64,000 bases of DNA from Candidatus Poribacteria bacterium (GTDB lineage Bacteria > Poribacteria > WGA-4E > WGA-3G), in contig CAXXUA010000013.1 in NCBI GenBank assembly GCA_963663765.2, positions 672,001 to 736,000 of the forward strand. Reading direction: 5' to 3'. Under the pieces are notes generated by a model that had not been told where the DNA came from, ran no database searches, and saw only the letters and a program-made list of their open reading frames with translations. Below, one piece after another: positions 1 through 64,000 of the stretch. Position 1 is the first letter of the stretch. Each line of letters begins with the position of its first letter. The position numbers and the translations under genes were made by a program.

Positions 1-136
1 TTCCTACTGACTCATATTCCTCCTCAGAATCTATTGGTCCATCCCGAAGTTGTTGTCCTTCTTCTATTCGTACTTGTAAATTTTCTTTTGCTTCTTCTCT
101 ACTCACAAGTAGTTTTGGTAGTGTTTTCTCTTCCAT
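1..136 (-). CDS. 5' end of a gene running off the window, probably an N-terminally extended TIR-family paralog
   Basis: ATG at 136 with an AGGAGG RBS; translates MEEKTLPKLLVSREEAKENLQVRIEEGQQLRD; the first 8 codons match the start of TIR gene 1722..2183 at 23/24 nt. Confidence 0.55.
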   Translation of the reverse strand, partial: MEEKTLPKLLVSREEAKENLQVRIEEGQQLRDGPIDSEEEYESVG

Positions 137-194
137 AGTTCCTCCTTTTATCATAACACCGCCACGGTGATGCCAAGTCCAATTTATTTGGTAT

Positions 195-340
195 ACTAAC
201 GTGAGTTTGATAAATAGTTAGGACTTCCACGTTTCTTCTTGAAAGTCCCCTTGATAAGGGGGATTTAGGGGGTTAAAAACGCCAAAATAACGATTTTTTT
301 CAGCAAATATGCCCGTTCACTGTTCAATTTGCACCGTCCA
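195..340. repeat. MITE/palindromic repeat that truncates the TIR pseudogene
   Basis: Contains CCCCTTGATAAGGGGGATTTAGGGGG palindrome; TIR similarity ends abruptly at ~340. Confidence 0.45.
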
Positions 341-946
341 GTTGTTCGCCCTCCATTAGGTTGCTCACTTAGAATAATTGCTTCAAAACCGAGCTGCTCT
401 ATAAACCTGGCCACAATTTGGTTGGTGTCGTCGACAAATCCACCAACGATAAGGACTTTATAACTTATTTTCGTACGATCTATATTTGGCAACGGGGTCG
501 CTCTGTTGTTCTGAAGGACTCCTCTCCTCATACACTCTGTCAGTGAGTGTTGTAGAATCTGAATTCGGAGGAGATGTATGATGTTCCTCAGGTACTAAGG
601 GAAAAATTGAGTTGTCAACTGGACGCGAAACAATGATATTAGGAAAGTTGAGACTGAGTGAAATAGTGAGAATTGATTTATTTGACAACTCAGGAATTAG
701 ATTCTGGAACTTACCTAATCCCGCTAATTGTTTAGAGATCTTTGAGAACTCTGCAAGAGGTGCTTTTCCAATGACTTCTTTCAACCCAAACGGGTCTTTA
801 AGTTCTTTAGATACTGCTTTCAGTCCTGTTAAATCAGATTTCGTTGTGAATTTAGGAAGTTTGAAGGAATAATTTAATTGTTTTTGCAGACCCTGAAATG
901 AACTTCTTATATCTTTCAACGGATCTGCAATATTTTTCTCATACAT
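340..946 (-). pseudogene. Frameshifted, truncated N-terminal domain + TIR gene
   Basis: ORF 458..946 is followed in another frame by KVLIVGGFVDDTNQIVARFIEQLGFEAIILSEQPNGGRT, which is similar to the starts of the neighbouring TIR domains. Confidence 0.7.
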
Positions 947-1108
947 AACTTTTTTCCATTTTCACGGTTACACTACACAGTGAACACTTGCTAATCCGGC
1001 ACCAGAATACAGACCACGTCAATAATTTACGAGTGGTGTTAAATCCGATTTTGGGACATCTATAGGGTTTCTCAATATATGGACATCTTTTCACCCAGCA
1101 ACCCTTGA

Positions 1109-1573
1109 TCACAGAATTTGGTCCATGTCAATCGGCAATCCTACATTTTGCATCTCTTGCCCAAGTTTTAGTTTCCAACCGTTAGCACTATCCATAGGTA
1201 CATAGACGACATCAGGAATATAAGATGGTAATTCAACACCTTCCTTATAAAGCAGACATACTCGGTTAGGGTTCAGTTTACCAATGAAATAGCCAAGTTC
1301 GAAGATCACGTTCTGGCGTGCTCTGGGATTGAGTCGGCGTTCTGCATCATCTTTTAAGGCACCAACATCGTCAGGAGTCAACAATGCAATTGCAAACTCT
1401 GTGTCGTCTGCATATTTTTCAAGGTTCTCAATAAACGTCAGACTGTTATTGAGTTGTGTGTCAAGAACAGTTGCCTTTAAGCCCAAATTCTCTACAAAGT
1501 TAGCTACAGTTGTTATGGCTTCCTCGTCGTGTCCATATGAGATAAAAACATTCCTTCGACTATCCGTATTCAT
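1109..1573 (-). CDS. Stand-alone TIR domain protein (CAP12/Pycsar-type TIR)
   Basis: VFISYGHD, LLTPDD, PRARQNVIFELG (catalytic Glu present), GWKLKL; GGAGG RBS. Confidence 0.9.
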   Translation of the reverse strand: MNTDSRRNVFISYGHDEEAITTVANFVENLGLKATVLDTQLNNSLTFIENLEKYADDTEFAIALLTPDDVGALKDDAERRLNPRARQNVIFELGYFIGKLNPNRVCLLYKEGVELPSYIPDVVYVPMDSANGWKLKLGQEMQNVGLPIDMDQIL

Positions 1574-1655
1574 AGTCTTTCCTCCTTTTTAACGCTGACG
1601 TACTAAGGCGCTAATACCCCTGTTCATATTCAATCAAAACATAACTATACGTTGA

Positions 1656-1685
1656 ATTATAGCACTAATTTATTGAAAGTGTCAA
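1656..1685 (-). promoter_or_regulatory. Sigma70-type promoter for the TIR gene at 1573
   Basis: TTGACA-18 nt-TATAAT with extended TG on the minus strand. Confidence 0.65.
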
Positions 1686-1721
1686 ACCCGATTTATACAG
1701 TATTTCAAATGGACCTATCTT

Positions 1722-2183
1722 CTATAGAAGTCTATTGGCATCAATAGGTAATTTCGCATTCTTCATTTCCCTTGCCAATTTCAATTGCCATCCATCGTAG
1801 TTATCCATAAGCACATACGATATACCGCGAACATCAGATGGAAATTCAACACTTTCTTTATAGAGAAGACAAATTTGATTTCGATCTAATTTAGCAATGA
1901 AATAACCGAGTTCAAGGATAACGTTCTGACGAGCTCTTGGCTGAAAGTTGTCTTTTTCTGCTTTTGAAGTGCCAATATCGTCAGGAGTTAACAAAACGAC
2001 AGCAAAAACGATGTCCTCTACTTGTTCTTCAAACTTATCAATAACTGCTTGCAAGCCGCCAGCTTGTTCGTCAAGTATGATTGCCTCAAAATCAAGTTTT
2101 TCTATGAATCTGGCGACAAGGAGTTTAGCTGCGTCATCATGCCCATGCACGATGAAAACTTTTGGTAGTGTTTTCTCTTTCAT
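1722..2183 (-). CDS. Stand-alone TIR domain protein (CAP12/Pycsar-type TIR)
   Basis: KVFIVHGHD, LLTPDD, PRARQNVILELG, PSD motif. Confidence 0.9.
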   Translation of the reverse strand: MKEKTLPKVFIVHGHDDAAKLLVARFIEKLDFEAIILDEQAGGLQAVIDKFEEQVEDIVFAVVLLTPDDIGTSKAEKDNFQPRARQNVILELGYFIAKLDRNQICLLYKESVEFPSDVRGISYVLMDNYDGWQLKLAREMKNAKLPIDANRLL

Positions 2184-2764
2184 AACCCTCAGTCAATAGG
2201 TGAGCTTGATTTCTTCCATAGCAGGGCGTGATTCATGTTGCATGTTCATGTTTATAACTTCAGTTCATTTCAGATTAGGATAATGAATCCATTATATTTG
2301 TTTTTACACACTAATTACATCCTGTTAGTTCCATCTCAGTATAGTATTCAGTGTGCGTTCTGTATAAGAGACTCAAGATTCTATAATGGAACAAATATTT
2401 CATATTAACCATTATTAGTTTAATAATAGAACTTAATTCATTCGGTTTTCACAATAAGGAATATAGAAAATTATAGTATGTTTTGACATAGAAATCAAGT
2501 AGAATATTTGAAACGGAGTATACATTAATTTCGTGAGGTTTGTAGGGTTTAGAAGAACGTGTCATTACATTAGACTTCTCAACATTGTGATCAATCCGTT
2601 CTAAATTCCCTTACATTGATAATGAACTCATATTGAGTAAAGCATAAGGATGCGGTAAAATAGGGAAGACAGGAAGATAATATGTGTTCTTTTCTTTCCG
2701 CTTTAGATTCCCATTTACTTTGAATTCTTAGCCCTTACTCGCTATAAGTTCAATTTGTGATTTT

Positions 2765-3667
2765 CTAAACTGGAAGTTTTCCACTGCTCCGAAGTTTATC
2801 ATGAATGAGTCTGTAGCAATCGTCTATAAATTTTACTGTTTCCTTAAATATGCTGCGGCAGAAAGCAATAATTTCAGTATCATCGAGCATTGTGTTATCA
2901 GGAAAGAAGACTTTATCAAAAAACAAATTTAGATCTGAGTCATCCACAAAACCTGATAGAGAAATGGCAGACGGAAAGTTGATTATATCTGTTATGTCGT
3001 CATGGGTTAATCTGTTTCTGATTTGCTTAGAGATGTTAAAAGGGGAACCAATTTTGTTTTCTATGTCCTGCCCAATCTTCTGAGGTAAAGCGAAGAAAGA
3101 ACATAGATGACGGGTCAATTCTCCATGCGGTATTTTGTTTTTTAGTTTTATGCGTAAATCTGATCCGTGATAACGTTTATTATACGAAATTAAGTCGTAA
3201 ACTATGTTTATGATTTTTGACAAACAGTCCTCAGAACTAACTAAATGTGAAAGAAAACCACTCACAACAAGGAAAACGATTAACGGTAAGGTGTGCTGGT
3301 TCATTTTTAAACTTTGTATGTACTGCTGTTTTCCATCTTTGAATGTAAGGAAAACTATTGAATGTAAGGCATCAGGTGTCAACAAATTGATTTCTCCTTT
3401 AAAATCACTGTTTGAGAAAACAAACGATTGTTTTTGTTCTGCAATACCAGAAAACCGATTTCTTATACAGGAGACATAATCTACATTTTCCATTGAATCA
3501 AGATAGAACTTTACAGCATTGAGCCGTTGACTGGTTGTCGGAATCAATTGCTTTATTTTCAATGTTGCCTGTTCCACAGTTAACCCTACCGTACCCTGAA
3601 TTTTCCCTCTTGTATAAAAATCTTCAATTTTCTGAAGGAGAATACTTTCGTGCGCTAAGTTTACCAT
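2765..3667 (-). CDS. Putative HEPN-domain RNase (Cthe_2314-like)
   Basis: Rx4H motif RNRLTH in a helical C-terminal region; start overlaps the upstream stop (ATGGTAA). Confidence 0.55.
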   Translation of the reverse strand: MVNLAHESILLQKIEDFYTRGKIQGTVGLTVEQATLKIKQLIPTTSQRLNAVKFYLDSMENVDYVSCIRNRFSGIAEQKQSFVFSNSDFKGEINLLTPDALHSIVFLTFKDGKQQYIQSLKMNQHTLPLIVFLVVSGFLSHLVSSEDCLSKIINIVYDLISYNKRYHGSDLRIKLKNKIPHGELTRHLCSFFALPQKIGQDIENKIGSPFNISKQIRNRLTHDDITDIINFPSAISLSGFVDDSDLNLFFDKVFFPDNTMLDDTEIIAFCRSIFKETVKFIDDCYRLIHDKLRSSGKLPV

Positions 3668-6600
3668 TCTTCCCCTTCAAGAATTTCTTCATCCCTTTGT
3701 TGTTCTCTTTTGATTTCAAGTTTTGTTCTATCTGTGAGGTGATCAGCAAACTGTTTGACAATTGGGGATTCTGTTTTGTCTTGCAACGCCTTAAGATATT
3801 CGATGCGTTTTACAAGATGAGGCATTGGTTCACCAAAAGCCCCAGAATAGCCGAGTACTGTGCCAATTGAAGCTTCAATTTCGGTTGATACCTTTGCTTC
3901 TCCTTTACTTTTTATGAGAAGTGATTCTACAAGAGAGTAAAAAACTTTGTCTTCATCAAAATTCCTCAACAAACAAGCTGCCCACCACATCTTTTCTGAA
4001 TCTTCTGAGTCTATCCATTCTTCAAGGATTGTTTGCACGGCGTTGTTGATTTTAGTGCCTTCAATTTGAGAACTGTTCCCATCAACCATAGATGCCAATA
4101 AACCGGGAGCCAACCACTTACGGTGACTCGGCGGACCTAAACCCCAATCTCTGACCCTCCTTAAAGCATCCATAACGTTTCTGTCATTCCAATCAACATC
4201 CTTAAACAGATAGTGAAGTCGAATTGGAATTGCCTCATAATTTGTAATATTCCTCTTAAATTCCTGCTCTTGGTATGCAATTCGTTTCTCAAACAGTGCA
4301 ATAACCCATATCGGATCAGACATAAATATAGCATGTAGGATTTCCTCAGAATGATAATCAAGGTGTTCTAAATTCACGCAATTGTGCATAATCTGTTTGT
4401 AAGTGTCCAAATATTTCTGTGATGGGAATCTAAAAATTACCTTGATAACCTCCCTTTTAATCAAAGATGATTCATCGGTTGAAAACCGTATTAAAATCTC
4501 AAGAACGGTTTCTATGTCCACGTTAAAGAAATTAGGAAGAGTATTAACTATGTCAGATTTTAAGTTTTCATCTGGTATCTTGGACAATTGAACTAAAACT
4601 TGCAGATCATCTTTATCAAAAGATTGTCCTTCCGCACCCCATAAATAACTCTTTACAACGATTCTTTTGACAGATATATTGTCTTGATTCAATAGACGGT
4701 GTCTTATTTCTAGTGCCTTATCGTTGTCGGAATACCGAATACCACCGAGTAACCCTGCTGTGTAATCTTGTACATCAGTTTGCCAAGAAAAAATATAATC
4801 TAATAATTCAGATCCATAAATTGGGTTAAGCTTACCGATGGTCCAAAGATGTTGAGCAACTACCCAGGAATTCGTGTCACTTTCGCTTGAACCCAAAAAT
4901 GCACTCATTAATTTTGCAAAACGTATAGCTGGATATTTTTCTATATACTTTTCGACGAATTTCTGTTTTTCTTCAAGGGTTGTCCACTTTTGAAATTTTC
5001 CAACAAATTGACGATAGAAAAGGTAGTGATCATAATTAACTTGTTTCTCAAATTTCTCTAACAATTGTGTAGCGCGTTGTTTTAGGTAGCCGTGCGAATT
5101 TTCCGCGTATACATGCAAACACTCATCTATTGCATTGAGGACAGTGAAATCAGATTCTTCTGATAATTGATTGGTAAGTATTTCAAACAATCGATCTTGT
5201 TCCTCTTTTAGTAAAGCTTGATCAGATTTTTCTAGACGGTCCGGATTGTTCCCTCCGGGACCACTATGAAGAGGACGTAGTGCTTTACTGATACACTCTA
5301 CCGCTTTCAATTTAACAATATTGTGCGAGGATATTCTCAGGCACTCCTCAATTAATTTAATCGCTCGCGATCTAATCTGAATTAACTTAGAGGTATATTT
5401 TAAAGTGTGCCAAGAGATATTCAAAGAAAATCCCTGACTGACTACCTCTTGGAACTCTAACATGAGCAGTGAATTGAGCTCGTTGAGCAGTGATAAACTG
5501 AGTTCTGGTATATCTTCATTTTTCCACATATCAAATACCTCAAGAGTTTCCTCTTGAAATATGAAGGATTTACCGGTTTCGAAACGGATCATATCTCTTA
5601 ATAACGATTCTGGACGATATCCATAAGAATAGTCTATATCTTTCATCAGGAATAGTTTTCGAATAATCTGTAGCGTTTTTCTAAATCCCGATATGGTGTA
5701 AACGGTCTTACGTGCATGTTTAACAATTTTTTCAATTAGCGATTGATGGGTTTGGGTGAATTTTCCCCAAAAGTCAATCTCGACTTCGATATCATGATCG
5801 TTTGGATTATCAATAATGATATTAAAAATCTCAATCGCATCATCTGGACGAAAATAACAGATACCTTCCATTTGGAGTAGAATTAGCATTCGAGTTGCGT
5901 TATCACCTTTTAGCGCATATAATTGGAGGTCGTCAACGTACTCGTCAAGAAGACTTTTTTCACCAGCGATGGCTTCCACTCGAGCAAGGTTTTTAATGAG
6001 ATTGATTGAGAAAAGTGGTAGGAATTTCTCTAACAAGATTTTGTGAAAAAAGGAAGTATTACCGTAGGATAAGAAACATGCTTTCCGCAAAATATAGTCG
6101 CTAAGTGGACCAGGAAAAACCCTTTGCTTCCTTCCATACTGAACAAGCAAACCGGATCCTATTAGATCATTACGGTAACGTTCTATCTCATAAGTCTCCA
6201 CTTTTAAGAGTTCAGCCAATTTTTCAGTCACCCTAGTATCTTCAACGTCAACTGGTTCGATTCCACTGAACCAGTCAAGCGTTTTTCGATGTTGTCTGGT
6301 TAACTTTGGTAAGTATTTACTGAAAATGTCATTCAAGTAGGATTTAAAAGCAAGTGCAATCAATTCATCCTTAGTTAAGTTTCTCAGATCTACTCCGTTT
6401 TTGAACAAATATATCACCATTACAGCAATTAATGGTGTGTCTCGCCCGATTTTTGCTAAGCCAGACAGTAGAGAACCAACAGGGATCTTTGTATATTTGC
6501 GGATAAATTCTTTAGTTTTTTCAAACGAAAGTTTAGGAATTTCTATTTCTCTAATTGCCTGATCTGGTAGTGCGGACAAGAAAATTCCCTTCAAGGAGGC

Positions 6601-7518
6601 TTTAAAAGGCTTCCGTGTTATAAGAACTGCTTTGGATTCACAATATTCTGCACTATTAAGCAATATTTTGATGCCACCAAGGTTGTCTAAATAGTCATGG
6701 GCATCATCGACAAAGAAGATGTACTTTCTATTTGGTGGAATGTCTGCTAACGCATTTTCAAAACTATCATCGGCAATTTGAACAAATAATGGTTCATAGT
6801 CATGGTGTTCTTGTTCGACCATTTTTGCAAATTCAATTGCAAGTTGGGTTTTGCCAATTCCCCCGCTACCGGACATAACTAACAATCTTTTGTCAGTATC
6901 TTGGATAAAGGAACTAAATTGGTCAATCTCACTCTCTCGTCCGAAGGTTTCGTAGTCGTACCTCAAGAGTCTATGGTCCCCATTAATTTGATTGCGGAAC
7001 ATATCTTCGTAAGTAAGGAATACAGGAAGATGGGGCTTTCGGAATGAATTTAAGATATAAGGGAACTCGTCGGTCATTGTGATGAGATTTTCGGCATCCC
7101 AACACGTTAATGAGAAAGTATATCCTTTTTCGTTTTTAGCGTTTTTAATTTTGCTGACATTCCCAGTTGTAAGCAAGGAATTGGTCATCAGGACATAGTG
7201 TTCACATTGTGCTTCATTTGCTTTATCTAACTCGCCTTTCTTTTTTTTACTGCCTTCCATAACACGAATAAGACTTCTACGAGCGTTATTTTTGTCTTTG
7301 GTTGGATCAAAGAACTTGTACTGAAAAATCCAACGTCCACTTCTTTCGTTACCTTTTCTATCTGTATAACTTCCGTTGTATTCAGCATCAATACCTTTAT
7401 CCTGTCCTTCGGCACCGTAAACTGTGACAAAGGTGGAAACCTCTTTTTTTAGGAAAAGATTACAAAATCTCTCAAAGTCTTTCGGGGATTTGATGTATTC
7501 AGATAACTCTTTTTTCAT
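3661..7518 (-). CDS. Avs-like protein: Mrr-like nuclease + STAND NTPase + HEAT/helical repeats
   Basis: DFERFC, DKGIDA and IFQYK nuclease motifs; FGRESEI; Walker A GSGGIGKT; Walker B FFVDDAH; long helical C-terminus. Confidence 0.8.
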   Translation of the reverse strand: MKKELSEYIKSPKDFERFCNLFLKKEVSTFVTVYGAEGQDKGIDAEYNGSYTDRKGNERSGRWIFQYKFFDPTKDKNNARRSLIRVMEGSKKKKGELDKANEAQCEHYVLMTNSLLTTGNVSKIKNAKNEKGYTFSLTCWDAENLITMTDEFPYILNSFRKPHLPVFLTYEDMFRNQINGDHRLLRYDYETFGRESEIDQFSSFIQDTDKRLLVMSGSGGIGKTQLAIEFAKMVEQEHHDYEPLFVQIADDSFENALADIPPNRKYIFFVDDAHDYLDNLGGIKILLNSAEYCESKAVLITRKPFKASLKGIFLSALPDQAIREIEIPKLSFEKTKEFIRKYTKIPVGSLLSGLAKIGRDTPLIAVMVIYLFKNGVDLRNLTKDELIALAFKSYLNDIFSKYLPKLTRQHRKTLDWFSGIEPVDVEDTRVTEKLAELLKVETYEIERYRNDLIGSGLLVQYGRKQRVFPGPLSDYILRKACFLSYGNTSFFHKILLEKFLPLFSINLIKNLARVEAIAGEKSLLDEYVDDLQLYALKGDNATRMLILLQMEGICYFRPDDAIEIFNIIIDNPNDHDIEVEIDFWGKFTQTHQSLIEKIVKHARKTVYTISGFRKTLQIIRKLFLMKDIDYSYGYRPESLLRDMIRFETGKSFIFQEETLEVFDMWKNEDIPELSLSLLNELNSLLMLEFQEVVSQGFSLNISWHTLKYTSKLIQIRSRAIKLIEECLRISSHNIVKLKAVECISKALRPLHSGPGGNNPDRLEKSDQALLKEEQDRLFEILTNQLSEESDFTVLNAIDECLHVYAENSHGYLKQRATQLLEKFEKQVNYDHYLFYRQFVGKFQKWTTLEEKQKFVEKYIEKYPAIRFAKLMSAFLGSSESDTNSWVVAQHLWTIGKLNPIYGSELLDYIFSWQTDVQDYTAGLLGGIRYSDNDKALEIRHRLLNQDNISVKRIVVKSYLWGAEGQSFDKDDLQVLVQLSKIPDENLKSDIVNTLPNFFNVDIETVLEILIRFSTDESSLIKREVIKVIFRFPSQKYLDTYKQIMHNCVNLEHLDYHSEEILHAIFMSDPIWVIALFEKRIAYQEQEFKRNITNYEAIPIRLHYLFKDVDWNDRNVMDALRRVRDWGLGPPSHRKWLAPGLLASMVDGNSSQIEGTKINNAVQTILEEWIDSEDSEKMWWAACLLRNFDEDKVFYSLVESLLIKSKGEAKVSTEIEASIGTVLGYSGAFGEPMPHLVKRIEYLKALQDKTESPIVKQFADHLTDRTKLEIKREQQRDEEILEGEEW

Positions 7519-8000
7519 CGTGTTTTCCTTGATGGATAGCAGACTGTAGTGTTACAGTAAGGAGATTTATTTCTCAATCACCTTTTTAATATAATCACCT
7601 TTTTAACAATACCTTCGCCAATAATAGACAATCTACCAGATTGTGACCGCATTTGAAGTGTAGCACATTCTGGCAGAATGTGCTTGTCATCTATTCTGTC
7701 AGATTGCTGAATAGCCATTTCTATTGGAAATTAGAAACTATGATAAATAAAAACACTTCAACAAAAACCTGAAGGTATTTTTATTTACGTAATCCTACAA
7801 TAGGACAGATCAACACTATATCGACACAATATTCTCATTCAACTGAAGCATGCAAAATGGCGAAGGTATTGCTATTTAATATACAGGCAATTAATTCATC
7901 AATATCTTAACACAACCCCAGAAAGAATATCAAGGGTATTACCAAATAACAGGGTTATTTAGTTTTCTTTTTTTTTACAAGTGTTTATTTTTTTATGGCA

Positions 8001-8036
8001 TGCAGATATAGTGTGACTTTTCACACTATATCTGCA
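8001..8036. repeat. Perfect 16-bp inverted repeat (terminator or operator)
   Basis: TGCAGATATAGTGTGA-cttt-TCACACTATATCTGCA. Confidence 0.7.
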
Positions 8037-8230
8037 TTGCTTCATCTTAAAAGCACACTATATTTGATCAGTATTCAGATTTGCTGGTATAACGCGTATA
8101 GCTGATGGGATGAAATATTATGCTTCAAAACCTAAATTTGCAGTTTACATGATAACATGAGAATTTATAAGAATTTATAAAACTCAGGACTTACGCACTA
8201 TAATAGATTTGTGCTATACTATTCCATTAT

Positions 8231-9950
8231 CCTACACTCCGCAGTTATGGATCTGGAAAATAGACATTTTTTACTTCTATGCCTAAAATGTTGATGATTT
8301 GTGTGTGTATTTCATTTAAATTTACAATAGACCGTTGTATATGTTCGTTTTGTTCTATCAATAATACATCAACGCCTTCAAACATTTGAAAAATACGCCT
8401 GAGTGTTGGTTTTTGCGTGGGTTTACCAACTTGGTTAGGTATTGTTTGTTCTTGTTTTTTTAGCTCTTGCCGAACCCATCGTTCGGCAAGAGCGTAAACA
8501 AGTAAAGAAAGTCCCATCACCATCAGTAATGCCATAATCCGCTGGGGTTTTTCAAGATATAGACTATCGGCAAAGAATAAGGGGTCTTTCAAAAACCGAA
8601 AACCGCGTTCTACAGACACGTTCTGTGCTTTATATGCTTCAAGGATAGTCGCATCGTCAAGTAAAGTTGTATCAAGTTCATTGGTAGCTAAGACAAATCG
8701 GCCTTTGCTGCGTTTGAGTTTTTCAATCGTTTCTATATCATCAATAACTTCACCTTCAACCCGATAACGAAAATGTGTCGGTTTAGCTGTCTTTTTGGGG
8801 CGTCCCGATGTAGTGTAATGTGGAACAGAAATAATGGAGAAACGAAGTTTATGATATTTCCATGACTTGGCAAGGACTGTTGCCGCAGATGCCGCAGCTG
8901 TATCGGTCTCATACGTTTTATTTTGTAAACGATTGAGTGATGTTTGTGCGGCTGTCTGTGCTTTGGCAATCTTTTTTACTAAAGTTGCCACTTCACGATG
9001 ATACGCAGCTTGTGAATAAACAACTAACCACCTTTGTGGAACATCCGCATAGGTGCTATCTACTGATAGATAACTATATCCATCAAGAGATGCTGGCTGC
9101 ATATCTTCAGTCGAAATAGTTTGGTAGAGTTCTTTGACAGCTTTGAGTGTTTCCGGCACACGCGTAATAAAACGCACATCACGCAGCTTCGCAATGTTTT
9201 GTGCTGTATAAAGCGCACTATCCGCTACAAAATAAGGGGCATCACTGCCACGCAGTTGAGACAAATATTCTCGGATCGTGTTGGGAAAACTTGTTTTATC
9301 AGACTGATTTCCATCAAGTGCTTCGAACCATACAGGGAACTGAGACCGATAAGAACAGAGAAGTTGAACTACCACTTGTTTGAGATCCGGACGCTGATCC
9401 CGACTATACCCGTGGGTAATGTGAATAGCGTGTTCATCAACTGTTTCGGTATCATAGTTCCCCTGAAAACTAAACGTGGTGCTATCCAGATGAACAAAAC
9501 GATGGTCAATCTCATAAGTTGATAATGCTTTAGAAGCAACTGTCGCAAAAAGTTCGGTAACACCATTTTCATAAAGTGTATCTAAAGCACGCCCAAGACA
9601 ATCGTCCGTGAAATCGGCAGCACAGAGATGAGGGCGTATCAATAGATCCACCGGTTTATTTGAAAAAAACTCAGGTGTCAAGTAGAGTGGGCGTGAGACA
9701 AAGCCTAAAGCATTCAAGATCATAGCAACAACAGATTCACCCACTGAAACTTTCCGTTTCGTTGGGGAAATACAAGTATCAATAGTGTTTATCAAGTCAA
9801 TACGATCACATACACCAGCTACTATGCCGAGGTGATCTAAACGTTGTGTTGTAAAAGTAGATTGAGTGATGATGTTATACTCCTAATATAAAGATATAAA
9901 GAGTATAACATAAATACTTAAAATCTGATTAAACAACTGCGGAGTGTAGG
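8231..9950 (-). mobile_element. IS1634-family element
   Basis: 16-bp perfect TIRs CCTACACTCCGCAGTT / AACTGCGGAGTGTAGG; 6-bp TSD CATTAT (8225-8230, 9951-9956). Confidence 0.93.
8245..9873 (-). CDS. IS1634-family DDE transposase
   Basis: LDHLGIVAG N-terminal motif lies upstream of the ORF-track start; HLDST, GYSRDQRPDLKQ, ADSALY, VERGFRFLKDP; the frame opens at ATC 9873 after AGGAG. Confidence 0.88.
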   Translation of the reverse strand: MITQSTFTTQRLDHLGIVAGVCDRIDLINTIDTCISPTKRKVSVGESVVAMILNALGFVSRPLYLTPEFFSNKPVDLLIRPHLCAADFTDDCLGRALDTLYENGVTELFATVASKALSTYEIDHRFVHLDSTTFSFQGNYDTETVDEHAIHITHGYSRDQRPDLKQVVVQLLCSYRSQFPVWFEALDGNQSDKTSFPNTIREYLSQLRGSDAPYFVADSALYTAQNIAKLRDVRFITRVPETLKAVKELYQTISTEDMQPASLDGYSYLSVDSTYADVPQRWLVVYSQAAYHREVATLVKKIAKAQTAAQTSLNRLQNKTYETDTAAASAATVLAKSWKYHKLRFSIISVPHYTTSGRPKKTAKPTHFRYRVEGEVIDDIETIEKLKRSKGRFVLATNELDTTLLDDATILEAYKAQNVSVERGFRFLKDPLFFADSLYLEKPQRIMALLMVMGLSLLVYALAERWVRQELKKQEQTIPNQVGKPTQKPTLRRIFQMFEGVDVLLIEQNEHIQRSIVNLNEIHTQIINILGIEVKNVYFPDP

Positions 9951-9954
9951 CATT

Positions 9955-10995
9955 ATGATTACATTTACACTTTCCGAAAAGAAACAAAGTTTATATTCAG
10001 ATTATTGTCAATTTTTGTTATCAAGTTTTACAAACTTTACACAAACCTATATGGCAGACCATACTGATAAGTGGAGCCACGATCAAATCAATCGGTTTCT
10101 GAGCGGTGAAAACATCCCCGCGAATGAACTTTGGAACTCGGTCAAAAACGACATTGAGTTTGATGATGATGGCTACATTGTTTTTGACGATGTTGTGCTA
10201 CCTAAACTCTATGCGAAAGAGATTGAGGTCCTCCGTTCTCAGTGGAGTGGTAGCGACAAAAAAGTCGTTAAAGGCATTGGTATTGTGACGTGTATCTATG
10301 TCAATCCAAAGACAGAAGAGTATTGGATTATTGATTACCGTATTTATGACATAGATCATGATGGTAAAACCAAAATAGACCATTTACTGGAAATGTTGCA
10401 CAACGCTTACTCTAAAAAACAGATACCGTTTCGGACGGTGCTAATGGATACTTGGTATGCCTCCATGCAAGTTATGAAAGCGATTGAAAAACTTTCTAAG
10501 ATTTACTACGTGCCCCTGAAACGAAATCGTCTTGTAAACGATACGGATGGCGAGCAACCGCACCAACAAGTCCAAGACCTATCTTGGACCCGGACAGAAA
10601 TCCGGCAAGGGAAAAGCGTGCACATCAAGAAGTTTCCAAAAGGGTATCAAGTAAAGTTGTTCCGGATAGCCTCCTCTACCGGGCGCACGGAATATATTGT
10701 GACAAACGATTTATCTCAATCGGATGCGGATGCGGCACACCAAGAATGTCGTATACGTTGGAAGATTGAACAACTCCATCGTGAGATCAAACAAGTCACG
10801 GGTATTGGCAAATGTCAATGTCGCAAGTTGCGTGCCCAAAGAAATCATATTGCCTGTTGTTTTCAAATATGGGTCTGTTTGAAACGTGTTGCGCGTAAAC
10901 TTGGCAAAACAATTTATGAACTTAAACAAAGTTTATTGGATGATTATATGCGATATCAACTCTCAAATCCATCGATAATCTTTGAGACTGCGTAA
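9955..10995 (+). CDS. IS701-family DDE transposase
   Basis: SHDQINRFL, FDD, MDTWY, RWKIEQLHREIKQ, CQCR. Confidence 0.92.
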   Translation: MITFTLSEKKQSLYSDYCQFLLSSFTNFTQTYMADHTDKWSHDQINRFLSGENIPANELWNSVKNDIEFDDDGYIVFDDVVLPKLYAKEIEVLRSQWSGSDKKVVKGIGIVTCIYVNPKTEEYWIIDYRIYDIDHDGKTKIDHLLEMLHNAYSKKQIPFRTVLMDTWYASMQVMKAIEKLSKIYYVPLKRNRLVNDTDGEQPHQQVQDLSWTRTEIRQGKSVHIKKFPKGYQVKLFRIASSTGRTEYIVTNDLSQSDADAAHQECRIRWKIEQLHREIKQVTGIGKCQCRKLRAQRNHIACCFQIWVCLKRVARKLGKTIYELKQSLLDDYMRYQLSNPSIIFETA

Positions 10996-11074
10996 GTCCT
11001 GAAACTAAATAACCCTGCCCCAAATACACAAACAAATATACCTTTAACAACAAAATATGGTATAATACATTATT

Positions 11075-11827
11075 ATGAAAATTCAGAAACTTCAAAAACA
11101 AATTCATGTCCTTTTTCTATTGCTGGCGGTTGCTCTCATATCAGCATGTGACACAGGCAACTTGCTGGACATAGACAGAGAGATGCTTGATATTGATTTA
11201 GAAACAAATGCACAAAATGTCAATATCGGTGATACAACGACAATAAACGCACTCATAGATTATTCTGGGGATGTAGCAGTGTTGGTTTACGAATGGGACA
11301 CAAACGGTGGAAGGATTGTCGGGGACGGTACGAGTGTCGTTTTCGTTGCACCAGAAACTGCTGGCACCTATACGATTACGCTTGAAGTCAGTGACGGAAC
11401 GGTATCAGAACAAGAGAATATTCAGATACAAGTAGATTTAGGTAATGCCATAATTGCGATGCCTAACCGATATTGGCAAGGCACCACTTTTTCACAAACA
11501 TTGTCATTTCGTTTGAACATAGAAGAACTATTTAGGGATAACATTACATTACGATATGAGATACTTCAGGACACTGCTCAAGCGGGAGCGTTCCTGAGTA
11601 TTGCTATTGACGGTACGTCTGTCATTCAGGACAAAAGAATCGGCAGTGTACAACCAGCACGAATGATGAGTATTGCGGATGATGTTGATGTGACCTCAAT
11701 TATATCTACACCAGGGAATTATGAACTGACATTATCACTTGAAATCGTAAATGTTATGGAAGATGCTTGGTTGCTCCAGAAACTTACTATCATTGGTGCA
11801 GAAGGCACACTTTCAGAGATTCGTTGA
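11075..11827 (+). CDS. Lipoprotein with PKD/Ig-like domain
   Basis: Lipobox ISAC; YEW...FVAPETAGTYTITLEVSDG. Confidence 0.7.
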   Translation: MKIQKLQKQIHVLFLLLAVALISACDTGNLLDIDREMLDIDLETNAQNVNIGDTTTINALIDYSGDVAVLVYEWDTNGGRIVGDGTSVVFVAPETAGTYTITLEVSDGTVSEQENIQIQVDLGNAIIAMPNRYWQGTTFSQTLSFRLNIEELFRDNITLRYEILQDTAQAGAFLSIAIDGTSVIQDKRIGSVQPARMMSIADDVDVTSIISTPGNYELTLSLEIVNVMEDAWLLQKLTIIGAEGTLSEIR

Positions 11828-11843
11828 CACAACAGGAATTGTG

Positions 11844-12950
11844 GTGGAAGCCAAACTACAAACGCACGTAGAAGTTGACCTAAACGCCATTCAGAACAAC
11901 GCTTTAGAAATAAAAGCATGGACTGGTAAGCAATTAATTGCCGTTGTAAAAGCAGATGCGTATGGACACGGAGCCATTCCAGTTTCAAAAGCACTGCATA
12001 CAATTGCGGATATGTTCGCTGTCGCAACTGTTCAGGAAGGTATTGAACTACGTGAAGCAGGAATCCAAAATCCAATACTCATTCTATTTAGTCCGCTGCC
12101 AGAATTGGCTACAGAAATTGTAGCAAACAATTTGATCCCCGCAATAGATAATTGGGATTTAGCACAACGGTTAAATCAAGAGAAAGTTAAACATTCAAAG
12201 CACAATTCAAACGAAAGAATTAAGATACATATTGATGTCAATACTGGGATGAATCGTTGTGGTGTCCACTATTCACAAGTCAGTAAGTTTCTAAAAGAAC
12301 TCAGAGAATTGCAAGACCTTAAGGTAGCAGGTATCTTCACACATTTTGCAACAGCGGATGAGGAAGATAAAAGTTTTGCACATATTCAAATAGAAAGGTT
12401 TGCTTCCATACTTCCTAACATATCAGACATCCCGATGAAACATGTTGCTAACAGTGCAGCCGTTCTCGCAATAACAGAATCCCATTTTGATGCAGTCCGT
12501 CCGGGTTTGAGTCTTTACGGCATCTATCCCGCAAACGAAAAACCGATCCAATTACAACCTGCATTAACGTGGAAAGCTCCTGTTGGATGGGTAGGCTCAA
12601 TCGCATCTGGTGAAGGTGTGAGTTATGGATTGACATATACACCATCTGATCGCAAACGTGTCGCGGGTATACAGATCGGTTATGGTGACGGTTATCCTCG
12701 TTCACTCTCTAACATCGGTGAAGTATTGATTGGCGGTTTACGCAGACCCATTGTCGGACGTGTCTGCATGGATATGATAGTGGTTGGATTGGAAACTTCA
12801 GACAAAGTCTCTGTTAGTGATGAAGTCGTTCTAATCGGCAAACAGGGGAATGAGGAAATAACTATTAATGAAATCGCGGAAAAAGCAAACACAATTTCCT
12901 ACGAAATTCTAACAAACATTGGAAAACGCGTAAAACGAATCTATTCGTAA
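11844..12950 (+). CDS. alr: Alanine racemase
   Basis: AVVKADAYGHGA, GYGDG, GRVCMD, TISYEIL; start placed at GTG after AGGA. Confidence 0.95.
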   Translation: MEAKLQTHVEVDLNAIQNNALEIKAWTGKQLIAVVKADAYGHGAIPVSKALHTIADMFAVATVQEGIELREAGIQNPILILFSPLPELATEIVANNLIPAIDNWDLAQRLNQEKVKHSKHNSNERIKIHIDVNTGMNRCGVHYSQVSKFLKELRELQDLKVAGIFTHFATADEEDKSFAHIQIERFASILPNISDIPMKHVANSAAVLAITESHFDAVRPGLSLYGIYPANEKPIQLQPALTWKAPVGWVGSIASGEGVSYGLTYTPSDRKRVAGIQIGYGDGYPRSLSNIGEVLIGGLRRPIVGRVCMDMIVVGLETSDKVSVSDEVVLIGKQGNEEITINEIAEKANTISYEILTNIGKRVKRIYS

Positions 12951-12954
12951 TATA

Positions 12955-12990
12955 TTATGCACATATTTATGCACATATTTATGCACATAT
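12955..12990. repeat. 12-bp tandem repeat x3
   Basis: (TTATGCACATAT)3 between alr and the ABC gene. Confidence 0.9.
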
Positions 12991-13000
12991 TAGAAATCAA

Positions 13001-13918
13001 ATGTTAATTGAAGTCAATAATTTATCTGTCTTTTTTGGAACAAATGCTGCATTAGACGATCTCTCTGTAGAATTAGAGGGGGGTGCAATAGGCTTGTTGG
13101 GACCCAACGGAGCAGGAAAAAGCACCTTGATTAAAATGCTACTCGGATTTATTAAACCGAGTCATGGTGCAGCAAAAGTATTCGGATTAGATGTGCAAGT
13201 CAATCAAGTGAATATCCGACAAAAGATGGGATATATGCCGGAAGACGATTGCCTAATTCCGTTAATGAACGCGGTTCAACTTGTGGCTTATGCAGGAGAA
13301 CTCTGTGGCATGCCATCACGCGATGCGATGCAACGTGCCCACGAAGTGCTATACTATGTCGGTATTGATGAAGAACGTTACCGACCCATAAGTGGGTATT
13401 CGGCAGGTATGCGACAACGGGTGAAATTAGCACAAGCATTGGTTCACGATCCTGACCTTCTATTACTTGATGAACCAACAAACGGAATGGATACAACGGG
13501 AAGAGAGGAGATGCTATTACTTGTTAAAGACATTGCTGTAGATAAGGGGATAGACGTGGTTCTATCTTCCCATCTATTGCCAGATGTAGAATCTGCATGC
13601 CGACATGTGATAGCACTTTCTCACGGCAGCCTTGTGATACAAGGTAATATAGATGAACTCAGAAAAAACCACGGACAAGCATTTGACCTAAAAATTGTTG
13701 GTGATCGTGATGCCTATGTCAATGCATTAGAAGACTATCCTTATGATACAGAATTACGTCCTGATGGTCATGTGCGTGTTACTTCAAAAGCAACGGAGCA
13801 AACACAAGGATCGTTCTTCTTCACATTGGCACATGAAACAGGTGTTCAACTCCGTCAAATGAGAGAAGTAAAACACTCTCTTGAGGATGTTTTTGCTGAC
13901 GCAATGGAAATGGATTGA
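13001..13918 (+). CDS. ABC transporter ATP-binding protein (ABC-2 type)
   Basis: GPNGAGKST, YSAGMRQ, LLLDEP, SSH. Confidence 0.92.
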   Translation: MLIEVNNLSVFFGTNAALDDLSVELEGGAIGLLGPNGAGKSTLIKMLLGFIKPSHGAAKVFGLDVQVNQVNIRQKMGYMPEDDCLIPLMNAVQLVAYAGELCGMPSRDAMQRAHEVLYYVGIDEERYRPISGYSAGMRQRVKLAQALVHDPDLLLLDEPTNGMDTTGREEMLLLVKDIAVDKGIDVVLSSHLLPDVESACRHVIALSHGSLVIQGNIDELRKNHGQAFDLKIVGDRDAYVNALEDYPYDTELRPDGHVRVTSKATEQTQGSFFFTLAHETGVQLRQMREVKHSLEDVFADAMEMD

Positions 13919-13960
13919 TACACAATCTCTCTTAAGGGATGTTAGTAGAAAGGAAATCAG

Positions 13961-15292
13961 ATGACAGATCAAGATAACCTCATTGAAGTTGGTGTGGCAC
14001 ATATAGACATTACCCCAGAATACCCAATCCGACTCAACGGATACGGAAGTCGACGAACAGAATCCGAAGGAATTATCCAACGAATATATGCAAAAGCACT
14101 TGTTATCGGCAGTGATGATGAAAACCCCGTTGCTATGATAATGGTAGAAAACTGTGGATTACCGGATGAGTTAACCGAGGAGGTGTCTGCCCGTGTAGAG
14201 CATAAGTCAGGTATTCCACGTGAGAGATTTGTTTCTTGCTACACACATACGCACAGTGCACCGTGTTTGACTGGTGCTGCATCGTTTATCTTTAGTGCTG
14301 ATGTTTCACCTGAAGAGCAGGAGACGATTGATCGTTACACGCAACATCTGAAAAACTGGATGGAAGCAGTCGTATTGGAAGCACTCACAAAGCGTAAACC
14401 GTGTCGCATGAAATGGAATGTTGGTGAACTCGGATTTGCGAAAAATCGGCGTACTGATGGTGGACCAGTAGATCACTCGTTACCTGTCATTCAGTTTGTT
14501 GATGAAGATGACACTTTACGGGCAATATGGACAAGTTATGCGTGCCATTGTACAACATTAGCAGGTTCTGACAACCACATCTGTGGAGATTGGGCTGGTT
14601 TCGCACATGAGGAAATTCAGAGGAAACACCCGGAAACGACAGCATTCATAACCATCGGATGTGGTGCTGATGCAAACCCAGAATCACGGATGCGACCCAT
14701 GCCTGAAGACAAACAAGAGGTTTTTGTTACCCGTCTTGCTTATGCTAAAGAACATGGACAGGCACTTGCACAAGAGGTAGAACACCAACTTGAACGAGAT
14801 GTCAATACTTTATCTAATGTGCCGAAAAGCGTACTTGAAAGAGTGAATTTGCCTTTTGACAAACTGCCAACCCGTGAGGAATGGGAAGCAAAAGCAGCAC
14901 AAGGTGGTGCAGTTGGATACCATGCCAAAAAACACCTTGAGATGTTAGACATTGAACAAGACATAAAGACTGAGATATCTTATCCGATACAGGTATGGAC
15001 CTTCGGTGATGAATTGGCAATTCTCTTCCTTGCAAGTGAGGTTGTCGTAGATTATTCGCTACGACTGAAAAAGGAGTTTGATGCAACAAGGCTATGGGTC
15101 GGTGCATACTCAAACGCTTTTCCAGGTTATATACCATCTGAACGGGTGTTAGCAGAAGGGGGTTACGAAGGTGGCGGTGCAATGATCTATTTCGGTCAAC
15201 CGACGAGATTTGCTCCCGGTGTTGAACAATTGATAATTGATGTAGTACATAATTTACTACCTTCAGAATTTCTTACAAAATCCAACAACTGA
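13961..15292 (+). CDS. Neutral/alkaline ceramidase-like family protein
   Basis: DITP, LNGYGSR, THTHSAP, YACH, GCGADANP, GYIPS-EGGYE. Confidence 0.75.
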   Translation: MTDQDNLIEVGVAHIDITPEYPIRLNGYGSRRTESEGIIQRIYAKALVIGSDDENPVAMIMVENCGLPDELTEEVSARVEHKSGIPRERFVSCYTHTHSAPCLTGAASFIFSADVSPEEQETIDRYTQHLKNWMEAVVLEALTKRKPCRMKWNVGELGFAKNRRTDGGPVDHSLPVIQFVDEDDTLRAIWTSYACHCTTLAGSDNHICGDWAGFAHEEIQRKHPETTAFITIGCGADANPESRMRPMPEDKQEVFVTRLAYAKEHGQALAQEVEHQLERDVNTLSNVPKSVLERVNLPFDKLPTREEWEAKAAQGGAVGYHAKKHLEMLDIEQDIKTEISYPIQVWTFGDELAILFLASEVVVDYSLRLKKEFDATRLWVGAYSNAFPGYIPSERVLAEGGYEGGGAMIYFGQPTRFAPGVEQLIIDVVHNLLPSEFLTKSNN

Positions 15293-15305
15293 AAGAGAGA
15301 ATGAA

Positions 15306-16061
15306 ATGGAAATTAGACAAAATAAGATTAAACAGAAATTGGCAAATGATGAACTTGCCTATATTGTCGCAGGATTGACAAATGCAGATGATATTGATGC
15401 TTTTGGTCCTAATGGATACGATGGTGTGTGGTTGGAAGGTGAACATGGCAATGTAACCGCATTGAACCTAAGTGACCTTACCCGTGCATGTGATATATGG
15501 GGTATGGCTCCTATTGTTCGTGTCAATCGCAATGATCAAGCACTTATCTACCGCACATTAGATTGCGGTGCAATGGGTATCGTTGTGCCGCATGTCAACA
15601 ACAAAGCAGAAGCACAAAATGTAGTTGATGGTGGAAAGTTTGCACCAATTGGACATCGTGGGATGTATACAAGCCGTCAAGGATACGGTGTTGAAAACTA
15701 TCTTGAGGTTGCTAATGAACAGACGTTACTGGTTGTCTTAATAGAAGATATTGTGGCAGTTGAGAACTTGGACGAAATCCTTACTGTTGAACATATTGAT
15801 GTGTTCTTTGTAGCACCTTCGGATTTGGCAACGTCAATGGGACACATCGGCAATAATGACCATCCAGATGTTCAGAACACCATTGACACGACACTGGCAC
15901 GTATCCAAGATGCAGGACGGGTTGCAGGTACCATGACATCAACTGCTACTGTTGAGAAATATGCCAAAGCAGGTGTGCAGTTTTTACTTGTTGGTGTTGG
16001 GGAATGGATCTCAGCTGGTGCTGCGGAATATAAACTACGTGCAGAACGTGTGAAAAACTGA
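15306..16061 (+). CDS. HpcH/HpaI aldolase family protein
   Basis: LEGEHG, LDCGAMGIVVPHV, IED, VFFVAPSDL. Confidence 0.88.
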   Translation: MEIRQNKIKQKLANDELAYIVAGLTNADDIDAFGPNGYDGVWLEGEHGNVTALNLSDLTRACDIWGMAPIVRVNRNDQALIYRTLDCGAMGIVVPHVNNKAEAQNVVDGGKFAPIGHRGMYTSRQGYGVENYLEVANEQTLLVVLIEDIVAVENLDEILTVEHIDVFFVAPSDLATSMGHIGNNDHPDVQNTIDTTLARIQDAGRVAGTMTSTATVEKYAKAGVQFLLVGVGEWISAGAAEYKLRAERVKN

Positions 16062-16095
16062 ACTATCCTTAATGCGTCTGTAAAAGGAGATTGAT

Positions 16096-16380
16096 ATGAG
16101 GGATTTCTTTAATTTCAAACGAATGCTCATTCCCATAATCATACCAACTCTATTTAGGTTAAGTATCTATTTTTGTATCGTTGCAGGTATCTATCAGATT
16201 ATCCAACATATTAATTTATTCGGTGCTGATTTAGTTAGTATTCTTCTATTAGCAATATATTGGTTAGTGCTTGCGCCGCTTTTTCTGCGTATCATCTGTG
16301 AAGTATTAATCATCCTATCAAACATAAACGACAGTCTAACAGAGATTAAGAATCAACCGAAACTTAAACACGAGGAATAA
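16096..16380 (+). CDS. Small membrane protein (DUF4282-like)
   Basis: FFNFKRMLIP, two hydrophobic segments, RIICE..I...INDSL. Confidence 0.65.
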   Translation: MRDFFNFKRMLIPIIIPTLFRLSIYFCIVAGIYQIIQHINLFGADLVSILLLAIYWLVLAPLFLRIICEVLIILSNINDSLTEIKNQPKLKHEE

Positions 16381-16395
16381 AATCAGTAAAATGCT

Positions 16396-16941
16396 ATGAA
16401 AATCTATACCAAATTTGGTGATACTGGTGAAACTGCACTCTATGGTGGTACACGTACTCCGAAAGACGCACTGCAGATTGAAGCAATTGGAACAGTCGAC
16501 GAACTCAATGCTTATATCGGTTATGCACAAACGTTGATAGACGATGCCGATCTAACTGATTTACTTGTGCGTATTCAAAATCAACTTTTTTCACTCGGAG
16601 CAGATTTAGCTACACCCACGAATCATACGAAGTCCGCTGAGATGCGAATCTCTGCTGAATTCACATCAGAGATGGAAAAAGCCATTGATACCCTCTCTGA
16701 TGAACTTCCGCCACTGACGAACTTCATTTTGCCCGGTGGTGGTGCCGCAGGTGCTGTTCTTCATGTTTCCCGTGCTGTGTGTCGCCGAAGTGAACGGTGC
16801 GTTGTAAGACTAACCCGTGAAGTAAAAGATGTAAATCCAGAAATAATCCGTTGTCTTAATAGACTATCAGACCTATTGTTTGTTATGGCACGCGTGGTAA
16901 ACAACCGAACAAAAATACCAGAACCGATCTGGGAATCTTAG
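16396..16941 (+). CDS. pduO: Cob(I)alamin adenosyltransferase, PduO type
   Basis: KIYTKFGDTGET, GTVDELNA, FILPGG, RAVCRRSER, LNRLSDLLF. Confidence 0.93.
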   Translation: MKIYTKFGDTGETALYGGTRTPKDALQIEAIGTVDELNAYIGYAQTLIDDADLTDLLVRIQNQLFSLGADLATPTNHTKSAEMRISAEFTSEMEKAIDTLSDELPPLTNFILPGGGAAGAVLHVSRAVCRRSERCVVRLTREVKDVNPEIIRCLNRLSDLLFVMARVVNNRTKIPEPIWES

Positions 16942-16952
16942 GGAATATAACT

Positions 16953-17351
16953 GTGGATAAGAACATTGAGGGTCTTGTAGAGAAACATTATTGGCGCGCT
17001 GTGTCATTTCTGATCATTCTCATTTTGTTGGGAACGGGATTCTGGAGTTTGCGACGATTTCACCCAACTTTATTCCTCGGCAAACCAGATTTTATCGCTG
17101 TTCCAAACGAAGCACTTCCAAAACAGGACATTCCAAAACTAATTGAAACTAAACCGAAACTTCTTAATATCAATACTGCTACTGCAGAAGAACTTCAAAC
17201 TCTTTCTGGGATTGGTCCGCAGATGTCACAAAAGATTATCCAACATCGTGAAGCGTATGGGAGTTTTTCTTCTGTGAAGGATTTGATGAATGTGAAAGGA
17301 ATCGGTGAAAAGACGTTAGAGAAGTTGAAGCCGTTTATTAGTGTGGAATAA
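16953..17351 (+). CDS. comEA: ComEA-family helix-hairpin-helix DNA-binding protein
   Basis: N-terminal TM helix; NINTATAEELQTLSGIGP; VKGIGEKT. Confidence 0.88.
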   Translation: MDKNIEGLVEKHYWRAVSFLIILILLGTGFWSLRRFHPTLFLGKPDFIAVPNEALPKQDIPKLIETKPKLLNINTATAEELQTLSGIGPQMSQKIIQHREAYGSFSSVKDLMNVKGIGEKTLEKLKPFISVE

Positions 17352-17379
17352 AGCACATCACATGTTTTCAAATGAAGCG

Positions 17380-17979
17380 TTATAACATACCATTTTCAGT
17401 AAAAACATGTTGCATTGGAACATCCCAAGGTTGAGGACATAAATTTTTCACTATTTGTATCTGAAATGCAAGACCTGCGGTTACCGCATTCGGACAGGTG
17501 GGTAGAAAACGGTCATAAAACCCTTTGCCATATCCGAGACGATTGCCAGCTAAATCAAAAGCAACTCCTGGAACGAGGATAAGTTGGATCTGATCATGTG
17601 GAAAAACAGGACAACTTTGATTAGCTTCCATCATACCATAACGGTGTTTAACCAGATCATCTTTCAAATTCTGAATATGTCTTGGAATAAGTTTACCACT
17701 CTCCATATCAACTACGGGAGAAATTACCTGTATTCCTTGTTTGAGAAGGACATCACACAGTTCCCATGTTTCTACTTCACTTCTCATACTCAGATAAACC
17801 ATCATCGCTTCTAAAGACCAACATTCACTTTGCTCAATCCATTCCAAAACATTTTGTACAATGTGTTTGCTGTACAAAGTACGCTCAACATTAGTAAGCT
17901 TATCACGTTTTCGTAGCGTATCTACACGAATGGATTCCCGTATATGTGCGTTACCCATTTTTTCAGTCTTTCCATTCAA
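17380..17979 (-). CDS. ygfA: 5-formyltetrahydrofolate cyclo-ligase
   Basis: LVPGVAFD-G-RLGYGKGFYDR, PWDVPM; true start may be ATG 17958. Confidence 0.9.
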   Translation of the reverse strand: MNGKTEKMGNAHIRESIRVDTLRKRDKLTNVERTLYSKHIVQNVLEWIEQSECWSLEAMMVYLSMRSEVETWELCDVLLKQGIQVISPVVDMESGKLIPRHIQNLKDDLVKHRYGMMEANQSCPVFPHDQIQLILVPGVAFDLAGNRLGYGKGFYDRFLPTCPNAVTAGLAFQIQIVKNLCPQPWDVPMQHVFTENGML

Positions 17980-19309
17980 TATGATCTATGTGTTTTGCAA
18001 GTGCATCGCGAAAAGTGGAAGGTTTCATGGAGAGTAATCGTGCAGCCTGCGTCTTATTCCCGTCTGTTTTTCGCATCGCCCAAGCAATTAACTCACGTTC
18101 AGTAGATTTAATGATTTCATGATATGAGGTAGCACTCGGTGTGCTATCAAGTTTTTCAAAGGTTGGAAGTTTTAAATCTATCGGAATGTCCTCTGCAGTA
18201 ATGTCTGTTCCACTTTTGACAGAGACAAGCCGCTCAACGATATTTTCAAGTTCACTGATGTTACCCGGCCACGGATATTCTGTTAGTATGTTTACAGCAT
18301 CTGGTTTCATTCTGATGGCTTGATGTGGCGAGAAAATATCCAAAAAATGAGATATTAACATCGGGATATCTGTTTTGCGTTCACGCAACGGTGGCAGGAA
18401 TAGTGGAACAACATTCAATTGATAGTAAAGTTCCTCAAGAAAATCACCATGTTTTGTTTTTTCTTTTAGACATTCCCGACTTGTTGAAATGATCCGCACA
18501 TCAATTTCTTTAGGTTCATTTTCAGAAGGATCAATAATCTTGTCATTTTTCAACACGGACAATAACTTTGCTTGCAAGTCTATCGGCATGGTCTCTACAT
18601 TTACCACAAATAAAGTGCCTTGGTTTGCCAATTGTATTTTTCCTTGTTGGGTTTGAATACCAAAAAACTCAGTATCAATTGCATCGGCAGAGAGACCAAT
18701 ACAATTGATACTCACATAAGGTTGATGTTGACGTGCACTTTGGAGATGGATGGTTTTTGCTAACAGAGATTTACCTGTCCCCTCCTCACCAAATATCATA
18801 ATGTTACTATCTGATGAAGCAAGCTTGGGTAGGACTTTGAGTATTTCCTGTATCTGTTGGCTCTTTCCAATCAATGTTTGGTAAAGTGAGGGTTCTTGAG
18901 TAGTAGTAGATGTTTTGACAGAAGAAGTCTTATTGTCAACGGGTGTTTTACCCCTTAAAGTCTTGAGTTTATCTAACATTATGATTAACTCATCACTTGA
19001 AAAAGGCTTTTTTATGTAGTTATACGCTCCAAATCTTAGTGCTTCAACAGCTGTTTCTACACTTGCATAGGCGGTCATGACAATTACAGTGATTTGTGGA
19101 TGATCTTTTTTGACTTTTTTCAGGAAATCAATTCCGTGCATTTGTGGCATCCGTAAATCAGTTACCAAAACATCAAACTTCTCCTGTTGCAGCAGTTGCA
19201 ACCCGATCATAGGTGACTCAACAGCAATTGCATCGTAATTGGCATCGCGCAAGTCATCGCGGAGTGTCATGCGTTTTAGTTTTTCATCATCAACAACCAG
19301 GATTTTCAT
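17963..19309 (-). CDS. NtrC-like response regulator (REC-AAA+-HTH) with degenerate AAA+ motifs
   Basis: VVDDE, TDLRMP, GEEGTGKS, YPWPGNISELEN, GNKTQAARLL; GAFTGA absent. Confidence 0.88.
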   Translation of the reverse strand: MKILVVDDEKLKRMTLRDDLRDANYDAIAVESPMIGLQLLQQEKFDVLVTDLRMPQMHGIDFLKKVKKDHPQITVIVMTAYASVETAVEALRFGAYNYIKKPFSSDELIIMLDKLKTLRGKTPVDNKTSSVKTSTTTQEPSLYQTLIGKSQQIQEILKVLPKLASSDSNIMIFGEEGTGKSLLAKTIHLQSARQHQPYVSINCIGLSADAIDTEFFGIQTQQGKIQLANQGTLFVVNVETMPIDLQAKLLSVLKNDKIIDPSENEPKEIDVRIISTSRECLKEKTKHGDFLEELYYQLNVVPLFLPPLRERKTDIPMLISHFLDIFSPHQAIRMKPDAVNILTEYPWPGNISELENIVERLVSVKSGTDITAEDIPIDLKLPTFEKLDSTPSATSYHEIIKSTERELIAWAMRKTDGNKTQAARLLSMKPSTFRDALAKHIDHIEWKD

Positions 19310-19319
19310 TTTGATCCTC

Positions 19320-21080
19320 CTAAGTCTGTTTTCCTGCGATAGGTAGTTTTACAGTAAAGGTTGACCCCAGACCTTCCTCACTTTCTACTTCAATGACACC
19401 TTGATGTTGTCTAATAATCCTGTCAGAAACTGAAAGTCCAAGACCAGTTCCCTTTTCTGTTATCTGTGTAGTATAAAATGGGTCAAAAATTCTATCTTGA
19501 GATGTATTTGAAATACCTATTCCATTATCAATTACTTTTACGTAAACACTGGGTTGTGCTAAGAACGGATCTAATATCAATTCTCCTGTTCCAAACTGTA
19601 GTTTTCCACCTTTTGGCATTGCTGTTATGGCGTTCAGAGATAGATTTAGGATGACCTGTTCTAATAAATGTTTGTCACCATGAATGAGTGAAATGTTATT
19701 TTGGAAGTCTTTTTCAATCTGTATACCTTTTTCAGATGCACCATATTCAATAAGACCTATTGTTTCATTTACTATATCATTGAGGTTTATGGATGTTAAT
19801 GTCAACTCATGTGGTCGTGAGAAGTCGAGCAATTTTCCAATTGTCGCTTCAATTCGTCGTATCGCTTCCTCCATTAAATCGAGATATTCTTTAGTCTGTT
19901 CTATGTTTTTTGGGTTGCGTTGTATACGGAGTATGCAGTTTAACAACCCATCAAGGGGGTTATTGATTTCATGCGCTACTCCTGCAGCTAATTCACCTAT
20001 AGCAGCCATCTTTTCTGAAAAGATGAGTTGCTGTTCCATCCTTTTTCTATCAGTAACATCACGAGAAACGAGTACAGTTCCGAGATAATTATCCTCAACG
20101 TCTCGTACAGCAGCATAGGTATTCTCGTAGTGCTTTTCTCCTATCTGTTGGTCTTTTCTTTCAATAGCTTCGTTTCCTTCGGTGAATTCCCGCGATATTT
20201 GTGCAAGTGTTTCAGTGCTTCCAAAATGCAGGTTCGGTGTCATATTATGGTCGGATTGTTCTTCTTGTATCTGTAGTGCTGCTTTGTTGAAGAGGGTAGA
20301 TTTGTTAGTAGAATCAACAAATACAACACCTTCATGCATGCATTCAATAATAGATTTTAGTTTGTTTCGTTCAAAAACTAATTCTTTACGGGTTTCAACA
20401 AGCTCATCAACTTTTTCCTCCAAATGTTCTTTTAATTCGCGTGTTTCTGCTTCGCGTTCTCTTGCAGTCTGAGTAATTGTCGTTGCAAGATATACAGAGA
20501 AGAAGAGGGTACTTGTAAAAACAAAAAGAACTGCAAGAACATAGATTGGATCACGCCATAGGTTTTCAGGTAGGAAATTATTGAGATGGTAGTGTGTTAG
20601 AATCTCAAAATGCTCAAGGAATATGAGCGAACTTAGCAGCAATGTGTTCAGTGCTGCTAAGATATAACTCACACGTTTAGATAGGATGATGCTTGCAATA
20701 ATCAGGTGAAAAACAAAATAGAAAATAAAGGGGTTTTCAACACCACCGCTGAAGTGAATGAGTGCGATTAACGACAGCAAATCAAGGATGATATGGATGC
20801 ACGCTTGCCGTTTGATATACTCTAACCGTTGTTGTTCAGGTGCTTTTCGGAAAATCTGAGGTTCAAAGTTATAAAGCACCATCAGACCGGCAATAACATA
20901 CAAAGGTAAAGGTTGTGCTATCATGCCTCGCGCTAAATAGGCAACCGTTACAGTAAAAAAAACTCCTACGATTGCAATCCAACGGAGCCGCACTAACCAT
21001 CCGATTTGTTTGATTAACTCCAGTTTTAACGGCAGTTCATCTTCGACTGCTTTTTCCTGGAACAATTGTGTCTGCTCCAT
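19320..21080 (-). CDS. Membrane sensor histidine kinase with PAS domain
   Basis: Multiple TM helices; AHEINNPL H-box; N, G1, F, G2 boxes (DNGIG, FDPFYT, GTGLGL). Confidence 0.92.
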   Translation of the reverse strand: MEQTQLFQEKAVEDELPLKLELIKQIGWLVRLRWIAIVGVFFTVTVAYLARGMIAQPLPLYVIAGLMVLYNFEPQIFRKAPEQQRLEYIKRQACIHIILDLLSLIALIHFSGGVENPFIFYFVFHLIIASIILSKRVSYILAALNTLLLSSLIFLEHFEILTHYHLNNFLPENLWRDPIYVLAVLFVFTSTLFFSVYLATTITQTAREREAETRELKEHLEEKVDELVETRKELVFERNKLKSIIECMHEGVVFVDSTNKSTLFNKAALQIQEEQSDHNMTPNLHFGSTETLAQISREFTEGNEAIERKDQQIGEKHYENTYAAVRDVEDNYLGTVLVSRDVTDRKRMEQQLIFSEKMAAIGELAAGVAHEINNPLDGLLNCILRIQRNPKNIEQTKEYLDLMEEAIRRIEATIGKLLDFSRPHELTLTSINLNDIVNETIGLIEYGASEKGIQIEKDFQNNISLIHGDKHLLEQVILNLSLNAITAMPKGGKLQFGTGELILDPFLAQPSVYVKVIDNGIGISNTSQDRIFDPFYTTQITEKGTGLGLSVSDRIIRQHQGVIEVESEEGLGSTFTVKLPIAGKQT

Positions 21081-21094
21081 CTCAGTCGGTCTCT

Positions 21095-21382
21095 CTATTT
21101 GATGTAACGGACTTCACCTTCTACTTCAATGGTATCAACGATCGCCATGACAACACCATCAACAGGCTTGTTGCTGGTCACACTTGTCTGGCGCGCTGAA
21201 CTACCTGAAGCCACAAGCACAATTTCACCGATACCTGCTCCTACAGCATCTACGGCGACTATATACTTCCGTTCTAATTCACCTTCTAAATTCACATCTT
21301 GAACAATCAGTAACTTGCTACCCACAAGTTTCTCATCCTTTTGTGTTGCTACGACTGTCCCAGTAACCTTTCCAAGTGTCAT
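21095..21382 (-). CDS. eutN: Bacterial microcompartment vertex protein (EutN/CcmL)
   Basis: GKVTGTVVATQK, VAVDAVGAGIGE, GSSAR, PVD...AIVD. Confidence 0.92.
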   Translation of the reverse strand: MTLGKVTGTVVATQKDEKLVGSKLLIVQDVNLEGELERKYIVAVDAVGAGIGEIVLVASGSSARQTSVTSNKPVDGVVMAIVDTIEVEGEVRYIK

Positions 21383-21454
21383 TCAATATCCTTATCTCTA
21401 CTTTTGTATTAGAGTATATTCTTTGTGTATTTTGTGATATCACAAAGAAATTGA

Positions 21455-21679
21455 TGGGTGTGTAAAGTTTTTGACATGATGTTGTCAGAATCACCTAATC
21501 AACGGTATGAAGACCTTTTGATACTCCCCGGAATTCGTAGAAAACGCGGACAAAATACCAGCATCTCATCGTATACCTTATATAACGTTTAGTCTATGCA
21601 AGACTACATCGTGTATGAGTCTTATCCGCGTAATCAGTGTAATCTGCGATTCTGTCAACTAAAAACTTTAACATACCCA
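21455..21679. mobile_element. MITE with internal TGTCAGAATC-type repeat
   Basis: Imperfect TIRs TGGGTGTGTAAAGTTTTT / AAAAACTTTAACATACCCA flanked by AATTGA on both sides. Confidence 0.65.
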
Positions 21680-21752
21680 AATTGACAATTTCCTATCATC
21701 ATGGTAAACTATTTCAGATGACTAAGTCAAGTCAAAAAGTTGGAGAACACTA

Positions 21753-22859
21753 TTGAACCAGAATACAACAGATGTCGTAATCATTGGTGGGGGTATAATT
21801 GGGTGTTCAATTGCGTATCAACTTGCCAAAAAGCAGTTGAATGTGCTTGTAATTGAGAAAGCTTCCCGTGTTGGCACGGAAGCATCTTGGGCAGGTGCAG
21901 GTATTTTGACTTCTCATGCATCCACACATGAACCGTATCCGGAACTTTGTCGTGCCAGTCTTGCCTTGTATCCAACCTTAGCAGCAGAACTAAAAGCAGA
22001 AACAGATATTGATATTGAGTTTATCCGTTCTGGTACACTCTCGGTTTTTTTCGACGAAGCCGAAGCAGCAGGTTTAATCGGTTTAGCAGAACGAAGAGTA
22101 AACCGTGGTTTTACTGCCGAAGTCTTAACACCCGAACAAGCATGGCAATCAGAACCCACTATCTCAAAATCAATAGAAGGTGCTGTGCTTTTCCCAGAAG
22201 ATGGACATGTACAAAACCCAAAAATGGTTAAAGCTTTAGCAAAGGGGGCTGCTAATTTAGGGGTAAAATTCTTGTTCGGAAATCCAATTACTGGATTTGT
22301 TAGAGAAAATGGGCAAGTCGTCGGGGTGATAGTGAACGATGAAACTATCCGTGCTGAAACGTTTGTGATTGCTGCGGGATGTTGGTCAGGTCACCTGACA
22401 GGATTTCTCAACCTTCCTATCTCCATTGCGCCTGTTAAAGGACAGATTGTCCTCCTTGAAACAATGCCGCCGATTTTCCAACATATTGTTGATGGACTTG
22501 GCATCTATATCGTTCCGAGAGCAGATGGGAAGGTTCTACTTGGTGCTACAGTGGAGTTCGTTGGGTATGATAAGACGACTTCAGTTGAGGGTGTGAAGCA
22601 GATGATTGACGCTGCTGTTGAAATCACACCACAACTTGCACAAAGTGCCTTTGTTCGGACGTGGGCAGGATTGCGTCCATATTACAAAAAGGGACCGTGT
22701 CTCGGATATCTACCAGGATATGACAATGTGGTATTGGCATCTGGACACTATAAAAATGGCATACTTCTGGCTCCAATCACAGGTCAACTCATTGCTGAAC
22801 TCATCACTAATGGGAAACTTTCAATATCCCTTGAACCTTTTCAACCCACATTGATGTAG
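21753..22859 (+). CDS. thiO: Glycine oxidase
   Basis: IIGGGIIG, ASWAGAGIL, PVKGQ, WAGLRP, GHYKNGILLAP. Confidence 0.88.
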   Translation: MNQNTTDVVIIGGGIIGCSIAYQLAKKQLNVLVIEKASRVGTEASWAGAGILTSHASTHEPYPELCRASLALYPTLAAELKAETDIDIEFIRSGTLSVFFDEAEAAGLIGLAERRVNRGFTAEVLTPEQAWQSEPTISKSIEGAVLFPEDGHVQNPKMVKALAKGAANLGVKFLFGNPITGFVRENGQVVGVIVNDETIRAETFVIAAGCWSGHLTGFLNLPISIAPVKGQIVLLETMPPIFQHIVDGLGIYIVPRADGKVLLGATVEFVGYDKTTSVEGVKQMIDAAVEITPQLAQSAFVRTWAGLRPYYKKGPCLGYLPGYDNVVLASGHYKNGILLAPITGQLIAELITNGKLSISLEPFQPTLM

Positions 22860-22912
22860 TGGTAACACTGCATCAATTGTAAATTATTTAAATGTCAAAT
22901 TAAAAACCTTTT

Positions 22913-23119
22913 ATGGAGGTAAAACAATTGGAACAATTGGAACAAATTGCAGGGATTGCGATTTTGAGCTTAATATTTAGTAGTTTTGTTACAGTTTTTT
23001 GGATGATAGTCGGTTGGCAAGCAATGCGTTCGCTTGAAAAACTTGCTAATGCTGTTGAATTGATGGCTCTACGTAACAATAGACAAAATCAACAAACAGA
23101 TCTAATAAGTGACGATTAG
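22913..23119 (+). CDS. Small single-TM hypothetical protein
   Basis: TM helix then W-x-AMRSLEKLANAV; paralogous to the next ORF. Confidence 0.6.
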   Translation: MEVKQLEQLEQIAGIAILSLIFSSFVTVFWMIVGWQAMRSLEKLANAVELMALRNNRQNQQTDLISDD

Positions 23120-23324
23120 AATATAAAATCACTAATTCTACTTATCTTGGTGCGTTTGTCAGGGAATGCTCTAAAGCATTCCCGCCTACCGCGTGAGTAT
23201 TCATGGTTCACTGAATAGAATACTTGGACTTTATTGTGAAGTAATAGCACTAAGATGCAATCCACAAAAAGTTTAAATTGATATGCAGAATTTTCATCAG
23301 AAGATTTTACTTAGGAGGAAAGTT

Positions 23325-23510
23325 ATGCCCGAACTATTATCAACTCTAATAATTCTATTTTTCACCATATTTTGGGCTATTCTATTTTGGCGACTAATGC
23401 GAGCTCACGAAACATTAGCTGAAGCAGTAGATAGAATATCAATTAGTTTAAATAAGCAAGAATCAATGAATAGACCCAATCAAGAGAATCAAGAGAATCA
23501 AGTGAAATAA
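23325..23510 (+). CDS. Small single-TM hypothetical protein (paralog of 22913)
   Basis: AGGAGG RBS; FW..WRLMRAHETLAEAV. Confidence 0.65.
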   Translation: MPELLSTLIILFFTIFWAILFWRLMRAHETLAEAVDRISISLNKQESMNRPNQENQENQVK

Positions 23511-23593
23511 ATAGAAGGAAAGACAATTCACATGAATTGAGTTGGAAATTGTTATCGCAAATATTATGAATTCATAGCAATTAAAGGAAATAA

Positions 23594-23989
23594 ATGAAAC
23601 CGCATATCACTATTGTTACACTGGGCGTTGAAGACCTTCAGCGCGCTATTGAATTTTACCGCAATGGATTAGGATTTCCACTTATGGATGAGGGTGACAC
23701 GGATAGTATTGCGTTTTTTAAGTTGGAAGGTATAATCCTTGGGCTTTATCCCAGAGACAAATTGGCTGAAGATATAACGATTTCATCTGAAGGTTCAGGA
23801 TTTCAGGGATTTACACTTGCTCACAACGTAGGTTCTCCTGAGGAAGTAGACAACACTTTAGCAGAAGCAGTTTCTGCGGGAGCGGAGCTTGTAAAACCGG
23901 GCCAGAAAGTGTTTTGGGGTGGGTATTCTGGTTACTTCCAAGACCCTGATGGGTTCTATTGGGAAGTCGCTCATAATCCCTTTCTATAA
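23594..23989 (+). CDS. VOC/glyoxalase family protein
   Basis: ITIVTLGVEDL, TLAHNV, FWGGYSGYFQDPDG-WEVAHNP. Confidence 0.92.
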   Translation: MKPHITIVTLGVEDLQRAIEFYRNGLGFPLMDEGDTDSIAFFKLEGIILGLYPRDKLAEDITISSEGSGFQGFTLAHNVGSPEEVDNTLAEAVSAGAELVKPGQKVFWGGYSGYFQDPDGFYWEVAHNPFL

Positions 23990-24075
23990 TGTTTAGTGTG
24001 AATTTTTGCTTTACAGAAACAGAAACTGAATTGGCTTCGCTGTTGATACAAACTACAAGATAGGTATAAAACACT

Positions 24076-24260
24076 ATGGCAAAAAACGAACCTCCCCGAA
24101 TCTCATCGATGAGTGAGTTTATTGAATGGGTAAACCAATTAGGTTTCGGAAATTATCTATTTCGGGGTGTACCGAATGCGGAATATAGTATACAAGCATC
24201 TGCTTATCGCCGCCCAAAAGAAGAAGACAAACAAGCAGAAAATTTTATTCAAATCAATAT
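24076..24260 (+). pseudogene. 5' fragment of an FRG-domain gene
   Basis: ISSMSEFIEWV...YLFRGVPN...ASAYRR, then an abrupt switch to unrelated sequence. Confidence 0.7.
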
Positions 24261-24458
24261 TGGTATGTCAAACCTCAAAAACCGATGGAAGCAGAAAAAC
24301 ACTTTATCGCTATCAATGACGTTGAGAAACAGAAGAAGTTGTTAGCGGAGTTGCTGGATAAGAATCAATTGTATGTCCATCTTTCTGAAATGGAAGATGA
24401 GACGTTTAAGGTCGGTGAAGCAGATAAGGTGTTGAACAAGAAGTTTTATGGAGAATAA
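24261..24458 (+). pseudogene. 3' tail of a type III R-M Mod-like methyltransferase gene
   Basis: Unannotated frame reads QKKLLAELLDKNQLYVHLSEMEDETFKVGEADKVLNKKFYGE*, resembling the LDKNQLYV...FYG C-terminus of Mod subunits. Confidence 0.65.
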
Positions 24459-25290
24459 ACAAACCCCAATATCATCATCTTCAATTCGACACTACTTTGT
24501 AGACGAAGGAGGCGATAGCACTCTCTTTTCTAAGACAGGAAAAGTATTGGTAGGTACAGAAGGATGTTCCCGGTTTTTCATACTTGGCTTATTGGAAGTG
24601 CCAAATCCAACAGCATTAAAGGTTCGTTTTGATGGACTACGTGCACAGCTGATGGTCTATTCCTATTTCAATGCCGTGCCGTCTATGCAACCAAACGAGC
24701 GAAAAACTGCTGTTGCATTTCACGCCAAGGATGATTTACCTGAAGTTCGGAGGGATGTATTTAAATTTTTACGTGACATGGAAGGATTACGCTTTTACGC
24801 AGTTGTTGCTGATAAATTGAGCGTTCTTGAATACGTCCGCCAACGCAACAAACGAGAAACCGCTTATCGTTACCAGCCCAATGAACTTTACGACTATTTG
24901 ACAGGATATTTATTCAAAGAAAGATTAAGTCAGCATAATAGATACGATATTATTTTTTCCAAACGTGGTAAATCTGGCAGACTTGACGATTTGCGTAAGC
25001 TGATTGAAACAGCATCCTCACTTATAACACAGCAGCAGAACATCAGTGCCGATTCTGTTCCAAACGTATCTGTCGCTACGCCGAAGGAACATGCCGGTTT
25101 GCAAGCAGTCGACTATTTTGTTTGGGCATTACAGAGACTCTATGAGCGGGATGAGGAGCGATACCTGTTATATCTATGGGACGCTATTCGCATCGTATAC
25201 GATATTGATGATACGCGGAAAACCGATAACGGCATCCTTTATACACAAAAGAACCCTTTAACAACGGAGGTTTTACAGTGGCGGAAATAA
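24448..25290 (+). CDS. DUF3800-domain protein
   Basis: N-terminal YFVDEGG, central FHAK, C-terminal LQAVDY (QxxD). Confidence 0.85.
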   Translation: MENKQTPISSSSIRHYFVDEGGDSTLFSKTGKVLVGTEGCSRFFILGLLEVPNPTALKVRFDGLRAQLMVYSYFNAVPSMQPNERKTAVAFHAKDDLPEVRRDVFKFLRDMEGLRFYAVVADKLSVLEYVRQRNKRETAYRYQPNELYDYLTGYLFKERLSQHNRYDIIFSKRGKSGRLDDLRKLIETASSLITQQQNISADSVPNVSVATPKEHAGLQAVDYFVWALQRLYERDEERYLLYLWDAIRIVYDIDDTRKTDNGILYTQKNPLTTEVLQWRK

Positions 25291-25365
25291 AAAGTCAGGG
25301 ATATAGGATTGTGCAAACCGCAGCCCGACAATCACCAGGCATGGAGCCATTTTCGTCCCTGACAA
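25288..25365 (-). ncRNA. Candidate DUF3800-associated structured ncRNA
   Basis: Closing stem GUCAGGGA/UCCCUGAC, inner GGC/GCC and GAUUGU/ACAAUC stems, 3' U-tract, own promoter. Confidence 0.7.
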
Positions 25366-25369
25366 TTAC

Positions 25370-25399
25370 ATAATACAACATATTGTGATATTATGTCAA
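25370..25399 (-). promoter_or_regulatory. Sigma70 promoter for the candidate ncRNA
   Basis: TTGACA-18 nt-TATTAT, ending ~6 nt before the stem. Confidence 0.6.
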
Positions 25400-25697
25400 G
25401 TAAATTTCACATATTCTGTCTATTACAATATGGTAGAAAGCAATGGTATCTAATGACAATAAAAGCTATGTCAACCCTCCAAATAGAGGACAAGACGTTG
25501 AAATACCATTTCTAAATGATAACTTATCATTATCAAGAATCACGACAAAACCCCTACCTTTAGGTAGTGGGATGTAGTCGTGCTAAGTGCTTGTGTCAAG
25601 AAAAAACTTGATTTTTGGTTTAAAACATGAGATACTCATTATATCAGTTCAGTGTAGGTGCTACTAACACCTACACACCTTTAGTATGGGGAACTGA

Positions 25698-25785
25698 TAC
25701 CAAATTAACGGAATATGTCTTTTTCCGACGGTAGGTGCGGTTTCCTAACCGCACACTTAACAAGATAAATCACATTAATTGGGTA
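25698..25785. mobile_element. 88-bp MITE carrying a GTAG-type REP, inserted in the tnpB leader
   Basis: TACCAAATTAA/TTAATTGGGTA TIRs, TGA TSD; accounts for the 91-bp length difference from copy 2. Confidence 0.88.
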
Positions 25786-25814
25786 TGACATCTTCATAGG
25801 ACTGGAATATCATC

Positions 25815-27005
25815 CTGCTAAAAACACATAAGATTGCATTGAATCCAAATAACAATCAACGCAATTGGTTTGCACAACAGTGTGGCTATGCGAGATTTGC
25901 ATATAATCATGCATTAGCAGATTTCAAGTCTGCATTGGCAAATGATGAGTTCTTATCCGCTGCGAAGTTAAACAAGCGGTTTAATGTTGCTAAGAAAGAA
26001 CATGCTTGGACAAAAGATATGGATCAGGTTGTAGCCAACAAAAGCATATTTGGCAACTTATCGGCTGCGCTTGCGAATTGGGTTGGTAAACGTGCAAAGT
26101 TTCCGAAGTTCAAGAAGCGTGGTAAAAAGGACGCATTCACCACAAATAATCAATCTGTGGAAGTTGAAGGCAAGCGTATCAAACTTCCTAAGATTGGTTG
26201 GATTAGCATGTTTGAATCATTGCGTTTTGTGGGTAAGATTATGAAAGTGACGATCTCAAGGACAGCACATCGTTGGTTTGTATCTATCACCGTAGAAACA
26301 GAGGACACCGAAGCAGTTGATAATTCAACGCACCCTGTGATTGGTGTAGATGTAGGCATTAACACACTTGCCACCTTGAGTAATGGCACGAAATATGATA
26401 ATCCCCGACCGCTAAAACGTTATGAGCGGAAGCTAAAGAGAGAACAACGCAAGTTGAGCCGGCGTGTTTTCAAGTCTAAAAACTGGTTCAAGCAGAAACA
26501 CGAGCTACAACGTATCCACTATCGTATCGCTTGTATCCGAAACGACGCACATCACAAAGCAACTACAGAGATTGTCAACCATGCCGCTGCGATCGGTATT
26601 GAGACACTCAAGGTTACGAATATGCTGAAGAATAGAAAACTCGCAAAAGTATTGTCAGATTCAGCATTAGGCGGTTTCCTGCTAAAACTCAAGACAAAAG
26701 CGGAAGTGCGCGGTATACCTGTCAAAGAAGCAGATCAGTTCTTTGCAAGTAGTAAAACCTGTTCCGGTTGTGGACACAAAAAGAAAGACCTTACACTTTC
26801 AGAAAGAATGTATCACTGCAGTCAATGTGATATGTCTATAGATAGAGATGTCAACGCTGCCATAAACTTGAAACCAACTACGGTGGGGCACACCGAAAGT
26901 CACGCCTGTGGAGTGCAAATAAGACCCAACGCTGTTCAGGAAAGGGCACGAGACACGGAAGCAGGAAAAGTCGTTTGGAAACAACTCAAACCGTTTCCAA
27001 TATAA
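25815..27005 (+). CDS. tnpB: RNA-guided endonuclease TnpB (start codon CTG instead of ATG)
   Basis: RuvC D-E-D present (GVDVG, GIETL, DRDVNAA); CxxC/CxxC zinc finger. Confidence 0.92.
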   Translation: MLKTHKIALNPNNNQRNWFAQQCGYARFAYNHALADFKSALANDEFLSAAKLNKRFNVAKKEHAWTKDMDQVVANKSIFGNLSAALANWVGKRAKFPKFKKRGKKDAFTTNNQSVEVEGKRIKLPKIGWISMFESLRFVGKIMKVTISRTAHRWFVSITVETEDTEAVDNSTHPVIGVDVGINTLATLSNGTKYDNPRPLKRYERKLKREQRKLSRRVFKSKNWFKQKHELQRIHYRIACIRNDAHHKATTEIVNHAAAIGIETLKVTNMLKNRKLAKVLSDSALGGFLLKLKTKAEVRGIPVKEADQFFASSKTCSGCGHKKKDLTLSERMYHCSQCDMSIDRDVNAAINLKPTTVGHTESHACGVQIRPNAVQERARDTEAGKVVWKQLKPFPI

Positions 27006-27122
27006 GAACTAAGAACCCCCATGCTTTAGCTTGGGGAGTATGTCAGTAATACACGCGTTCGTAGTCGCGCAATTCATTGCGCCTCAGACATTCAAGTTCA
27101 AAAGGATTAATCATTATTAGAA

Positions 27123-27286
27123 CAGGACTTACGCAAAAACGGTAGGCGGGGAATGCTATATAGCATTCATACCGTTGATTTCTTGATTTGGTGCTTTGTA
27201 AGCGCGCCGGATACCTAAAAAGTGCTGAAAATTACATCGTTCTCGGCTTAATTCTTCATCAAATCAAGAAAACTGCGTAAGTCCTG
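27123..27286. mobile_element. MITE with IS701 TIRs (Nezha-like ends)
   Basis: CAGGACTTACGCA / TGCGTAAGTCCTG, identical to the IS701 ends at 8185/11001; no TSD. Confidence 0.88.
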
Positions 27287-27367
27287 ATAAGTAAAGACAA
27301 TTCACATGGATTGAGTTTGAAATTGTTATCGCAAATATTATGAATTCATAGCAATTAAAGGAAATAA

Positions 27368-27764
27368 ATGAAACCGCATATCACTATTGTTACACTGGGC
27401 GTTGAAGACCTTCAGCGCGCAATTGAATTTTACCACGGTGGATTAGGTTTTCCACTGATGGATGAGGGTGACACGGATAGTATTGCATTTTTTAAGTTGG
27501 AAGGTATAATCCTTGGACTTTATCCCATAGACAAACTGGCTGAAGATATAACGATTTCATCTGAAGGTTCAGGATTTCAGGGATTTACACTTGCTCACAA
27601 CGTAGGTTCTCCTGAGGAAGTAGACAACACTTTAGCAGAAGCAGTTTCTGCGGGGGCGGAGGCTTGTAAAACCGGGCCAGAAAGTGTTTTGGGGAGGGTA
27701 TTCTGGCTACTTCAAAGACCCTGATGGGTTCTATTGGGAAGTCGCTCATAATCCCTTTCTATAA
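27368..27764 (+). pseudogene. Frameshifted duplicate of VOC gene 23594..23989
   Basis: Near-identical DNA including ~75 bp upstream; one extra G at ~27661. Confidence 0.85.
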
Positions 27765-27792
27765 TGTTGTGTTGATTCAAAATAATAACGTA

Positions 27793-27949
27793 CAGGACTT
27801 ACGCAGTTATCATGATTTAATCAAGAATTGTGATGAAAATGATGTAATTTTCTACATTATTTGTGTTCCAGCGCGCTTACAAAGCACCAAATCAACGGTA
27901 TGAATGCCGTTTAGGCATTCCCCGCCTACCGTTAGGTGCGTAAGTCCTG
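27793..27949. mobile_element. MITE with IS701 TIRs, inverted relative to the 27123 copy
   Basis: Same 13-bp TIRs; 6-bp TSD AACGTA. Confidence 0.9.
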
Positions 27950-27979
27950 AACGTAAATCTGAAATTGGAGAAATATTTT

Positions 27980-28999
27980 ATGGACAAAATTAGAATTGCT
28001 TTTATTGGTTGTGGTGGGATGTCATCGATATTACAACAGTGCATTCCGATGATACCTGAGTTTGAATTTGTTGCTACATGTGATCTTGTTGAAAACAAAG
28101 CGAAGTCAAACGCACGGAGATTTGGTGCACTTCGCCACTATACAGATTATAATGAGATGTTCAAAAATGAAGACCTTTATGCGGTAGCAGTTGTCGGCAG
28201 ACCTGAGGATAAACTACATCGGGATATCGGTATTGCATGTCTTCAACAAGGTTATCATATCTATACTGAAAAACCGCCAGCAACTACATCGGAAGGCGCG
28301 AAAATGCTCGTAGATGCTTCTGTTGAAACCGGAAAGACAGGTATGGTTGGCACGATGTGGCGGCATGCACCCGCGCATCAAATCGCAAAACGTTTAATTG
28401 ACGAAGATGATTTTGGAACTGCATGCCAATACCATACGCGATATCTTGCGCCAGGACCTCGGCTGAATCAAGCAGGTTCACCCTTTGCATGGCCCTTCAT
28501 GCTTGACCAAGTCATTCATCCGACTGACTGTATGCGTTTCTTTATGGGACAGGTCAGTGAAGTTTATGCAAGCGGCACAGTTGATGCACCATCCAGTTGT
28601 GTGTCAATATCCGTAAACTTGCGTTATGAAAATGGTGGTATGGGTACGATGACACTCGGCACAGGTCCCGTTTTAGAAGCTATGGTTTTCATCAAAGGCA
28701 CTAACAATCAGGCTATACAGGTATTTGAGACACGTAAGTTGCGTCGTTACCGTGTCCCAACTTGGCTTGGTCATGGTGGTGGTTATGCCGATACACCAAC
28801 TGAGGAGTGGGATCTAAATACAGCATATCACAGTATTAGCAGACCCGGTTATCTGGAAGAGATGCAGCATTGGGCACACTCCTTACAAGCAGGCACACAA
28901 CCGCATTCAAGCCTTGAAGATGCATATCAGAACATGCGTGTTTTAGAAGCAATTAGCCGTAGTGTTGAAACTGGTGAAGTTGTTAAAATAGCGGTATAG
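27980..28999 (+). CDS. Gfo/Idh/MocA oxidoreductase, copy 1
   Basis: IAFIGCG, YTEKP, DQVIH; GGAG RBS. Confidence 0.9.
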   Translation: MDKIRIAFIGCGGMSSILQQCIPMIPEFEFVATCDLVENKAKSNARRFGALRHYTDYNEMFKNEDLYAVAVVGRPEDKLHRDIGIACLQQGYHIYTEKPPATTSEGAKMLVDASVETGKTGMVGTMWRHAPAHQIAKRLIDEDDFGTACQYHTRYLAPGPRLNQAGSPFAWPFMLDQVIHPTDCMRFFMGQVSEVYASGTVDAPSSCVSISVNLRYENGGMGTMTLGTGPVLEAMVFIKGTNNQAIQVFETRKLRRYRVPTWLGHGGGYADTPTEEWDLNTAYHSISRPGYLEEMQHWAHSLQAGTQPHSSLEDAYQNMRVLEAISRSVETGEVVKIAV

Positions 29000-29256
29000 T
29001 TTTTTTTACGAAAATTGACTGAGTGTGTAATGTTTTGGCATCGTGTTGTCGTAATTGGTAGGTTTGTCAGAATCGCGGTTTACGCAGATTCGCGGATGGG
29101 ACTTTGTAGGGTGTGTATTCCATTCAGAAAAGAAGGCACAACTCAGGAATTGGGAATAATGCACTAAACTCAATAATCAGCGCAATCTGAGTAATTCTTG
29201 ATTCTGATAGGAAAAATGTCCCTTGAAATTACTAAAAAATGATTGGAGTTTTATCT

Positions 29257-30273
29257 ATGAAAAAAATAAGAGTTGCTTTTATCGGTTGTGGTCGAATGTC
29301 ATCACGCTTGCAGCAGTGCATTCCGATGATACCTGAGTTTGAATTTGTTGCTACATGCGATCTTGTTGAAAACAAAGCGAGGTCAAACGCACGTAAGTTT
29401 GGTGCACTACGTCACTATACAGATTATAATGAGATGTTTAAGAATGAAGATTTAAATGCTGTTGCCGTGGTAGGTAGACCTGATCCCATGCATCGCGACA
29501 TCGGTATTGAGTGTATGAAAAATGGCTATAACATCTATACCGAGAAACCACCCGCGTCAACCGTTGCAGGAGCAAAGATGCTGGTTGATACGTCTGTGGA
29601 AACTGGTAAAACAGGTATGGTAGGCACAATGTGGCGGCATGCCCCTGCGCATCAGATCGCAAAACGTTTGATTGACGAAGATGATTTTGGAGCTGCTTGT
29701 CAATACCATACACGGTATCTTGCGCCGGGACCTCGGCTTAAGCAAGCAGGTTCACCTTTTGCATGGCCCTTCATGCTGGATCAAGTCATACATCCAACTG
29801 ATGGCATGCGATTCTTTATGGGACAGGTCAGTGAAGTCTATGCAGTTGGTACAATTGATGCACCAACCAGTAATGTGTCAATATCTGTAAACCTAAAATA
29901 TGAAAATGGTGGAATTGGCACAATGACACTCGGCACCGGTCCCGTCTTAGAATCTATGGTGTTTATCAAAGGCACTAACAATCAAGCAATTCAAGTGTTT
30001 GAAACAATGAAGCTAAAACGGTATCGCGTCCCAACTTGGCTCGGAACTGGGGGTGGTTATATAGATACACCGACAGAAGAGTGGAGTATAAATTCCGCGT
30101 TCCACGGTATTAACAGACCCGGTTATCTGGAAGAGCTGCAGCATTGGGCACACTCCTTACAAGCAGGCACACAACCGCATTCAAGCCTTGAAGATGCATA
30201 TCAGAACATGCGTGTTTTAGAGGCGATAAGTCGTAGTGTTGAAACTGGTGAAGTTGTTAAAATAGCGGTATAG
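29257..30273 (+). CDS. Gfo/Idh/MocA oxidoreductase, copy 2 (tandem paralog)
   Basis: Same motifs; C-terminal region essentially identical to copy 1. Confidence 0.9.
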   Translation: MKKIRVAFIGCGRMSSRLQQCIPMIPEFEFVATCDLVENKARSNARKFGALRHYTDYNEMFKNEDLNAVAVVGRPDPMHRDIGIECMKNGYNIYTEKPPASTVAGAKMLVDTSVETGKTGMVGTMWRHAPAHQIAKRLIDEDDFGAACQYHTRYLAPGPRLKQAGSPFAWPFMLDQVIHPTDGMRFFMGQVSEVYAVGTIDAPTSNVSISVNLKYENGGIGTMTLGTGPVLESMVFIKGTNNQAIQVFETMKLKRYRVPTWLGTGGGYIDTPTEEWSINSAFHGINRPGYLEELQHWAHSLQAGTQPHSSLEDAYQNMRVLEAISRSVETGEVVKIAV

Positions 30274-30295
30274 TTTTTTTGTATGAGAATTGACT

Positions 30296-30630
30296 GAGTG
30301 TGTAATGTTTTCGGCATGGTGTTGTCAGACTTGCAGGGTTTGTCAGAATCGCGGATCACGCGAATTTCGCAGAATTCGCGAATTTTGCGGATGGGAGTTT
30401 TGTGCATTATTATCCAATCCTGAGTTGTAACTTCTTCTATGAATGGAACACAAACCAACAAACTCCGATCCGTGAAATCAGTGTATTCTGGGGAATGTCA
30501 AAGGCATTCATACCCGGGGAATGCCTAAAGAAGCATGCGCGTGTGGCATGCTCCATGATTCATACCGTTGATTTCTTGATTTCTTGATTTGAAAATTTTG
30601 GTTCAGACAAATGACAATTACATTACACTT
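30296..30630. repeat. Composite repeat (TGTCAGAATCGCGGA family with nested hairpin units)
   Basis: Related starts at ~29020 and ~57368; contains GGGGAATG..GCATTCATACC units. Confidence 0.6.
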
Positions 30631-30684
30631 TCCTCAACGTATGCAAAACTTTTTGCATACCCCTTCAACACAAGTATATTTAGT

Positions 30685-30840
30685 ATTATAGTGAAATCTA
30701 AAAATATGTCCACGCTCCTTGGTAGGTTCGGTTTCTAACCAATACAGAATACCATACGCGTATTTTGCACGATTTACACTGGTTCGGTTAGGAAGTCGAA
30801 CCTACCGTCGCGTCCAAATAATTATGGATTTTACTATAAT
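30685..30840. mobile_element. MITE containing an inverted REP pair
   Basis: ATTATAGTGAAATCTAAAAAT / ATTATGGATTTTACTATAAT imperfect TIRs; GGTAGGTTCG...CGAACCTACC inside. Confidence 0.7.
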
Positions 30841-31017
30841 CATTTTTCACATTTTTGTGAGAAAATCGCGACCAGGAAATCAGCGGTATGAATGCCTTTT
30901 GGCATTCCCCAGGGCGCTATTATTGCGGATCATCTACCTTCACCAAACTTTCCTTGCAATCTCACTATAAATATGGTATCCTATTCTTTAAAGTAATATA
31001 CATACGGGGAAAAAGCA

Positions 31018-31824
31018 ATGAAATTGGGTTTATGCAGTATCGCTTTTCAGGATAAACCGTTAGACGAAGTAATCAATATCGCTTCTGATTACGGATTTGA
31101 CGGTATTGAAATTTGGGGTAAATCTCCGCACATGCCAGAAGAATACGATGAAACTCATGTAAAGAGCATTAAGGAGTTGACACAACAAAAGGGTTTAGAA
31201 ATTTCTGCTTATGGTTCCTATGTCAATCCACTGATGGAACTCCATCAAAAGCATTTTGAGGAAGCGTTTAAAATCGCCCAAGAACTTGGAACAAAGCTCG
31301 TAAGAATCTGGACCGGCGGCGGTCCTTCAAATTCTATTACTCCTTATGATAAACAGATGATACTATTCCGATTGGTCAGTTTGTCACAATGGGCAAATTT
31401 CAGAAGCCTAACAATGGGTATGGAGATGCACAACAATCAACTCACTGATACCGCTGATAGCATTTTAGATATAATTGAGAGGACCAATATATCTTCCCTG
31501 AAAACCTACTATCAACCACTTTCCCAACTCAGTGCTGAAGAAAACCAAACCGCTGCGCAAAAAATTGCACCTCACATTGTGAACGTCCATGCGCAGAACT
31601 TTGATGAACAGGGAAAGGCGTGTGCAATCTCCGATGGCGTTATTGATTATAGCAAAATCGTTGAGACCCTTAACGATGCTGATTATGATGGGTACATTCA
31701 GGTAGAATTTGTTCGTGGTGACAATAAACTGGAAGCACTACAGCGGGATAGAGACTACCTTGCAAGTTTGACTAATCCTTTAGTTGAAAGTTCGCTTAAA
31801 GATTTGGAAACCGAACCTGTATAA
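31018..31824 (+). CDS. Sugar phosphate isomerase/epimerase (AP endonuclease 2 TIM barrel)
   Basis: GFDGIEIWG, MEMH, VNVH, YDGYIQVEF. Confidence 0.85.
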   Translation: MKLGLCSIAFQDKPLDEVINIASDYGFDGIEIWGKSPHMPEEYDETHVKSIKELTQQKGLEISAYGSYVNPLMELHQKHFEEAFKIAQELGTKLVRIWTGGGPSNSITPYDKQMILFRLVSLSQWANFRSLTMGMEMHNNQLTDTADSILDIIERTNISSLKTYYQPLSQLSAEENQTAAQKIAPHIVNVHAQNFDEQGKACAISDGVIDYSKIVETLNDADYDGYIQVEFVRGDNKLEALQRDRDYLASLTNPLVESSLKDLETEPV

Positions 31825-31844
31825 ACAAACTCGGTTCTGTTTAG

Positions 31845-32447
31845 ATGCGATTAGAAGTCGGTATTATCGCGCTGGTCGAAGAGGTATTAGAAACACCTGC
31901 AGAAAGACGCGCACAATTTGAATGGCTCTGCAACAAACCGTCACGTGAGGATTTCGGAAGTTCTTATGACTTGCTCATGCAACTCTATGATGAACTCAAT
32001 GGAGATTGGGAAGGAACAACAGCAAAATCTAATGGGTATTTAACACCAGATGCTTATTTCCCAGAACCGTATCACTTTATATTTGAATTTGATGAGCTGC
32101 AACACTTCACCCAATTTCGTGAATTAACATTTAGATATTACCCCAAGGATGTACATCTTTCCTACACAAAAGAAAAATACATACAGTTTTGTAAGAAATA
32201 TCATACAGCAGCACTTGCGAAGGGACCTGACAGATTTAGACGACACACAGCAGATTTTCCCTATGTGAACGGACGGGCAGCACAACGCGCATTCTTTGAC
32301 ACATTCCGAGATTGGTTGCCAACAAAACACGGACTCAATCCTACGCTGAGAATTGCTGAATTTGAGGTCACACCTATTCTCACTGGTGAATTGACTGGAG
32401 ACGCTGCAAAAACCTACATGGCACGTTTGCTAAACGAAAAATTGTGA
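31845..32447 (+). CDS. Hypothetical protein, possible PD-(D/E)xK-like nuclease fold
   Basis: PDAY...FEFDELQHF; QRAFFD. Confidence 0.5.
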   Translation: MRLEVGIIALVEEVLETPAERRAQFEWLCNKPSREDFGSSYDLLMQLYDELNGDWEGTTAKSNGYLTPDAYFPEPYHFIFEFDELQHFTQFRELTFRYYPKDVHLSYTKEKYIQFCKKYHTAALAKGPDRFRRHTADFPYVNGRAAQRAFFDTFRDWLPTKHGLNPTLRIAEFEVTPILTGELTGDAAKTYMARLLNEKL

Positions 32448-32495
32448 CTTCAATAAAGTAGACACATAAAGGAAAGGTAGGATATATAACATTCC

Positions 32496-33425
32496 ATGGG
32501 CAACCGAACCGATACTAAAGTGAACCTATCAGAGCATCCGCTACTGCAAATCATTGGAAACACCCCCCTTGCTAAAATTAATCTTTTTGCTAATGAATTA
32601 CCAGACGTAGAGATCTATGCAAAAGTAGAGACCTTTAATCCAGGTGGTTCTATTAAAGACCGTCCCGTATTGCGCATGATTACTGAGGCAATCGCATCAG
32701 GAGAACTCACACGCGAGAAGGTTATATTAGATTCCAGTTCAGGCAATGCAGGAATAGCTTATGCGATGATTGGTGCAATACTCGGTTATAAGGTTGAGCT
32801 TGTTATACCCGACAACGCCAGCGAAGAACGAAAGAAACGTATCCATTCACACGGTGCAAAGATTATCTACACTGACGCAATCCTTGGTTATGATGAGGCT
32901 TTGCGCGAGGTAGACCGTAGATATAAAACATATCCAGATAGATACTTTTTCAATTCCCAATACGACAACGAAAATAATTGGCGTGCACATTACGATACAA
33001 CAGGTGTAGAAATCCTAAAGCAGACACAAGGTAAACTGACACACTTTGTCGCTGGCGTTGGAACGGGCGGTACAATCACCGGTGTAGGAAGAAGACTTAA
33101 GAATTATAACTCTGATATACAGATTTGTTCTATTGAACCCGATGAGTTCCCTGGTATAGAAGGCTTAAAACATCTTGGACATCCGGACGACATCGTGCCA
33201 GAAATCCTTGATCAATCTGTAATAGATCAACGCATATCTGTTACAATTGAAAATGCACACGAAATGTGTATTCGTCTTGCGCGGCAAGGATGGTTTGTTG
33301 GACAATCTTCTGGTGGATACCTTTACGGTGCTTACAAACTTGCACAACAGATACAGAAAGGTGTTATCGTTACAGTGTTTAATGACATCGGTGAAAGATA
33401 CTTCAGTACGAAGTTGTGGGATTAA
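32496..33425 (+). CDS. cysM: Cysteine synthase (PLP-dependent)
   Basis: IGNTPL, NPGGSIKDR, SSGNAG, GVGTGGT, IEG. Confidence 0.85.
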   Translation: MGNRTDTKVNLSEHPLLQIIGNTPLAKINLFANELPDVEIYAKVETFNPGGSIKDRPVLRMITEAIASGELTREKVILDSSSGNAGIAYAMIGAILGYKVELVIPDNASEERKKRIHSHGAKIIYTDAILGYDEALREVDRRYKTYPDRYFFNSQYDNENNWRAHYDTTGVEILKQTQGKLTHFVAGVGTGGTITGVGRRLKNYNSDIQICSIEPDEFPGIEGLKHLGHPDDIVPEILDQSVIDQRISVTIENAHEMCIRLARQGWFVGQSSGGYLYGAYKLAQQIQKGVIVTVFNDIGERYFSTKLWD

Positions 33426-33468
33426 ATCATTTGGAGATTTATAGTTGTAATCACAAAAGAGGAGTTAT

Positions 33469-34731
33469 ATGGAGACAACAGTTATTCCATTTCGCGGTTT
33501 ACGCTACAATACTGATAAAATCAACAATATAGCCGATGTAATTGCCCCTCCCTACGATGTTATCAAACCTGAAGAACGCATAGATTTAGAAGCACGGCAT
33601 AAAGCCAATATCATTCACCTTATATTGAACCAACCACAAGAGGATGACACTGAAAGGAACAATCAATATACCCGTGCTGCCACTCTCTTCAACCAATGGA
33701 TTTCTGATTCTACTCTCATTCAAGACCCGACTCCACACTACTATGTATATGACCAATCATTTCATGCACCAGATGGAAAAGACTATACCCGCCGCGCTTT
33801 GATTGCACTTATCAAGTTGGAACCATTTGAAAACAATGTTATCTTACCCCACGAAAAAACACACACTGGACCGAAGGTTGACCGCCTCAATCTTATGCGC
33901 ACATGTCATGCAAACCTTAGTCCGATTTTTCTTCTATATCAAGATCCAAATGGAGATATTGAGCAAATCATCCAAGGTTCTACCATTGTAAACCGCCCCT
34001 TGATAGATTGTCCAGAAACTTTTGGGAGCACACACCAATTGTGGTCTTTAGACGATGCAGAATCTAATCATGAAATTCAGAAACTTTTTTCATCAAAACC
34101 GCTTCTTATTGCTGATGGACATCATAGGTATGAAACTGCTTTGGCATTTAGAGATGAAATGTCTCGGCAAATAGGAATAGACACATTACCCGGTTACGAC
34201 TATATGATGGTAAACCTTGTGCGGATGGAATCACCCGGCTTAGCGGTCTTAGCAATTCATCGTTTACTAAGTAATCTCACTACGGATCAGATAGAATCTG
34301 CAATAGCAGGATTACCTGAGCTATTTGAAGTACACGAAATCAACTCTCTGTCGAACCTTATGGAAAAATTGGGTGCGATGAAAGGGAATTCTCCTGCTGT
34401 TGGAATGTCCACGTCTGACAACAAATATCGTTTGTTGATTCCTCATACACAATCTGTTGGACAATTAGATGTTACGCTTGTTCAGGATACAATAATCAAT
34501 AAGTTATTTAAGGTTGAAACATTAGCAGACCATATCAGTTATACCGCTTATGCTGATGAGGCAGTCGCTCATGTGAATGCGGGTTCTGACCGTGTAGCAT
34601 TGTTGATGAATCCAACACCTGTTGAGCAGGTTTTGGATGTTACAATGGCGGGTTCCGTAATGCCGCAGAAATCAACATATTTCTATCCAAAAATGGCAAC
34701 GGGTTTTGTGATAAATTTGCTGAACAGATAG
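33469..34731 (+). CDS. DUF1015 family protein
   Basis: PFRGLRY, APPYDVI, PHEKT, IADGHHRYE, MPQKSTYFYPK. Confidence 0.9.
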   Translation: METTVIPFRGLRYNTDKINNIADVIAPPYDVIKPEERIDLEARHKANIIHLILNQPQEDDTERNNQYTRAATLFNQWISDSTLIQDPTPHYYVYDQSFHAPDGKDYTRRALIALIKLEPFENNVILPHEKTHTGPKVDRLNLMRTCHANLSPIFLLYQDPNGDIEQIIQGSTIVNRPLIDCPETFGSTHQLWSLDDAESNHEIQKLFSSKPLLIADGHHRYETALAFRDEMSRQIGIDTLPGYDYMMVNLVRMESPGLAVLAIHRLLSNLTTDQIESAIAGLPELFEVHEINSLSNLMEKLGAMKGNSPAVGMSTSDNKYRLLIPHTQSVGQLDVTLVQDTIINKLFKVETLADHISYTAYADEAVAHVNAGSDRVALLMNPTPVEQVLDVTMAGSVMPQKSTYFYPKMATGFVINLLNR

Positions 34732-34824
34732 AATCTTGGTATAGTTCATTGTATAGACAACTATAAGTTAAATATGCTACAATATGGGAAATAGATAAAA
34801 TACGTTTTGTAAAAGGAGTATTAT

Positions 34825-35619
34825 GTGGCAATAGAACTGTTTTCAATCGGAACTGAGTTAGTTCTTGGACAAATACAGGACACAAACGCACACTGGATCG
34901 CACAACAGATACTCCAACTTGGTGGTGAATTACGAAGGGTGACTATGCTCCGTGATGATTTTGATGAGATGACTGAAGTTTTGGATTCAGCGATTCAACG
35001 CGAAACATCACTTATTCTCACAACAGGCGGCCTCGGACCGACTCCAGATGATATGACTGTCTCAGTAGTTGCGTCACTTATCGGTAGAAAACCTGTCGTG
35101 AGTGAAGAAACTCTCGCAGAATTTCGGAAACGGCGTGAGATGTCAGAAAACGACCCGCTTAACGATGCTTTGATTAAAATGGCAACAGTACCAGATACGG
35201 CAGAAGTGCTTCAGAATCCTGCGGGGTGGGCACCTTGCATCAGTGTTCAACATAAACAGTCTACGATAATGATGATGCCCGGACCGCCCCGAGAAATGAA
35301 GGCAATTTTTGAAGCACATATTCAACCACTTATCATAGAACGTTACCGTGCAGAAATTAGCACAGCACGCGTTTTTGTAAGTATGTTTGAAGCAGAAGTT
35401 TCACCGCTCATGCAAAAGGTCATGCAACGACATCCAGAAGTATATCTGAAAGCTTATGTATCATTACGTAGTGCCGAGAACAATACAATGCCCATTGACT
35501 TAGTCTCTACAAGTAGTGAGAAAGTGGAATCTGAGAAGAATCTCCAACTCGCTACTAATTATTTTAAAGAACTTGTTCAGAATGCAGGTAAATCTTTCAG
35601 CTATGAAGATCAATCATAG
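34825..35619 (+). CDS. CinA N-terminal-like molybdopterin-binding family protein
   Basis: IGTELVLGQIQDTNA, TTGGLGPTPDD, PGPPREM; no PncC domain. Confidence 0.85.
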   Translation: MAIELFSIGTELVLGQIQDTNAHWIAQQILQLGGELRRVTMLRDDFDEMTEVLDSAIQRETSLILTTGGLGPTPDDMTVSVVASLIGRKPVVSEETLAEFRKRREMSENDPLNDALIKMATVPDTAEVLQNPAGWAPCISVQHKQSTIMMMPGPPREMKAIFEAHIQPLIIERYRAEISTARVFVSMFEAEVSPLMQKVMQRHPEVYLKAYVSLRSAENNTMPIDLVSTSSEKVESEKNLQLATNYFKELVQNAGKSFSYEDQS

Positions 35620-35715
35620 TCTGTAGACGTATACTGTTGTCGTGCTTGGATAGTGCGACTTCATGTTGATGTTAACACATCAAGAAACTATTTTATAGAT
35701 AAGGAGAACAATATT

Positions 35716-36078
35716 TTGAATCGTAAACCTTCAGGAAATAGACGAAAATCTCAGCCAAGAACTTCAAATAAGCGAACGTCAAAACGCAACCGACAACCAG
35801 TTATTCCTCAAGAGGAAGTTAACAGTGAAGAGGTAGATACAGACGGTATTGATAAGAAACCTTCCAAGAAAGATAAAATTGAAGTAGAAGGTGTTGTTGT
35901 TGAACCTTTGCCAAATGCGATGTTCCGTGTTGAGTTAGAAAACAAGCACAGAATTCTTGCACATATCTCTGGTAGGATGCGAAAATTCTTTATCAAAATT
36001 CTACCCGGTGATAAGGTAACCGTTGAATTGTCACCTTATGATCTGACGCGGGGTCGTATTACGTATCGGAAAAAATAA
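35716..36078 (+). CDS. infA: Translation initiation factor IF-1 with N-terminal extension
   Basis: [49 protein letters not shown]; TTG start after AAGGAG. Confidence 0.92.
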
Positions 36079-36202
36079 ATTTGTCAATGTTGTTTTAGTC
36101 CTATAAACTTATTCAGCTTTATCAGTATACACAATAGCGTATGACTGATAAGAACAGATGTACATTCAACACATGAGGCTTCTGTATCTGTAGGAAAACG
36201 CC

Positions 36203-37027
36203 ATGAATCCTGCCACCTTAGTTTATATCAATAACCGTGATGAAAATGAGATCAACAGATTACGCAAGATAATTGAGGAAAAACGGGAACAGATTGAAGA
36301 ACTTACGGTAACTGTAGATAACCTTAAGGCTGAAGTTGACCTGTTTCAACATCGGTATAATGCTCATGTAGGTCGTCATTATCTTGAACTTGAAAAGGTT
36401 GATCTTGAAACAAAGGAATATCGTCTTCGTCTACAATTAAAAAGAGAAAACCTAAGTGAAGAAGAAATAGAAGAACGCGTAGAATCCTGTTTCCGAGAAA
36501 GTCGCTCGCGAATCAATGCAGCTGAAGCAGGAGATGAGTCCGAACAAGAATCTGAATCAAATAAACTTCCTGACGAAGAAGCCAAATACTTCCAAACGCT
36601 TTACAGAAGATTGGCAAAGCGGTTCCATCCGGATAAAGCTGAAAATTCAAAAGAGAAAAAAAGACGTAAGAAACTTATGCCACTGATCAACCGAGCATAT
36701 GATGAACAGGATGTAAAAGTTCTGGAACGACTCAGCATTGGTGATTTTGAATTGACTTTGCAGTTTGAATCCTCTGCAGTAGAAAAACGAGAAAAGCTGC
36801 AATCTGAATTGCGTAATCTCTACCGTGTGTCAAGTGAATTACGTTCAGAGATAAACAGAATGAAGGCAGGACGTACCTACCAGTTAAAGCAAGAAGTAGA
36901 GAAGGCAGATAAGAACGGGCAAGACATGCTCTCCTCGCTTGCTACCGACTTGATACGTAGAGTCAAATCAGGTCGCTCACAATTAACACGTTTGGTCAAT
37001 ATGTGGCGTCAATCAAAGCGTACTTAG
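36203..37027 (+). CDS. Coiled-coil protein with internal J-domain
   Basis: LYRRLAKRFHPD..INRAY flanked by coiled coils. Confidence 0.8.
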   Translation: MNPATLVYINNRDENEINRLRKIIEEKREQIEELTVTVDNLKAEVDLFQHRYNAHVGRHYLELEKVDLETKEYRLRLQLKRENLSEEEIEERVESCFRESRSRINAAEAGDESEQESESNKLPDEEAKYFQTLYRRLAKRFHPDKAENSKEKKRRKKLMPLINRAYDEQDVKVLERLSIGDFELTLQFESSAVEKREKLQSELRNLYRVSSELRSEINRMKAGRTYQLKQEVEKADKNGQDMLSSLATDLIRRVKSGRSQLTRLVNMWRQSKRT

Positions 37028-37072
37028 AACATTTACCTATTACAATCAACATGAAATACGAAGGAATTAACC

Positions 37073-37807
37073 ATGCAACTGACTAACAAGGTAGCCATAG
37101 TCACAGGTGCTGGTCGTGGTATCGGTAGAGCGATTGCAATTGCGTATGCTGCAGAAGGTGCAAATGTTGTGATTACATCACGCAACCGTAATCAACTTGA
37201 TGAGGTGGCAGAAGTCATTACATCAAATGCTGGAAATGTTCTCAATGTACCTACTGATTTGCGAAACCGAAATGAAGTGGAAAGCCTTATCCAAAAGACT
37301 GTGGCAAACTACCGACAAATAGACATTCTTGTCAACAATGCTGGTATCAATCCAAGAGGATTGTTCTTAGACACAACTAACGAGGACTGGGATGATGTAT
37401 GGCAGATTAACGTCATGGCTGTTGTCCACTGTTGCCGTGCGGTGTTACCCATAATGCAGAAACAGGGATCGGGGAATATCATCAACATCGGTTCAGGATT
37501 AGGACAGGTTGGACATGCAAATCTTAGCGCATATAGTGCATCAAAGGCTGCATTGCACGGTTTAACACAAGCCATCGCTGAGGAGGTGTGGCAGGACGGT
37601 ATCATCGCCAATGTGCTCATACCAGGTCCTGTAAAAACACAACTCTCAAAACCCGCATGGGAGAGTAAGGATACCTTTAGAGGAGATAGCGATCCTTGGA
37701 AAGAACCGGAGCTGGTTGTTCCGTCTGCACTATTCCTTGCAACTCAACCCACCGACAGCGGCATGACAGGTCAAATCCTGAGTATCATGCGCAGGAATAG
37801 TCCTTAA
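37073..37807 (+). CDS. Short-chain dehydrogenase/reductase
   Basis: TGAGRGIG, NNAG, YSASK. Confidence 0.92.
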   Translation: MQLTNKVAIVTGAGRGIGRAIAIAYAAEGANVVITSRNRNQLDEVAEVITSNAGNVLNVPTDLRNRNEVESLIQKTVANYRQIDILVNNAGINPRGLFLDTTNEDWDDVWQINVMAVVHCCRAVLPIMQKQGSGNIINIGSGLGQVGHANLSAYSASKAALHGLTQAIAEEVWQDGIIANVLIPGPVKTQLSKPAWESKDTFRGDSDPWKEPELVVPSALFLATQPTDSGMTGQILSIMRRNSP

Positions 37808-37822
37808 GTTATAGGATTGTCC

Positions 37823-38875
37823 CTATAGCGGAAACTCAACCCGTTTTCCTTCTTGTGCTGAGCGATACGCCCCTAACACCATCTCTACCGAAACTCTACC
37901 GTCTTCCACCGTCACATCTGATTCGGTATCATTCTTCAAACAATCAATAAACGGACGTGGAACAGCTGCTATACGTTCTCCGTGGTTGTTTGGAATTGCT
38001 ATCCCAAGGTCTTTCCATATCGGTTCATCACGCGTATATAGTCTCAACGCGACTGCGTCTTCTGGACGGGGCATGTTACACGAAGGACCATCTCCATAGT
38101 TCTGAATGACCACGCCTTTATCGCCATATATTTCAGTGGTATTTTCACCTACAAGAGTCACAGAGTTATTTATCAGAATAGCCATCGTTCCACCCTCAAA
38201 TCGATAGAGTGCTACACCGCTGTCATCTGGAGCAACGTCTGTGAGTACATTATCTATCTCTGCCATAACGGTGGTCGGTTTTCCGAGCATCCAATGGATA
38301 AAATCGGTTGCATGGGAGGCATCGTCCATAAACATGCCCATGTTCTTTACTGGGTCAATATGCCACTTACTCGGTCCTGTGACAAATGCTTCGTTAAAGA
38401 GAACGTTGATGCAGTGCCTGCGGCGCAACAGTCCGATCTTGCCTAACTTTCCACTTTCAATAAGTTGCTTCATTGCGATATTCGCCGGATCACGTCGCAT
38501 CTGATGTGCCATCATGAATTTTACACCTGATTTTTGTACTGCCTTCGCAATTATATCGCAATCTTCCAAGGTAAGTGCCATTGGTTTCTGGCAAAGAATA
38601 TGTTTGCCCTCTGACGCTGCTGCCATTACCATCTCAGCGTGTCGATTTGTTTCACATGTGACAATCACACCGTCTATTTCTGGATGTTGAACGACATTCT
38701 CAAGATGTGGCGTGAATTTCATTCCGTATTGTGTAGCGGCGTTGTTCCCACGTTCAACGTTGTCATCCCAACAAGCTATGAGTCGGACATCGTCAAACGT
38801 TTTCATCATGTTGCAGTATGCGTTAGCATGGCCATGTGCAAAACTAATGATACCTATGCCAATTTTAGTATTCAT
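37823..38875 (-). CDS. Gfo/Idh/MocA oxidoreductase
   Basis: GKHILCQKP, MDDASH. Confidence 0.85.
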   Translation of the reverse strand: MNTKIGIGIISFAHGHANAYCNMMKTFDDVRLIACWDDNVERGNNAATQYGMKFTPHLENVVQHPEIDGVIVTCETNRHAEMVMAAASEGKHILCQKPMALTLEDCDIIAKAVQKSGVKFMMAHQMRRDPANIAMKQLIESGKLGKIGLLRRRHCINVLFNEAFVTGPSKWHIDPVKNMGMFMDDASHATDFIHWMLGKPTTVMAEIDNVLTDVAPDDSGVALYRFEGGTMAILINNSVTLVGENTTEIYGDKGVVIQNYGDGPSCNMPRPEDAVALRLYTRDEPIWKDLGIAIPNNHGERIAAVPRPFIDCLKNDTESDVTVEDGRVSVEMVLGAYRSAQEGKRVEFPL

Positions 38876-38946
38876 ACCGGGTTACCCGTAGAGATGTAAT
38901 TGATTGATCGTTATCAATCATTGATTGAGTCGTATAGGAGAGTTTT

Positions 38947-38989
38947 GTGTTGTAGGACATATATATTGAAGTTTCATATCCTACAACAC
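38947..38989. repeat. Inverted repeat downstream of pckG
   Basis: GTGTTGTAGGA...TCCTACAACAC. Confidence 0.55.
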
Positions 38990-39003
38990 TATTGATGAAT
39001 TAA

Positions 39004-40797
39004 CTACTTGCTTTTCTGTAAGCGGGATTCTAATGCGTCTAATTCTTCAGACAACGCTGCAGGAAGTCTTTCTTCAAAACGTTCATAATGTTCACGTATT
39101 GACTGAATTTCGTTCAACCATTCATCAATGTCTACGTTCAGAAGTTCGTCCATTTGTTGTTCGGTTACATCAAGTCCGGTAGTATCAATTGCGTCTTTTG
39201 CAGGTAGGTAACCGATAGGTGATTCAACTGCTTCGCCATTTCCGTTTATTCGGTCAACAATCCACTTTAGCACACGACTGTTCTCACCAAATCCTGGCCA
39301 CAACCATCCGCCATCTGCATCCTTCCGGAACCAGTTGACATAGAAAATACGAGGAAGTTTATCTGCATTAGATTTCTGTCCCATTTCTAACCAATGTGCG
39401 AAGTAGTCGCCCATGTTATATCCGCAGAAGGGGAGCATCGCCATGGGGTCACGTCTGAGTTCACCGACGGTGCCTGCGGCAGCTGCTGTGCGTTCAGATG
39501 AAGCGATTGATCCGATGAATGTGCCGTGTTGCCAGTTAAATGCTTCAAAAACGAGTGGTACTGTAGAGGCACGACGTCCACCGAAAAGAATTGCTGAAAT
39601 TGGTACACCGTTGGGGTTTTCCCAATTAGGATCAATTATGGGACACTGCGCTGCGGGGGTTGTATAACGTGAGTTGGGATGTGCTGCAGTCTTTTCATCG
39701 CCTGGGTGCCATTCTTCACCGAGCCAACTTATAGCAGTTGCTGGAGGTTCTTCAGTCATCTCCTCCCACCAGACATCGTTGTCAGGGGTGAGAGCTGCGT
39801 TGGTAAAGATAGAGTTGGATGCGAGTGTGTGCATCGCATTCGGGTTAGTGTCCATAGATGTTCCGGGACCAACGCCGAAAAATCCTGCTTCGGGGTTAAT
39901 TGCGTAGAGTCGTCCGTCTTCACCGAACTTCATCCAAGCGATGTCATCGCCAATAGTCTCAGCTTTCCAACCTGGGATTGTCGGTGTGAGCATGGCAAGG
40001 TTCGTTTTACCACAAGCACTTGGAAATGCTGCTGCAATGTATGTTTTCTTACCCTCTGGATTTGTTAATCCCAGAATAAGCATGTGTTCTGCCATCCATC
40101 CATCATTCTTCGCCATAATAGAGGCGATGCGGAGTGCATAGCATTTTTTACCGAGTAGTGCATTCCCGCCATATCCACTCCCATAAGACCAAATGGAACG
40201 TTCTTCAGGAAAGTGAACGATATATTTATTGTCAGGGTTACAGGGCCAGGGCACATCATCTTGTCCCGCTTCAATCGGCATTCCGACAGAGTGCAAACAG
40301 GGAACAAAATCGCCATCTTCACCTAAAACGTCTAACACCTCTTTACCCATGCGTGTCATAATCCGCATATTCACAACGACATAGGGTGAATCACTAATTT
40401 CTACACCGATATGAGAAATCGGTGAACCGAGGGGGCCCATACTGAAAGGTACGACATACATTGTGCGTCCTTTCATACATCCTTTAAAAAGACCTTTTAG
40501 GGTCTTTTTCATCTCATCGGGTTCATGCCAATTGTTTGTAGGTCCTGCTTCAGCTGGGGTTTTGGCGCAGATATAGGTTCTTCCTTCAACGCGAGCTACG
40601 TCTGCTGGATTGGAACGAGCAAGGTAGCTGCCGGGACGTTTGTCTGGGTTTAACCGAACAAATGTTCCATTTTGTACCAACTGTTCACACAATCTGTCGT
40701 TCTCTTCCTGCGACCCATCGCACCAATAAATATCGTCAGGTTGGCATAGTTCCGCTGCTTCCTTAACCCAACTGAGCAATTTACTATTGTTTGTCAT
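39004..40797 (-). CDS. pckG: Phosphoenolpyruvate carboxykinase (GTP)
   Basis: [32 protein letters not shown]. Confidence 0.97.
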
Positions 40798-40969
40798 CCA
40801 AGTCCTCCATTGTATTATGTCAATCTATATTATCATGAAATCGGGAATGTGGCAATCAATTAGAGATTTGGTCACGGATATTCGTTACTATTACAATCTC
40901 ATTATATTTCTAATTTACAAGACGTTTGAATATCAATAAAGTTGAAATATTAGTAGCGAATTATCAATA

Positions 40970-42838
40970 TCAGAAGGATGCGCCTAACTTTACATGCACC
41001 TTACCGCGAAGTGCCGAATCTCCAGCCGCGAGTCCGTAATCCAGTTGAATAATCCCATTTTTTGATTCAAGTCTTGCACCGAACCCGTAACCGATACGCA
41101 GTTTGTCAAACACAGACGGTCTATCAATGAAGGTAACCGTGCCTAAATCAAGGAAGGTGAAAATCTGTGAGTTCTGACCTGTCAAGAATCTATATTCAAT
41201 ATTTGAATGTACTCTGCGTGGTCCTGAGAACCAATCTTCGTCATATCCCCTTAAAGTAGTTGCCCCTCCCAAATAAAACAGTTCTGTCGGTGGTATGTTG
41301 ACACCCCATGCTGCTGCGGCATGCAATTCGACAGCAATAATCTGATTTTCCCATGTCTGGAAGTATTGTTGCATGTCAACCCATATTTTTCGTAGTCTAA
41401 AAACACTGCTTGAGAGTTCAACTGCGATACTATCGTGTCTGCCGCGTGTCGGATTAAGAAAATAATCTCGCGAATCACGTGTTAACCGAAAGGTGATGCT
41501 ATACTTTGAGCCTTCATCAAAGGATATAGGGGTCGTATTTGAGCTGGCATTTGTAGTAGGTGAGAAGGTGTCAATTGTGGAGGCGACAGGTAAAGGTGCA
41601 GTTGTGTTTGCATACCGAATCTGTTTATAGCCAAGTGTGATTTCGCTTTCATAGAAACTCCCAAATTTCGTGTTACCACTGAGACTTGCTGCGCGTTCTT
41701 CAGATTCTACATCGTTAAAGGGATTGCGTTGTTTGAGTTGACTATAGGTTATCCCCATATTGATGGGTTTCCCAAATATCCAAGGTTCTTTGTATCCGAC
41801 TTGAAGTGCAGTTAGCAACCCAGATTTCCAGTAGAAATTGACATCACGACCAGTACCTAATAGATTTGTTTCACGCATTTCGACCACACCTGTGAGTTGC
41901 GGCACGGAGTCTAATCCTTCTACAGGTGGAGCATATCCAAGGACTCCGACTAAACGTCCTGTCCGTGCTTCAGTTACTTTTGCATGAAAAATGATTGTGT
42001 CTTCAGTTAAACCTTCCTCTAAGAGGTTTGGTTGAATGGAATGAAACAATCCTATATTACGCAATCGGTGATAGCTTTGATCAATCTTTCGCTGGTCAAA
42101 TATCTCATAAGTCTTTATTGGTATTTCTCGTATCACAACATGGTTCTTTGTTTTCTTTAATCCGCTTACCTTGATATGACTCAGCCTGACCTTCACACCT
42201 TCCTGAATCAGTAGACTGATATCCATATTTCCAGTCAAAGGTGATAGGTTTGAGATTGTGGGTCTGATTTCTACTCTGGGATGTCCATGTTCGCTGTATA
42301 GTTGTTGAATTCTTTCAATGCCTTGCTCAAGAGCGGTGAGTGCATAGAATCGTCCTTTTCGTAGACCGAGCTGCCTCCGTAATTCATCTTGAGAAAAAAG
42401 TCTATTGCCGATAAATGTGAAATTACCATTCCGCAGACGTCTTCCTTCTCTGACTTTGACAGATAACTGAATGCTTTGTGATGTCGTGGGGGTTGCGGTG
42501 GGAGTTATCTGTGCAAAGACAAATCCGTTTTGACGATATGTGTTGATGATACGGTCAAATCCCGCTACGATTTCGTTACGTGAATATGCTTTTTTTGTTT
42601 GCCATCGAAATAGATTTCTCAATTTTCGTTGGTTGAAATGTTTGTTTCCTTCAAAGTTGAGTTGCGGAATGTAGTAGAGGGGTAGTGTGTTGAGGTTCTC
42701 TGTTATGTTGTTTGGTGCTGTTTTTTCTGAAGTGGTATTTTGACCTACGTTTTTATTTTGGGCAAAGGTTACTTCTGTTGTCGTTATCAGGCAGAACAGT
42801 ATTATGTTGATAGACAATAAGAGGCGTGTTACATGCAT
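40970..42838 (-). CDS. BamA/TamA-family outer membrane protein with POTRA domains
   Basis: POTRA-like repeats, ETNLLGTG, LGGATTLRGY, C-terminal Phe. Confidence 0.85.
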   Translation of the reverse strand: MHVTRLLLSINIILFCLITTTEVTFAQNKNVGQNTTSEKTAPNNITENLNTLPLYYIPQLNFEGNKHFNQRKLRNLFRWQTKKAYSRNEIVAGFDRIINTYRQNGFVFAQITPTATPTTSQSIQLSVKVREGRRLRNGNFTFIGNRLFSQDELRRQLGLRKGRFYALTALEQGIERIQQLYSEHGHPRVEIRPTISNLSPLTGNMDISLLIQEGVKVRLSHIKVSGLKKTKNHVVIREIPIKTYEIFDQRKIDQSYHRLRNIGLFHSIQPNLLEEGLTEDTIIFHAKVTEARTGRLVGVLGYAPPVEGLDSVPQLTGVVEMRETNLLGTGRDVNFYWKSGLLTALQVGYKEPWIFGKPINMGITYSQLKQRNPFNDVESEERAASLSGNTKFGSFYESEITLGYKQIRYANTTAPLPVASTIDTFSPTTNASSNTTPISFDEGSKYSITFRLTRDSRDYFLNPTRGRHDSIAVELSSSVFRLRKIWVDMQQYFQTWENQIIAVELHAAAAWGVNIPPTELFYLGGATTLRGYDEDWFSGPRRVHSNIEYRFLTGQNSQIFTFLDLGTVTFIDRPSVFDKLRIGYGFGARLESKNGIIQLDYGLAAGDSALRGKVHVKLGASF

Positions 42839-43019
42839 GTGATGGAAACCTATGGGTTAAATGGTAGGAATATTTTACCATGTGCGTCGCGATAAATGCA
42901 AATGCGTCTTGTGAACATCAGAGAATTTTTTATTTGGTTTTAATCATAAGTTTACAGTATAATGTGATATGCTGTTGAAATATTGAAGATAAGCATTTCA
43001 CACAATTAAAGATAATGCA

Positions 43020-43415
43020 ATGTGGAGTACAATGATATTGCCCATTCTTACATCCCTTATCGCAACAGGTTTGGGAATCTTCATGGTCTGGATCTTTATT
43101 CGCAAAAGACAATCTGACGAAAGAACTAATCAAATCGCCCATATTTTGAATGAAATTAGCGATATTAGAAATAAGGTAGTTATCTTTTCGGAACGGTTAG
43201 AACTTGATACTGCCAAAAATGAAAAATTCAGGGAAGACATCAATAACATAAACGGAAAAATTCAAAGCATAAATGGGGAGATGCAAAACATAAATGGGCA
43301 GGTTACTGAAAATAGAAACATGATTTACAAAATGATCAGTGTTGTTGAAAATCTCCAAAGTATAGTAGGTGGCAGTCAAAACAAAATACGAGATGATACT
43401 CAGATCAAATCGTAA
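43020..43415 (+). CDS. Membrane-anchored coiled-coil hypothetical protein
   Basis: N-terminal TM; heptad repeats INNINGK/IQSINGE/MQNINGQ. Confidence 0.6.
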   Translation: MWSTMILPILTSLIATGLGIFMVWIFIRKRQSDERTNQIAHILNEISDIRNKVVIFSERLELDTAKNEKFREDINNINGKIQSINGEMQNINGQVTENRNMIYKMISVVENLQSIVGGSQNKIRDDTQIKS

Positions 43416-43493
43416 TGTAAATCTTTGATGTCTGGCGGAATCAGAATAAGGTGGGAGACGATGTTGTCCCTGGCGAACTAACAATATTTTTAG

Positions 43494-43533
43494 CGTCTTC
43501 TGCCAAAAAATTGAAGTAATCTTCAATTTGCAT
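43494..43533 (-). pseudogene. First 13 codons of a DUF433 gene
   Basis: MQIEDYFNFLAED with GGAGG RBS; 43494-43535 matches 57234-57275 at 38/42 nt. Confidence 0.75.
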
Positions 43534-43550
43534 GGTATACCTCCCTTCCT

Positions 43551-44120
43551 ACTATACAGATGCATTCAATTGTCGGCTTTTGCGGATTTGGGTGCGGCAT
43601 CGCGAAAATCGCGGATTTCACGGAATACACGGAAAAGATACCCACAATAAAACGCATTGGTAAGGAAAATGGTTATTCTTAGCAACAAATCATGATGTAG
43701 GTGCCTTTTCCGCGTCTTCTGTGTTTTCCGCGAATTTCGCGATGCCGCAAGAGTACATTTTGACAATTGAATGCCCCTGGTTGGCGGGGTTTCTAACCCC
43801 AGTGGTTTGAGCCAAAACTTGCAAATCGGGGTTAGCCCCCCCAACAATAGAGAAATGGGATTGGGTAACCGCTAAATTGACGCATAGGGTGTGGGTTATA
43901 TTATACCTAAATAGTGGTATGGGTTTGTTGTGTTTTCTGCTTTGAGAACAATAGAAATCATGTCCAATCTATTGGGATTCTATTGTTGAAATGTCTTCTA
44001 ACAAAGTATCTTTGTTGGCGGGGATTCTAACCCCGATATTAGAGTGCCACGGCATAAAATCGGGGTTGGAAACCCATTCAACAATAGCGAAATTCGACAA
44101 TTGAATACCTCTGACTATAG
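43551..44120. repeat. Cluster of nested MITE/REP repeats
   Basis: Outer imperfect TIR ..CATTCAATTGTCG / CGACAATTGAATAC..; inner TGCGGCATCGCGAAA/TTTCGCGATGCCGCA and CGGGG-TT-CTAACCCC REPs. Confidence 0.65.
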
Positions 44121-44217
44121 TATTTTTAGCAGTTGCTTTTTTCTGACGGTTTCTGATACAATATCAGGTGTGTAGATCTGAAAACTCTGGCGTAACTTGA
44201 TTCTGGGGAGAAAATTC

Positions 44218-44541
44218 ATGGAACAAATGAAGACTGCAGATATTCATGACAAGGTCTTTGAGGAAACCTATACCGCCCACATCCAAAGAAACGGTGCGAA
44301 CTGGCTTGGTCGGATACCAGACGTTCCAAAAGTCAAATGTGAAGCACCTACAGAAGCCATACTTCTGAAAACCCTTGAAAAAAAACTTCATGAGGCACTC
44401 ATCGCCGAAGAAGAAGCGTGGGAGAAGCAATTTGAGGAAGACGTGAAAGCCGGACGGCTGGAACACCTTGCCGAGAAAGCTATTAAAAATTATAGAGAAG
44501 GCAAATACCGAAGCGTAGACGAACTACAGAAGTTATTGTAG
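44218..44541 (+). CDS. Antitoxin: HicB-like N-terminal domain + short antitoxin tail
   Basis: YTAHIQRNGANWLGRIPDVP (HicB-like); AWEKQFEEDVKAGRLEHLA. Confidence 0.65.
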   Translation: MEQMKTADIHDKVFEETYTAHIQRNGANWLGRIPDVPKVKCEAPTEAILLKTLEKKLHEALIAEEEAWEKQFEEDVKAGRLEHLAEKAIKNYREGKYRSVDELQKLL

Positions 44542-44542
44542 T

Positions 44543-44794
44543 ATGGAACATATTCTTGATGACGATTTTTGGGATGCCTACGCAGAACTTCCGCTGAATG
44601 TCCAAAGACGCATCCCTCAGAAATTTCAACTCCTTCGGCAAAATCCCAGACATCCTTCTCTCCGTTTTAAAAAGGTTGGAGCCCTTTGGGCAATCCGGGT
44701 GAGTAGAGGCTACAGGGCCTTGGCCCGTGAAGAAGAAGGGAATTTCATCTGGTTTTGGGTTGGAACACATGCCGAATACGAGAGACGGATTTGA
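44543..44794 (+). CDS. RelE/ParE-like toxin
   Basis: FW..Y..LP..VQ; NPRHPSLRFKKV; WFWVGTHAEYER. Confidence 0.85.
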   Translation: MEHILDDDFWDAYAELPLNVQRRIPQKFQLLRQNPRHPSLRFKKVGALWAIRVSRGYRALAREEEGNFIWFWVGTHAEYERRI

Positions 44795-44821
44795 TAACAT
44801 GCATAATCCAAGAATGTCAAA

Positions 44822-45020
44822 CTAAGGTCTTGCTGCTTTCTGCTCGACTCCCCCAAATTTCTTTGCTCCAAGGAAAACACCGAATTCCAAAGGCATATTG
44901 AAGCGCGGAACACCCGAATTCTCGTCTAATTCCGTTCTAGAGATGTCATGAATACCATAACGACAATCCGCAATGGTGGTGTAAATCTTATCAATGTGGA
45001 CCTGACTTGCATCTACTGTA
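44822..45020 (-). pseudogene. Internal fragment of a TIR/nucleoside-deoxyribosyltransferase-like gene
   Basis: IDKIY..IADCRYGIHDISRTELD...PRFNMPLEFG without its own start. Confidence 0.55.
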
Positions 45021-45215
45021 TTCTTATTGAAGTGGGACATAAACGATTTGGTCAATATATTCGCCTTCAAACGATGCACCAGCAATGAGAATCAACTGTT
45101 CAATAATTAATCCTATTGAGACATCAAGATTAATCGTGAAAATACCCGGCACATGGTGCCCTGCTGCAAGATGGTCAGCGAGGTGTTGCGGCATACTTTT
45201 CCGATTGTTAGTTAT

Positions 45216-46637
45216 CAAGAATCACGACAAAACCCCTACCTTTAGGTAGTGGGATGTAGTCGTGCTAAGTGCTTGTGTCAAGAAAAAACTTGATTTTTGG
45301 TTTAAAACATGAGATACTCATTATACCAGTTCAGTGTAGGTGCTACTAACACCTACACACCTTTAGTAGAGGGAACTGACGTCTTCATAGGACTGGAATA
45401 TCATCATGCTAAAAACACATAAGATTGCATTGAATCCAAATAACAATCAACGAAAATGGTTTGCACAACAGTGTGGCTATGCGAGATTTGCATATAATCA
45501 TGCATTAGCAGATTTCAAGTCTGCATTGGCAAATGATGAGTTCTTATCCGCTGCGAAGTTAAACACTCGATTTAATATTGCTAAGAAAGCACATGCTTGG
45601 ACTAAAGATATGGATCAGGTTGTAGCCAATAAAAGCATATTTGGTAACTTGTCTGCTGCGCTTGCGAATTGGGTTGGTAAGCGTGCGAGATTTCCGAAGT
45701 TCAAGAAGCGTGGCAAAAAGGACGCATTCACCACAAATAATCAATCTGTAGAAGTTGAAGGCAAGCGTATCAAACTTCCTAAGATTGGTTGGATTAGCAT
45801 GTTTGAATCATTGCGTTTTGTGGGTAAGATTATGAAAGTGACGATCTCAAGGACAGCACATCGTTGGTTTGTATCTATCACCATAGAAACAGAGGACACC
45901 GAAGCAGTTGATAACTCAACGCACCCTGTGATTGGTATAGATGTAGGCATAAACACACTTGCCACATTGAGTGATGGCACGAAATATGATAATCCAAGAC
46001 CCCTGAAACGATATGAAAAGAAGTTAGCAAGAGAACAACGTAGATTAAGTAGAAAAGTTTTCAAGTCTAACAACTGGTTCAAACAAAAACACAAGTTAGA
46101 ACGTATCTACTATCGTATCGCTTGTATCCGAAACGATGCACATCATAAAGCAACTACAGAGATTGTCAACCTCGCATCTGCGATCGGTATTGAGACACTC
46201 AAGGTTACTAATATGCTGAAGAACAGAAACCTCGCAAAAGCATTGTCAGATACAGCATTAGGCAGTTTCCTGCTAAAACTCAAGACAAAAGCAGAAGTGC
46301 ACGGTATACCTGTCAAAGAAGCAGATCAGTTCTTTGCAAGTAGTAAAACCTGTTCCGGTTGTGGACACAAAAAGAAAGACCTAACACTTTCAGAAAGAAT
46401 GTATCACTGCAGTCAATGTGATATGTCTATAGATAGAGATGTCAACGCTGCAATAAACTTGAAACCAACTACGGTGGGACACACCGAAAGTCACGCCTGT
46501 GGAGTGCAAATAAGACCCAACGCTGTTCAGGAAAGGGCACGAGACACGGAAGCAGGAAAAGTCGTTTGGAAACAACTCAAACTGTTTCCAATATAAGAAC
46601 TAAGAACCCCCATGCTTTAGCTTGGGGAGTATGTCAG
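45216..46637 (+). mobile_element. IS1341-like tnpB-only element, copy 2
   Basis: Inserted after TTAT with no TSD; removal restores DUF5615; same end hairpins as copy 1. Confidence 0.92.
45406..46596 (+). CDS. tnpB: RNA-guided endonuclease TnpB
   Basis: HTH N-terminus; GIDVG, GIETL, CSGC/CSQC, DRDVNAAINL. Confidence 0.94.
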   Translation: MLKTHKIALNPNNNQRKWFAQQCGYARFAYNHALADFKSALANDEFLSAAKLNTRFNIAKKAHAWTKDMDQVVANKSIFGNLSAALANWVGKRARFPKFKKRGKKDAFTTNNQSVEVEGKRIKLPKIGWISMFESLRFVGKIMKVTISRTAHRWFVSITIETEDTEAVDNSTHPVIGIDVGINTLATLSDGTKYDNPRPLKRYEKKLAREQRRLSRKVFKSNNWFKQKHKLERIYYRIACIRNDAHHKATTEIVNLASAIGIETLKVTNMLKNRNLAKALSDTALGSFLLKLKTKAEVHGIPVKEADQFFASSKTCSGCGHKKKDLTLSERMYHCSQCDMSIDRDVNAAINLKPTTVGHTESHACGVQIRPNAVQERARDTEAGKVVWKQLKLFPI

Positions 46638-46807
46638 TAAGCTGAAATCGTGCTGCTCACACCACTTTAAGATTTCGGGGTCTTTAGTGCTTCTTGCAGG
46701 AGCACCTTCGTTACCAATCTTCAAGACCGTTAATGATGGTTCATGGTAAAGTAATTGCGTCTGGTAGATTGGTGGAATATGTTCGTCTAATAGATACCGA
46801 CGCATCT

Positions 46808-48409
46808 TTATTCCTGTTCATTTTTGGATGGGGATGGTTTTGTAATTGCTGAGATACTTTTTGGAATGTCCATCGGTGAGCTATCAGAAACATTCTTTTT
46901 TTCCGCAATAAGTTGACGTAGTCGAACAACACCGGGTGGCGGATTTTTCTCGTATTCCTCCCGAAAGATTTGGCTGTATTGGAGATTATTTGCTAAATAA
47001 CTCCCTATTTTTATTGGATTTTGAAGATAATAAAGAATCGTTGCGTAAACCTCTTCCAATGTCAGCGTCTCATAGCGTGCAATAATCTCCTCCGGTGTTT
47101 GTGACAGATGAAGAGACTCGTACAGGACAGTGTCAATACCGATACGCGTGCCTTTTATCCGAATATCATCCTCTGATAAAAAATCAAAGTTTCTTTCAAA
47201 AGGATAGAGTTGTTCGTATACTTGGATTTGTCTGAGAATACGGTTTTCGACAGGGAAAAATAGTGTGCGCTTATTTTGAATTAGATATTCAAGTTGGCTC
47301 AGGACTTCGTGACTATCCCGTCCGGATGTAAGTCCAGCTAATAAACCTAACGTTACAAATTTTAGCTGGTTGTACGGAATCTGTTCTTCCCATATTTTAA
47401 AGAGAAAATCAGTAGCCATGTTTAATGCCTTTTGCTGACTCATTCTCTGTTCTCCGAAGGCTTGAACTAAGCTATTGTAGGGTTCAGCGAGGTTCCAATT
47501 TGCTTGTTTTAAAGCTTCCATTAACGTGTCTGTCCCAAACTCTGTGTGATAGTAGTGAAAACAAACAAGCTGAATTGCCATTTTACTGTACTCAGTTTTA
47601 TCAAGTACATTTTGATTTAGGCAATGTTCCAAAACAACTTGTGTCCACACACCGTCAATTTGGAAATTTGTTCCAGCGTCACTATTGAAGCTTGTTTCTG
47701 CATAAGTTCTGAGCCGCCCATCGTCCGAAAGGAGTAGGTATCCTGGCTGACTTGCGATAAGAAGGGTATCCAAAAATAACGGTTGAAGCATGTCATCTAA
47801 TTCCTTTTTGCGGAGTTGATTCATTTGTAGTGCAGTAGTGCATGGAATGACCTCACAGTTTTCCCTAATCCATTTGATAAGGTTTTTTAGAAGTTCTACG
47901 TTGCATTTTATATCTTTAGGATTGATCATGTGTCTTACATACTGGTTGCCTTGTTTCTCAATGCTCATCTCTTCTTTTTTTTGGACAATTTGTAGTAGTT
48001 CATCAATAGTTGATTGTGAAATGCAGAGTTTTCCAAATACCTTGACAACGGTATCGGCAGCTTCTAAACAGTGTAAGGTGGTGAGGGATATGAGATCCGC
48101 AACAAGTTTGGGCTTTGGATCGTTAAGTAAAGCAAGTGCTTGAGCCCTTTCTTCTGCACTGCCGATACAACACCTAATTCCCAAGTCAGGTTTGTTTATG
48201 AGGAGACTCCACACGTCTAACACATTGCGCCCCGTCCAACCCATGAAGACACCGATTGGGGGTTGGTGTTCTTTATATTTATTTTCAATCTGGAGCGAGG
48301 TTTCATGTCGTTTATTGGCAGCGTCAAATAACGTTTGAAATTTTGTGCCTTCAGAATCGTCTCCCAGGATTGTATCTTGGATAGACCTATTTTGCTCGCT
48401 TACTCCCAT
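46808..48409 (-). CDS. PIN-domain protein fused to C-terminal DUF433 antitoxin domain
   Basis: LVADLISL...LLSDDGRLR (PIN-like); DIRIKGTRIGI..TPEEI..LTLEEVYATILYY (DUF433). Confidence 0.7.
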   Translation of the reverse strand: MGVSEQNRSIQDTILGDDSEGTKFQTLFDAANKRHETSLQIENKYKEHQPPIGVFMGWTGRNVLDVWSLLINKPDLGIRCCIGSAEERAQALALLNDPKPKLVADLISLTTLHCLEAADTVVKVFGKLCISQSTIDELLQIVQKKEEMSIEKQGNQYVRHMINPKDIKCNVELLKNLIKWIRENCEVIPCTTALQMNQLRKKELDDMLQPLFLDTLLIASQPGYLLLSDDGRLRTYAETSFNSDAGTNFQIDGVWTQVVLEHCLNQNVLDKTEYSKMAIQLVCFHYYHTEFGTDTLMEALKQANWNLAEPYNSLVQAFGEQRMSQQKALNMATDFLFKIWEEQIPYNQLKFVTLGLLAGLTSGRDSHEVLSQLEYLIQNKRTLFFPVENRILRQIQVYEQLYPFERNFDFLSEDDIRIKGTRIGIDTVLYESLHLSQTPEEIIARYETLTLEEVYATILYYLQNPIKIGSYLANNLQYSQIFREEYEKNPPPGVVRLRQLIAEKKNVSDSSPMDIPKSISAITKPSPSKNEQE

Positions 48410-48483
48410 CGATTTCTACCCCTATCAAAAATTTCTTTCACAGTGCTTTTATCAATTTTTCTATTGCTATTTTTATTTTGTCA

Positions 48484-48512
48484 TTATAGCATATTTCTGC
48501 TGCATAGTCAAG
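48484..48512 (-). promoter_or_regulatory. Sigma70 promoter for the PIN-DUF433 gene
   Basis: TTGACT...TGcTATAAT on the minus strand. Confidence 0.6.
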
Positions 48513-48564
48513 ATAAAAAAGGTTTGCGTTAGAATGATTATAGTAAGCGATTTTAACAACTAAC

Positions 48565-48681
48565 TTAACCACCATACCAACTCGGAAAAGCAATCCCCTT
48601 CCGCTTAAGCATCACCAACTCCGTATCAAGATCACATGTAGACTGTTTCCCGCCGTGGATACTCGGCTCAGCTCAGAGCAT
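48565..48681 (-). repeat. Copy C of the R-M gene 3' end
   Basis: ML*AEPSIHGGKQSTCDLDTELVMLKRKGIAFPSWYGG*, colinear with 53778-53894. Confidence 0.95.
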
Positions 48682-48732
48682 AATGGAAATCTCTAATGCC
48701 TGAATCAGGATTTCATGAGGGTTATGAGTGAA

Positions 48733-49596
48733 TTAAATTGCAGGATTCCACGATACCTTTTCGCTATCAGGTATGATCTTTTTTTCCCAATGCAATAGTT
48801 TGGCAATAGGTCCTATATCGTCATCAGGTATATCCTGGAGGTACAGCAATTGGAAAAGAGCAATTCCTATATTTTCAAGGAACATGCTATGAGAGTCAAG
48901 AGCCTCATATTGGGGTAGTCTGCCACTAAAAGTTACTGTAAGTCCGCCCTGAATATATCCGTTTGTAACAAGTTCAAAACAATCGTGTAACAATTTTGAT
49001 AGTTCTAAGGAAAATTCTGGCTCAAAAGAAGTAAGAAATTCTTGACCTTTTTCTCTTCTACCAACCATGCTCAAAATACAAAGTTGTTGATATGTAAGTT
49101 GTTCTGCAGATTTTATAATTTTATGGCTTAAATCTGCACTGATTTCTTGTTCAAAAACAGTGTTTACATAAACGTTTGAAATATACCGGATTTTCTTCTC
49201 TTCTGGTTCTCTTTGACATTTTAATATAACATTTTCAAGAATTTCTTCGTCTTTAGACCTGTCAGAAAAATCTTTATCAAAAAAACCATCTTCACGAGGT
49301 TTCTCACCTTTTTCTAAGCGTTGGCGAATCCCAGCTAGAGCAAAGGCAAAAGCGGCACCTGCTCTGATCTTCTCGCGTGGTCCAATCATTCGTTCCAAGA
49401 TTTCATTGCCGATTTTCCTGAATCCAATCTGAATCAATTTACTACCGACACTAACTCCAATCGTTGTGACCGGATCTCCGCTCAGCAAACCTGCTGCCAA
49501 ACCGCTAATAGCACTACCTGTTATCTCACTAGAGGTTTCAATAAGTTGAAGAACTCTATCATTTTTAGCAGAATTCTTTTCAAAGTTTTGAGTCAT
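48733..49596 (-). CDS. Hypothetical protein, paralog of 49580 (possibly Abi-alpha/DUF4393-like)
   Basis: Shared RLEKGEK-REDGFF..DRSK..EEKKIRYI..LTYQQLCIL motifs. Confidence 0.6.
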   Translation of the reverse strand: MTQNFEKNSAKNDRVLQLIETSSEITGSAISGLAAGLLSGDPVTTIGVSVGSKLIQIGFRKIGNEILERMIGPREKIRAGAAFAFALAGIRQRLEKGEKPREDGFFDKDFSDRSKDEEILENVILKCQREPEEKKIRYISNVYVNTVFEQEISADLSHKIIKSAEQLTYQQLCILSMVGRREKGQEFLTSFEPEFSLELSKLLHDCFELVTNGYIQGGLTVTFSGRLPQYEALDSHSMFLENIGIALFQLLYLQDIPDDDIGPIAKLLHWEKKIIPDSEKVSWNPAI

Positions 49597-50413
49597 TCCA
49601 TAATTCCTCCAGTATTGAGTCTACATCTTCATTAGGAATATGATCCAATTTTGCAAATTTGAACATGTTTTCGCTAAGGATATTAGAAAACCCTACCGAG
49701 TTGGCAAATCCGGGATATACAGGTGATTTATCACTATTAGTCCACAGACTTTCGGCAAAAGAACCTAAATACAATTCATGAATTTTTTCCATAAGTGGAT
49801 TGCTGGGATTAATAAGTCCTCTATCTCGAACCTCAATACAATCTGTGAGGATGGATGATAAGTTTTGCGTAATATTTGGATTGCCTAAACTATCTAAATC
49901 AATTTGGTCTGCATTCATAAGTAATTTTAGAATACACAGTTGACGATAACTTAGTTCATCAAGATTTTTTAAAATACGACGATACGTATCTATATCAAAA
50001 TCTGAATCAAAATGAACGTTTTCTGTTAAATTTGCTATATATTTTATTTTCGGTTCTTCTGTTGTATCCATCACTTTTTTTAAAGTAGATTCTACAACTT
50101 CGTCTATTTTGGACCGATCGGTAGGGGTTTTTTCAAAGAATCCATCATCCCGAAATTTTTCACCATTTTCTAATCTTTGAGATATATTTTCTGCTGCTTG
50201 TATTCCCCATTGAAATAATCTTACAGTTTGTCTTTTACTTATAAGTGGAGTGATAAATCTGTCTAAACCCCATCCACCAAACACACTAATAGCTCCAGTT
50301 GATATCCCAGTTGGGTCTCCAATAGAAGTGCCAACTGCTATCCCTGATCCTAATGCAATTAATTGAAAATAGGGAAATCCTTTCGCTTCTTTTTCGTCTT
50401 TAATTAGGTTCAT
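49580..50413 (-). CDS. Hypothetical protein, paralog of 48733
   Basis: RLENGEK-RDDGFF..DRSK..EEPKIKYI..LSYRQLCIL; AGGAGG RBS; 17-nt overlap with the next gene. Confidence 0.6.
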   Translation of the reverse strand: MNLIKDEKEAKGFPYFQLIALGSGIAVGTSIGDPTGISTGAISVFGGWGLDRFITPLISKRQTVRLFQWGIQAAENISQRLENGEKFRDDGFFEKTPTDRSKIDEVVESTLKKVMDTTEEPKIKYIANLTENVHFDSDFDIDTYRRILKNLDELSYRQLCILKLLMNADQIDLDSLGNPNITQNLSSILTDCIEVRDRGLINPSNPLMEKIHELYLGSFAESLWTNSDKSPVYPGFANSVGFSNILSENMFKFAKLDHIPNEDVDSILEELWNDSKL

Positions 50414-50483
50414 TTCAATCCTCCTTTTTCATTGATTTACCTCTACAAAAAACCAATATCCAAATATCGAATCTCGTTTAATA

Positions 50484-50594
50484 TTATTCCTTATCATACC
50501 AATTCGGAAAAGCAACCCCCTTCTTCTTAAACATCACCAATTCCCCATCAAGATCACATGTAGACTGCTTCCCACCGTGGATACTCGGTTCAGC
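50484..50594 (-). repeat. Copy B of the R-M gene 3' end
   Basis: AEPSIHGGKQSTCDLDGELVMFKKKGVAFPNWYDKE*; first 49 nt identical to the gene. Confidence 0.95.
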
Positions 50595-50633
50595 CCTTTC
50601 GTGTTTCAGAATAATACGATCTGTTAGTATTGT

Positions 50634-52211
50634 CTACTTTCGGTCAAATATACATTTACGAAGTTCCTCGTAGACCTTAGTTTCCTTCGTGATACATTTT
50701 GAGAGACTCTTTTTAAACATATCTGTACTGATGTTTGTTTTAATACCACAAAACTTTTTTATCCGTTCAATTTTATCTTTCACGTTCTGATTACAGATAT
50801 CCGTTACAAAGTTATCATAGTCTTCCTCACTGAACATTAAACCTTCAGACTGACAGTATTTTACCAATATTTCTTTGTCAAAGAGATAATTTTCTAATTC
50901 CCAACGTCTGAGAATACGATGGTGAAATGGAGTATTAGCTAAGTGATTCTGGCGTTCGGATTCATTAATTGATTTCCCTGATCCTATATCACGATCTTTG
51001 AGAACCCATATCTCTATTCCTTTGAGCACTTTCCCAAGAATATCTATTGCAATGTCACTGCGTTGGTCCGGTTCAGTATTTCCTCCGCTTGATACAAACA
51101 CCGTATCAGAAAAATCAGCAGAAAAGATATTTTCATAGATTTGTGCGTCGAACCCTTTTTCGATTCTGTTTGGTCCTGGTTTTGCCCTACCCTCACAGTA
51201 GATAATACGATTTGGAGCAACTAAATCTGTCAAGTCGTCAAGTGCTGTCTTAAAAATTCTCATGTAGTTTTTACGAATTGGTTCTATCGGTCGTATTGTT
51301 TGAGTTCCTGTAAAGTAGTCCTTCTCTGAGAAGTCTAAAATTTGAGAATCTTCTTTTAATTCGTTCTGTAGTGCCCGAATAAATCCTATACTGTGGGTCG
51401 CAACCCACAGTTGGCAATGATCAGATATTAATTTGTTAATCTCAACGAGGAGTTTGCGCTGAATAGTAGTGCTTAAATGCAACTCTGGTTCATCAATACA
51501 ACATAGCGTATTTGTAAACTCATCTGATTTGATTACAAGATCAATAATCATGTCAACAACTTCTTTTTCTCCTGCTGATAGGTTGGCAAAAGGAAAATCA
51601 ATGGTGTTACCCTTTTTAAAATATATCTGTCCCTTTTCGTTCAAAGGTTCTCCTAAACTCGATATTTGGACATCAAGAATATTCATCAAGATACTGTTTA
51701 CCTTCTCAATAAAATCACCGTGGATTTGGTCACCTGTTTTTTTTCCTCTATTGTATTCTGAGTATAAAACAGAATGTAATCTTTCGTAATTATTCAAAAG
51801 ACGTTGATCTACTGCAATTGAACTAATAGGATTATTTTTATTGCTACGTGTCTCCTTGATAGATTTGATTCCTGTCCCCTCAATTTTTGGAGTATAACGG
51901 TATGACGTTCTGAAGTAAAACCCCTGTGCATGCTGATTTTCTTCAGCGAAATTTACTTCTACACTTTGCCTTTTGTATTGCTCATTTTCAGGATCTGCAT
52001 CATAAAATTGGGATTTTGAATAGAAATCTGCAGCCTCAGCTCCTCGCGAACTTCCAATCTGTATTTTTTGTTTAAAGCCATCATATACCGAGCTCTTTCC
52101 ACAGCCATTGGGACCGACCATAGCAACTATTTTTTTCGGATTTGGACCAAGTTCAATAGTTAGATCATCAAATCGTTTGAAGCCAGTTAATCTTACTGTT
52201 TGTACTCTCAT
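50634..52211 (-). CDS. OLD-like ABC ATPase-TOPRIM nuclease
   Basis: GPNGCGKS, LSAGEKE, IDEPELHL, ATHS; TOPRIM YCEG and DRD; ELENYL. Confidence 0.8.
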   Translation of the reverse strand: MRVQTVRLTGFKRFDDLTIELGPNPKKIVAMVGPNGCGKSSVYDGFKQKIQIGSSRGAEAADFYSKSQFYDADPENEQYKRQSVEVNFAEENQHAQGFYFRTSYRYTPKIEGTGIKSIKETRSNKNNPISSIAVDQRLLNNYERLHSVLYSEYNRGKKTGDQIHGDFIEKVNSILMNILDVQISSLGEPLNEKGQIYFKKGNTIDFPFANLSAGEKEVVDMIIDLVIKSDEFTNTLCCIDEPELHLSTTIQRKLLVEINKLISDHCQLWVATHSIGFIRALQNELKEDSQILDFSEKDYFTGTQTIRPIEPIRKNYMRIFKTALDDLTDLVAPNRIIYCEGRAKPGPNRIEKGFDAQIYENIFSADFSDTVFVSSGGNTEPDQRSDIAIDILGKVLKGIEIWVLKDRDIGSGKSINESERQNHLANTPFHHRILRRWELENYLFDKEILVKYCQSEGLMFSEEDYDNFVTDICNQNVKDKIERIKKFCGIKTNISTDMFKKSLSKCITKETKVYEELRKCIFDRK

Positions 52212-52373
52212 TATTTATCTCCTTGCGAAATTAATTGAATTTCTCTGTTATTAACATTAACCTAATTCTTATACAATCAAAGAAGGCGGAACACCAATTT
52301 TTGTAAACTGGATTAGATACACTACAACAATTACTTTCCATTATTAAAGTATTGACTAAACTATACATTTATA

Positions 52374-52402
52374 ATTATATCATTAGACTAATAAAATGTC
52401 AA
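52374..52402 (-). promoter_or_regulatory. Consensus sigma70 promoter for the OLD-like gene
   Basis: TTGACA-17 nt-TATAAT with extended TG. Confidence 0.75.
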
Positions 52403-52519
52403 GGGAAAATTCAGAAATTCCGAAAATATTTTATATTTTTTTAACCTTTACTTAGAAATTGTTTTGTAGTATACTATATCGGTGTATGTTATGAACCCGA
52501 TAATAAAAGGAGAAAAGCT

Positions 52520-52921
52520 GTGGAACTAGGTGAACGTCTTCGTTCCATTCGTAAAGAAAAGAACTTAACTTTAAAAGATCTGAGCGAACTTGCAGAATTG
52601 TCGGTTCCATATCTTTCAGATATGGAACGCGGAGAAGTAAATCCATCCATAGAATCTTTAAAAAAGGTTGCGAATGCTTTCAAAATGACAGTCAGAGATC
52701 TTTTTACTGGTGTAGAGAAATTAGGAGAATCAAGACCAGAGCCTTATCCTAAAGGATTTAAAGAGTTTTTAGATGATCCTGAGTTTTCTGAAGAAATTGA
52801 TGATGAATGGAAAGGATTTCTAATTGAGATGAATTTTCGAGGTGAACAACCTACCACAAAAAGAGAATGGATCGAGTTGCATCTCAATCTTCGACGCACA
52901 TTTTCACAGGAGAACAAATGA
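52520..52921 (+). CDS. ddrO: XRE repressor, DdrO-like
   Basis: ERLR..LKD..SVPYLSDMERG..NPS..TVRDL..GVE..DP..W..FRG..P..K..W.E..L.L.R pattern recalls Deinococcus DdrO over its full length. Confidence 0.75.
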   Translation: MELGERLRSIRKEKNLTLKDLSELAELSVPYLSDMERGEVNPSIESLKKVANAFKMTVRDLFTGVEKLGESRPEPYPKGFKEFLDDPEFSEEIDDEWKGFLIEMNFRGEQPTTKREWIELHLNLRRTFSQENK

Positions 52922-53766
52922 ATAGTCTTAATGAACATGTAATCAAAATGGTTCAAAATACTGTTAGCGAATATAGTTCAACGGAGAACGCGAATTTTGA
53001 GGAAATATGTTCCGGTTTAGGCATAGATGTGAAGGAAGCATCTCTATCACTAGAAATTGATGGAATGCATAAAGGAAGTACCATATTTATCAACACACGG
53101 GTCCAAAATGAAGAACGAAAAAGGTTTACCCAATTCCATGAGATCACACATTACTTGCTTGAGAAGGATGGATATTTAATTTCTGAACTTCACGATCTCA
53201 CCTTCAGTCAAGAGGGGGAGTACGATAAGCAATTAGAAAAATTATGTAATTTTGGGGCTGCTGAATTTTTGATGCCAAGTAAAGAATTTATAAACCTTTA
53301 TGTAGAAACGGGTTTTAATGTTGAGTTGATTCTTAGTGCTGCCGAATATTTTAAATCTTCAACAATTGCTGCGACAATCCAACTTGCTCAAGTTGCGCCA
53401 AATCAATGTATTACGGCTATTTGCGAATTTATGCAGGATAAAAGAACACCTTTGCAATCACAGATTTTAAATCAAAATGAAAAATCCCCCAAGCGACAAT
53501 TGCGTGTATCCTATGCTGCTTCGTCACCAAATGTAAGATATATGTTGGCAAAAAATACTGTCATTCCTTATGACCATCTGATTTATGATGCTATTGGACA
53601 AGACAATCCTGTTGAAGGGGATAGTAATGTTCCTTTTCGAAGTGGTAAAAAGATGCCATGTCGTTGTGAAGCATTAGCAGAGAGGAATCGGGTGTATGTA
53701 ATATTTCATTTGAGTCCTCCGACATCTACAAATGAAATGCAAATCAATTTATTTGACTCGTCGTAA
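52918..53766 (+). CDS. irrE: IrrE/ImmA-family metalloprotease (IrrE/PprI-like)
   Basis: RFTQFHEITH (HExxH), EKLCNFGAAEFLMP, GAF-like C-terminus; ATGA overlap with the XRE gene. Confidence 0.8.
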   Translation: MNSLNEHVIKMVQNTVSEYSSTENANFEEICSGLGIDVKEASLSLEIDGMHKGSTIFINTRVQNEERKRFTQFHEITHYLLEKDGYLISELHDLTFSQEGEYDKQLEKLCNFGAAEFLMPSKEFINLYVETGFNVELILSAAEYFKSSTIAATIQLAQVAPNQCITAICEFMQDKRTPLQSQILNQNEKSPKRQLRVSYAASSPNVRYMLAKNTVIPYDHLIYDAIGQDNPVEGDSNVPFRSGKKMPCRCEALAERNRVYVIFHLSPPTSTNEMQINLFDSS

Positions 53767-53777
53767 CCTACAAGTCT

Positions 53778-56768
53778 TTACTTATCATACCAACTCGGAA
53801 TAGCAATCCCCTTTCGCTTAAGCCCCGCCAACTCCGCATCAAGATCACATGTAGACTGCTTCCCACCGTGGATACTCGGTTCAGCGCAGAGCATCTCACG
53901 CAGAGTCTGCATTGACTCAAGCACGTTATCACTTGTGATGCCCAACACCTCAGTCAGCAGACAACAATCTAATTCCTCGCGCACAGGGTCATGCGCGCAC
54001 TCGTTGACAGGCAGCATCCGTTTGGACTTCAAACGTTCAAAAATTGACTCTGCGTTTGCTAAAGCCGCATCGGTGAGTTCGCGAACATCCAACGTGGGCA
54101 AATTTCTCAATGTTGTAAGCCTTATTTTACCACGTCCAGAAACCTGTTTCCCACTATGCAACCAATGACAAAACAGTCCCAATGTTGAGTTACACCAGAG
54201 TGTCCACGGAATCTCATATCTCGGATTTGCAAAAGCTACATTCGTTATCAAGGCTGGACCGATAGCAGGTTTTTCAGTGAAAAGGACTACCACTGAATTA
54301 GAAGTAAATCTTAGCATCATGTTGTAATGCGTCCTGCTGTTTCGATTTACTCGATTTTGCACTTTAGTTTCTGCATTCGGAACGGGAATTGCGTGTGAAT
54401 CCGGGAGTACAAGCATTGATCTTTGAACTTCGCTCTTTGCATTCCACAAGCAAGCGTACCCATATTCGTTGGGTTGAAATCCTTCAACTTTACGAAACAC
54501 ACCTCTAACCTCAGCCAATCCCAAAGTCGCAATATCTCCAACTTGGCAAATTGGAATCTCAATAGCCTTTTCTTGTAGTTCCTGTAGCGGTAGTTCTAAT
54601 TTGCCTTCTTTTAGTCGTCTTGCAGATTGAAGTAATGCCATTGATTTCACACGCACAGCAACCCACCCTTCACCACGAGGTAGTGGACAATCAAGCATAT
54701 ATCCGAGAGTTTCCTCTCCGACCTTTATTGCATCGCCGCCACTTGGTGTATCTTCTAATCGGTACATTCCGTTAATTCGGATGATTCTGTTTGTAATCTC
54801 AAACGCCTCAAGTAAACTTTTTGGACGTTGATTTAGACAGACAAACTTTCCACGTCCCGTATTATCACCTTTTCCTTTTGTTGCTACGATGATGCACTCT
54901 GCCATATCCGTATCAGCAGAGAAAGCACAGTCAAACCCTTTAGCCTCAGCAATAGTTATCACAACCACATCATGATATGCAGTTGACCACATATCACGTA
55001 GTTTCTGAGTAGTTGGTGAAGCAAGCACTGTTGCTGGAAGGATAAACCCCATTGTACCTTTGGACTTAAGCATTCTATGTGCCAATTCTATAAAGTAGGC
55101 ACTTAGGCCCGCTTGTCCATCTGCGACAAGTGTGTCCTTTTTCTTGAGAACAGTTTGCATTATTTTTGTATATTCTTGAGGTCGGTCACTGCCTTGGAAC
55201 GGGGATTTAGCACCATCTATGCCTGCGGGGTCTGCCCCCGGTTTCGTAAAAGGTGGATTCTGAATAACGACATCAAACTTTTTGTAAGGAAATTCCTTTT
55301 GAAGATCAACAACCCTATTTTCTTCACCACCAACTTGTTCACTTTCCGTTTCAAATAGCTTCATATCATCAAGCAATTCAAGTGAACCTACTGCGTAATC
55401 ACCATTGTCTAATTTACCGTAAGGAGCAGTAAGGATACGCGTACCACCAAGTTTCATATCAGCATATCTACTTGCAAGTGCAGCAGCAGTAAGGTGTGTA
55501 GCATTCGGCATAATATCTACACCGCCAATGTTTTCCTCTAACATTTTCTGATGGATATCCCTACCATTTCTACCCGCTTGTTCATACAGAGACAAAACGC
55601 GTTGATAGACACCGTTAAGCAGCGCACCTGTGCCGCAAGCGAAATCTGCAACTTTCGGAAGTTTCCCTTTCGGCAGTTCGGGCATCACAAGCGTAGACAG
55701 CAGCACCGCACTTTCCGGGAGCGTATAGTTCGCCTTTACGTATTTCCTATCGGTAATTAACTTTTGAAACACGATACCCGCGAGTTCATGAATCTGCGCG
55801 ATACCGGTATCAACAAGGTCTTTGGCAGCCTCACACAGAAGCCTTAAGGTATGTTTGACAAGTCTGTCATCGGTAGCGAGTGCCTCAACGAGATTCCGAG
55901 CATCTTCAAAAATGGGACGGTAGTTAACCTTGAGGATTGTGTTCCAGTCATCAATAACATCGGCATAATCAATTGTCGGTAGGAGTTGGCGGAGTGAGCG
56001 GACAGATTCCATCTCTGCTTTACCAGCAAGGGAACTTTGGAAGACAAAAGCATCAGTGATAATTAGTGCTGCCATACGGAGCGTTTGGATGTTCGGTTTT
56101 TCTTCCGAGTTATCTTCCTCTTTAGAGAAAACCTCTTGGTGCAGAATTGTCTCAACCTTCTTGGCAATAACAGGATGGTCTACGATAGCATCTTCAAGTA
56201 GGTATGCTGCCTTGTTGACGCTTTTCTCCATCTCTTCAGCTGCCGCTTCAAGGTGAGAGTTCGGCATTGCACCGACGCGGAGCGCGTTTGCGATGTCGCC
56301 TACGGTGCCTTTTGCCCATCCGTTTTCTGGAAAATGTCCTACGGTATCACCGACTGTATTGACAAGTTTGTATTGTAGGTCATCTGCAGTGCGTAGTTGT
56401 GGATTGATATCCTTTCCCGGTATCATCTTAAAACGGTCAGGATAAAGGATTGCCATGACGTTGTTGAGCGTTTTTCCAACGACGTGGTATTCTGTTTCAA
56501 GCTCAAGTACAAGTCTCGTTTCCGCTTGTTCTATAAGATTTTTTGCGTTAGTGGTAGTAGCAAACTTTGCTTCAATACCGACAGGTTCTCTACCGTGTTC
56601 AATTACGATTGCATCAAGTTCGTTATTGCCTTTGAGGAAAGCATTGACTTCGGTTTCGAGTTCCCATCCGTGACGCATGTGACGTAAGATATTCACTAGT
56701 TCATTTGTGATTGTTGTTTCGCGTCTTTTTGGCATAGCGTTTATAATTTCATTTGCGGTTTTTTTCAT
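53778..56768 (-). CDS. Type IIG-like fused restriction endonuclease/N6-adenine methyltransferase
   Basis: N-terminal D..IEAK nuclease motif; motif I DFACGTG; motif IV NPPF; C-terminal TRD region. Confidence 0.85.
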   Translation of the reverse strand: MKKTANEIINAMPKRRETTITNELVNILRHMRHGWELETEVNAFLKGNNELDAIVIEHGREPVGIEAKFATTTNAKNLIEQAETRLVLELETEYHVVGKTLNNVMAILYPDRFKMIPGKDINPQLRTADDLQYKLVNTVGDTVGHFPENGWAKGTVGDIANALRVGAMPNSHLEAAAEEMEKSVNKAAYLLEDAIVDHPVIAKKVETILHQEVFSKEEDNSEEKPNIQTLRMAALIITDAFVFQSSLAGKAEMESVRSLRQLLPTIDYADVIDDWNTILKVNYRPIFEDARNLVEALATDDRLVKHTLRLLCEAAKDLVDTGIAQIHELAGIVFQKLITDRKYVKANYTLPESAVLLSTLVMPELPKGKLPKVADFACGTGALLNGVYQRVLSLYEQAGRNGRDIHQKMLEENIGGVDIMPNATHLTAAALASRYADMKLGGTRILTAPYGKLDNGDYAVGSLELLDDMKLFETESEQVGGEENRVVDLQKEFPYKKFDVVIQNPPFTKPGADPAGIDGAKSPFQGSDRPQEYTKIMQTVLKKKDTLVADGQAGLSAYFIELAHRMLKSKGTMGFILPATVLASPTTQKLRDMWSTAYHDVVVITIAEAKGFDCAFSADTDMAECIIVATKGKGDNTGRGKFVCLNQRPKSLLEAFEITNRIIRINGMYRLEDTPSGGDAIKVGEETLGYMLDCPLPRGEGWVAVRVKSMALLQSARRLKEGKLELPLQELQEKAIEIPICQVGDIATLGLAEVRGVFRKVEGFQPNEYGYACLWNAKSEVQRSMLVLPDSHAIPVPNAETKVQNRVNRNSRTHYNMMLRFTSNSVVVLFTEKPAIGPALITNVAFANPRYEIPWTLWCNSTLGLFCHWLHSGKQVSGRGKIRLTTLRNLPTLDVRELTDAALANAESIFERLKSKRMLPVNECAHDPVREELDCCLLTEVLGITSDNVLESMQTLREMLCAEPSIHGGKQSTCDLDAELAGLKRKGIAIPSWYDK

Positions 56769-56922
56769 GTGACAGTTCAGAGCAATTATTTTGTAAATAT
56801 TATTTTAACATATATAATTTTCTTTGTCAAGAAAAACTATATTTCGTTATATCATTGTATTCTTATTTAAACTTGTCCGCTCTTGAATTCTTGAACCGCA
56901 GTAAAATTCACTTTTGGTGTTC

Positions 56923-57273
56923 TCAACGACATGTTGTCTGGACTAAGAAATTCAGGTTTTGTCTTTTGTCCTTTATGAGTTGACGTAGTCAAAGAACAGC
57001 GGGTGACGGATTTTTCGCCTGTTCTTCTCGTGCCTTTCGGCAGTATCCCAAATAATCCTCCAAATATGCACCAACTTTTTCTTTATTTTGCAGATAATAT
57101 AGGATTGTGGCATAAACCTGTTCTAGGGAAACCGTATAGTTGCGATCATCAATCTATTCTGGAGTTTTTCCATTGTAAATATAATCGTTCAGGACAGTTT
57201 CAATACCTATACGTGTTCCCTTGATACGAATATCGTCTTCTGCTAAAAAGTTGAAGTATACTTCAATTTGCAT
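56923..57273 (-). pseudogene. DUF433 antitoxin pseudogene
   Basis: MQIEVYFNFLAEDDIRIKGTRIGIETVL..TPE*..LEQVYATILYYLQN with two in-frame stops; GGAG RBS. Confidence 0.8.
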
Positions 57274-57721
57274 GGGGCAACTCCGTAGTTTTAATAAAGT
57301 CAATAATATTTGTTATTATAATTATATCTTTAACCCGTTAGAATATCAAAGTATTTATCTCCTCAGGATGTGTAACGTTTCTTGCCAGTGTGTTGCCTGA
57401 ATTGCGTGGTATGTCAGAACCACTAAATCAGCGGATTGAATGTCTTATGGCATTTCGCGTAAGACATTTACTGGGTTTTCAACACCGATTATATGAACAT
57501 TCCCTCTTAAATCGGGGTTAAAAACCCCTCCCACAAGAGAAACACCAACACTTTTTTCTAAAAATTAACACCTATGGTGTGTTGTGATTCTTGTCCCAAC
57601 CGTGGAATATTTTAGTTGTTTTTTCGTGTTTTTTTGCATTTTTTTCATAATCGTTATAGATCCTGCCGTGGTATAGATTAATGTCAGTTTTCATTTTTTG
57701 AGAAATATTGAAAAAAACAAC

Positions 57722-57913
57722 TATGATGAAATTTGAAAATAAGTTTACATTCTACAATTGACCATATTGGTTGTCATGTAAGAATCGTATTCTTTTCTTT
57801 GGTAGGAGCGACCTCCCGGTCGCGACTGTTTTGATACATGGTCCCTATACGGTCGCGACCAGGAGGTCGCTCCTACCAACGCGAATGTGTAATTAATTCC
57901 ATGATCTACCATA
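57722..57913. mobile_element. MITE enclosing an inverted GTAGGAGCGACC REP pair
   Basis: GGTAGGAGCGACCTCCCGGTCGCGA ... TCGCGACCAGGAGGTCGCTCCTACC; imperfect TATG..ACATTC ends. Confidence 0.6.
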
Positions 57914-58343
57914 AATATATTATTGGTATATATCATAAGTGGTTTTGGATGTGATTTGTAGTTTTTTGGTGATTGTTTAATGGGATCTCCAACAGATATC
58001 CAATAGGTTTGTGAGAATAGGTTATCGCCTTTTAGCTGTCGTTTATCAATCAGATGACTGATTGCGATAATATCAGAATCGCAGAAGATGCTGAAGGTGT
58101 GTTTGGGTATCTAAATTTCTTTCATAGTTTAAGAATTCTTGCGATGCAATTGAATGTAGTTCATTAAGATGCTCTTCAGCGACTCAGACAAAACACAGAA
58201 AAGATCTTCCAGACAACACACATCTTCCAGACAACACACCTTAACACCCAAATATTTTCGAAAAATATTATACGTAGAAAACTATTGACAAAATATGCAA
58301 ATTTTGATATGTTGATATAACATTTAATAAAGGAGGAATTACC

Positions 58344-59128
58344 ATGAAAAAGTTAATGTTAGCCTTATTCATCATCTTGATAAGTAGCACTTTTGCCGCT
58401 GCAGACCTATTAGATGGCTTGGTGTTTTCTATGTCATTTGATGAAGGAACTGGTACAGAAGCAATGGATGGGTCTGCAAACGGTTTTACAGGAACAGTCA
58501 ATGGAAATGCGCAGTGGGTTGAAGGCAAATTTGGTATGGCTCTTGAATTCAATGCATCCGCTGATCATGTAGCCATTGCGGACAATGATGCGTTTCATAT
58601 AGAAGATGAGATCACGCAAGCTGCGTGGGTCAAACTCAATCGTTTGCCGGGTGCACATGCGGTCATCTTTGGTACGCGCGCAGGTGGTGGTGCAAGGCAC
58701 ATCGGTTTCGGTTATGGCATGAACCCCCCTCAAATGGCATCAAGGTTTGGACCAACGGTGCTAACGGTGGGTTCAAAGATATCAACGATACTGTTACCCA
58801 ACTTGAAGTCGATAAATGGTACTATGTATCATATACCCACACCACGGAAAACAGCGGCAAAGTGAAAATTTATGTTGATGGTGTAGTGTCATCTGAACAT
58901 GATTCCGGCAATCCCGTTGCTCCCGCAGGGGTTACGAGTCAAATTCAGATTGGAACTTGGTCAAGTGAAGCGTTGCCTGGTTTTGTAGATGAGGTGCGTC
59001 TTTGGAATCGTGCTCTTTCTGATGCTGAAATGGCAGAGAGCATGAATGCTGTGGGTGATAATCTCTTAGATGTCAGTCCAAATGACAAACTCGCTACATC
59101 TTGGGGGTTAATTAAGAAGACACGTTAA
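58344..59128 (+). pseudogene. Secreted LamG-like jelly-roll protein with a frameshift at a C6 run
   Basis: Signal peptide, FDEGTG, GKFGMAL, DEVRLWNRALS, KLATSWGLIK; frame switch at 58724-58729. Confidence 0.8.
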
Positions 59129-59147
59129 TAGTCTATGAAAAATGAAT

Positions 59148-59172
59148 AGGCGGCATTATTGCCGCCTTTTTC
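59148..59172 (+). terminator. Rho-independent terminator
   Basis: AGGCGGCA-ttat-TGCCGCCT followed by a T-run. Confidence 0.8.
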
Positions 59173-59205
59173 TTTGTGATGGTAAAATGGTAAAATACGA
59201 ACTTA

Positions 59206-59359
59206 TACCATTTTCATGTGATAATGTCTCATTAGCAGCGGAAATCTGGTAGGAGCGACCTCACGGTCGCGACCGGGAGGTCGCTCCTACCGAAGAGAGT
59301 AACCCCCTGCCAGTAAACAGTTGAATTCCTTAATGAGACAAGATTTATTTGAATTGGTA
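59206..59359. mobile_element. Nested MITE (TACC..GGTA ends; inner TGTCTCATTA/TAATGAGACA element with REP)
   Basis: TTA TSD at 59203-59205 and 59360-59362. Confidence 0.75.
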
Positions 59360-59364
59360 TTATA

Positions 59365-59892
59365 TTGAAACGTCTTGAAAAAACTGCAAAACAATATACC
59401 AATATTGCGCCTGAAAACGGGCAATTTCTATCCATTCTCGTCCGTTCAATTCAAGCACAACATGTTCTTGAAGTCGGCACTAGCAACGGATATTCTTCGA
59501 TTTGGATTGCTTCGGCATTGAAACAGACAGGTGGACATCTGATTACATTAGAGTATGATCGTAAACGTGCAGCAGAAGCACAAGCACATCTCAATGAAAC
59601 AAGTTTTTCTGACATTGTAGAGATACGAGTTGGAAATGCAATTGGCGAAATCCCAAAGTGTGAAACTACTTTTGATCTGGTGTTTCTTGATGCAGAGAAG
59701 AGCGAATATTTGCGTGATCTTGAGTTGGTGTTACCGAAGATCCGCTCAGGGGGTTTGGTTGTAGCAGATGACACCGTGACGATGCGTGATGAAATGCTGG
59801 ATTATGTGGACTTTGTTTTCAACACGCCACTGCTAAATTCTGTTGACATTCCGTTGGATGATGGTATAATTCTAAGTTATAAAACTGATTAG
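59365..59892 (+). CDS. O-methyltransferase (5' end interrupted; original ATG 59187)
   Basis: LEVGTSNGYS, FDLVFLDAEK, GGLVVADD. Confidence 0.85.
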   Translation: MKRLEKTAKQYTNIAPENGQFLSILVRSIQAQHVLEVGTSNGYSSIWIASALKQTGGHLITLEYDRKRAAEAQAHLNETSFSDIVEIRVGNAIGEIPKCETTFDLVFLDAEKSEYLRDLELVLPKIRSGGLVVADDTVTMRDEMLDYVDFVFNTPLLNSVDIPLDDGIILSYKTD

Positions 59893-59933
59893 AAAATTTG
59901 CTAATTTCACATAAATGCAATTAGAGGACATTT

Positions 59934-61130
59934 ATTATTTCACTTCAATCCAAAATCTCAAATAAGTCCACCCGTTTCACCGAATCTGTTATACGCGGTA
60001 TGACGCAAATGTGTTTGCGTTACAATGCGATAAACCTGTCACAAGGAACACCAGCATACCAACCCCCAGATGAGGTAAAAGCAGCAGCGATCAAAGCGAT
60101 TCAAGAGGGATACAATCAGTATAGCATAACGTGGGGTGCACCCGAGTTTCGTGAAGCAATCGCTGACAAAATGAACACTTTTAACGGAATTTCTACTGAT
60201 GCTGTCAAGAACGTCACGGTGACTTGTGGTTCAACGGAAGGCATGTTATCCGCACTGCTTGCGATAATCAATCCAGGGGACGAGGTTATCATCTTTGAAC
60301 CCTTTTATGAAAACTACGGACCGGATACAATTATCTCAGGAGCAAAACCTGTATACGTAGCACTTCAAGAGACACCAACTGATGATGGTAACATGAGGTT
60401 TACTTATGACCGGAATGAGTTAAAGGATGCGTTTTCTTCTAATACGAAAGCGATTATCTTGAACACACCCAATAATCCACTTGGGAAGGTTTTTACGCAA
60501 GACGAACTTCATGAGATTTCCGAGCTTTGCATTGCGTATGACTGCATCGCTGTTACAGATGAGATATATGAACACATGATTTATGACGGTATACCGCATA
60601 TTAGTATTGGGTCTCTGGAGCAAATGCGTGATAGAACAATTACGGTGTCAGGACTGAGCAAGACTTATTCCATGACTGGATGGCGTTTAGGATATGTCGT
60701 TGCACCAAAGGTTTTGACAGATGCCATCCGCAAAATGCATGATTTCCTAACGGTAGGAGCACCGCATCCGCTGCAACGAGCAGGGGTTGCTGCCCTCAAC
60801 CTTCCACAACAATACTATACAGACTTGATTGAAAAATATGACACTAATCGGCAAAAACTTGTCCAGATACTTACAAATGCGGGATTCCGATGCCATCCAC
60901 CTGAAGGTGCATACTATATTATGACCGACATCTCAGATTTCGGGTTTGAAGATGACACTGCATTTGGTCACTGGTTAGTCAAGGAAATTGGTGTCGGTGG
61001 GGTACCCGGGTCCAGTTTCTACAGTCGTTCGGAACTTGGTCGAACTAAGTTCCGTTTTATGTTCAGCATGGCTGATGATGTCTTAGATGAAGCCGGTGAA
61101 CGGTTGATGAAAATAAGATCGAAAATATAA
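59934..61130 (+). CDS. Class I/II PLP aminotransferase
   Basis: FTESVIR, INLSQG, NTPNNPLG, DEIY, SKTYSMTGWRLG; the frame extends upstream of ATG 60000 to ATT codons. Confidence 0.88.
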   Translation: MISLQSKISNKSTRFTESVIRGMTQMCLRYNAINLSQGTPAYQPPDEVKAAAIKAIQEGYNQYSITWGAPEFREAIADKMNTFNGISTDAVKNVTVTCGSTEGMLSALLAIINPGDEVIIFEPFYENYGPDTIISGAKPVYVALQETPTDDGNMRFTYDRNELKDAFSSNTKAIILNTPNNPLGKVFTQDELHEISELCIAYDCIAVTDEIYEHMIYDGIPHISIGSLEQMRDRTITVSGLSKTYSMTGWRLGYVVAPKVLTDAIRKMHDFLTVGAPHPLQRAGVAALNLPQQYYTDLIEKYDTNRQKLVQILTNAGFRCHPPEGAYYIMTDISDFGFEDDTAFGHWLVKEIGVGGVPGSSFYSRSELGRTKFRFMFSMADDVLDEAGERLMKIRSKI

Positions 61131-61173
61131 GCAAAAGTAAAAAAACTTAATCAAAACTATTGATGAGGAATCT

Positions 61174-61380
61174 ATGGACACTATCCTTGAAAATGAAACC
61201 CGTGAAATCTATAAAGCAGAAATCATGACACTAATTCAGCAGGATGAAAAGTATATCACCCTTGGTCCTGAAGAACTTGATGCAATTGTCAACGCATTTG
61301 ATTTTACTTTGGCAAACGGACGCGAGAAGGTAAGAGCGCAAATGCTATACGATCTCATTCAAGAGAAAAGCGATGAATAG
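61174..61380 (+). CDS. Small acidic hypothetical protein
   Basis: GAGGA RBS; 2 nt from the next gene. Confidence 0.6.
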   Translation: MDTILENETREIYKAEIMTLIQQDEKYITLGPEELDAIVNAFDFTLANGREKVRAQMLYDLIQEKSDE

Positions 61381-61382
61381 TT

Positions 61383-63263
61383 ATGCGATTAGAACGGATT
61401 CGCCTAAAGACATTCGGTTGTTTCAAACAGCAAGATTTTGAGCTGACTGACGGCATCAATCTCATTTTTGGCCCCAATTTCAGCGGAAAAAGTACACTTG
61501 TCAACGCTATTTTTTTCACATTAACAGGAAAACCGATAGTGCCGCGGGTGGATGCTGCATCAATTAAAAGCACAAGGTCAAATAGTGGTACAGCTGGACT
61601 CCAGTTCATCGTAGATGATGAACGATACATGCTGTTTCGTGGGACACGTAAACAGTTCCAACTCCGTCAAGAAAAAGAGGGACAGTGGCACATCGTTTTT
61701 GATGATACCCGTATCACAGTCGTTGAGAAAACTTTGAAAGAACGATTCGGACTATCACATGATCGCTTAGCATTGACAACGTTTCTTCGCGAAGGAGAGA
61801 TATTTGAGTTCCTTGCACGTCAACCGGCAACACGTCGCGATATCCTCTATGCACTACTCGGTATTGATAGATTGATTGATGTTAGGGAACGATTCATAGA
61901 TGCGCGCCGACTCGCAAAACGTGAAAGGAATCGGATTCAGTCACATCAAAATAGCCTACGTTTCGGTGCACAGAATACAAACAATACAGATATTGAAAAA
62001 ATAGAGGCAAAGATAAAGGAATTAGAGACGATTTATAGTGCTGAAACTGGTGACGCAGAATTGATTTCTGAATGGATGCGAAACTACAAACAAGCACAGA
62101 CACAGTTGGAAACACTTACCAAAGAACAGAAAGAAACGTTGAGCGGATTTAACGACATTACACATCTACGTGAAATGTTCTCTACCATTGAAAAGGCAGT
62201 TCAGGAAGCTACAGGATTGGAAGCAGAACGGGATGAACTTGTCAGTAAAGTTGGAAGTCTCAATACGCAAGTTAGCGCATTAACGAATGTCAGCAAAGCA
62301 CTTGAGACGTTAATTGAGAGTGAAGATAGACACTGCCCCACATGTCATCAGGAAGTTGAACGTGAAGTTGTTGAGAAGATCATTGAAGATAAGGATGCCG
62401 AAAAAGAAGAACTCACAACTGAATTAAAGAACCAGAAAAAAGCACTCAAGGAAATTACCGATAGTCTAAAAAGTAGAAAAGAATTGGAGCAACGACTACA
62501 GATTTTGCAGTCAAATCTGGCTCGATTTGAACAACTTGATGGAGAAATCAAAAAAACCAACGAAGAGATAATATCACTGACTCAACGCTTAAGTGAGAAA
62601 GGCGTACTGGTTGATCCAGAAACGGCAGACGCTACTTCACAATCTGTGGAATCTGTTACTGCGAATTTGGATAAGAGTCAAGTGAAAGCACAAATTGAAA
62701 GTGAACGAAAAAAACTTGACAGCCTTAAGCAAAAAGAGGCAGTAAAGTTGGATAGACTCAATCAACTTCAGAAGGTTAATACGGAAGCGGAACAGGTGGA
62801 AAAAACAACACTCTGTTTAGAACTCGCTTGTGCAGGTGTTGAAAAGACTATTGATGCGCTGCAACGACAAATCCTTAAACCCGCAGAAAATGAACTCCAA
62901 CGATGGCTTGAAAAAATGAACCTTTTTGCACATACAAGTATTGATTTACAAAGACAACATCTACTTCCATCCCTTAAGATTGACGGAGAAGATCGGAGTT
63001 TGCTATTGCTTAGTGGTAGCGAAAAAATGTTCCTCTATTTGTGTTTTAAGGTTACACTTGCGAAGTTATTAGGCAACACGGGTTTCTTTGTTTTTGATGA
63101 TCCTACACTGCATTTAGATGATGAACGGAAGGCAATAATGGTGGATTTTATTAAGCAGTTGTCAACGGAACATCAGGTTATTGTGACGACTTATGATGAG
63201 GATGTCCGTGCTGGATTGAAAGGTGCGAACTTGATTGAAATGAAGCGGGATGTGCAGGAATAG
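61383..63263 (+). CDS. SbcC/Rad50-like SMC ATPase
   Basis: GPNFSGKST, coiled coils, CPTC zinc hook, LSGSE, FDDP, HLD. Confidence 0.85.
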   Translation: MRLERIRLKTFGCFKQQDFELTDGINLIFGPNFSGKSTLVNAIFFTLTGKPIVPRVDAASIKSTRSNSGTAGLQFIVDDERYMLFRGTRKQFQLRQEKEGQWHIVFDDTRITVVEKTLKERFGLSHDRLALTTFLREGEIFEFLARQPATRRDILYALLGIDRLIDVRERFIDARRLAKRERNRIQSHQNSLRFGAQNTNNTDIEKIEAKIKELETIYSAETGDAELISEWMRNYKQAQTQLETLTKEQKETLSGFNDITHLREMFSTIEKAVQEATGLEAERDELVSKVGSLNTQVSALTNVSKALETLIESEDRHCPTCHQEVEREVVEKIIEDKDAEKEELTTELKNQKKALKEITDSLKSRKELEQRLQILQSNLARFEQLDGEIKKTNEEIISLTQRLSEKGVLVDPETADATSQSVESVTANLDKSQVKAQIESERKKLDSLKQKEAVKLDRLNQLQKVNTEAEQVEKTTLCLELACAGVEKTIDALQRQILKPAENELQRWLEKMNLFAHTSIDLQRQHLLPSLKIDGEDRSLLLLSGSEKMFLYLCFKVTLAKLLGNTGFFVFDDPTLHLDDERKAIMVDFIKQLSTEHQVIVTTYDEDVRAGLKGANLIEMKRDVQE

Positions 63264-63395
63264 CACTTTGATGTGCTTGTTACTCTTGTAGTTCTATTTT
63301 ATGTGCGCAATACACTAAACTTACAATACAAAAATCTATTTGTGAACAATATTATAACAGAACAGATGCTACATATCAAATCCTCTTTTCGCAAC

Positions 63396-64000
63396 CTATG
63401 GTTGCAAACCGAGTTTTTGATATGATTCAGCAGTAGGGAAAATCTTACCTGGATTACAGAGACCTGTTGGATTGAAAATGTCCTTGACACTTGCCATCAC
63501 CTGCAAATCTACGGGACTAAAGATAAGTGGCATGTAATCCATCTTTTCTATACCGATTCCGTGTTCACCCGTGATGGTACCCCCGACTTCAGCACACACC
63601 GTCAGAATTTCTTTGTTGACATGTTCCACACGTTCACTCTGGTCAGCATCGCGTTCGTCAAAAAGGACAATCGGATGGATGTTTCCATCACCAGCATGGA
63701 ACACATTTGCTATCGCAATCTGATAATGTTCTGAGATTTCTGCAATACGTCTCAGCACTTTTGGTAAGGTCGTGCGCGGCACAACGCCATCCTGCGTGAT
63801 ATAATTCGGTGCAAGCCTTCCAAATGAACCAAAAGCACTTTTGCGAGCTTTCCAAAGTTCTTGACGTTCAGCATCATCTTTAGCGTAATTGACTTCCCGA
63901 GCGTTGTGTTGCTTGAATATCTCCAAAATCTTGTCAGTCTGATTTTGCATACCTGCTTCAATGCCATCAAGTTCCACGATAAGAATCGCTTCCGCATCCA
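63396..64000 (-). CDS. FAD-linked oxidase (GlcD-like), 3' part
   Basis: DGVVPR, HAGDGNIHP, GEHGIG, NPGKIFP. Confidence 0.88.
   Translation of the reverse strand, partial: DAEAILIVELDGIEAGMQNQTDKILEIFKQHNAREVNYAKDDAERQELWKARKSAFGSFGRLAPNYITQDGVVPRTTLPKVLRRIAEISEHYQIAIANVFHAGDGNIHPIVLFDERDADQSERVEHVNKEILTVCAEVGGTITGEHGIGIEKMDYMPLIFSPVDLQVMASVKDIFNPTGLCNPGKIFPTAESYQKLGLQP

Follow-up and report, generated by a model that had tools for sequence, protein, structure and literature searches.

In the window, the whole 64,000-nt stretch of Candidatus Poribacteria DNA that was analyzed, a predicted type IIG-like restriction-modification (R-M) gene is followed by small (0.9–3.3 kb), self-contained cassettes, among which the end of the R-M gene recurs (Table 1). 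The R-M protein matches Pfam Eco57I (E 4.4e-13) and PADLOC REase_MTase_IIG (E 2.7e-9), with methylase motif I (DFACGTG) at aa 375–381 and motif IV (NPPF) at aa 504–507; the gamma-class N6-adenine methylase motifs all lie in one polypeptide of ~1000 aa, the arrangement that marks type IIG enzymes. A candidate N-terminal D..ExK nuclease motif (D52..E66-A-K68) is a pattern match alone, and aa 1–320 gave no family match. Many R-M paralogs occur in these uncultivated sponge symbionts, with up to 16 tail matches per genome, most of them in open frames of ~1000 aa. When the gene is aligned with those of its nearest syntenic relatives, identity is 82–94% over the first 1.2 kb and about 90% in the flanks; per bin, it dips to 72% at the 5ʹ end and, in the comparison with L057, to 68% at nt 573. 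Nucleotides 1270–2560 are allele-specific (TRD); identity to these relatives drops there to 41–76% (L096) and 57–87% (L057), whereas other genomes reach 77–96%. The last ~420 nt are conserved, and the tail region, in the last two bins, is 75–87% identical to syntenic relatives. Parts of the 3ʹ region have therefore been imported, and the R-M gene is a mosaic.

Table 1. Features of the R-M gene and the cassettes downstream of it, in window coordinates.
Feature	Position	Strand	Basis or remark
Type IIG-like R-M gene, 996 aa	53778–56768	−	predicted; Eco57I-family N6-adenine methylase
Tail A, functional last 38 codons + stop of R-M gene	53778–53894	−	tail alignment
capP/IrrE-like M78 metallopeptidase, cassette 1	52867–53766	+	Pfam PF06114 E 1.4e-13; PADLOC capP E 4.5e-23
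capH-like XRE-family HTH regulator, cassette 1	52520–52921	+	Pfam HTH_3 E 1.8e-14; PADLOC capH E 3.1e-12
ABC/OLD-family ATPase (AAA_21; PARIS AriAB-like or PtuA-like), cassette 1, putative effector	50634–52211	−	Pfam, PADLOC
Orphan tail B, from codon 961 (GCT GAA CCG)	50484–50594	−	38 nt past ATPase stop
ORF277, cassette 2	49580–50413	−	no family match
ORF287, ORF277 paralog	48733–49596	−	31% identity, E 4e-33
Orphan tail C, from codon 958 (ATG CTC TGA)	48565–48681	−	95% identical to L061 functional tail
PIN-TPR-GreABC / DUF433 gene, cassette 3	46808–48409	−	N-terminally shorter than 1442-aa forms of L045, L050
TnpB-only IS605-family insertion (TnpB 45406–46596)	45215–46637	+	splits cassette 3 DUF5615 toxin gene
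ParE-like toxin (44543–44794) and upstream partner ORF (44197–44541)	44197–44794	+	91% identical to L039/L040 cassette

The capP/IrrE-like gene of cassette 1 is convergent with the R-M gene, their stop codons 11 nt apart, and the ATPase gene, whose product has no Toprim domain by Pfam, is divergent from capH. In cassette 2, ORF277 is accompanied by ORF287, a homolog of which lies directly 3ʹ of the R-M gene in L085. The cargo that an earlier, sequence-only reading had placed between the tails (an irrE-ddrO-OLD nuclease set and two paralogous ORFs) is therefore present. In cassette 3, the 3ʹ remnant of the split DUF5615 toxin gene lies at 45024–45218, and the TnpB insertion site is uninterrupted in L057 and L069; one contig of run X1 skips the insertion (45215 to 46638). 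In L039 and L040, a ParE cassette 91% identical to the one in the window sits behind the R-M gene; the window's own copy has no orphan tail before it. Across the R-M family, the modules that follow the gene include capHP-regulated effectors, PIN-TPR-GreABC, ParE and DUF433/DUF5615 toxin-antitoxin (TA) pairs; CD-NTases, a pAgo and Rpn nucleases were also seen downstream elsewhere.

Gene-end copies in the window and in related genomes

The last 36–39 codons of the R-M gene are present as three direct copies, all on the minus strand. A repeat search grouped them in a single 109-nt family, two members having 83% and 91% identity to the one taken as reference, and a search of the whole genome (6,349,617 bases) with the tail gave only these three matches (E 1e-55, 1e-37 and 4e-33; next E 1.2). 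Matches at a single locus with such E-values are neither chance similarities nor a dispersed repeat unrelated to R-M genes, so the same-orientation copies noticed in the sequence-only reading are borne out. An invariant core, ATCAAGATCACATGTAGACTG, is common to tails A, B and C, also as noted in that reading. Tail C opens with M-L-stop, its TGA corresponding to TGC in the R-M gene, and tail B starts 9 nt beyond the start of tail C. Internal indels are absent and each tail has its own stop, preceded in tail B by one extra codon (GAA); the near-coincident starts and gap-free alignment reported earlier thus hold at the codon level. The description of the changes as mostly synonymous or conservative was wrong as to the synonymous part, since A and B differ by 1 synonymous and 9 non-synonymous codons, and A and C by 4 synonymous and 6 non-synonymous codons plus the TGC>TGA nonsense change.

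The copies trace to different alleles. Among the amino-acid states of B or C unlike A, 13 of 14 are also found in functional tails elsewhere (34 tails compared), and the differences look more like allelic variants than random decay. Tails A and B have a 49-nt identical run in common. Orphan B has a similarity of 0.88 to A versus 0.90–0.91 to functional tails of other genomes, and orphan C is closest to the functional tail of L061 (0.95). The orphans are thus as close or closer to the tails of other genomes than to A, which argues for separate allelic origins.

In related genomes, the arrangements found one after another in the window occur singly. At the syntenic site of L057 (flanks about 90% identical), the R-M gene has one functional tail followed by PIN-TPR..BamA; the flank and PIN-TPR cassette after that tail are those found after orphan C, and tail C with its flank corresponds to the functional gene end and flank of L057, L061 and L073. 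At the syntenic site of L096, a single tail is followed by ORF277, and tail B, its flank and ORF277 correspond to the functional end, flank and ORF277 of L096, L062, L063 and L065. In L055, L070 and L074, the tail is followed by capHP. All three single-tail arrangements (PIN-TPR, ORF277, capHP) are stacked in the window, with three tails per site compared with one in L057 and L096, and with no mobility gene. Since relatives carry a single functional tail and then the same cargo, an orphan with its downstream cargo is a former functional gene end, a view advanced in the sequence-only reading and supported by the tails, flanks and cargo of L057 and L096. The same reading had proposed a chronological array. 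The distal unit of the window fits the presumed ancestral arrangement. A strictly chronological order cannot be demonstrated, as whole arrays may move as blocks and the R-M gene is itself a mosaic.

Orphans that start at codons 955–961 number 12. Within the genus they are present in 9 of 40 genomes, whereas none was found in 65 genomes of the sister genus (E<=1e-8); they are restricted to the genus in which tails are similar enough for pairing. Extra tails occur in 7 of 46 related loci, all on the gene strand. They separate varied TA or defense cargo that is unlike between genomes, so identical cargo everywhere, which would have spoken against the earlier reading, was not encountered. Junction class X, in which an orphan comes after a conserved sequence of ~95 nt that flanks a ParE-like cassette, has four different downstream sequences in six loci, and class Y, located after a DUF5615 toxin gene, has four in four loci. 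The downstream flanks of orphans are the flanks of functional genes elsewhere. Because the tail is the only sequence in common, the crossovers lie in or at the tails. Frameshifting indels (4/12) and a nonsense codon (1/12) are present in orphans, versus 0/35 functional tails; orphans are footprints, not maintained genes. As they mark cassette borders, they point to unannotated candidate defense genes, such as the ORF277/ORF287 family.

Breakpoints and candidate mechanisms

Remnants in other genomes start at 12 positions scattered through the last 375 nt, each of them within the 3ʹ block of ~420 nt that is conserved, and all 12 close-family junction classes fall in the last 375 nt of the 2988-nt gene. 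These classes comprise four at codons 956–961, three partial orphans at model positions 40–57, and five stubs at aa 871–944; a further partial orphan in the same block (L107, position 38) was found later and stands outside the 12-class count. Four independent junction classes (X, Y, C and B) start within 16 nt, at codons 956, 958, 958 and 961. For this cluster, the scan P value is 0.0004 against the whole gene and 0.09 within the conserved block, so that junction classes cluster only weakly inside the block. Breakpoints form another, looser cluster at model positions 38–48, inside the invariant core, where one L045 orphan is split by a clean 2.9-kb insertion.

The best explanation, about as likely as not, is C-terminal (gene-end) displacement at the type IIG-like R-M gene. 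DNA from a related strain would pair with the resident gene through the N-terminal/methylase half or through the last ~420 nt after the variable TRD and would deliver a new gene end together with the donor's downstream defense or toxin-antitoxin cassette. The resident end (from about codon 956–961) and its own cassette would be pushed downstream rather than replaced, the end persisting as an orphan tail. The first formation of each junction would be a non-homologous join, comparable to homology-facilitated illegitimate recombination. Once in existence, an orphan could act as a portable homology arm of ~110 nt: an ordinary double crossover between a donor (R-M, tail, cargo 1, orphan) and a recipient (R-M, tail, cargo X) would add cargo 1 before cargo X. 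Selection would favor retention over replacement, the cargo being either addictive (TA) or protective. RecA-type recombination and rare illegitimate joins would presumably provide the enzymology, and both the direction and the order of events are as we infer them. Several points weigh against displacement. Homology alone would not lead one to expect four junction classes to begin inside a 16-nt span, the second cluster also speaks against displacement, and tails that are 83–91% identical are poor recombination substrates, the 49-nt identical run of A and B notwithstanding. A test for association between the halves of a tail and their upstream or downstream neighbors gave no signal, no pre-junction donor was found among the genomes compared, and illegitimate joins are rare where measured, according to Kirchberger et al. 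2017 (PMC5361080).

The same clusters lend some weight to an unlikely alternative, that the tail is a true attachment site and that small integrase-less cassettes carrying a replacement tail are moved by a site-specific recombinase acting in trans, in the manner of CIMEs, IMEX or pdif-like elements. The cassettes are small, self-contained and always co-oriented with the gene, and the genome encodes six tyrosine and five serine recombinases that would be available in trans. However, no tyrosine or serine recombinase (Phage_integrase, Resolvase, Recombinase) was found among 297 ORFs in cassettes or neighbors at 40 loci including the window, a scan that drew on 51 of 97 ORFs of one listing and 81 of 123 of another; none of the six tyrosine recombinases (PF00589) is on contig C13, which holds the window. 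The earlier remark that no integrase was seen in the window therefore stands for the window ORFs scanned. Furthermore, 12 breakpoint positions would demand many enzymes or sublocations, and indels are present in 4 of 12 orphans. Folding each of the three tails as single-stranded DNA, for either strand, revealed no hairpin (z −0.21 to +1.72; gene strand +0.39 to +1.72), no inverted binding arms were found in the tail (by eye, ACATGT is the sole palindrome in the core), and no free element with a tail was found elsewhere in the genome. Codon entropies in the tail are mildly below those upstream, as judged by eye without computed averages, and by eye give no sign of a protein-binding core. With no recombinase among the 297 ORFs, no hairpin and scattered breakpoints, the att-like hotspot of the sequence-only reading was not upheld. 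In a more speculative version, rated as quite improbable, the ~110-nt coding tail would serve a dedicated cassette system as its site of recombination; in this "gene-tail integron," a recombinase or nuclease in trans would cut near codons 956–961 or in the CAGTCTACATGT core and thereby move small defense/TA cassettes between R-M loci at several Poribacteria chromosomal sites.

It is also very doubtful that whole R-M and cargo units once stood in tandem and that the downstream gene bodies were later deleted to leave 3ʹ stubs. Such an origin would accord with L049 (G101), which consists of a stub, R-M1 and R-M2 with an identical tail and flank after each, and with stubs that have no upstream R-M gene in L048, L050, L053 and L047, which indicate that gene bodies are lost while 3ʹ ends stay. 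Every deletion, however, would have to end in the last 375 nt (12/12 classes), and intermediates with long remnants were not encountered. Long open frames in L105, L106 and L108 were considered as long stubs and rejected as IS-disrupted or frameshifted full genes. Insertion of cassettes into the tail with duplication of a ~110-nt target is less probable again, to the point of being hard to credit. It would give one copy at empty sites and two at filled sites with no mobility gene, and repeats of 46–423 bp are on record for such insertion (PMC2853133); yet the published repeats are near-identical (e.g., 417/423), compared with 83–91% here, B is no closer to A than to other genomes' tails, C is closest to L061, and the cargo is not an R-M unit.

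Assembly was checked with Logan contigs from three runs of two studies, which cover the tail region without differences. One unitig (48209–50575) contains tail C entire, and others end inside tails A and B, at long identical runs common to the copies; read depth is even across the cassettes (59.5–66.8 in run X3, 148–159 in run X4). An assembly artefact or chance similarity has next to no prospect of explaining the copies, given that the unitig breaks, its one point in favor, sit where real repeats would put them, that depth is even in two runs and tail C is spanned, that the same architecture is present in genomes of eight other species, and that the tail matches have the E-values stated above.

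Comparison with known systems

In integrons, small cassettes, with or without a promoter, are separated by repeated attC sites of ~100 nt, with the newest next to the anchor. The window has no intI (PF00589) among the ORFs scanned or elsewhere on its contig, and its tails are not attC-like. A pdif/Xer site has XerC and XerD arms on either side of a 6-nt spacer. Acinetobacter pdif modules (PMC6449649) likewise have a repeated site between small cassettes (28 nt) and a recombinase in trans. Unlike integron and pdif sites, the window repeat codes for protein as part of the anchor gene and does not fold into a hairpin, and intI is absent beside the array.

The R-M insertions of Furuta, Abe & Kobayashi 2010 (PMC2853133) share with the window long direct repeats, a lack of mobility genes, a single-copy empty site and an R-M context. 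The repeats in those insertions, however, are nearly identical and surround the R-M unit itself, whereas those of the window are divergent alleles of the R-M end and enclose other defense genes. Islands at the 3ʹ ends of tRNA/tmRNA or protein genes (Islander, PMC4383910; Dehalococcoides ssrA, PMC3146451) are sometimes tandem; as in the window, the gene is restored by incoming DNA, its former 3ʹ fragment lies at the distal border, and successive fragments delimit units. These islands have their own tyrosine integrase and a fixed crossover; here no integrase was found, and there are 12 breakpoint positions. The 996-aa gene is intact with tail A, the target thus being regenerated and the displaced fragment forming the far border.

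C-terminal displacement has been proposed for rhs, for CDI (cdiA-CT/cdiI orphans) and for T6SS immunity arrays (Kirchberger et al. 2017, PMC5361080; Jackson 2009, Poole 2011 and Koskiniemi 2014 are cited therein). On that account, these arrays and the window both have co-oriented orphan 3ʹ ends after a conserved gene, each with its former trailing genes; orphans that match functional ends of other strains; no integrase; a proposed homologous anchor and illegitimate join, followed by homologous exchange of whole arrays; and selection for keeping old cargo. In rhs, CDI and T6SS loci, displacement affects a variable toxin domain, and the matching immunity gene is the cargo. In the window, by contrast, a conserved tail of ~37 codons is displaced, with the variable part (TRD) upstream, the cargo is made up of unrelated stand-alone defense/TA modules, and the host gene encodes a restriction-modification enzyme; the tails are thus not function-determining variable domains with a cognate partner gene. 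The case bears on how defense islands assemble where no transposase or integrase is visible: the R-M gene end here is a seam at which unrelated modules are stacked. The logic of gene-end displacement, hitherto described for polymorphic toxin loci, would thereby extend to R-M genes and general antiviral cargo.

Gene ends in the window and their cargo

The R-M gene matches the Eco57I methylase family, and its type IIG/PglX matches are weak. Its last 38 codons (with the stop, tail A) are present twice more downstream in the same orientation, as orphan tails B and C. A repeat search returned one 109-nt family, whose copies match the reference copy at 83% and 91% identity, and the whole 6.35-Mb genome holds only three tail matches (E 1e-55, 1e-37 and 4e-33; next best E 1.2); a tail profile found no fourth copy in the window. 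These searches confirm the three same-orientation gene ends described in the sequence-only reading. Tail C starts with ATG CTC TGA and tail B 9 nt further on, and the stop of tail B lies one codon beyond that of A. That the copies lack indels also holds (none are internal), but the description of their changes as mostly synonymous fails: A and B differ by 1 synonymous and 9 non-synonymous codons, and A and C by 4 synonymous and 6 non-synonymous codons plus 1 nonsense codon. Nearly all differing residues of the orphans (13/14) are states also found in functional tails of other genomes.

Three cassettes accompany the tails. No Toprim domain was found in the ATPase of cassette 1. The TAG stop of this ATPase is in frame with tail B via a 13-codon linker, as it is at the related locus L045; read-through was considered and rejected, as an in-frame arrangement has a 1-in-3 chance and nothing else supports it, so that the frame is probably fortuitous. 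Past C, the PIN-TPR-GreABC/DUF433 gene of cassette 3 is followed by the remnant of a DUF5615 toxin that a TnpB-only IS has split, then by a ParE-like pair, BamA and PEPCK.

Features of the window and of related loci (window positions unless a locus is named)
Feature	Position	Remarks
R-M gene	53778..56768	minus strand; 996 aa; Pfam Eco57I methylase family, E 4.4e-13; DFACGTG and NPPF motifs
Tail A	53778-53894	functional gene end
Orphan tail B	50484-50594	minus strand; junction at codon 961
Orphan tail C	48565-48681	minus strand; junction at codon 958
capH-like HTH	between A and B	cassette 1
capP/IrrE-like M78 peptidase	between A and B	cassette 1; PADLOC capP, E 4.5e-23
ABC/OLD-family ATPase	between A and B	cassette 1; divergently transcribed; best PADLOC matches AriAB (2.3e-21) and PtuA (3.9e-19)
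ATPase stop to tail B	50595-50636	
Two paralogous ORFs (ORF277, ORF287)	between B and C	cassette 2; no family match
Promoter-like pair TTGACT-17 nt-TATAAT	48483-48511	seen by eye
TnpB-only IS605-family element	45215-46637	1.4 kb
54-nt direct repeat	43491-43544 and 57231-57284	83% identity
Small DUF433-like gene, upstream copy	about 56960-57290	
High-depth stretch	57028-58000	
Hairpin pair, 31 nt	57799-57829 / 57849-57879	94% complementary
Transposase_31 genes, L049	7835-8968, 12604-13725, 17358-18467	opposite strand to tails
Inverted-repeat element, L057	13050-13290	
Inverted-repeat element, L107	1000-1200	
Piwi-domain protein, L077	13393-15552	pAgo-like

Several further features were observed around these genes. 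The promoter-like pair lies about 55 nt past the stop of orphan C, upstream of the PIN-TPR gene, and is kept in related loci L057 and L061. The IS605-family element interrupts the PIN-TPR cassette in its DUF5615 toxin gene; its site is uninterrupted in L057 and L069, and one contig of sequencing run X1 jumps from 45215 to 46638, which looks like an empty site. In the high-depth stretch upstream of the R-M gene, contig depth exceeds that of neighbouring bins ten- to hundred-fold in 4/4 runs. Sequences there look like high-copy MITE-like repeats, and approximately 2.3 kb of the window around them is absent from L057 and L096. The copies of the 54-nt direct repeat stand on both sides of the entire island; each begins a small DUF433-like gene, and the upstream one of these genes looks split into two short ORFs. 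The capH/capP pair (52520-53766 in the window) occurs directly behind the R-M gene with changing partners: an OLD-family ATPase (window), a patatin (L055), and a Schlafen-AlbA_2 protein next to a truncated ATPase (L045, on G094:C7). Its HTH and peptidase are fused into one ORF in L055 and L070.

Orphan tails and the functional gene ends of relatives

The relatives that carry homologous loci are Candidatus Poribacteria MAGs, and in two close ones (L057 and L096) the window flanks are approximately 90% identical. In L057 a single functional tail leads into the flank and PIN-TPR cassette that lie behind orphan C in the window, with a MITE inserted and the IS absent. In L096, too, there is a single functional tail, and the flank and ORF277 homolog behind it correspond to those behind orphan B; L062, L063 and L065 share this arrangement. 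A C-like tail (95% identical in L061) precedes a full-length TPR-PIN gene and BamA in L061 and L073, and capHP stands immediately behind the R-M gene in L055, L070 and L074. Tail plus PIN-TPR, tail plus ORF277 and tail plus capHP are thus each found singly in relatives, and the window therefore stacks all three. These single-tail arrangements, with the same flanks and cargo, bear out the earlier proposal that the orphans are displaced gene ends: by sequence comparison, each orphan with its trailing cargo is a former functional gene end. The distal unit of the window is the arrangement of the closest relative. An order of events with the oldest last fits, but arrays can move en bloc.

What lies downstream of the R-M gene varies across 24 further loci and is often a defence or TA gene. 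Among these neighbours are a fused capHP alongside a patatin, CD-NTases, a Piwi protein, PIN-TPR-GreABC, DUF433/DUF5615, ParE, Gp49/HTH_37 and DUF6602; at some of these loci core genes lie directly behind the R-M gene. The Piwi-domain gene of L077 starts within approximately 0.4 kb of the R-M gene end. L063, L080 and L087 encode DncV-like CD-NTases in the 4.2 kb downstream of the R-M gene, with starts farther than approximately 0.4 kb from its end.

Distribution and junction positions

The genus was searched with a 50-aa tail query against 40 genomes, followed by whole-protein tblastn on the fetched loci. Orphans starting at residues 955-961 number 12 in nine genomes (two each in G000, G100 and G094; one each in G086, G083, G110, G107, G080 and G095), and 4/12 have frameshifting indels. 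Of 46 loci retrieved around close homologs, 7 have extra tails, in every case on the gene's own strand. The architecture is real and recurrent. No such orphans were found in 65 genomes of the sister genus (E<=1e-8), and five loci from a metagenome collection have one tail apiece, with no further arrays. In a third, neighbouring genus (G065-G067), each genome has 12-16 tail matches, most of them within open frames of approximately 1000 aa and none an orphan; the type IIG-like family is expanded to an unusual extent in these genomes.

Alignment of 25 tails with their flanks gave four junction classes. In class X (6 loci), homology begins at codon 956, behind a conserved flank of approximately 95 nt, which lies on the promoter side of a ParE-like pair encoded on the opposite strand; in class Y (4 loci), it begins at codon 958, behind the PIN-TPR cassette's DUF5615 toxin gene. 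The other two are the window's C and B junctions, the latter common to L045, including the ATPase C-terminus (82% identity). Four different downstream sequences follow X and four follow Y, all equal to those behind functional genes elsewhere; exchange has therefore taken place within or at the tails, after junction formation.

Other starts vary. Partial orphans begin at model positions 38, 40, 48 and 57 of the tail profile; one of them is a B-type orphan in L045, split at 39|48 by 2.9 kb that carries a Schlafen-AlbA_2 gene. The starts at 38-48 form a second, loose cluster in the invariant core, which may mark a cut site. Residues 871, 919, 928, 937 and 944 are the starts of longer stubs, and 890 and 908 those of two stubs of a distant paralog. 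Open frames of 394, 475 and 790 aa were rejected as long stubs, being IS-disrupted or frameshifted whole genes. All 12 counted junction classes fall in the last 375 nt, in the conserved 3ʹ block of approximately 420 nt behind the variable, allele-specific TRD; the L107 partial orphan that begins at model position 38, outside this count, also lies within the block. By scan statistic, four junctions in 16 nt have P 0.0004 against the whole gene, only P 0.09 within the conserved block, and about 0.5 once Y and C are taken as a single event.

Origin of the arrays and comparison with known systems

The sequence-only reading had proposed an att-like hotspot. An att site served by an integrase is not supported: the ORFs scanned hold no recombinase gene, and the tails have no hairpin and no frozen core. 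Phage_integrase, Resolvase or Recombinase domains (Pfam) were found in none of 297 ORFs (22 from the window, plus 143, 51/97 and 81/123); ORFs outside the scan are mostly <100 aa or from L061, L073 and L093. The genome encodes six tyrosine recombinases, none on the window's contig, and five serine recombinases of 202 aa that are nearly identical to one another, the closest of them 182 kb off. Neither strand of the tails folds better than shuffles do, which dismisses a hairpin or RNA element, and no Rfam family was found at them (four weak unrelated matches). No core is frozen at silent sites; codon entropies over the last 110 codons of 35 genes look only mildly lower in the tail than upstream, as judged by eye without computed averages. 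The Logan contigs list no tail-tail joint, circle junction or cassette-less form and are uninformative either way, since contigs drop rare variants. In run X1, the bins of cassette 1 (50014-53520) have next to no cover, neighbouring bins are low too and no contig crosses the gap; no inference is drawn.

The mobility genes seen are DDE transposases, TnpB and a Transposase_31 (Rpn/YhgA-like) gene behind each of the three L049 tails. The L049 array (G101) consists of a stub and two different full-length R-M genes, with an identical tail-plus-flank behind all three; its Transposase_31 genes (PD-(D/E)XK) lie approximately 55 nt past the tails. Short inverted-repeat elements adjoin tails in three genomes (L057, L107 and the flank behind the L049 tails). 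The L057 insert has GGGTGTGTAAAG at its termini and recurs once more elsewhere in that locus, and an element of the CAGGACTTACGCA type occurs in L107 and L049.

The R-M gene itself is a mosaic, which speaks for homology-anchored displacement. Its first 1.2 kb is 86-94% identical to L096, save a 72% bin at the 5ʹ end, and 82-93% identical to L057, where two bins drop to 72% (5ʹ end) and 68% (nt 573). Across nt 1270-2560, identity is 41-76% to L096 and 57-87% to L057, and L061, L062 and L078 match at 77-96%. From this profile it follows that 3ʹ gene parts have been exchanged between lineages. Within the tails, values for the 5ʹ and 3ʹ halves are 0.84 and 0.81 with the same upstream junction, 0.88 and 0.81 with the same downstream flank, and 0.86 and 0.82 with neither in common; linkage of the halves to their neighbours gave no signal, and this mosaic test is uninformative.

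For rhs and CDI arrays and for the T6SS immunity arrays of Vibrio, PMC5361080 gives a C-terminal displacement model of anchor, illegitimate join and homologous array transfer, which was put forward as a proposal, and the window architecture matches it. Here, a homologous anchor would pair incoming DNA with the resident R-M gene, a rare illegitimate join would then form the new junction, and ordinary homologous transfer would spread whole arrays. Unlike in those arrays, the displaced piece is the conserved tail and the cargo consists of unrelated defence genes. R-M insertion with long target duplication fits less well because its repeats are near-identical (PMC2853133), and so do tDNA islands, which carry integrases (PMC4383910 and PMC3146451). 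The finding is best filed as gene-end displacement in variant form.
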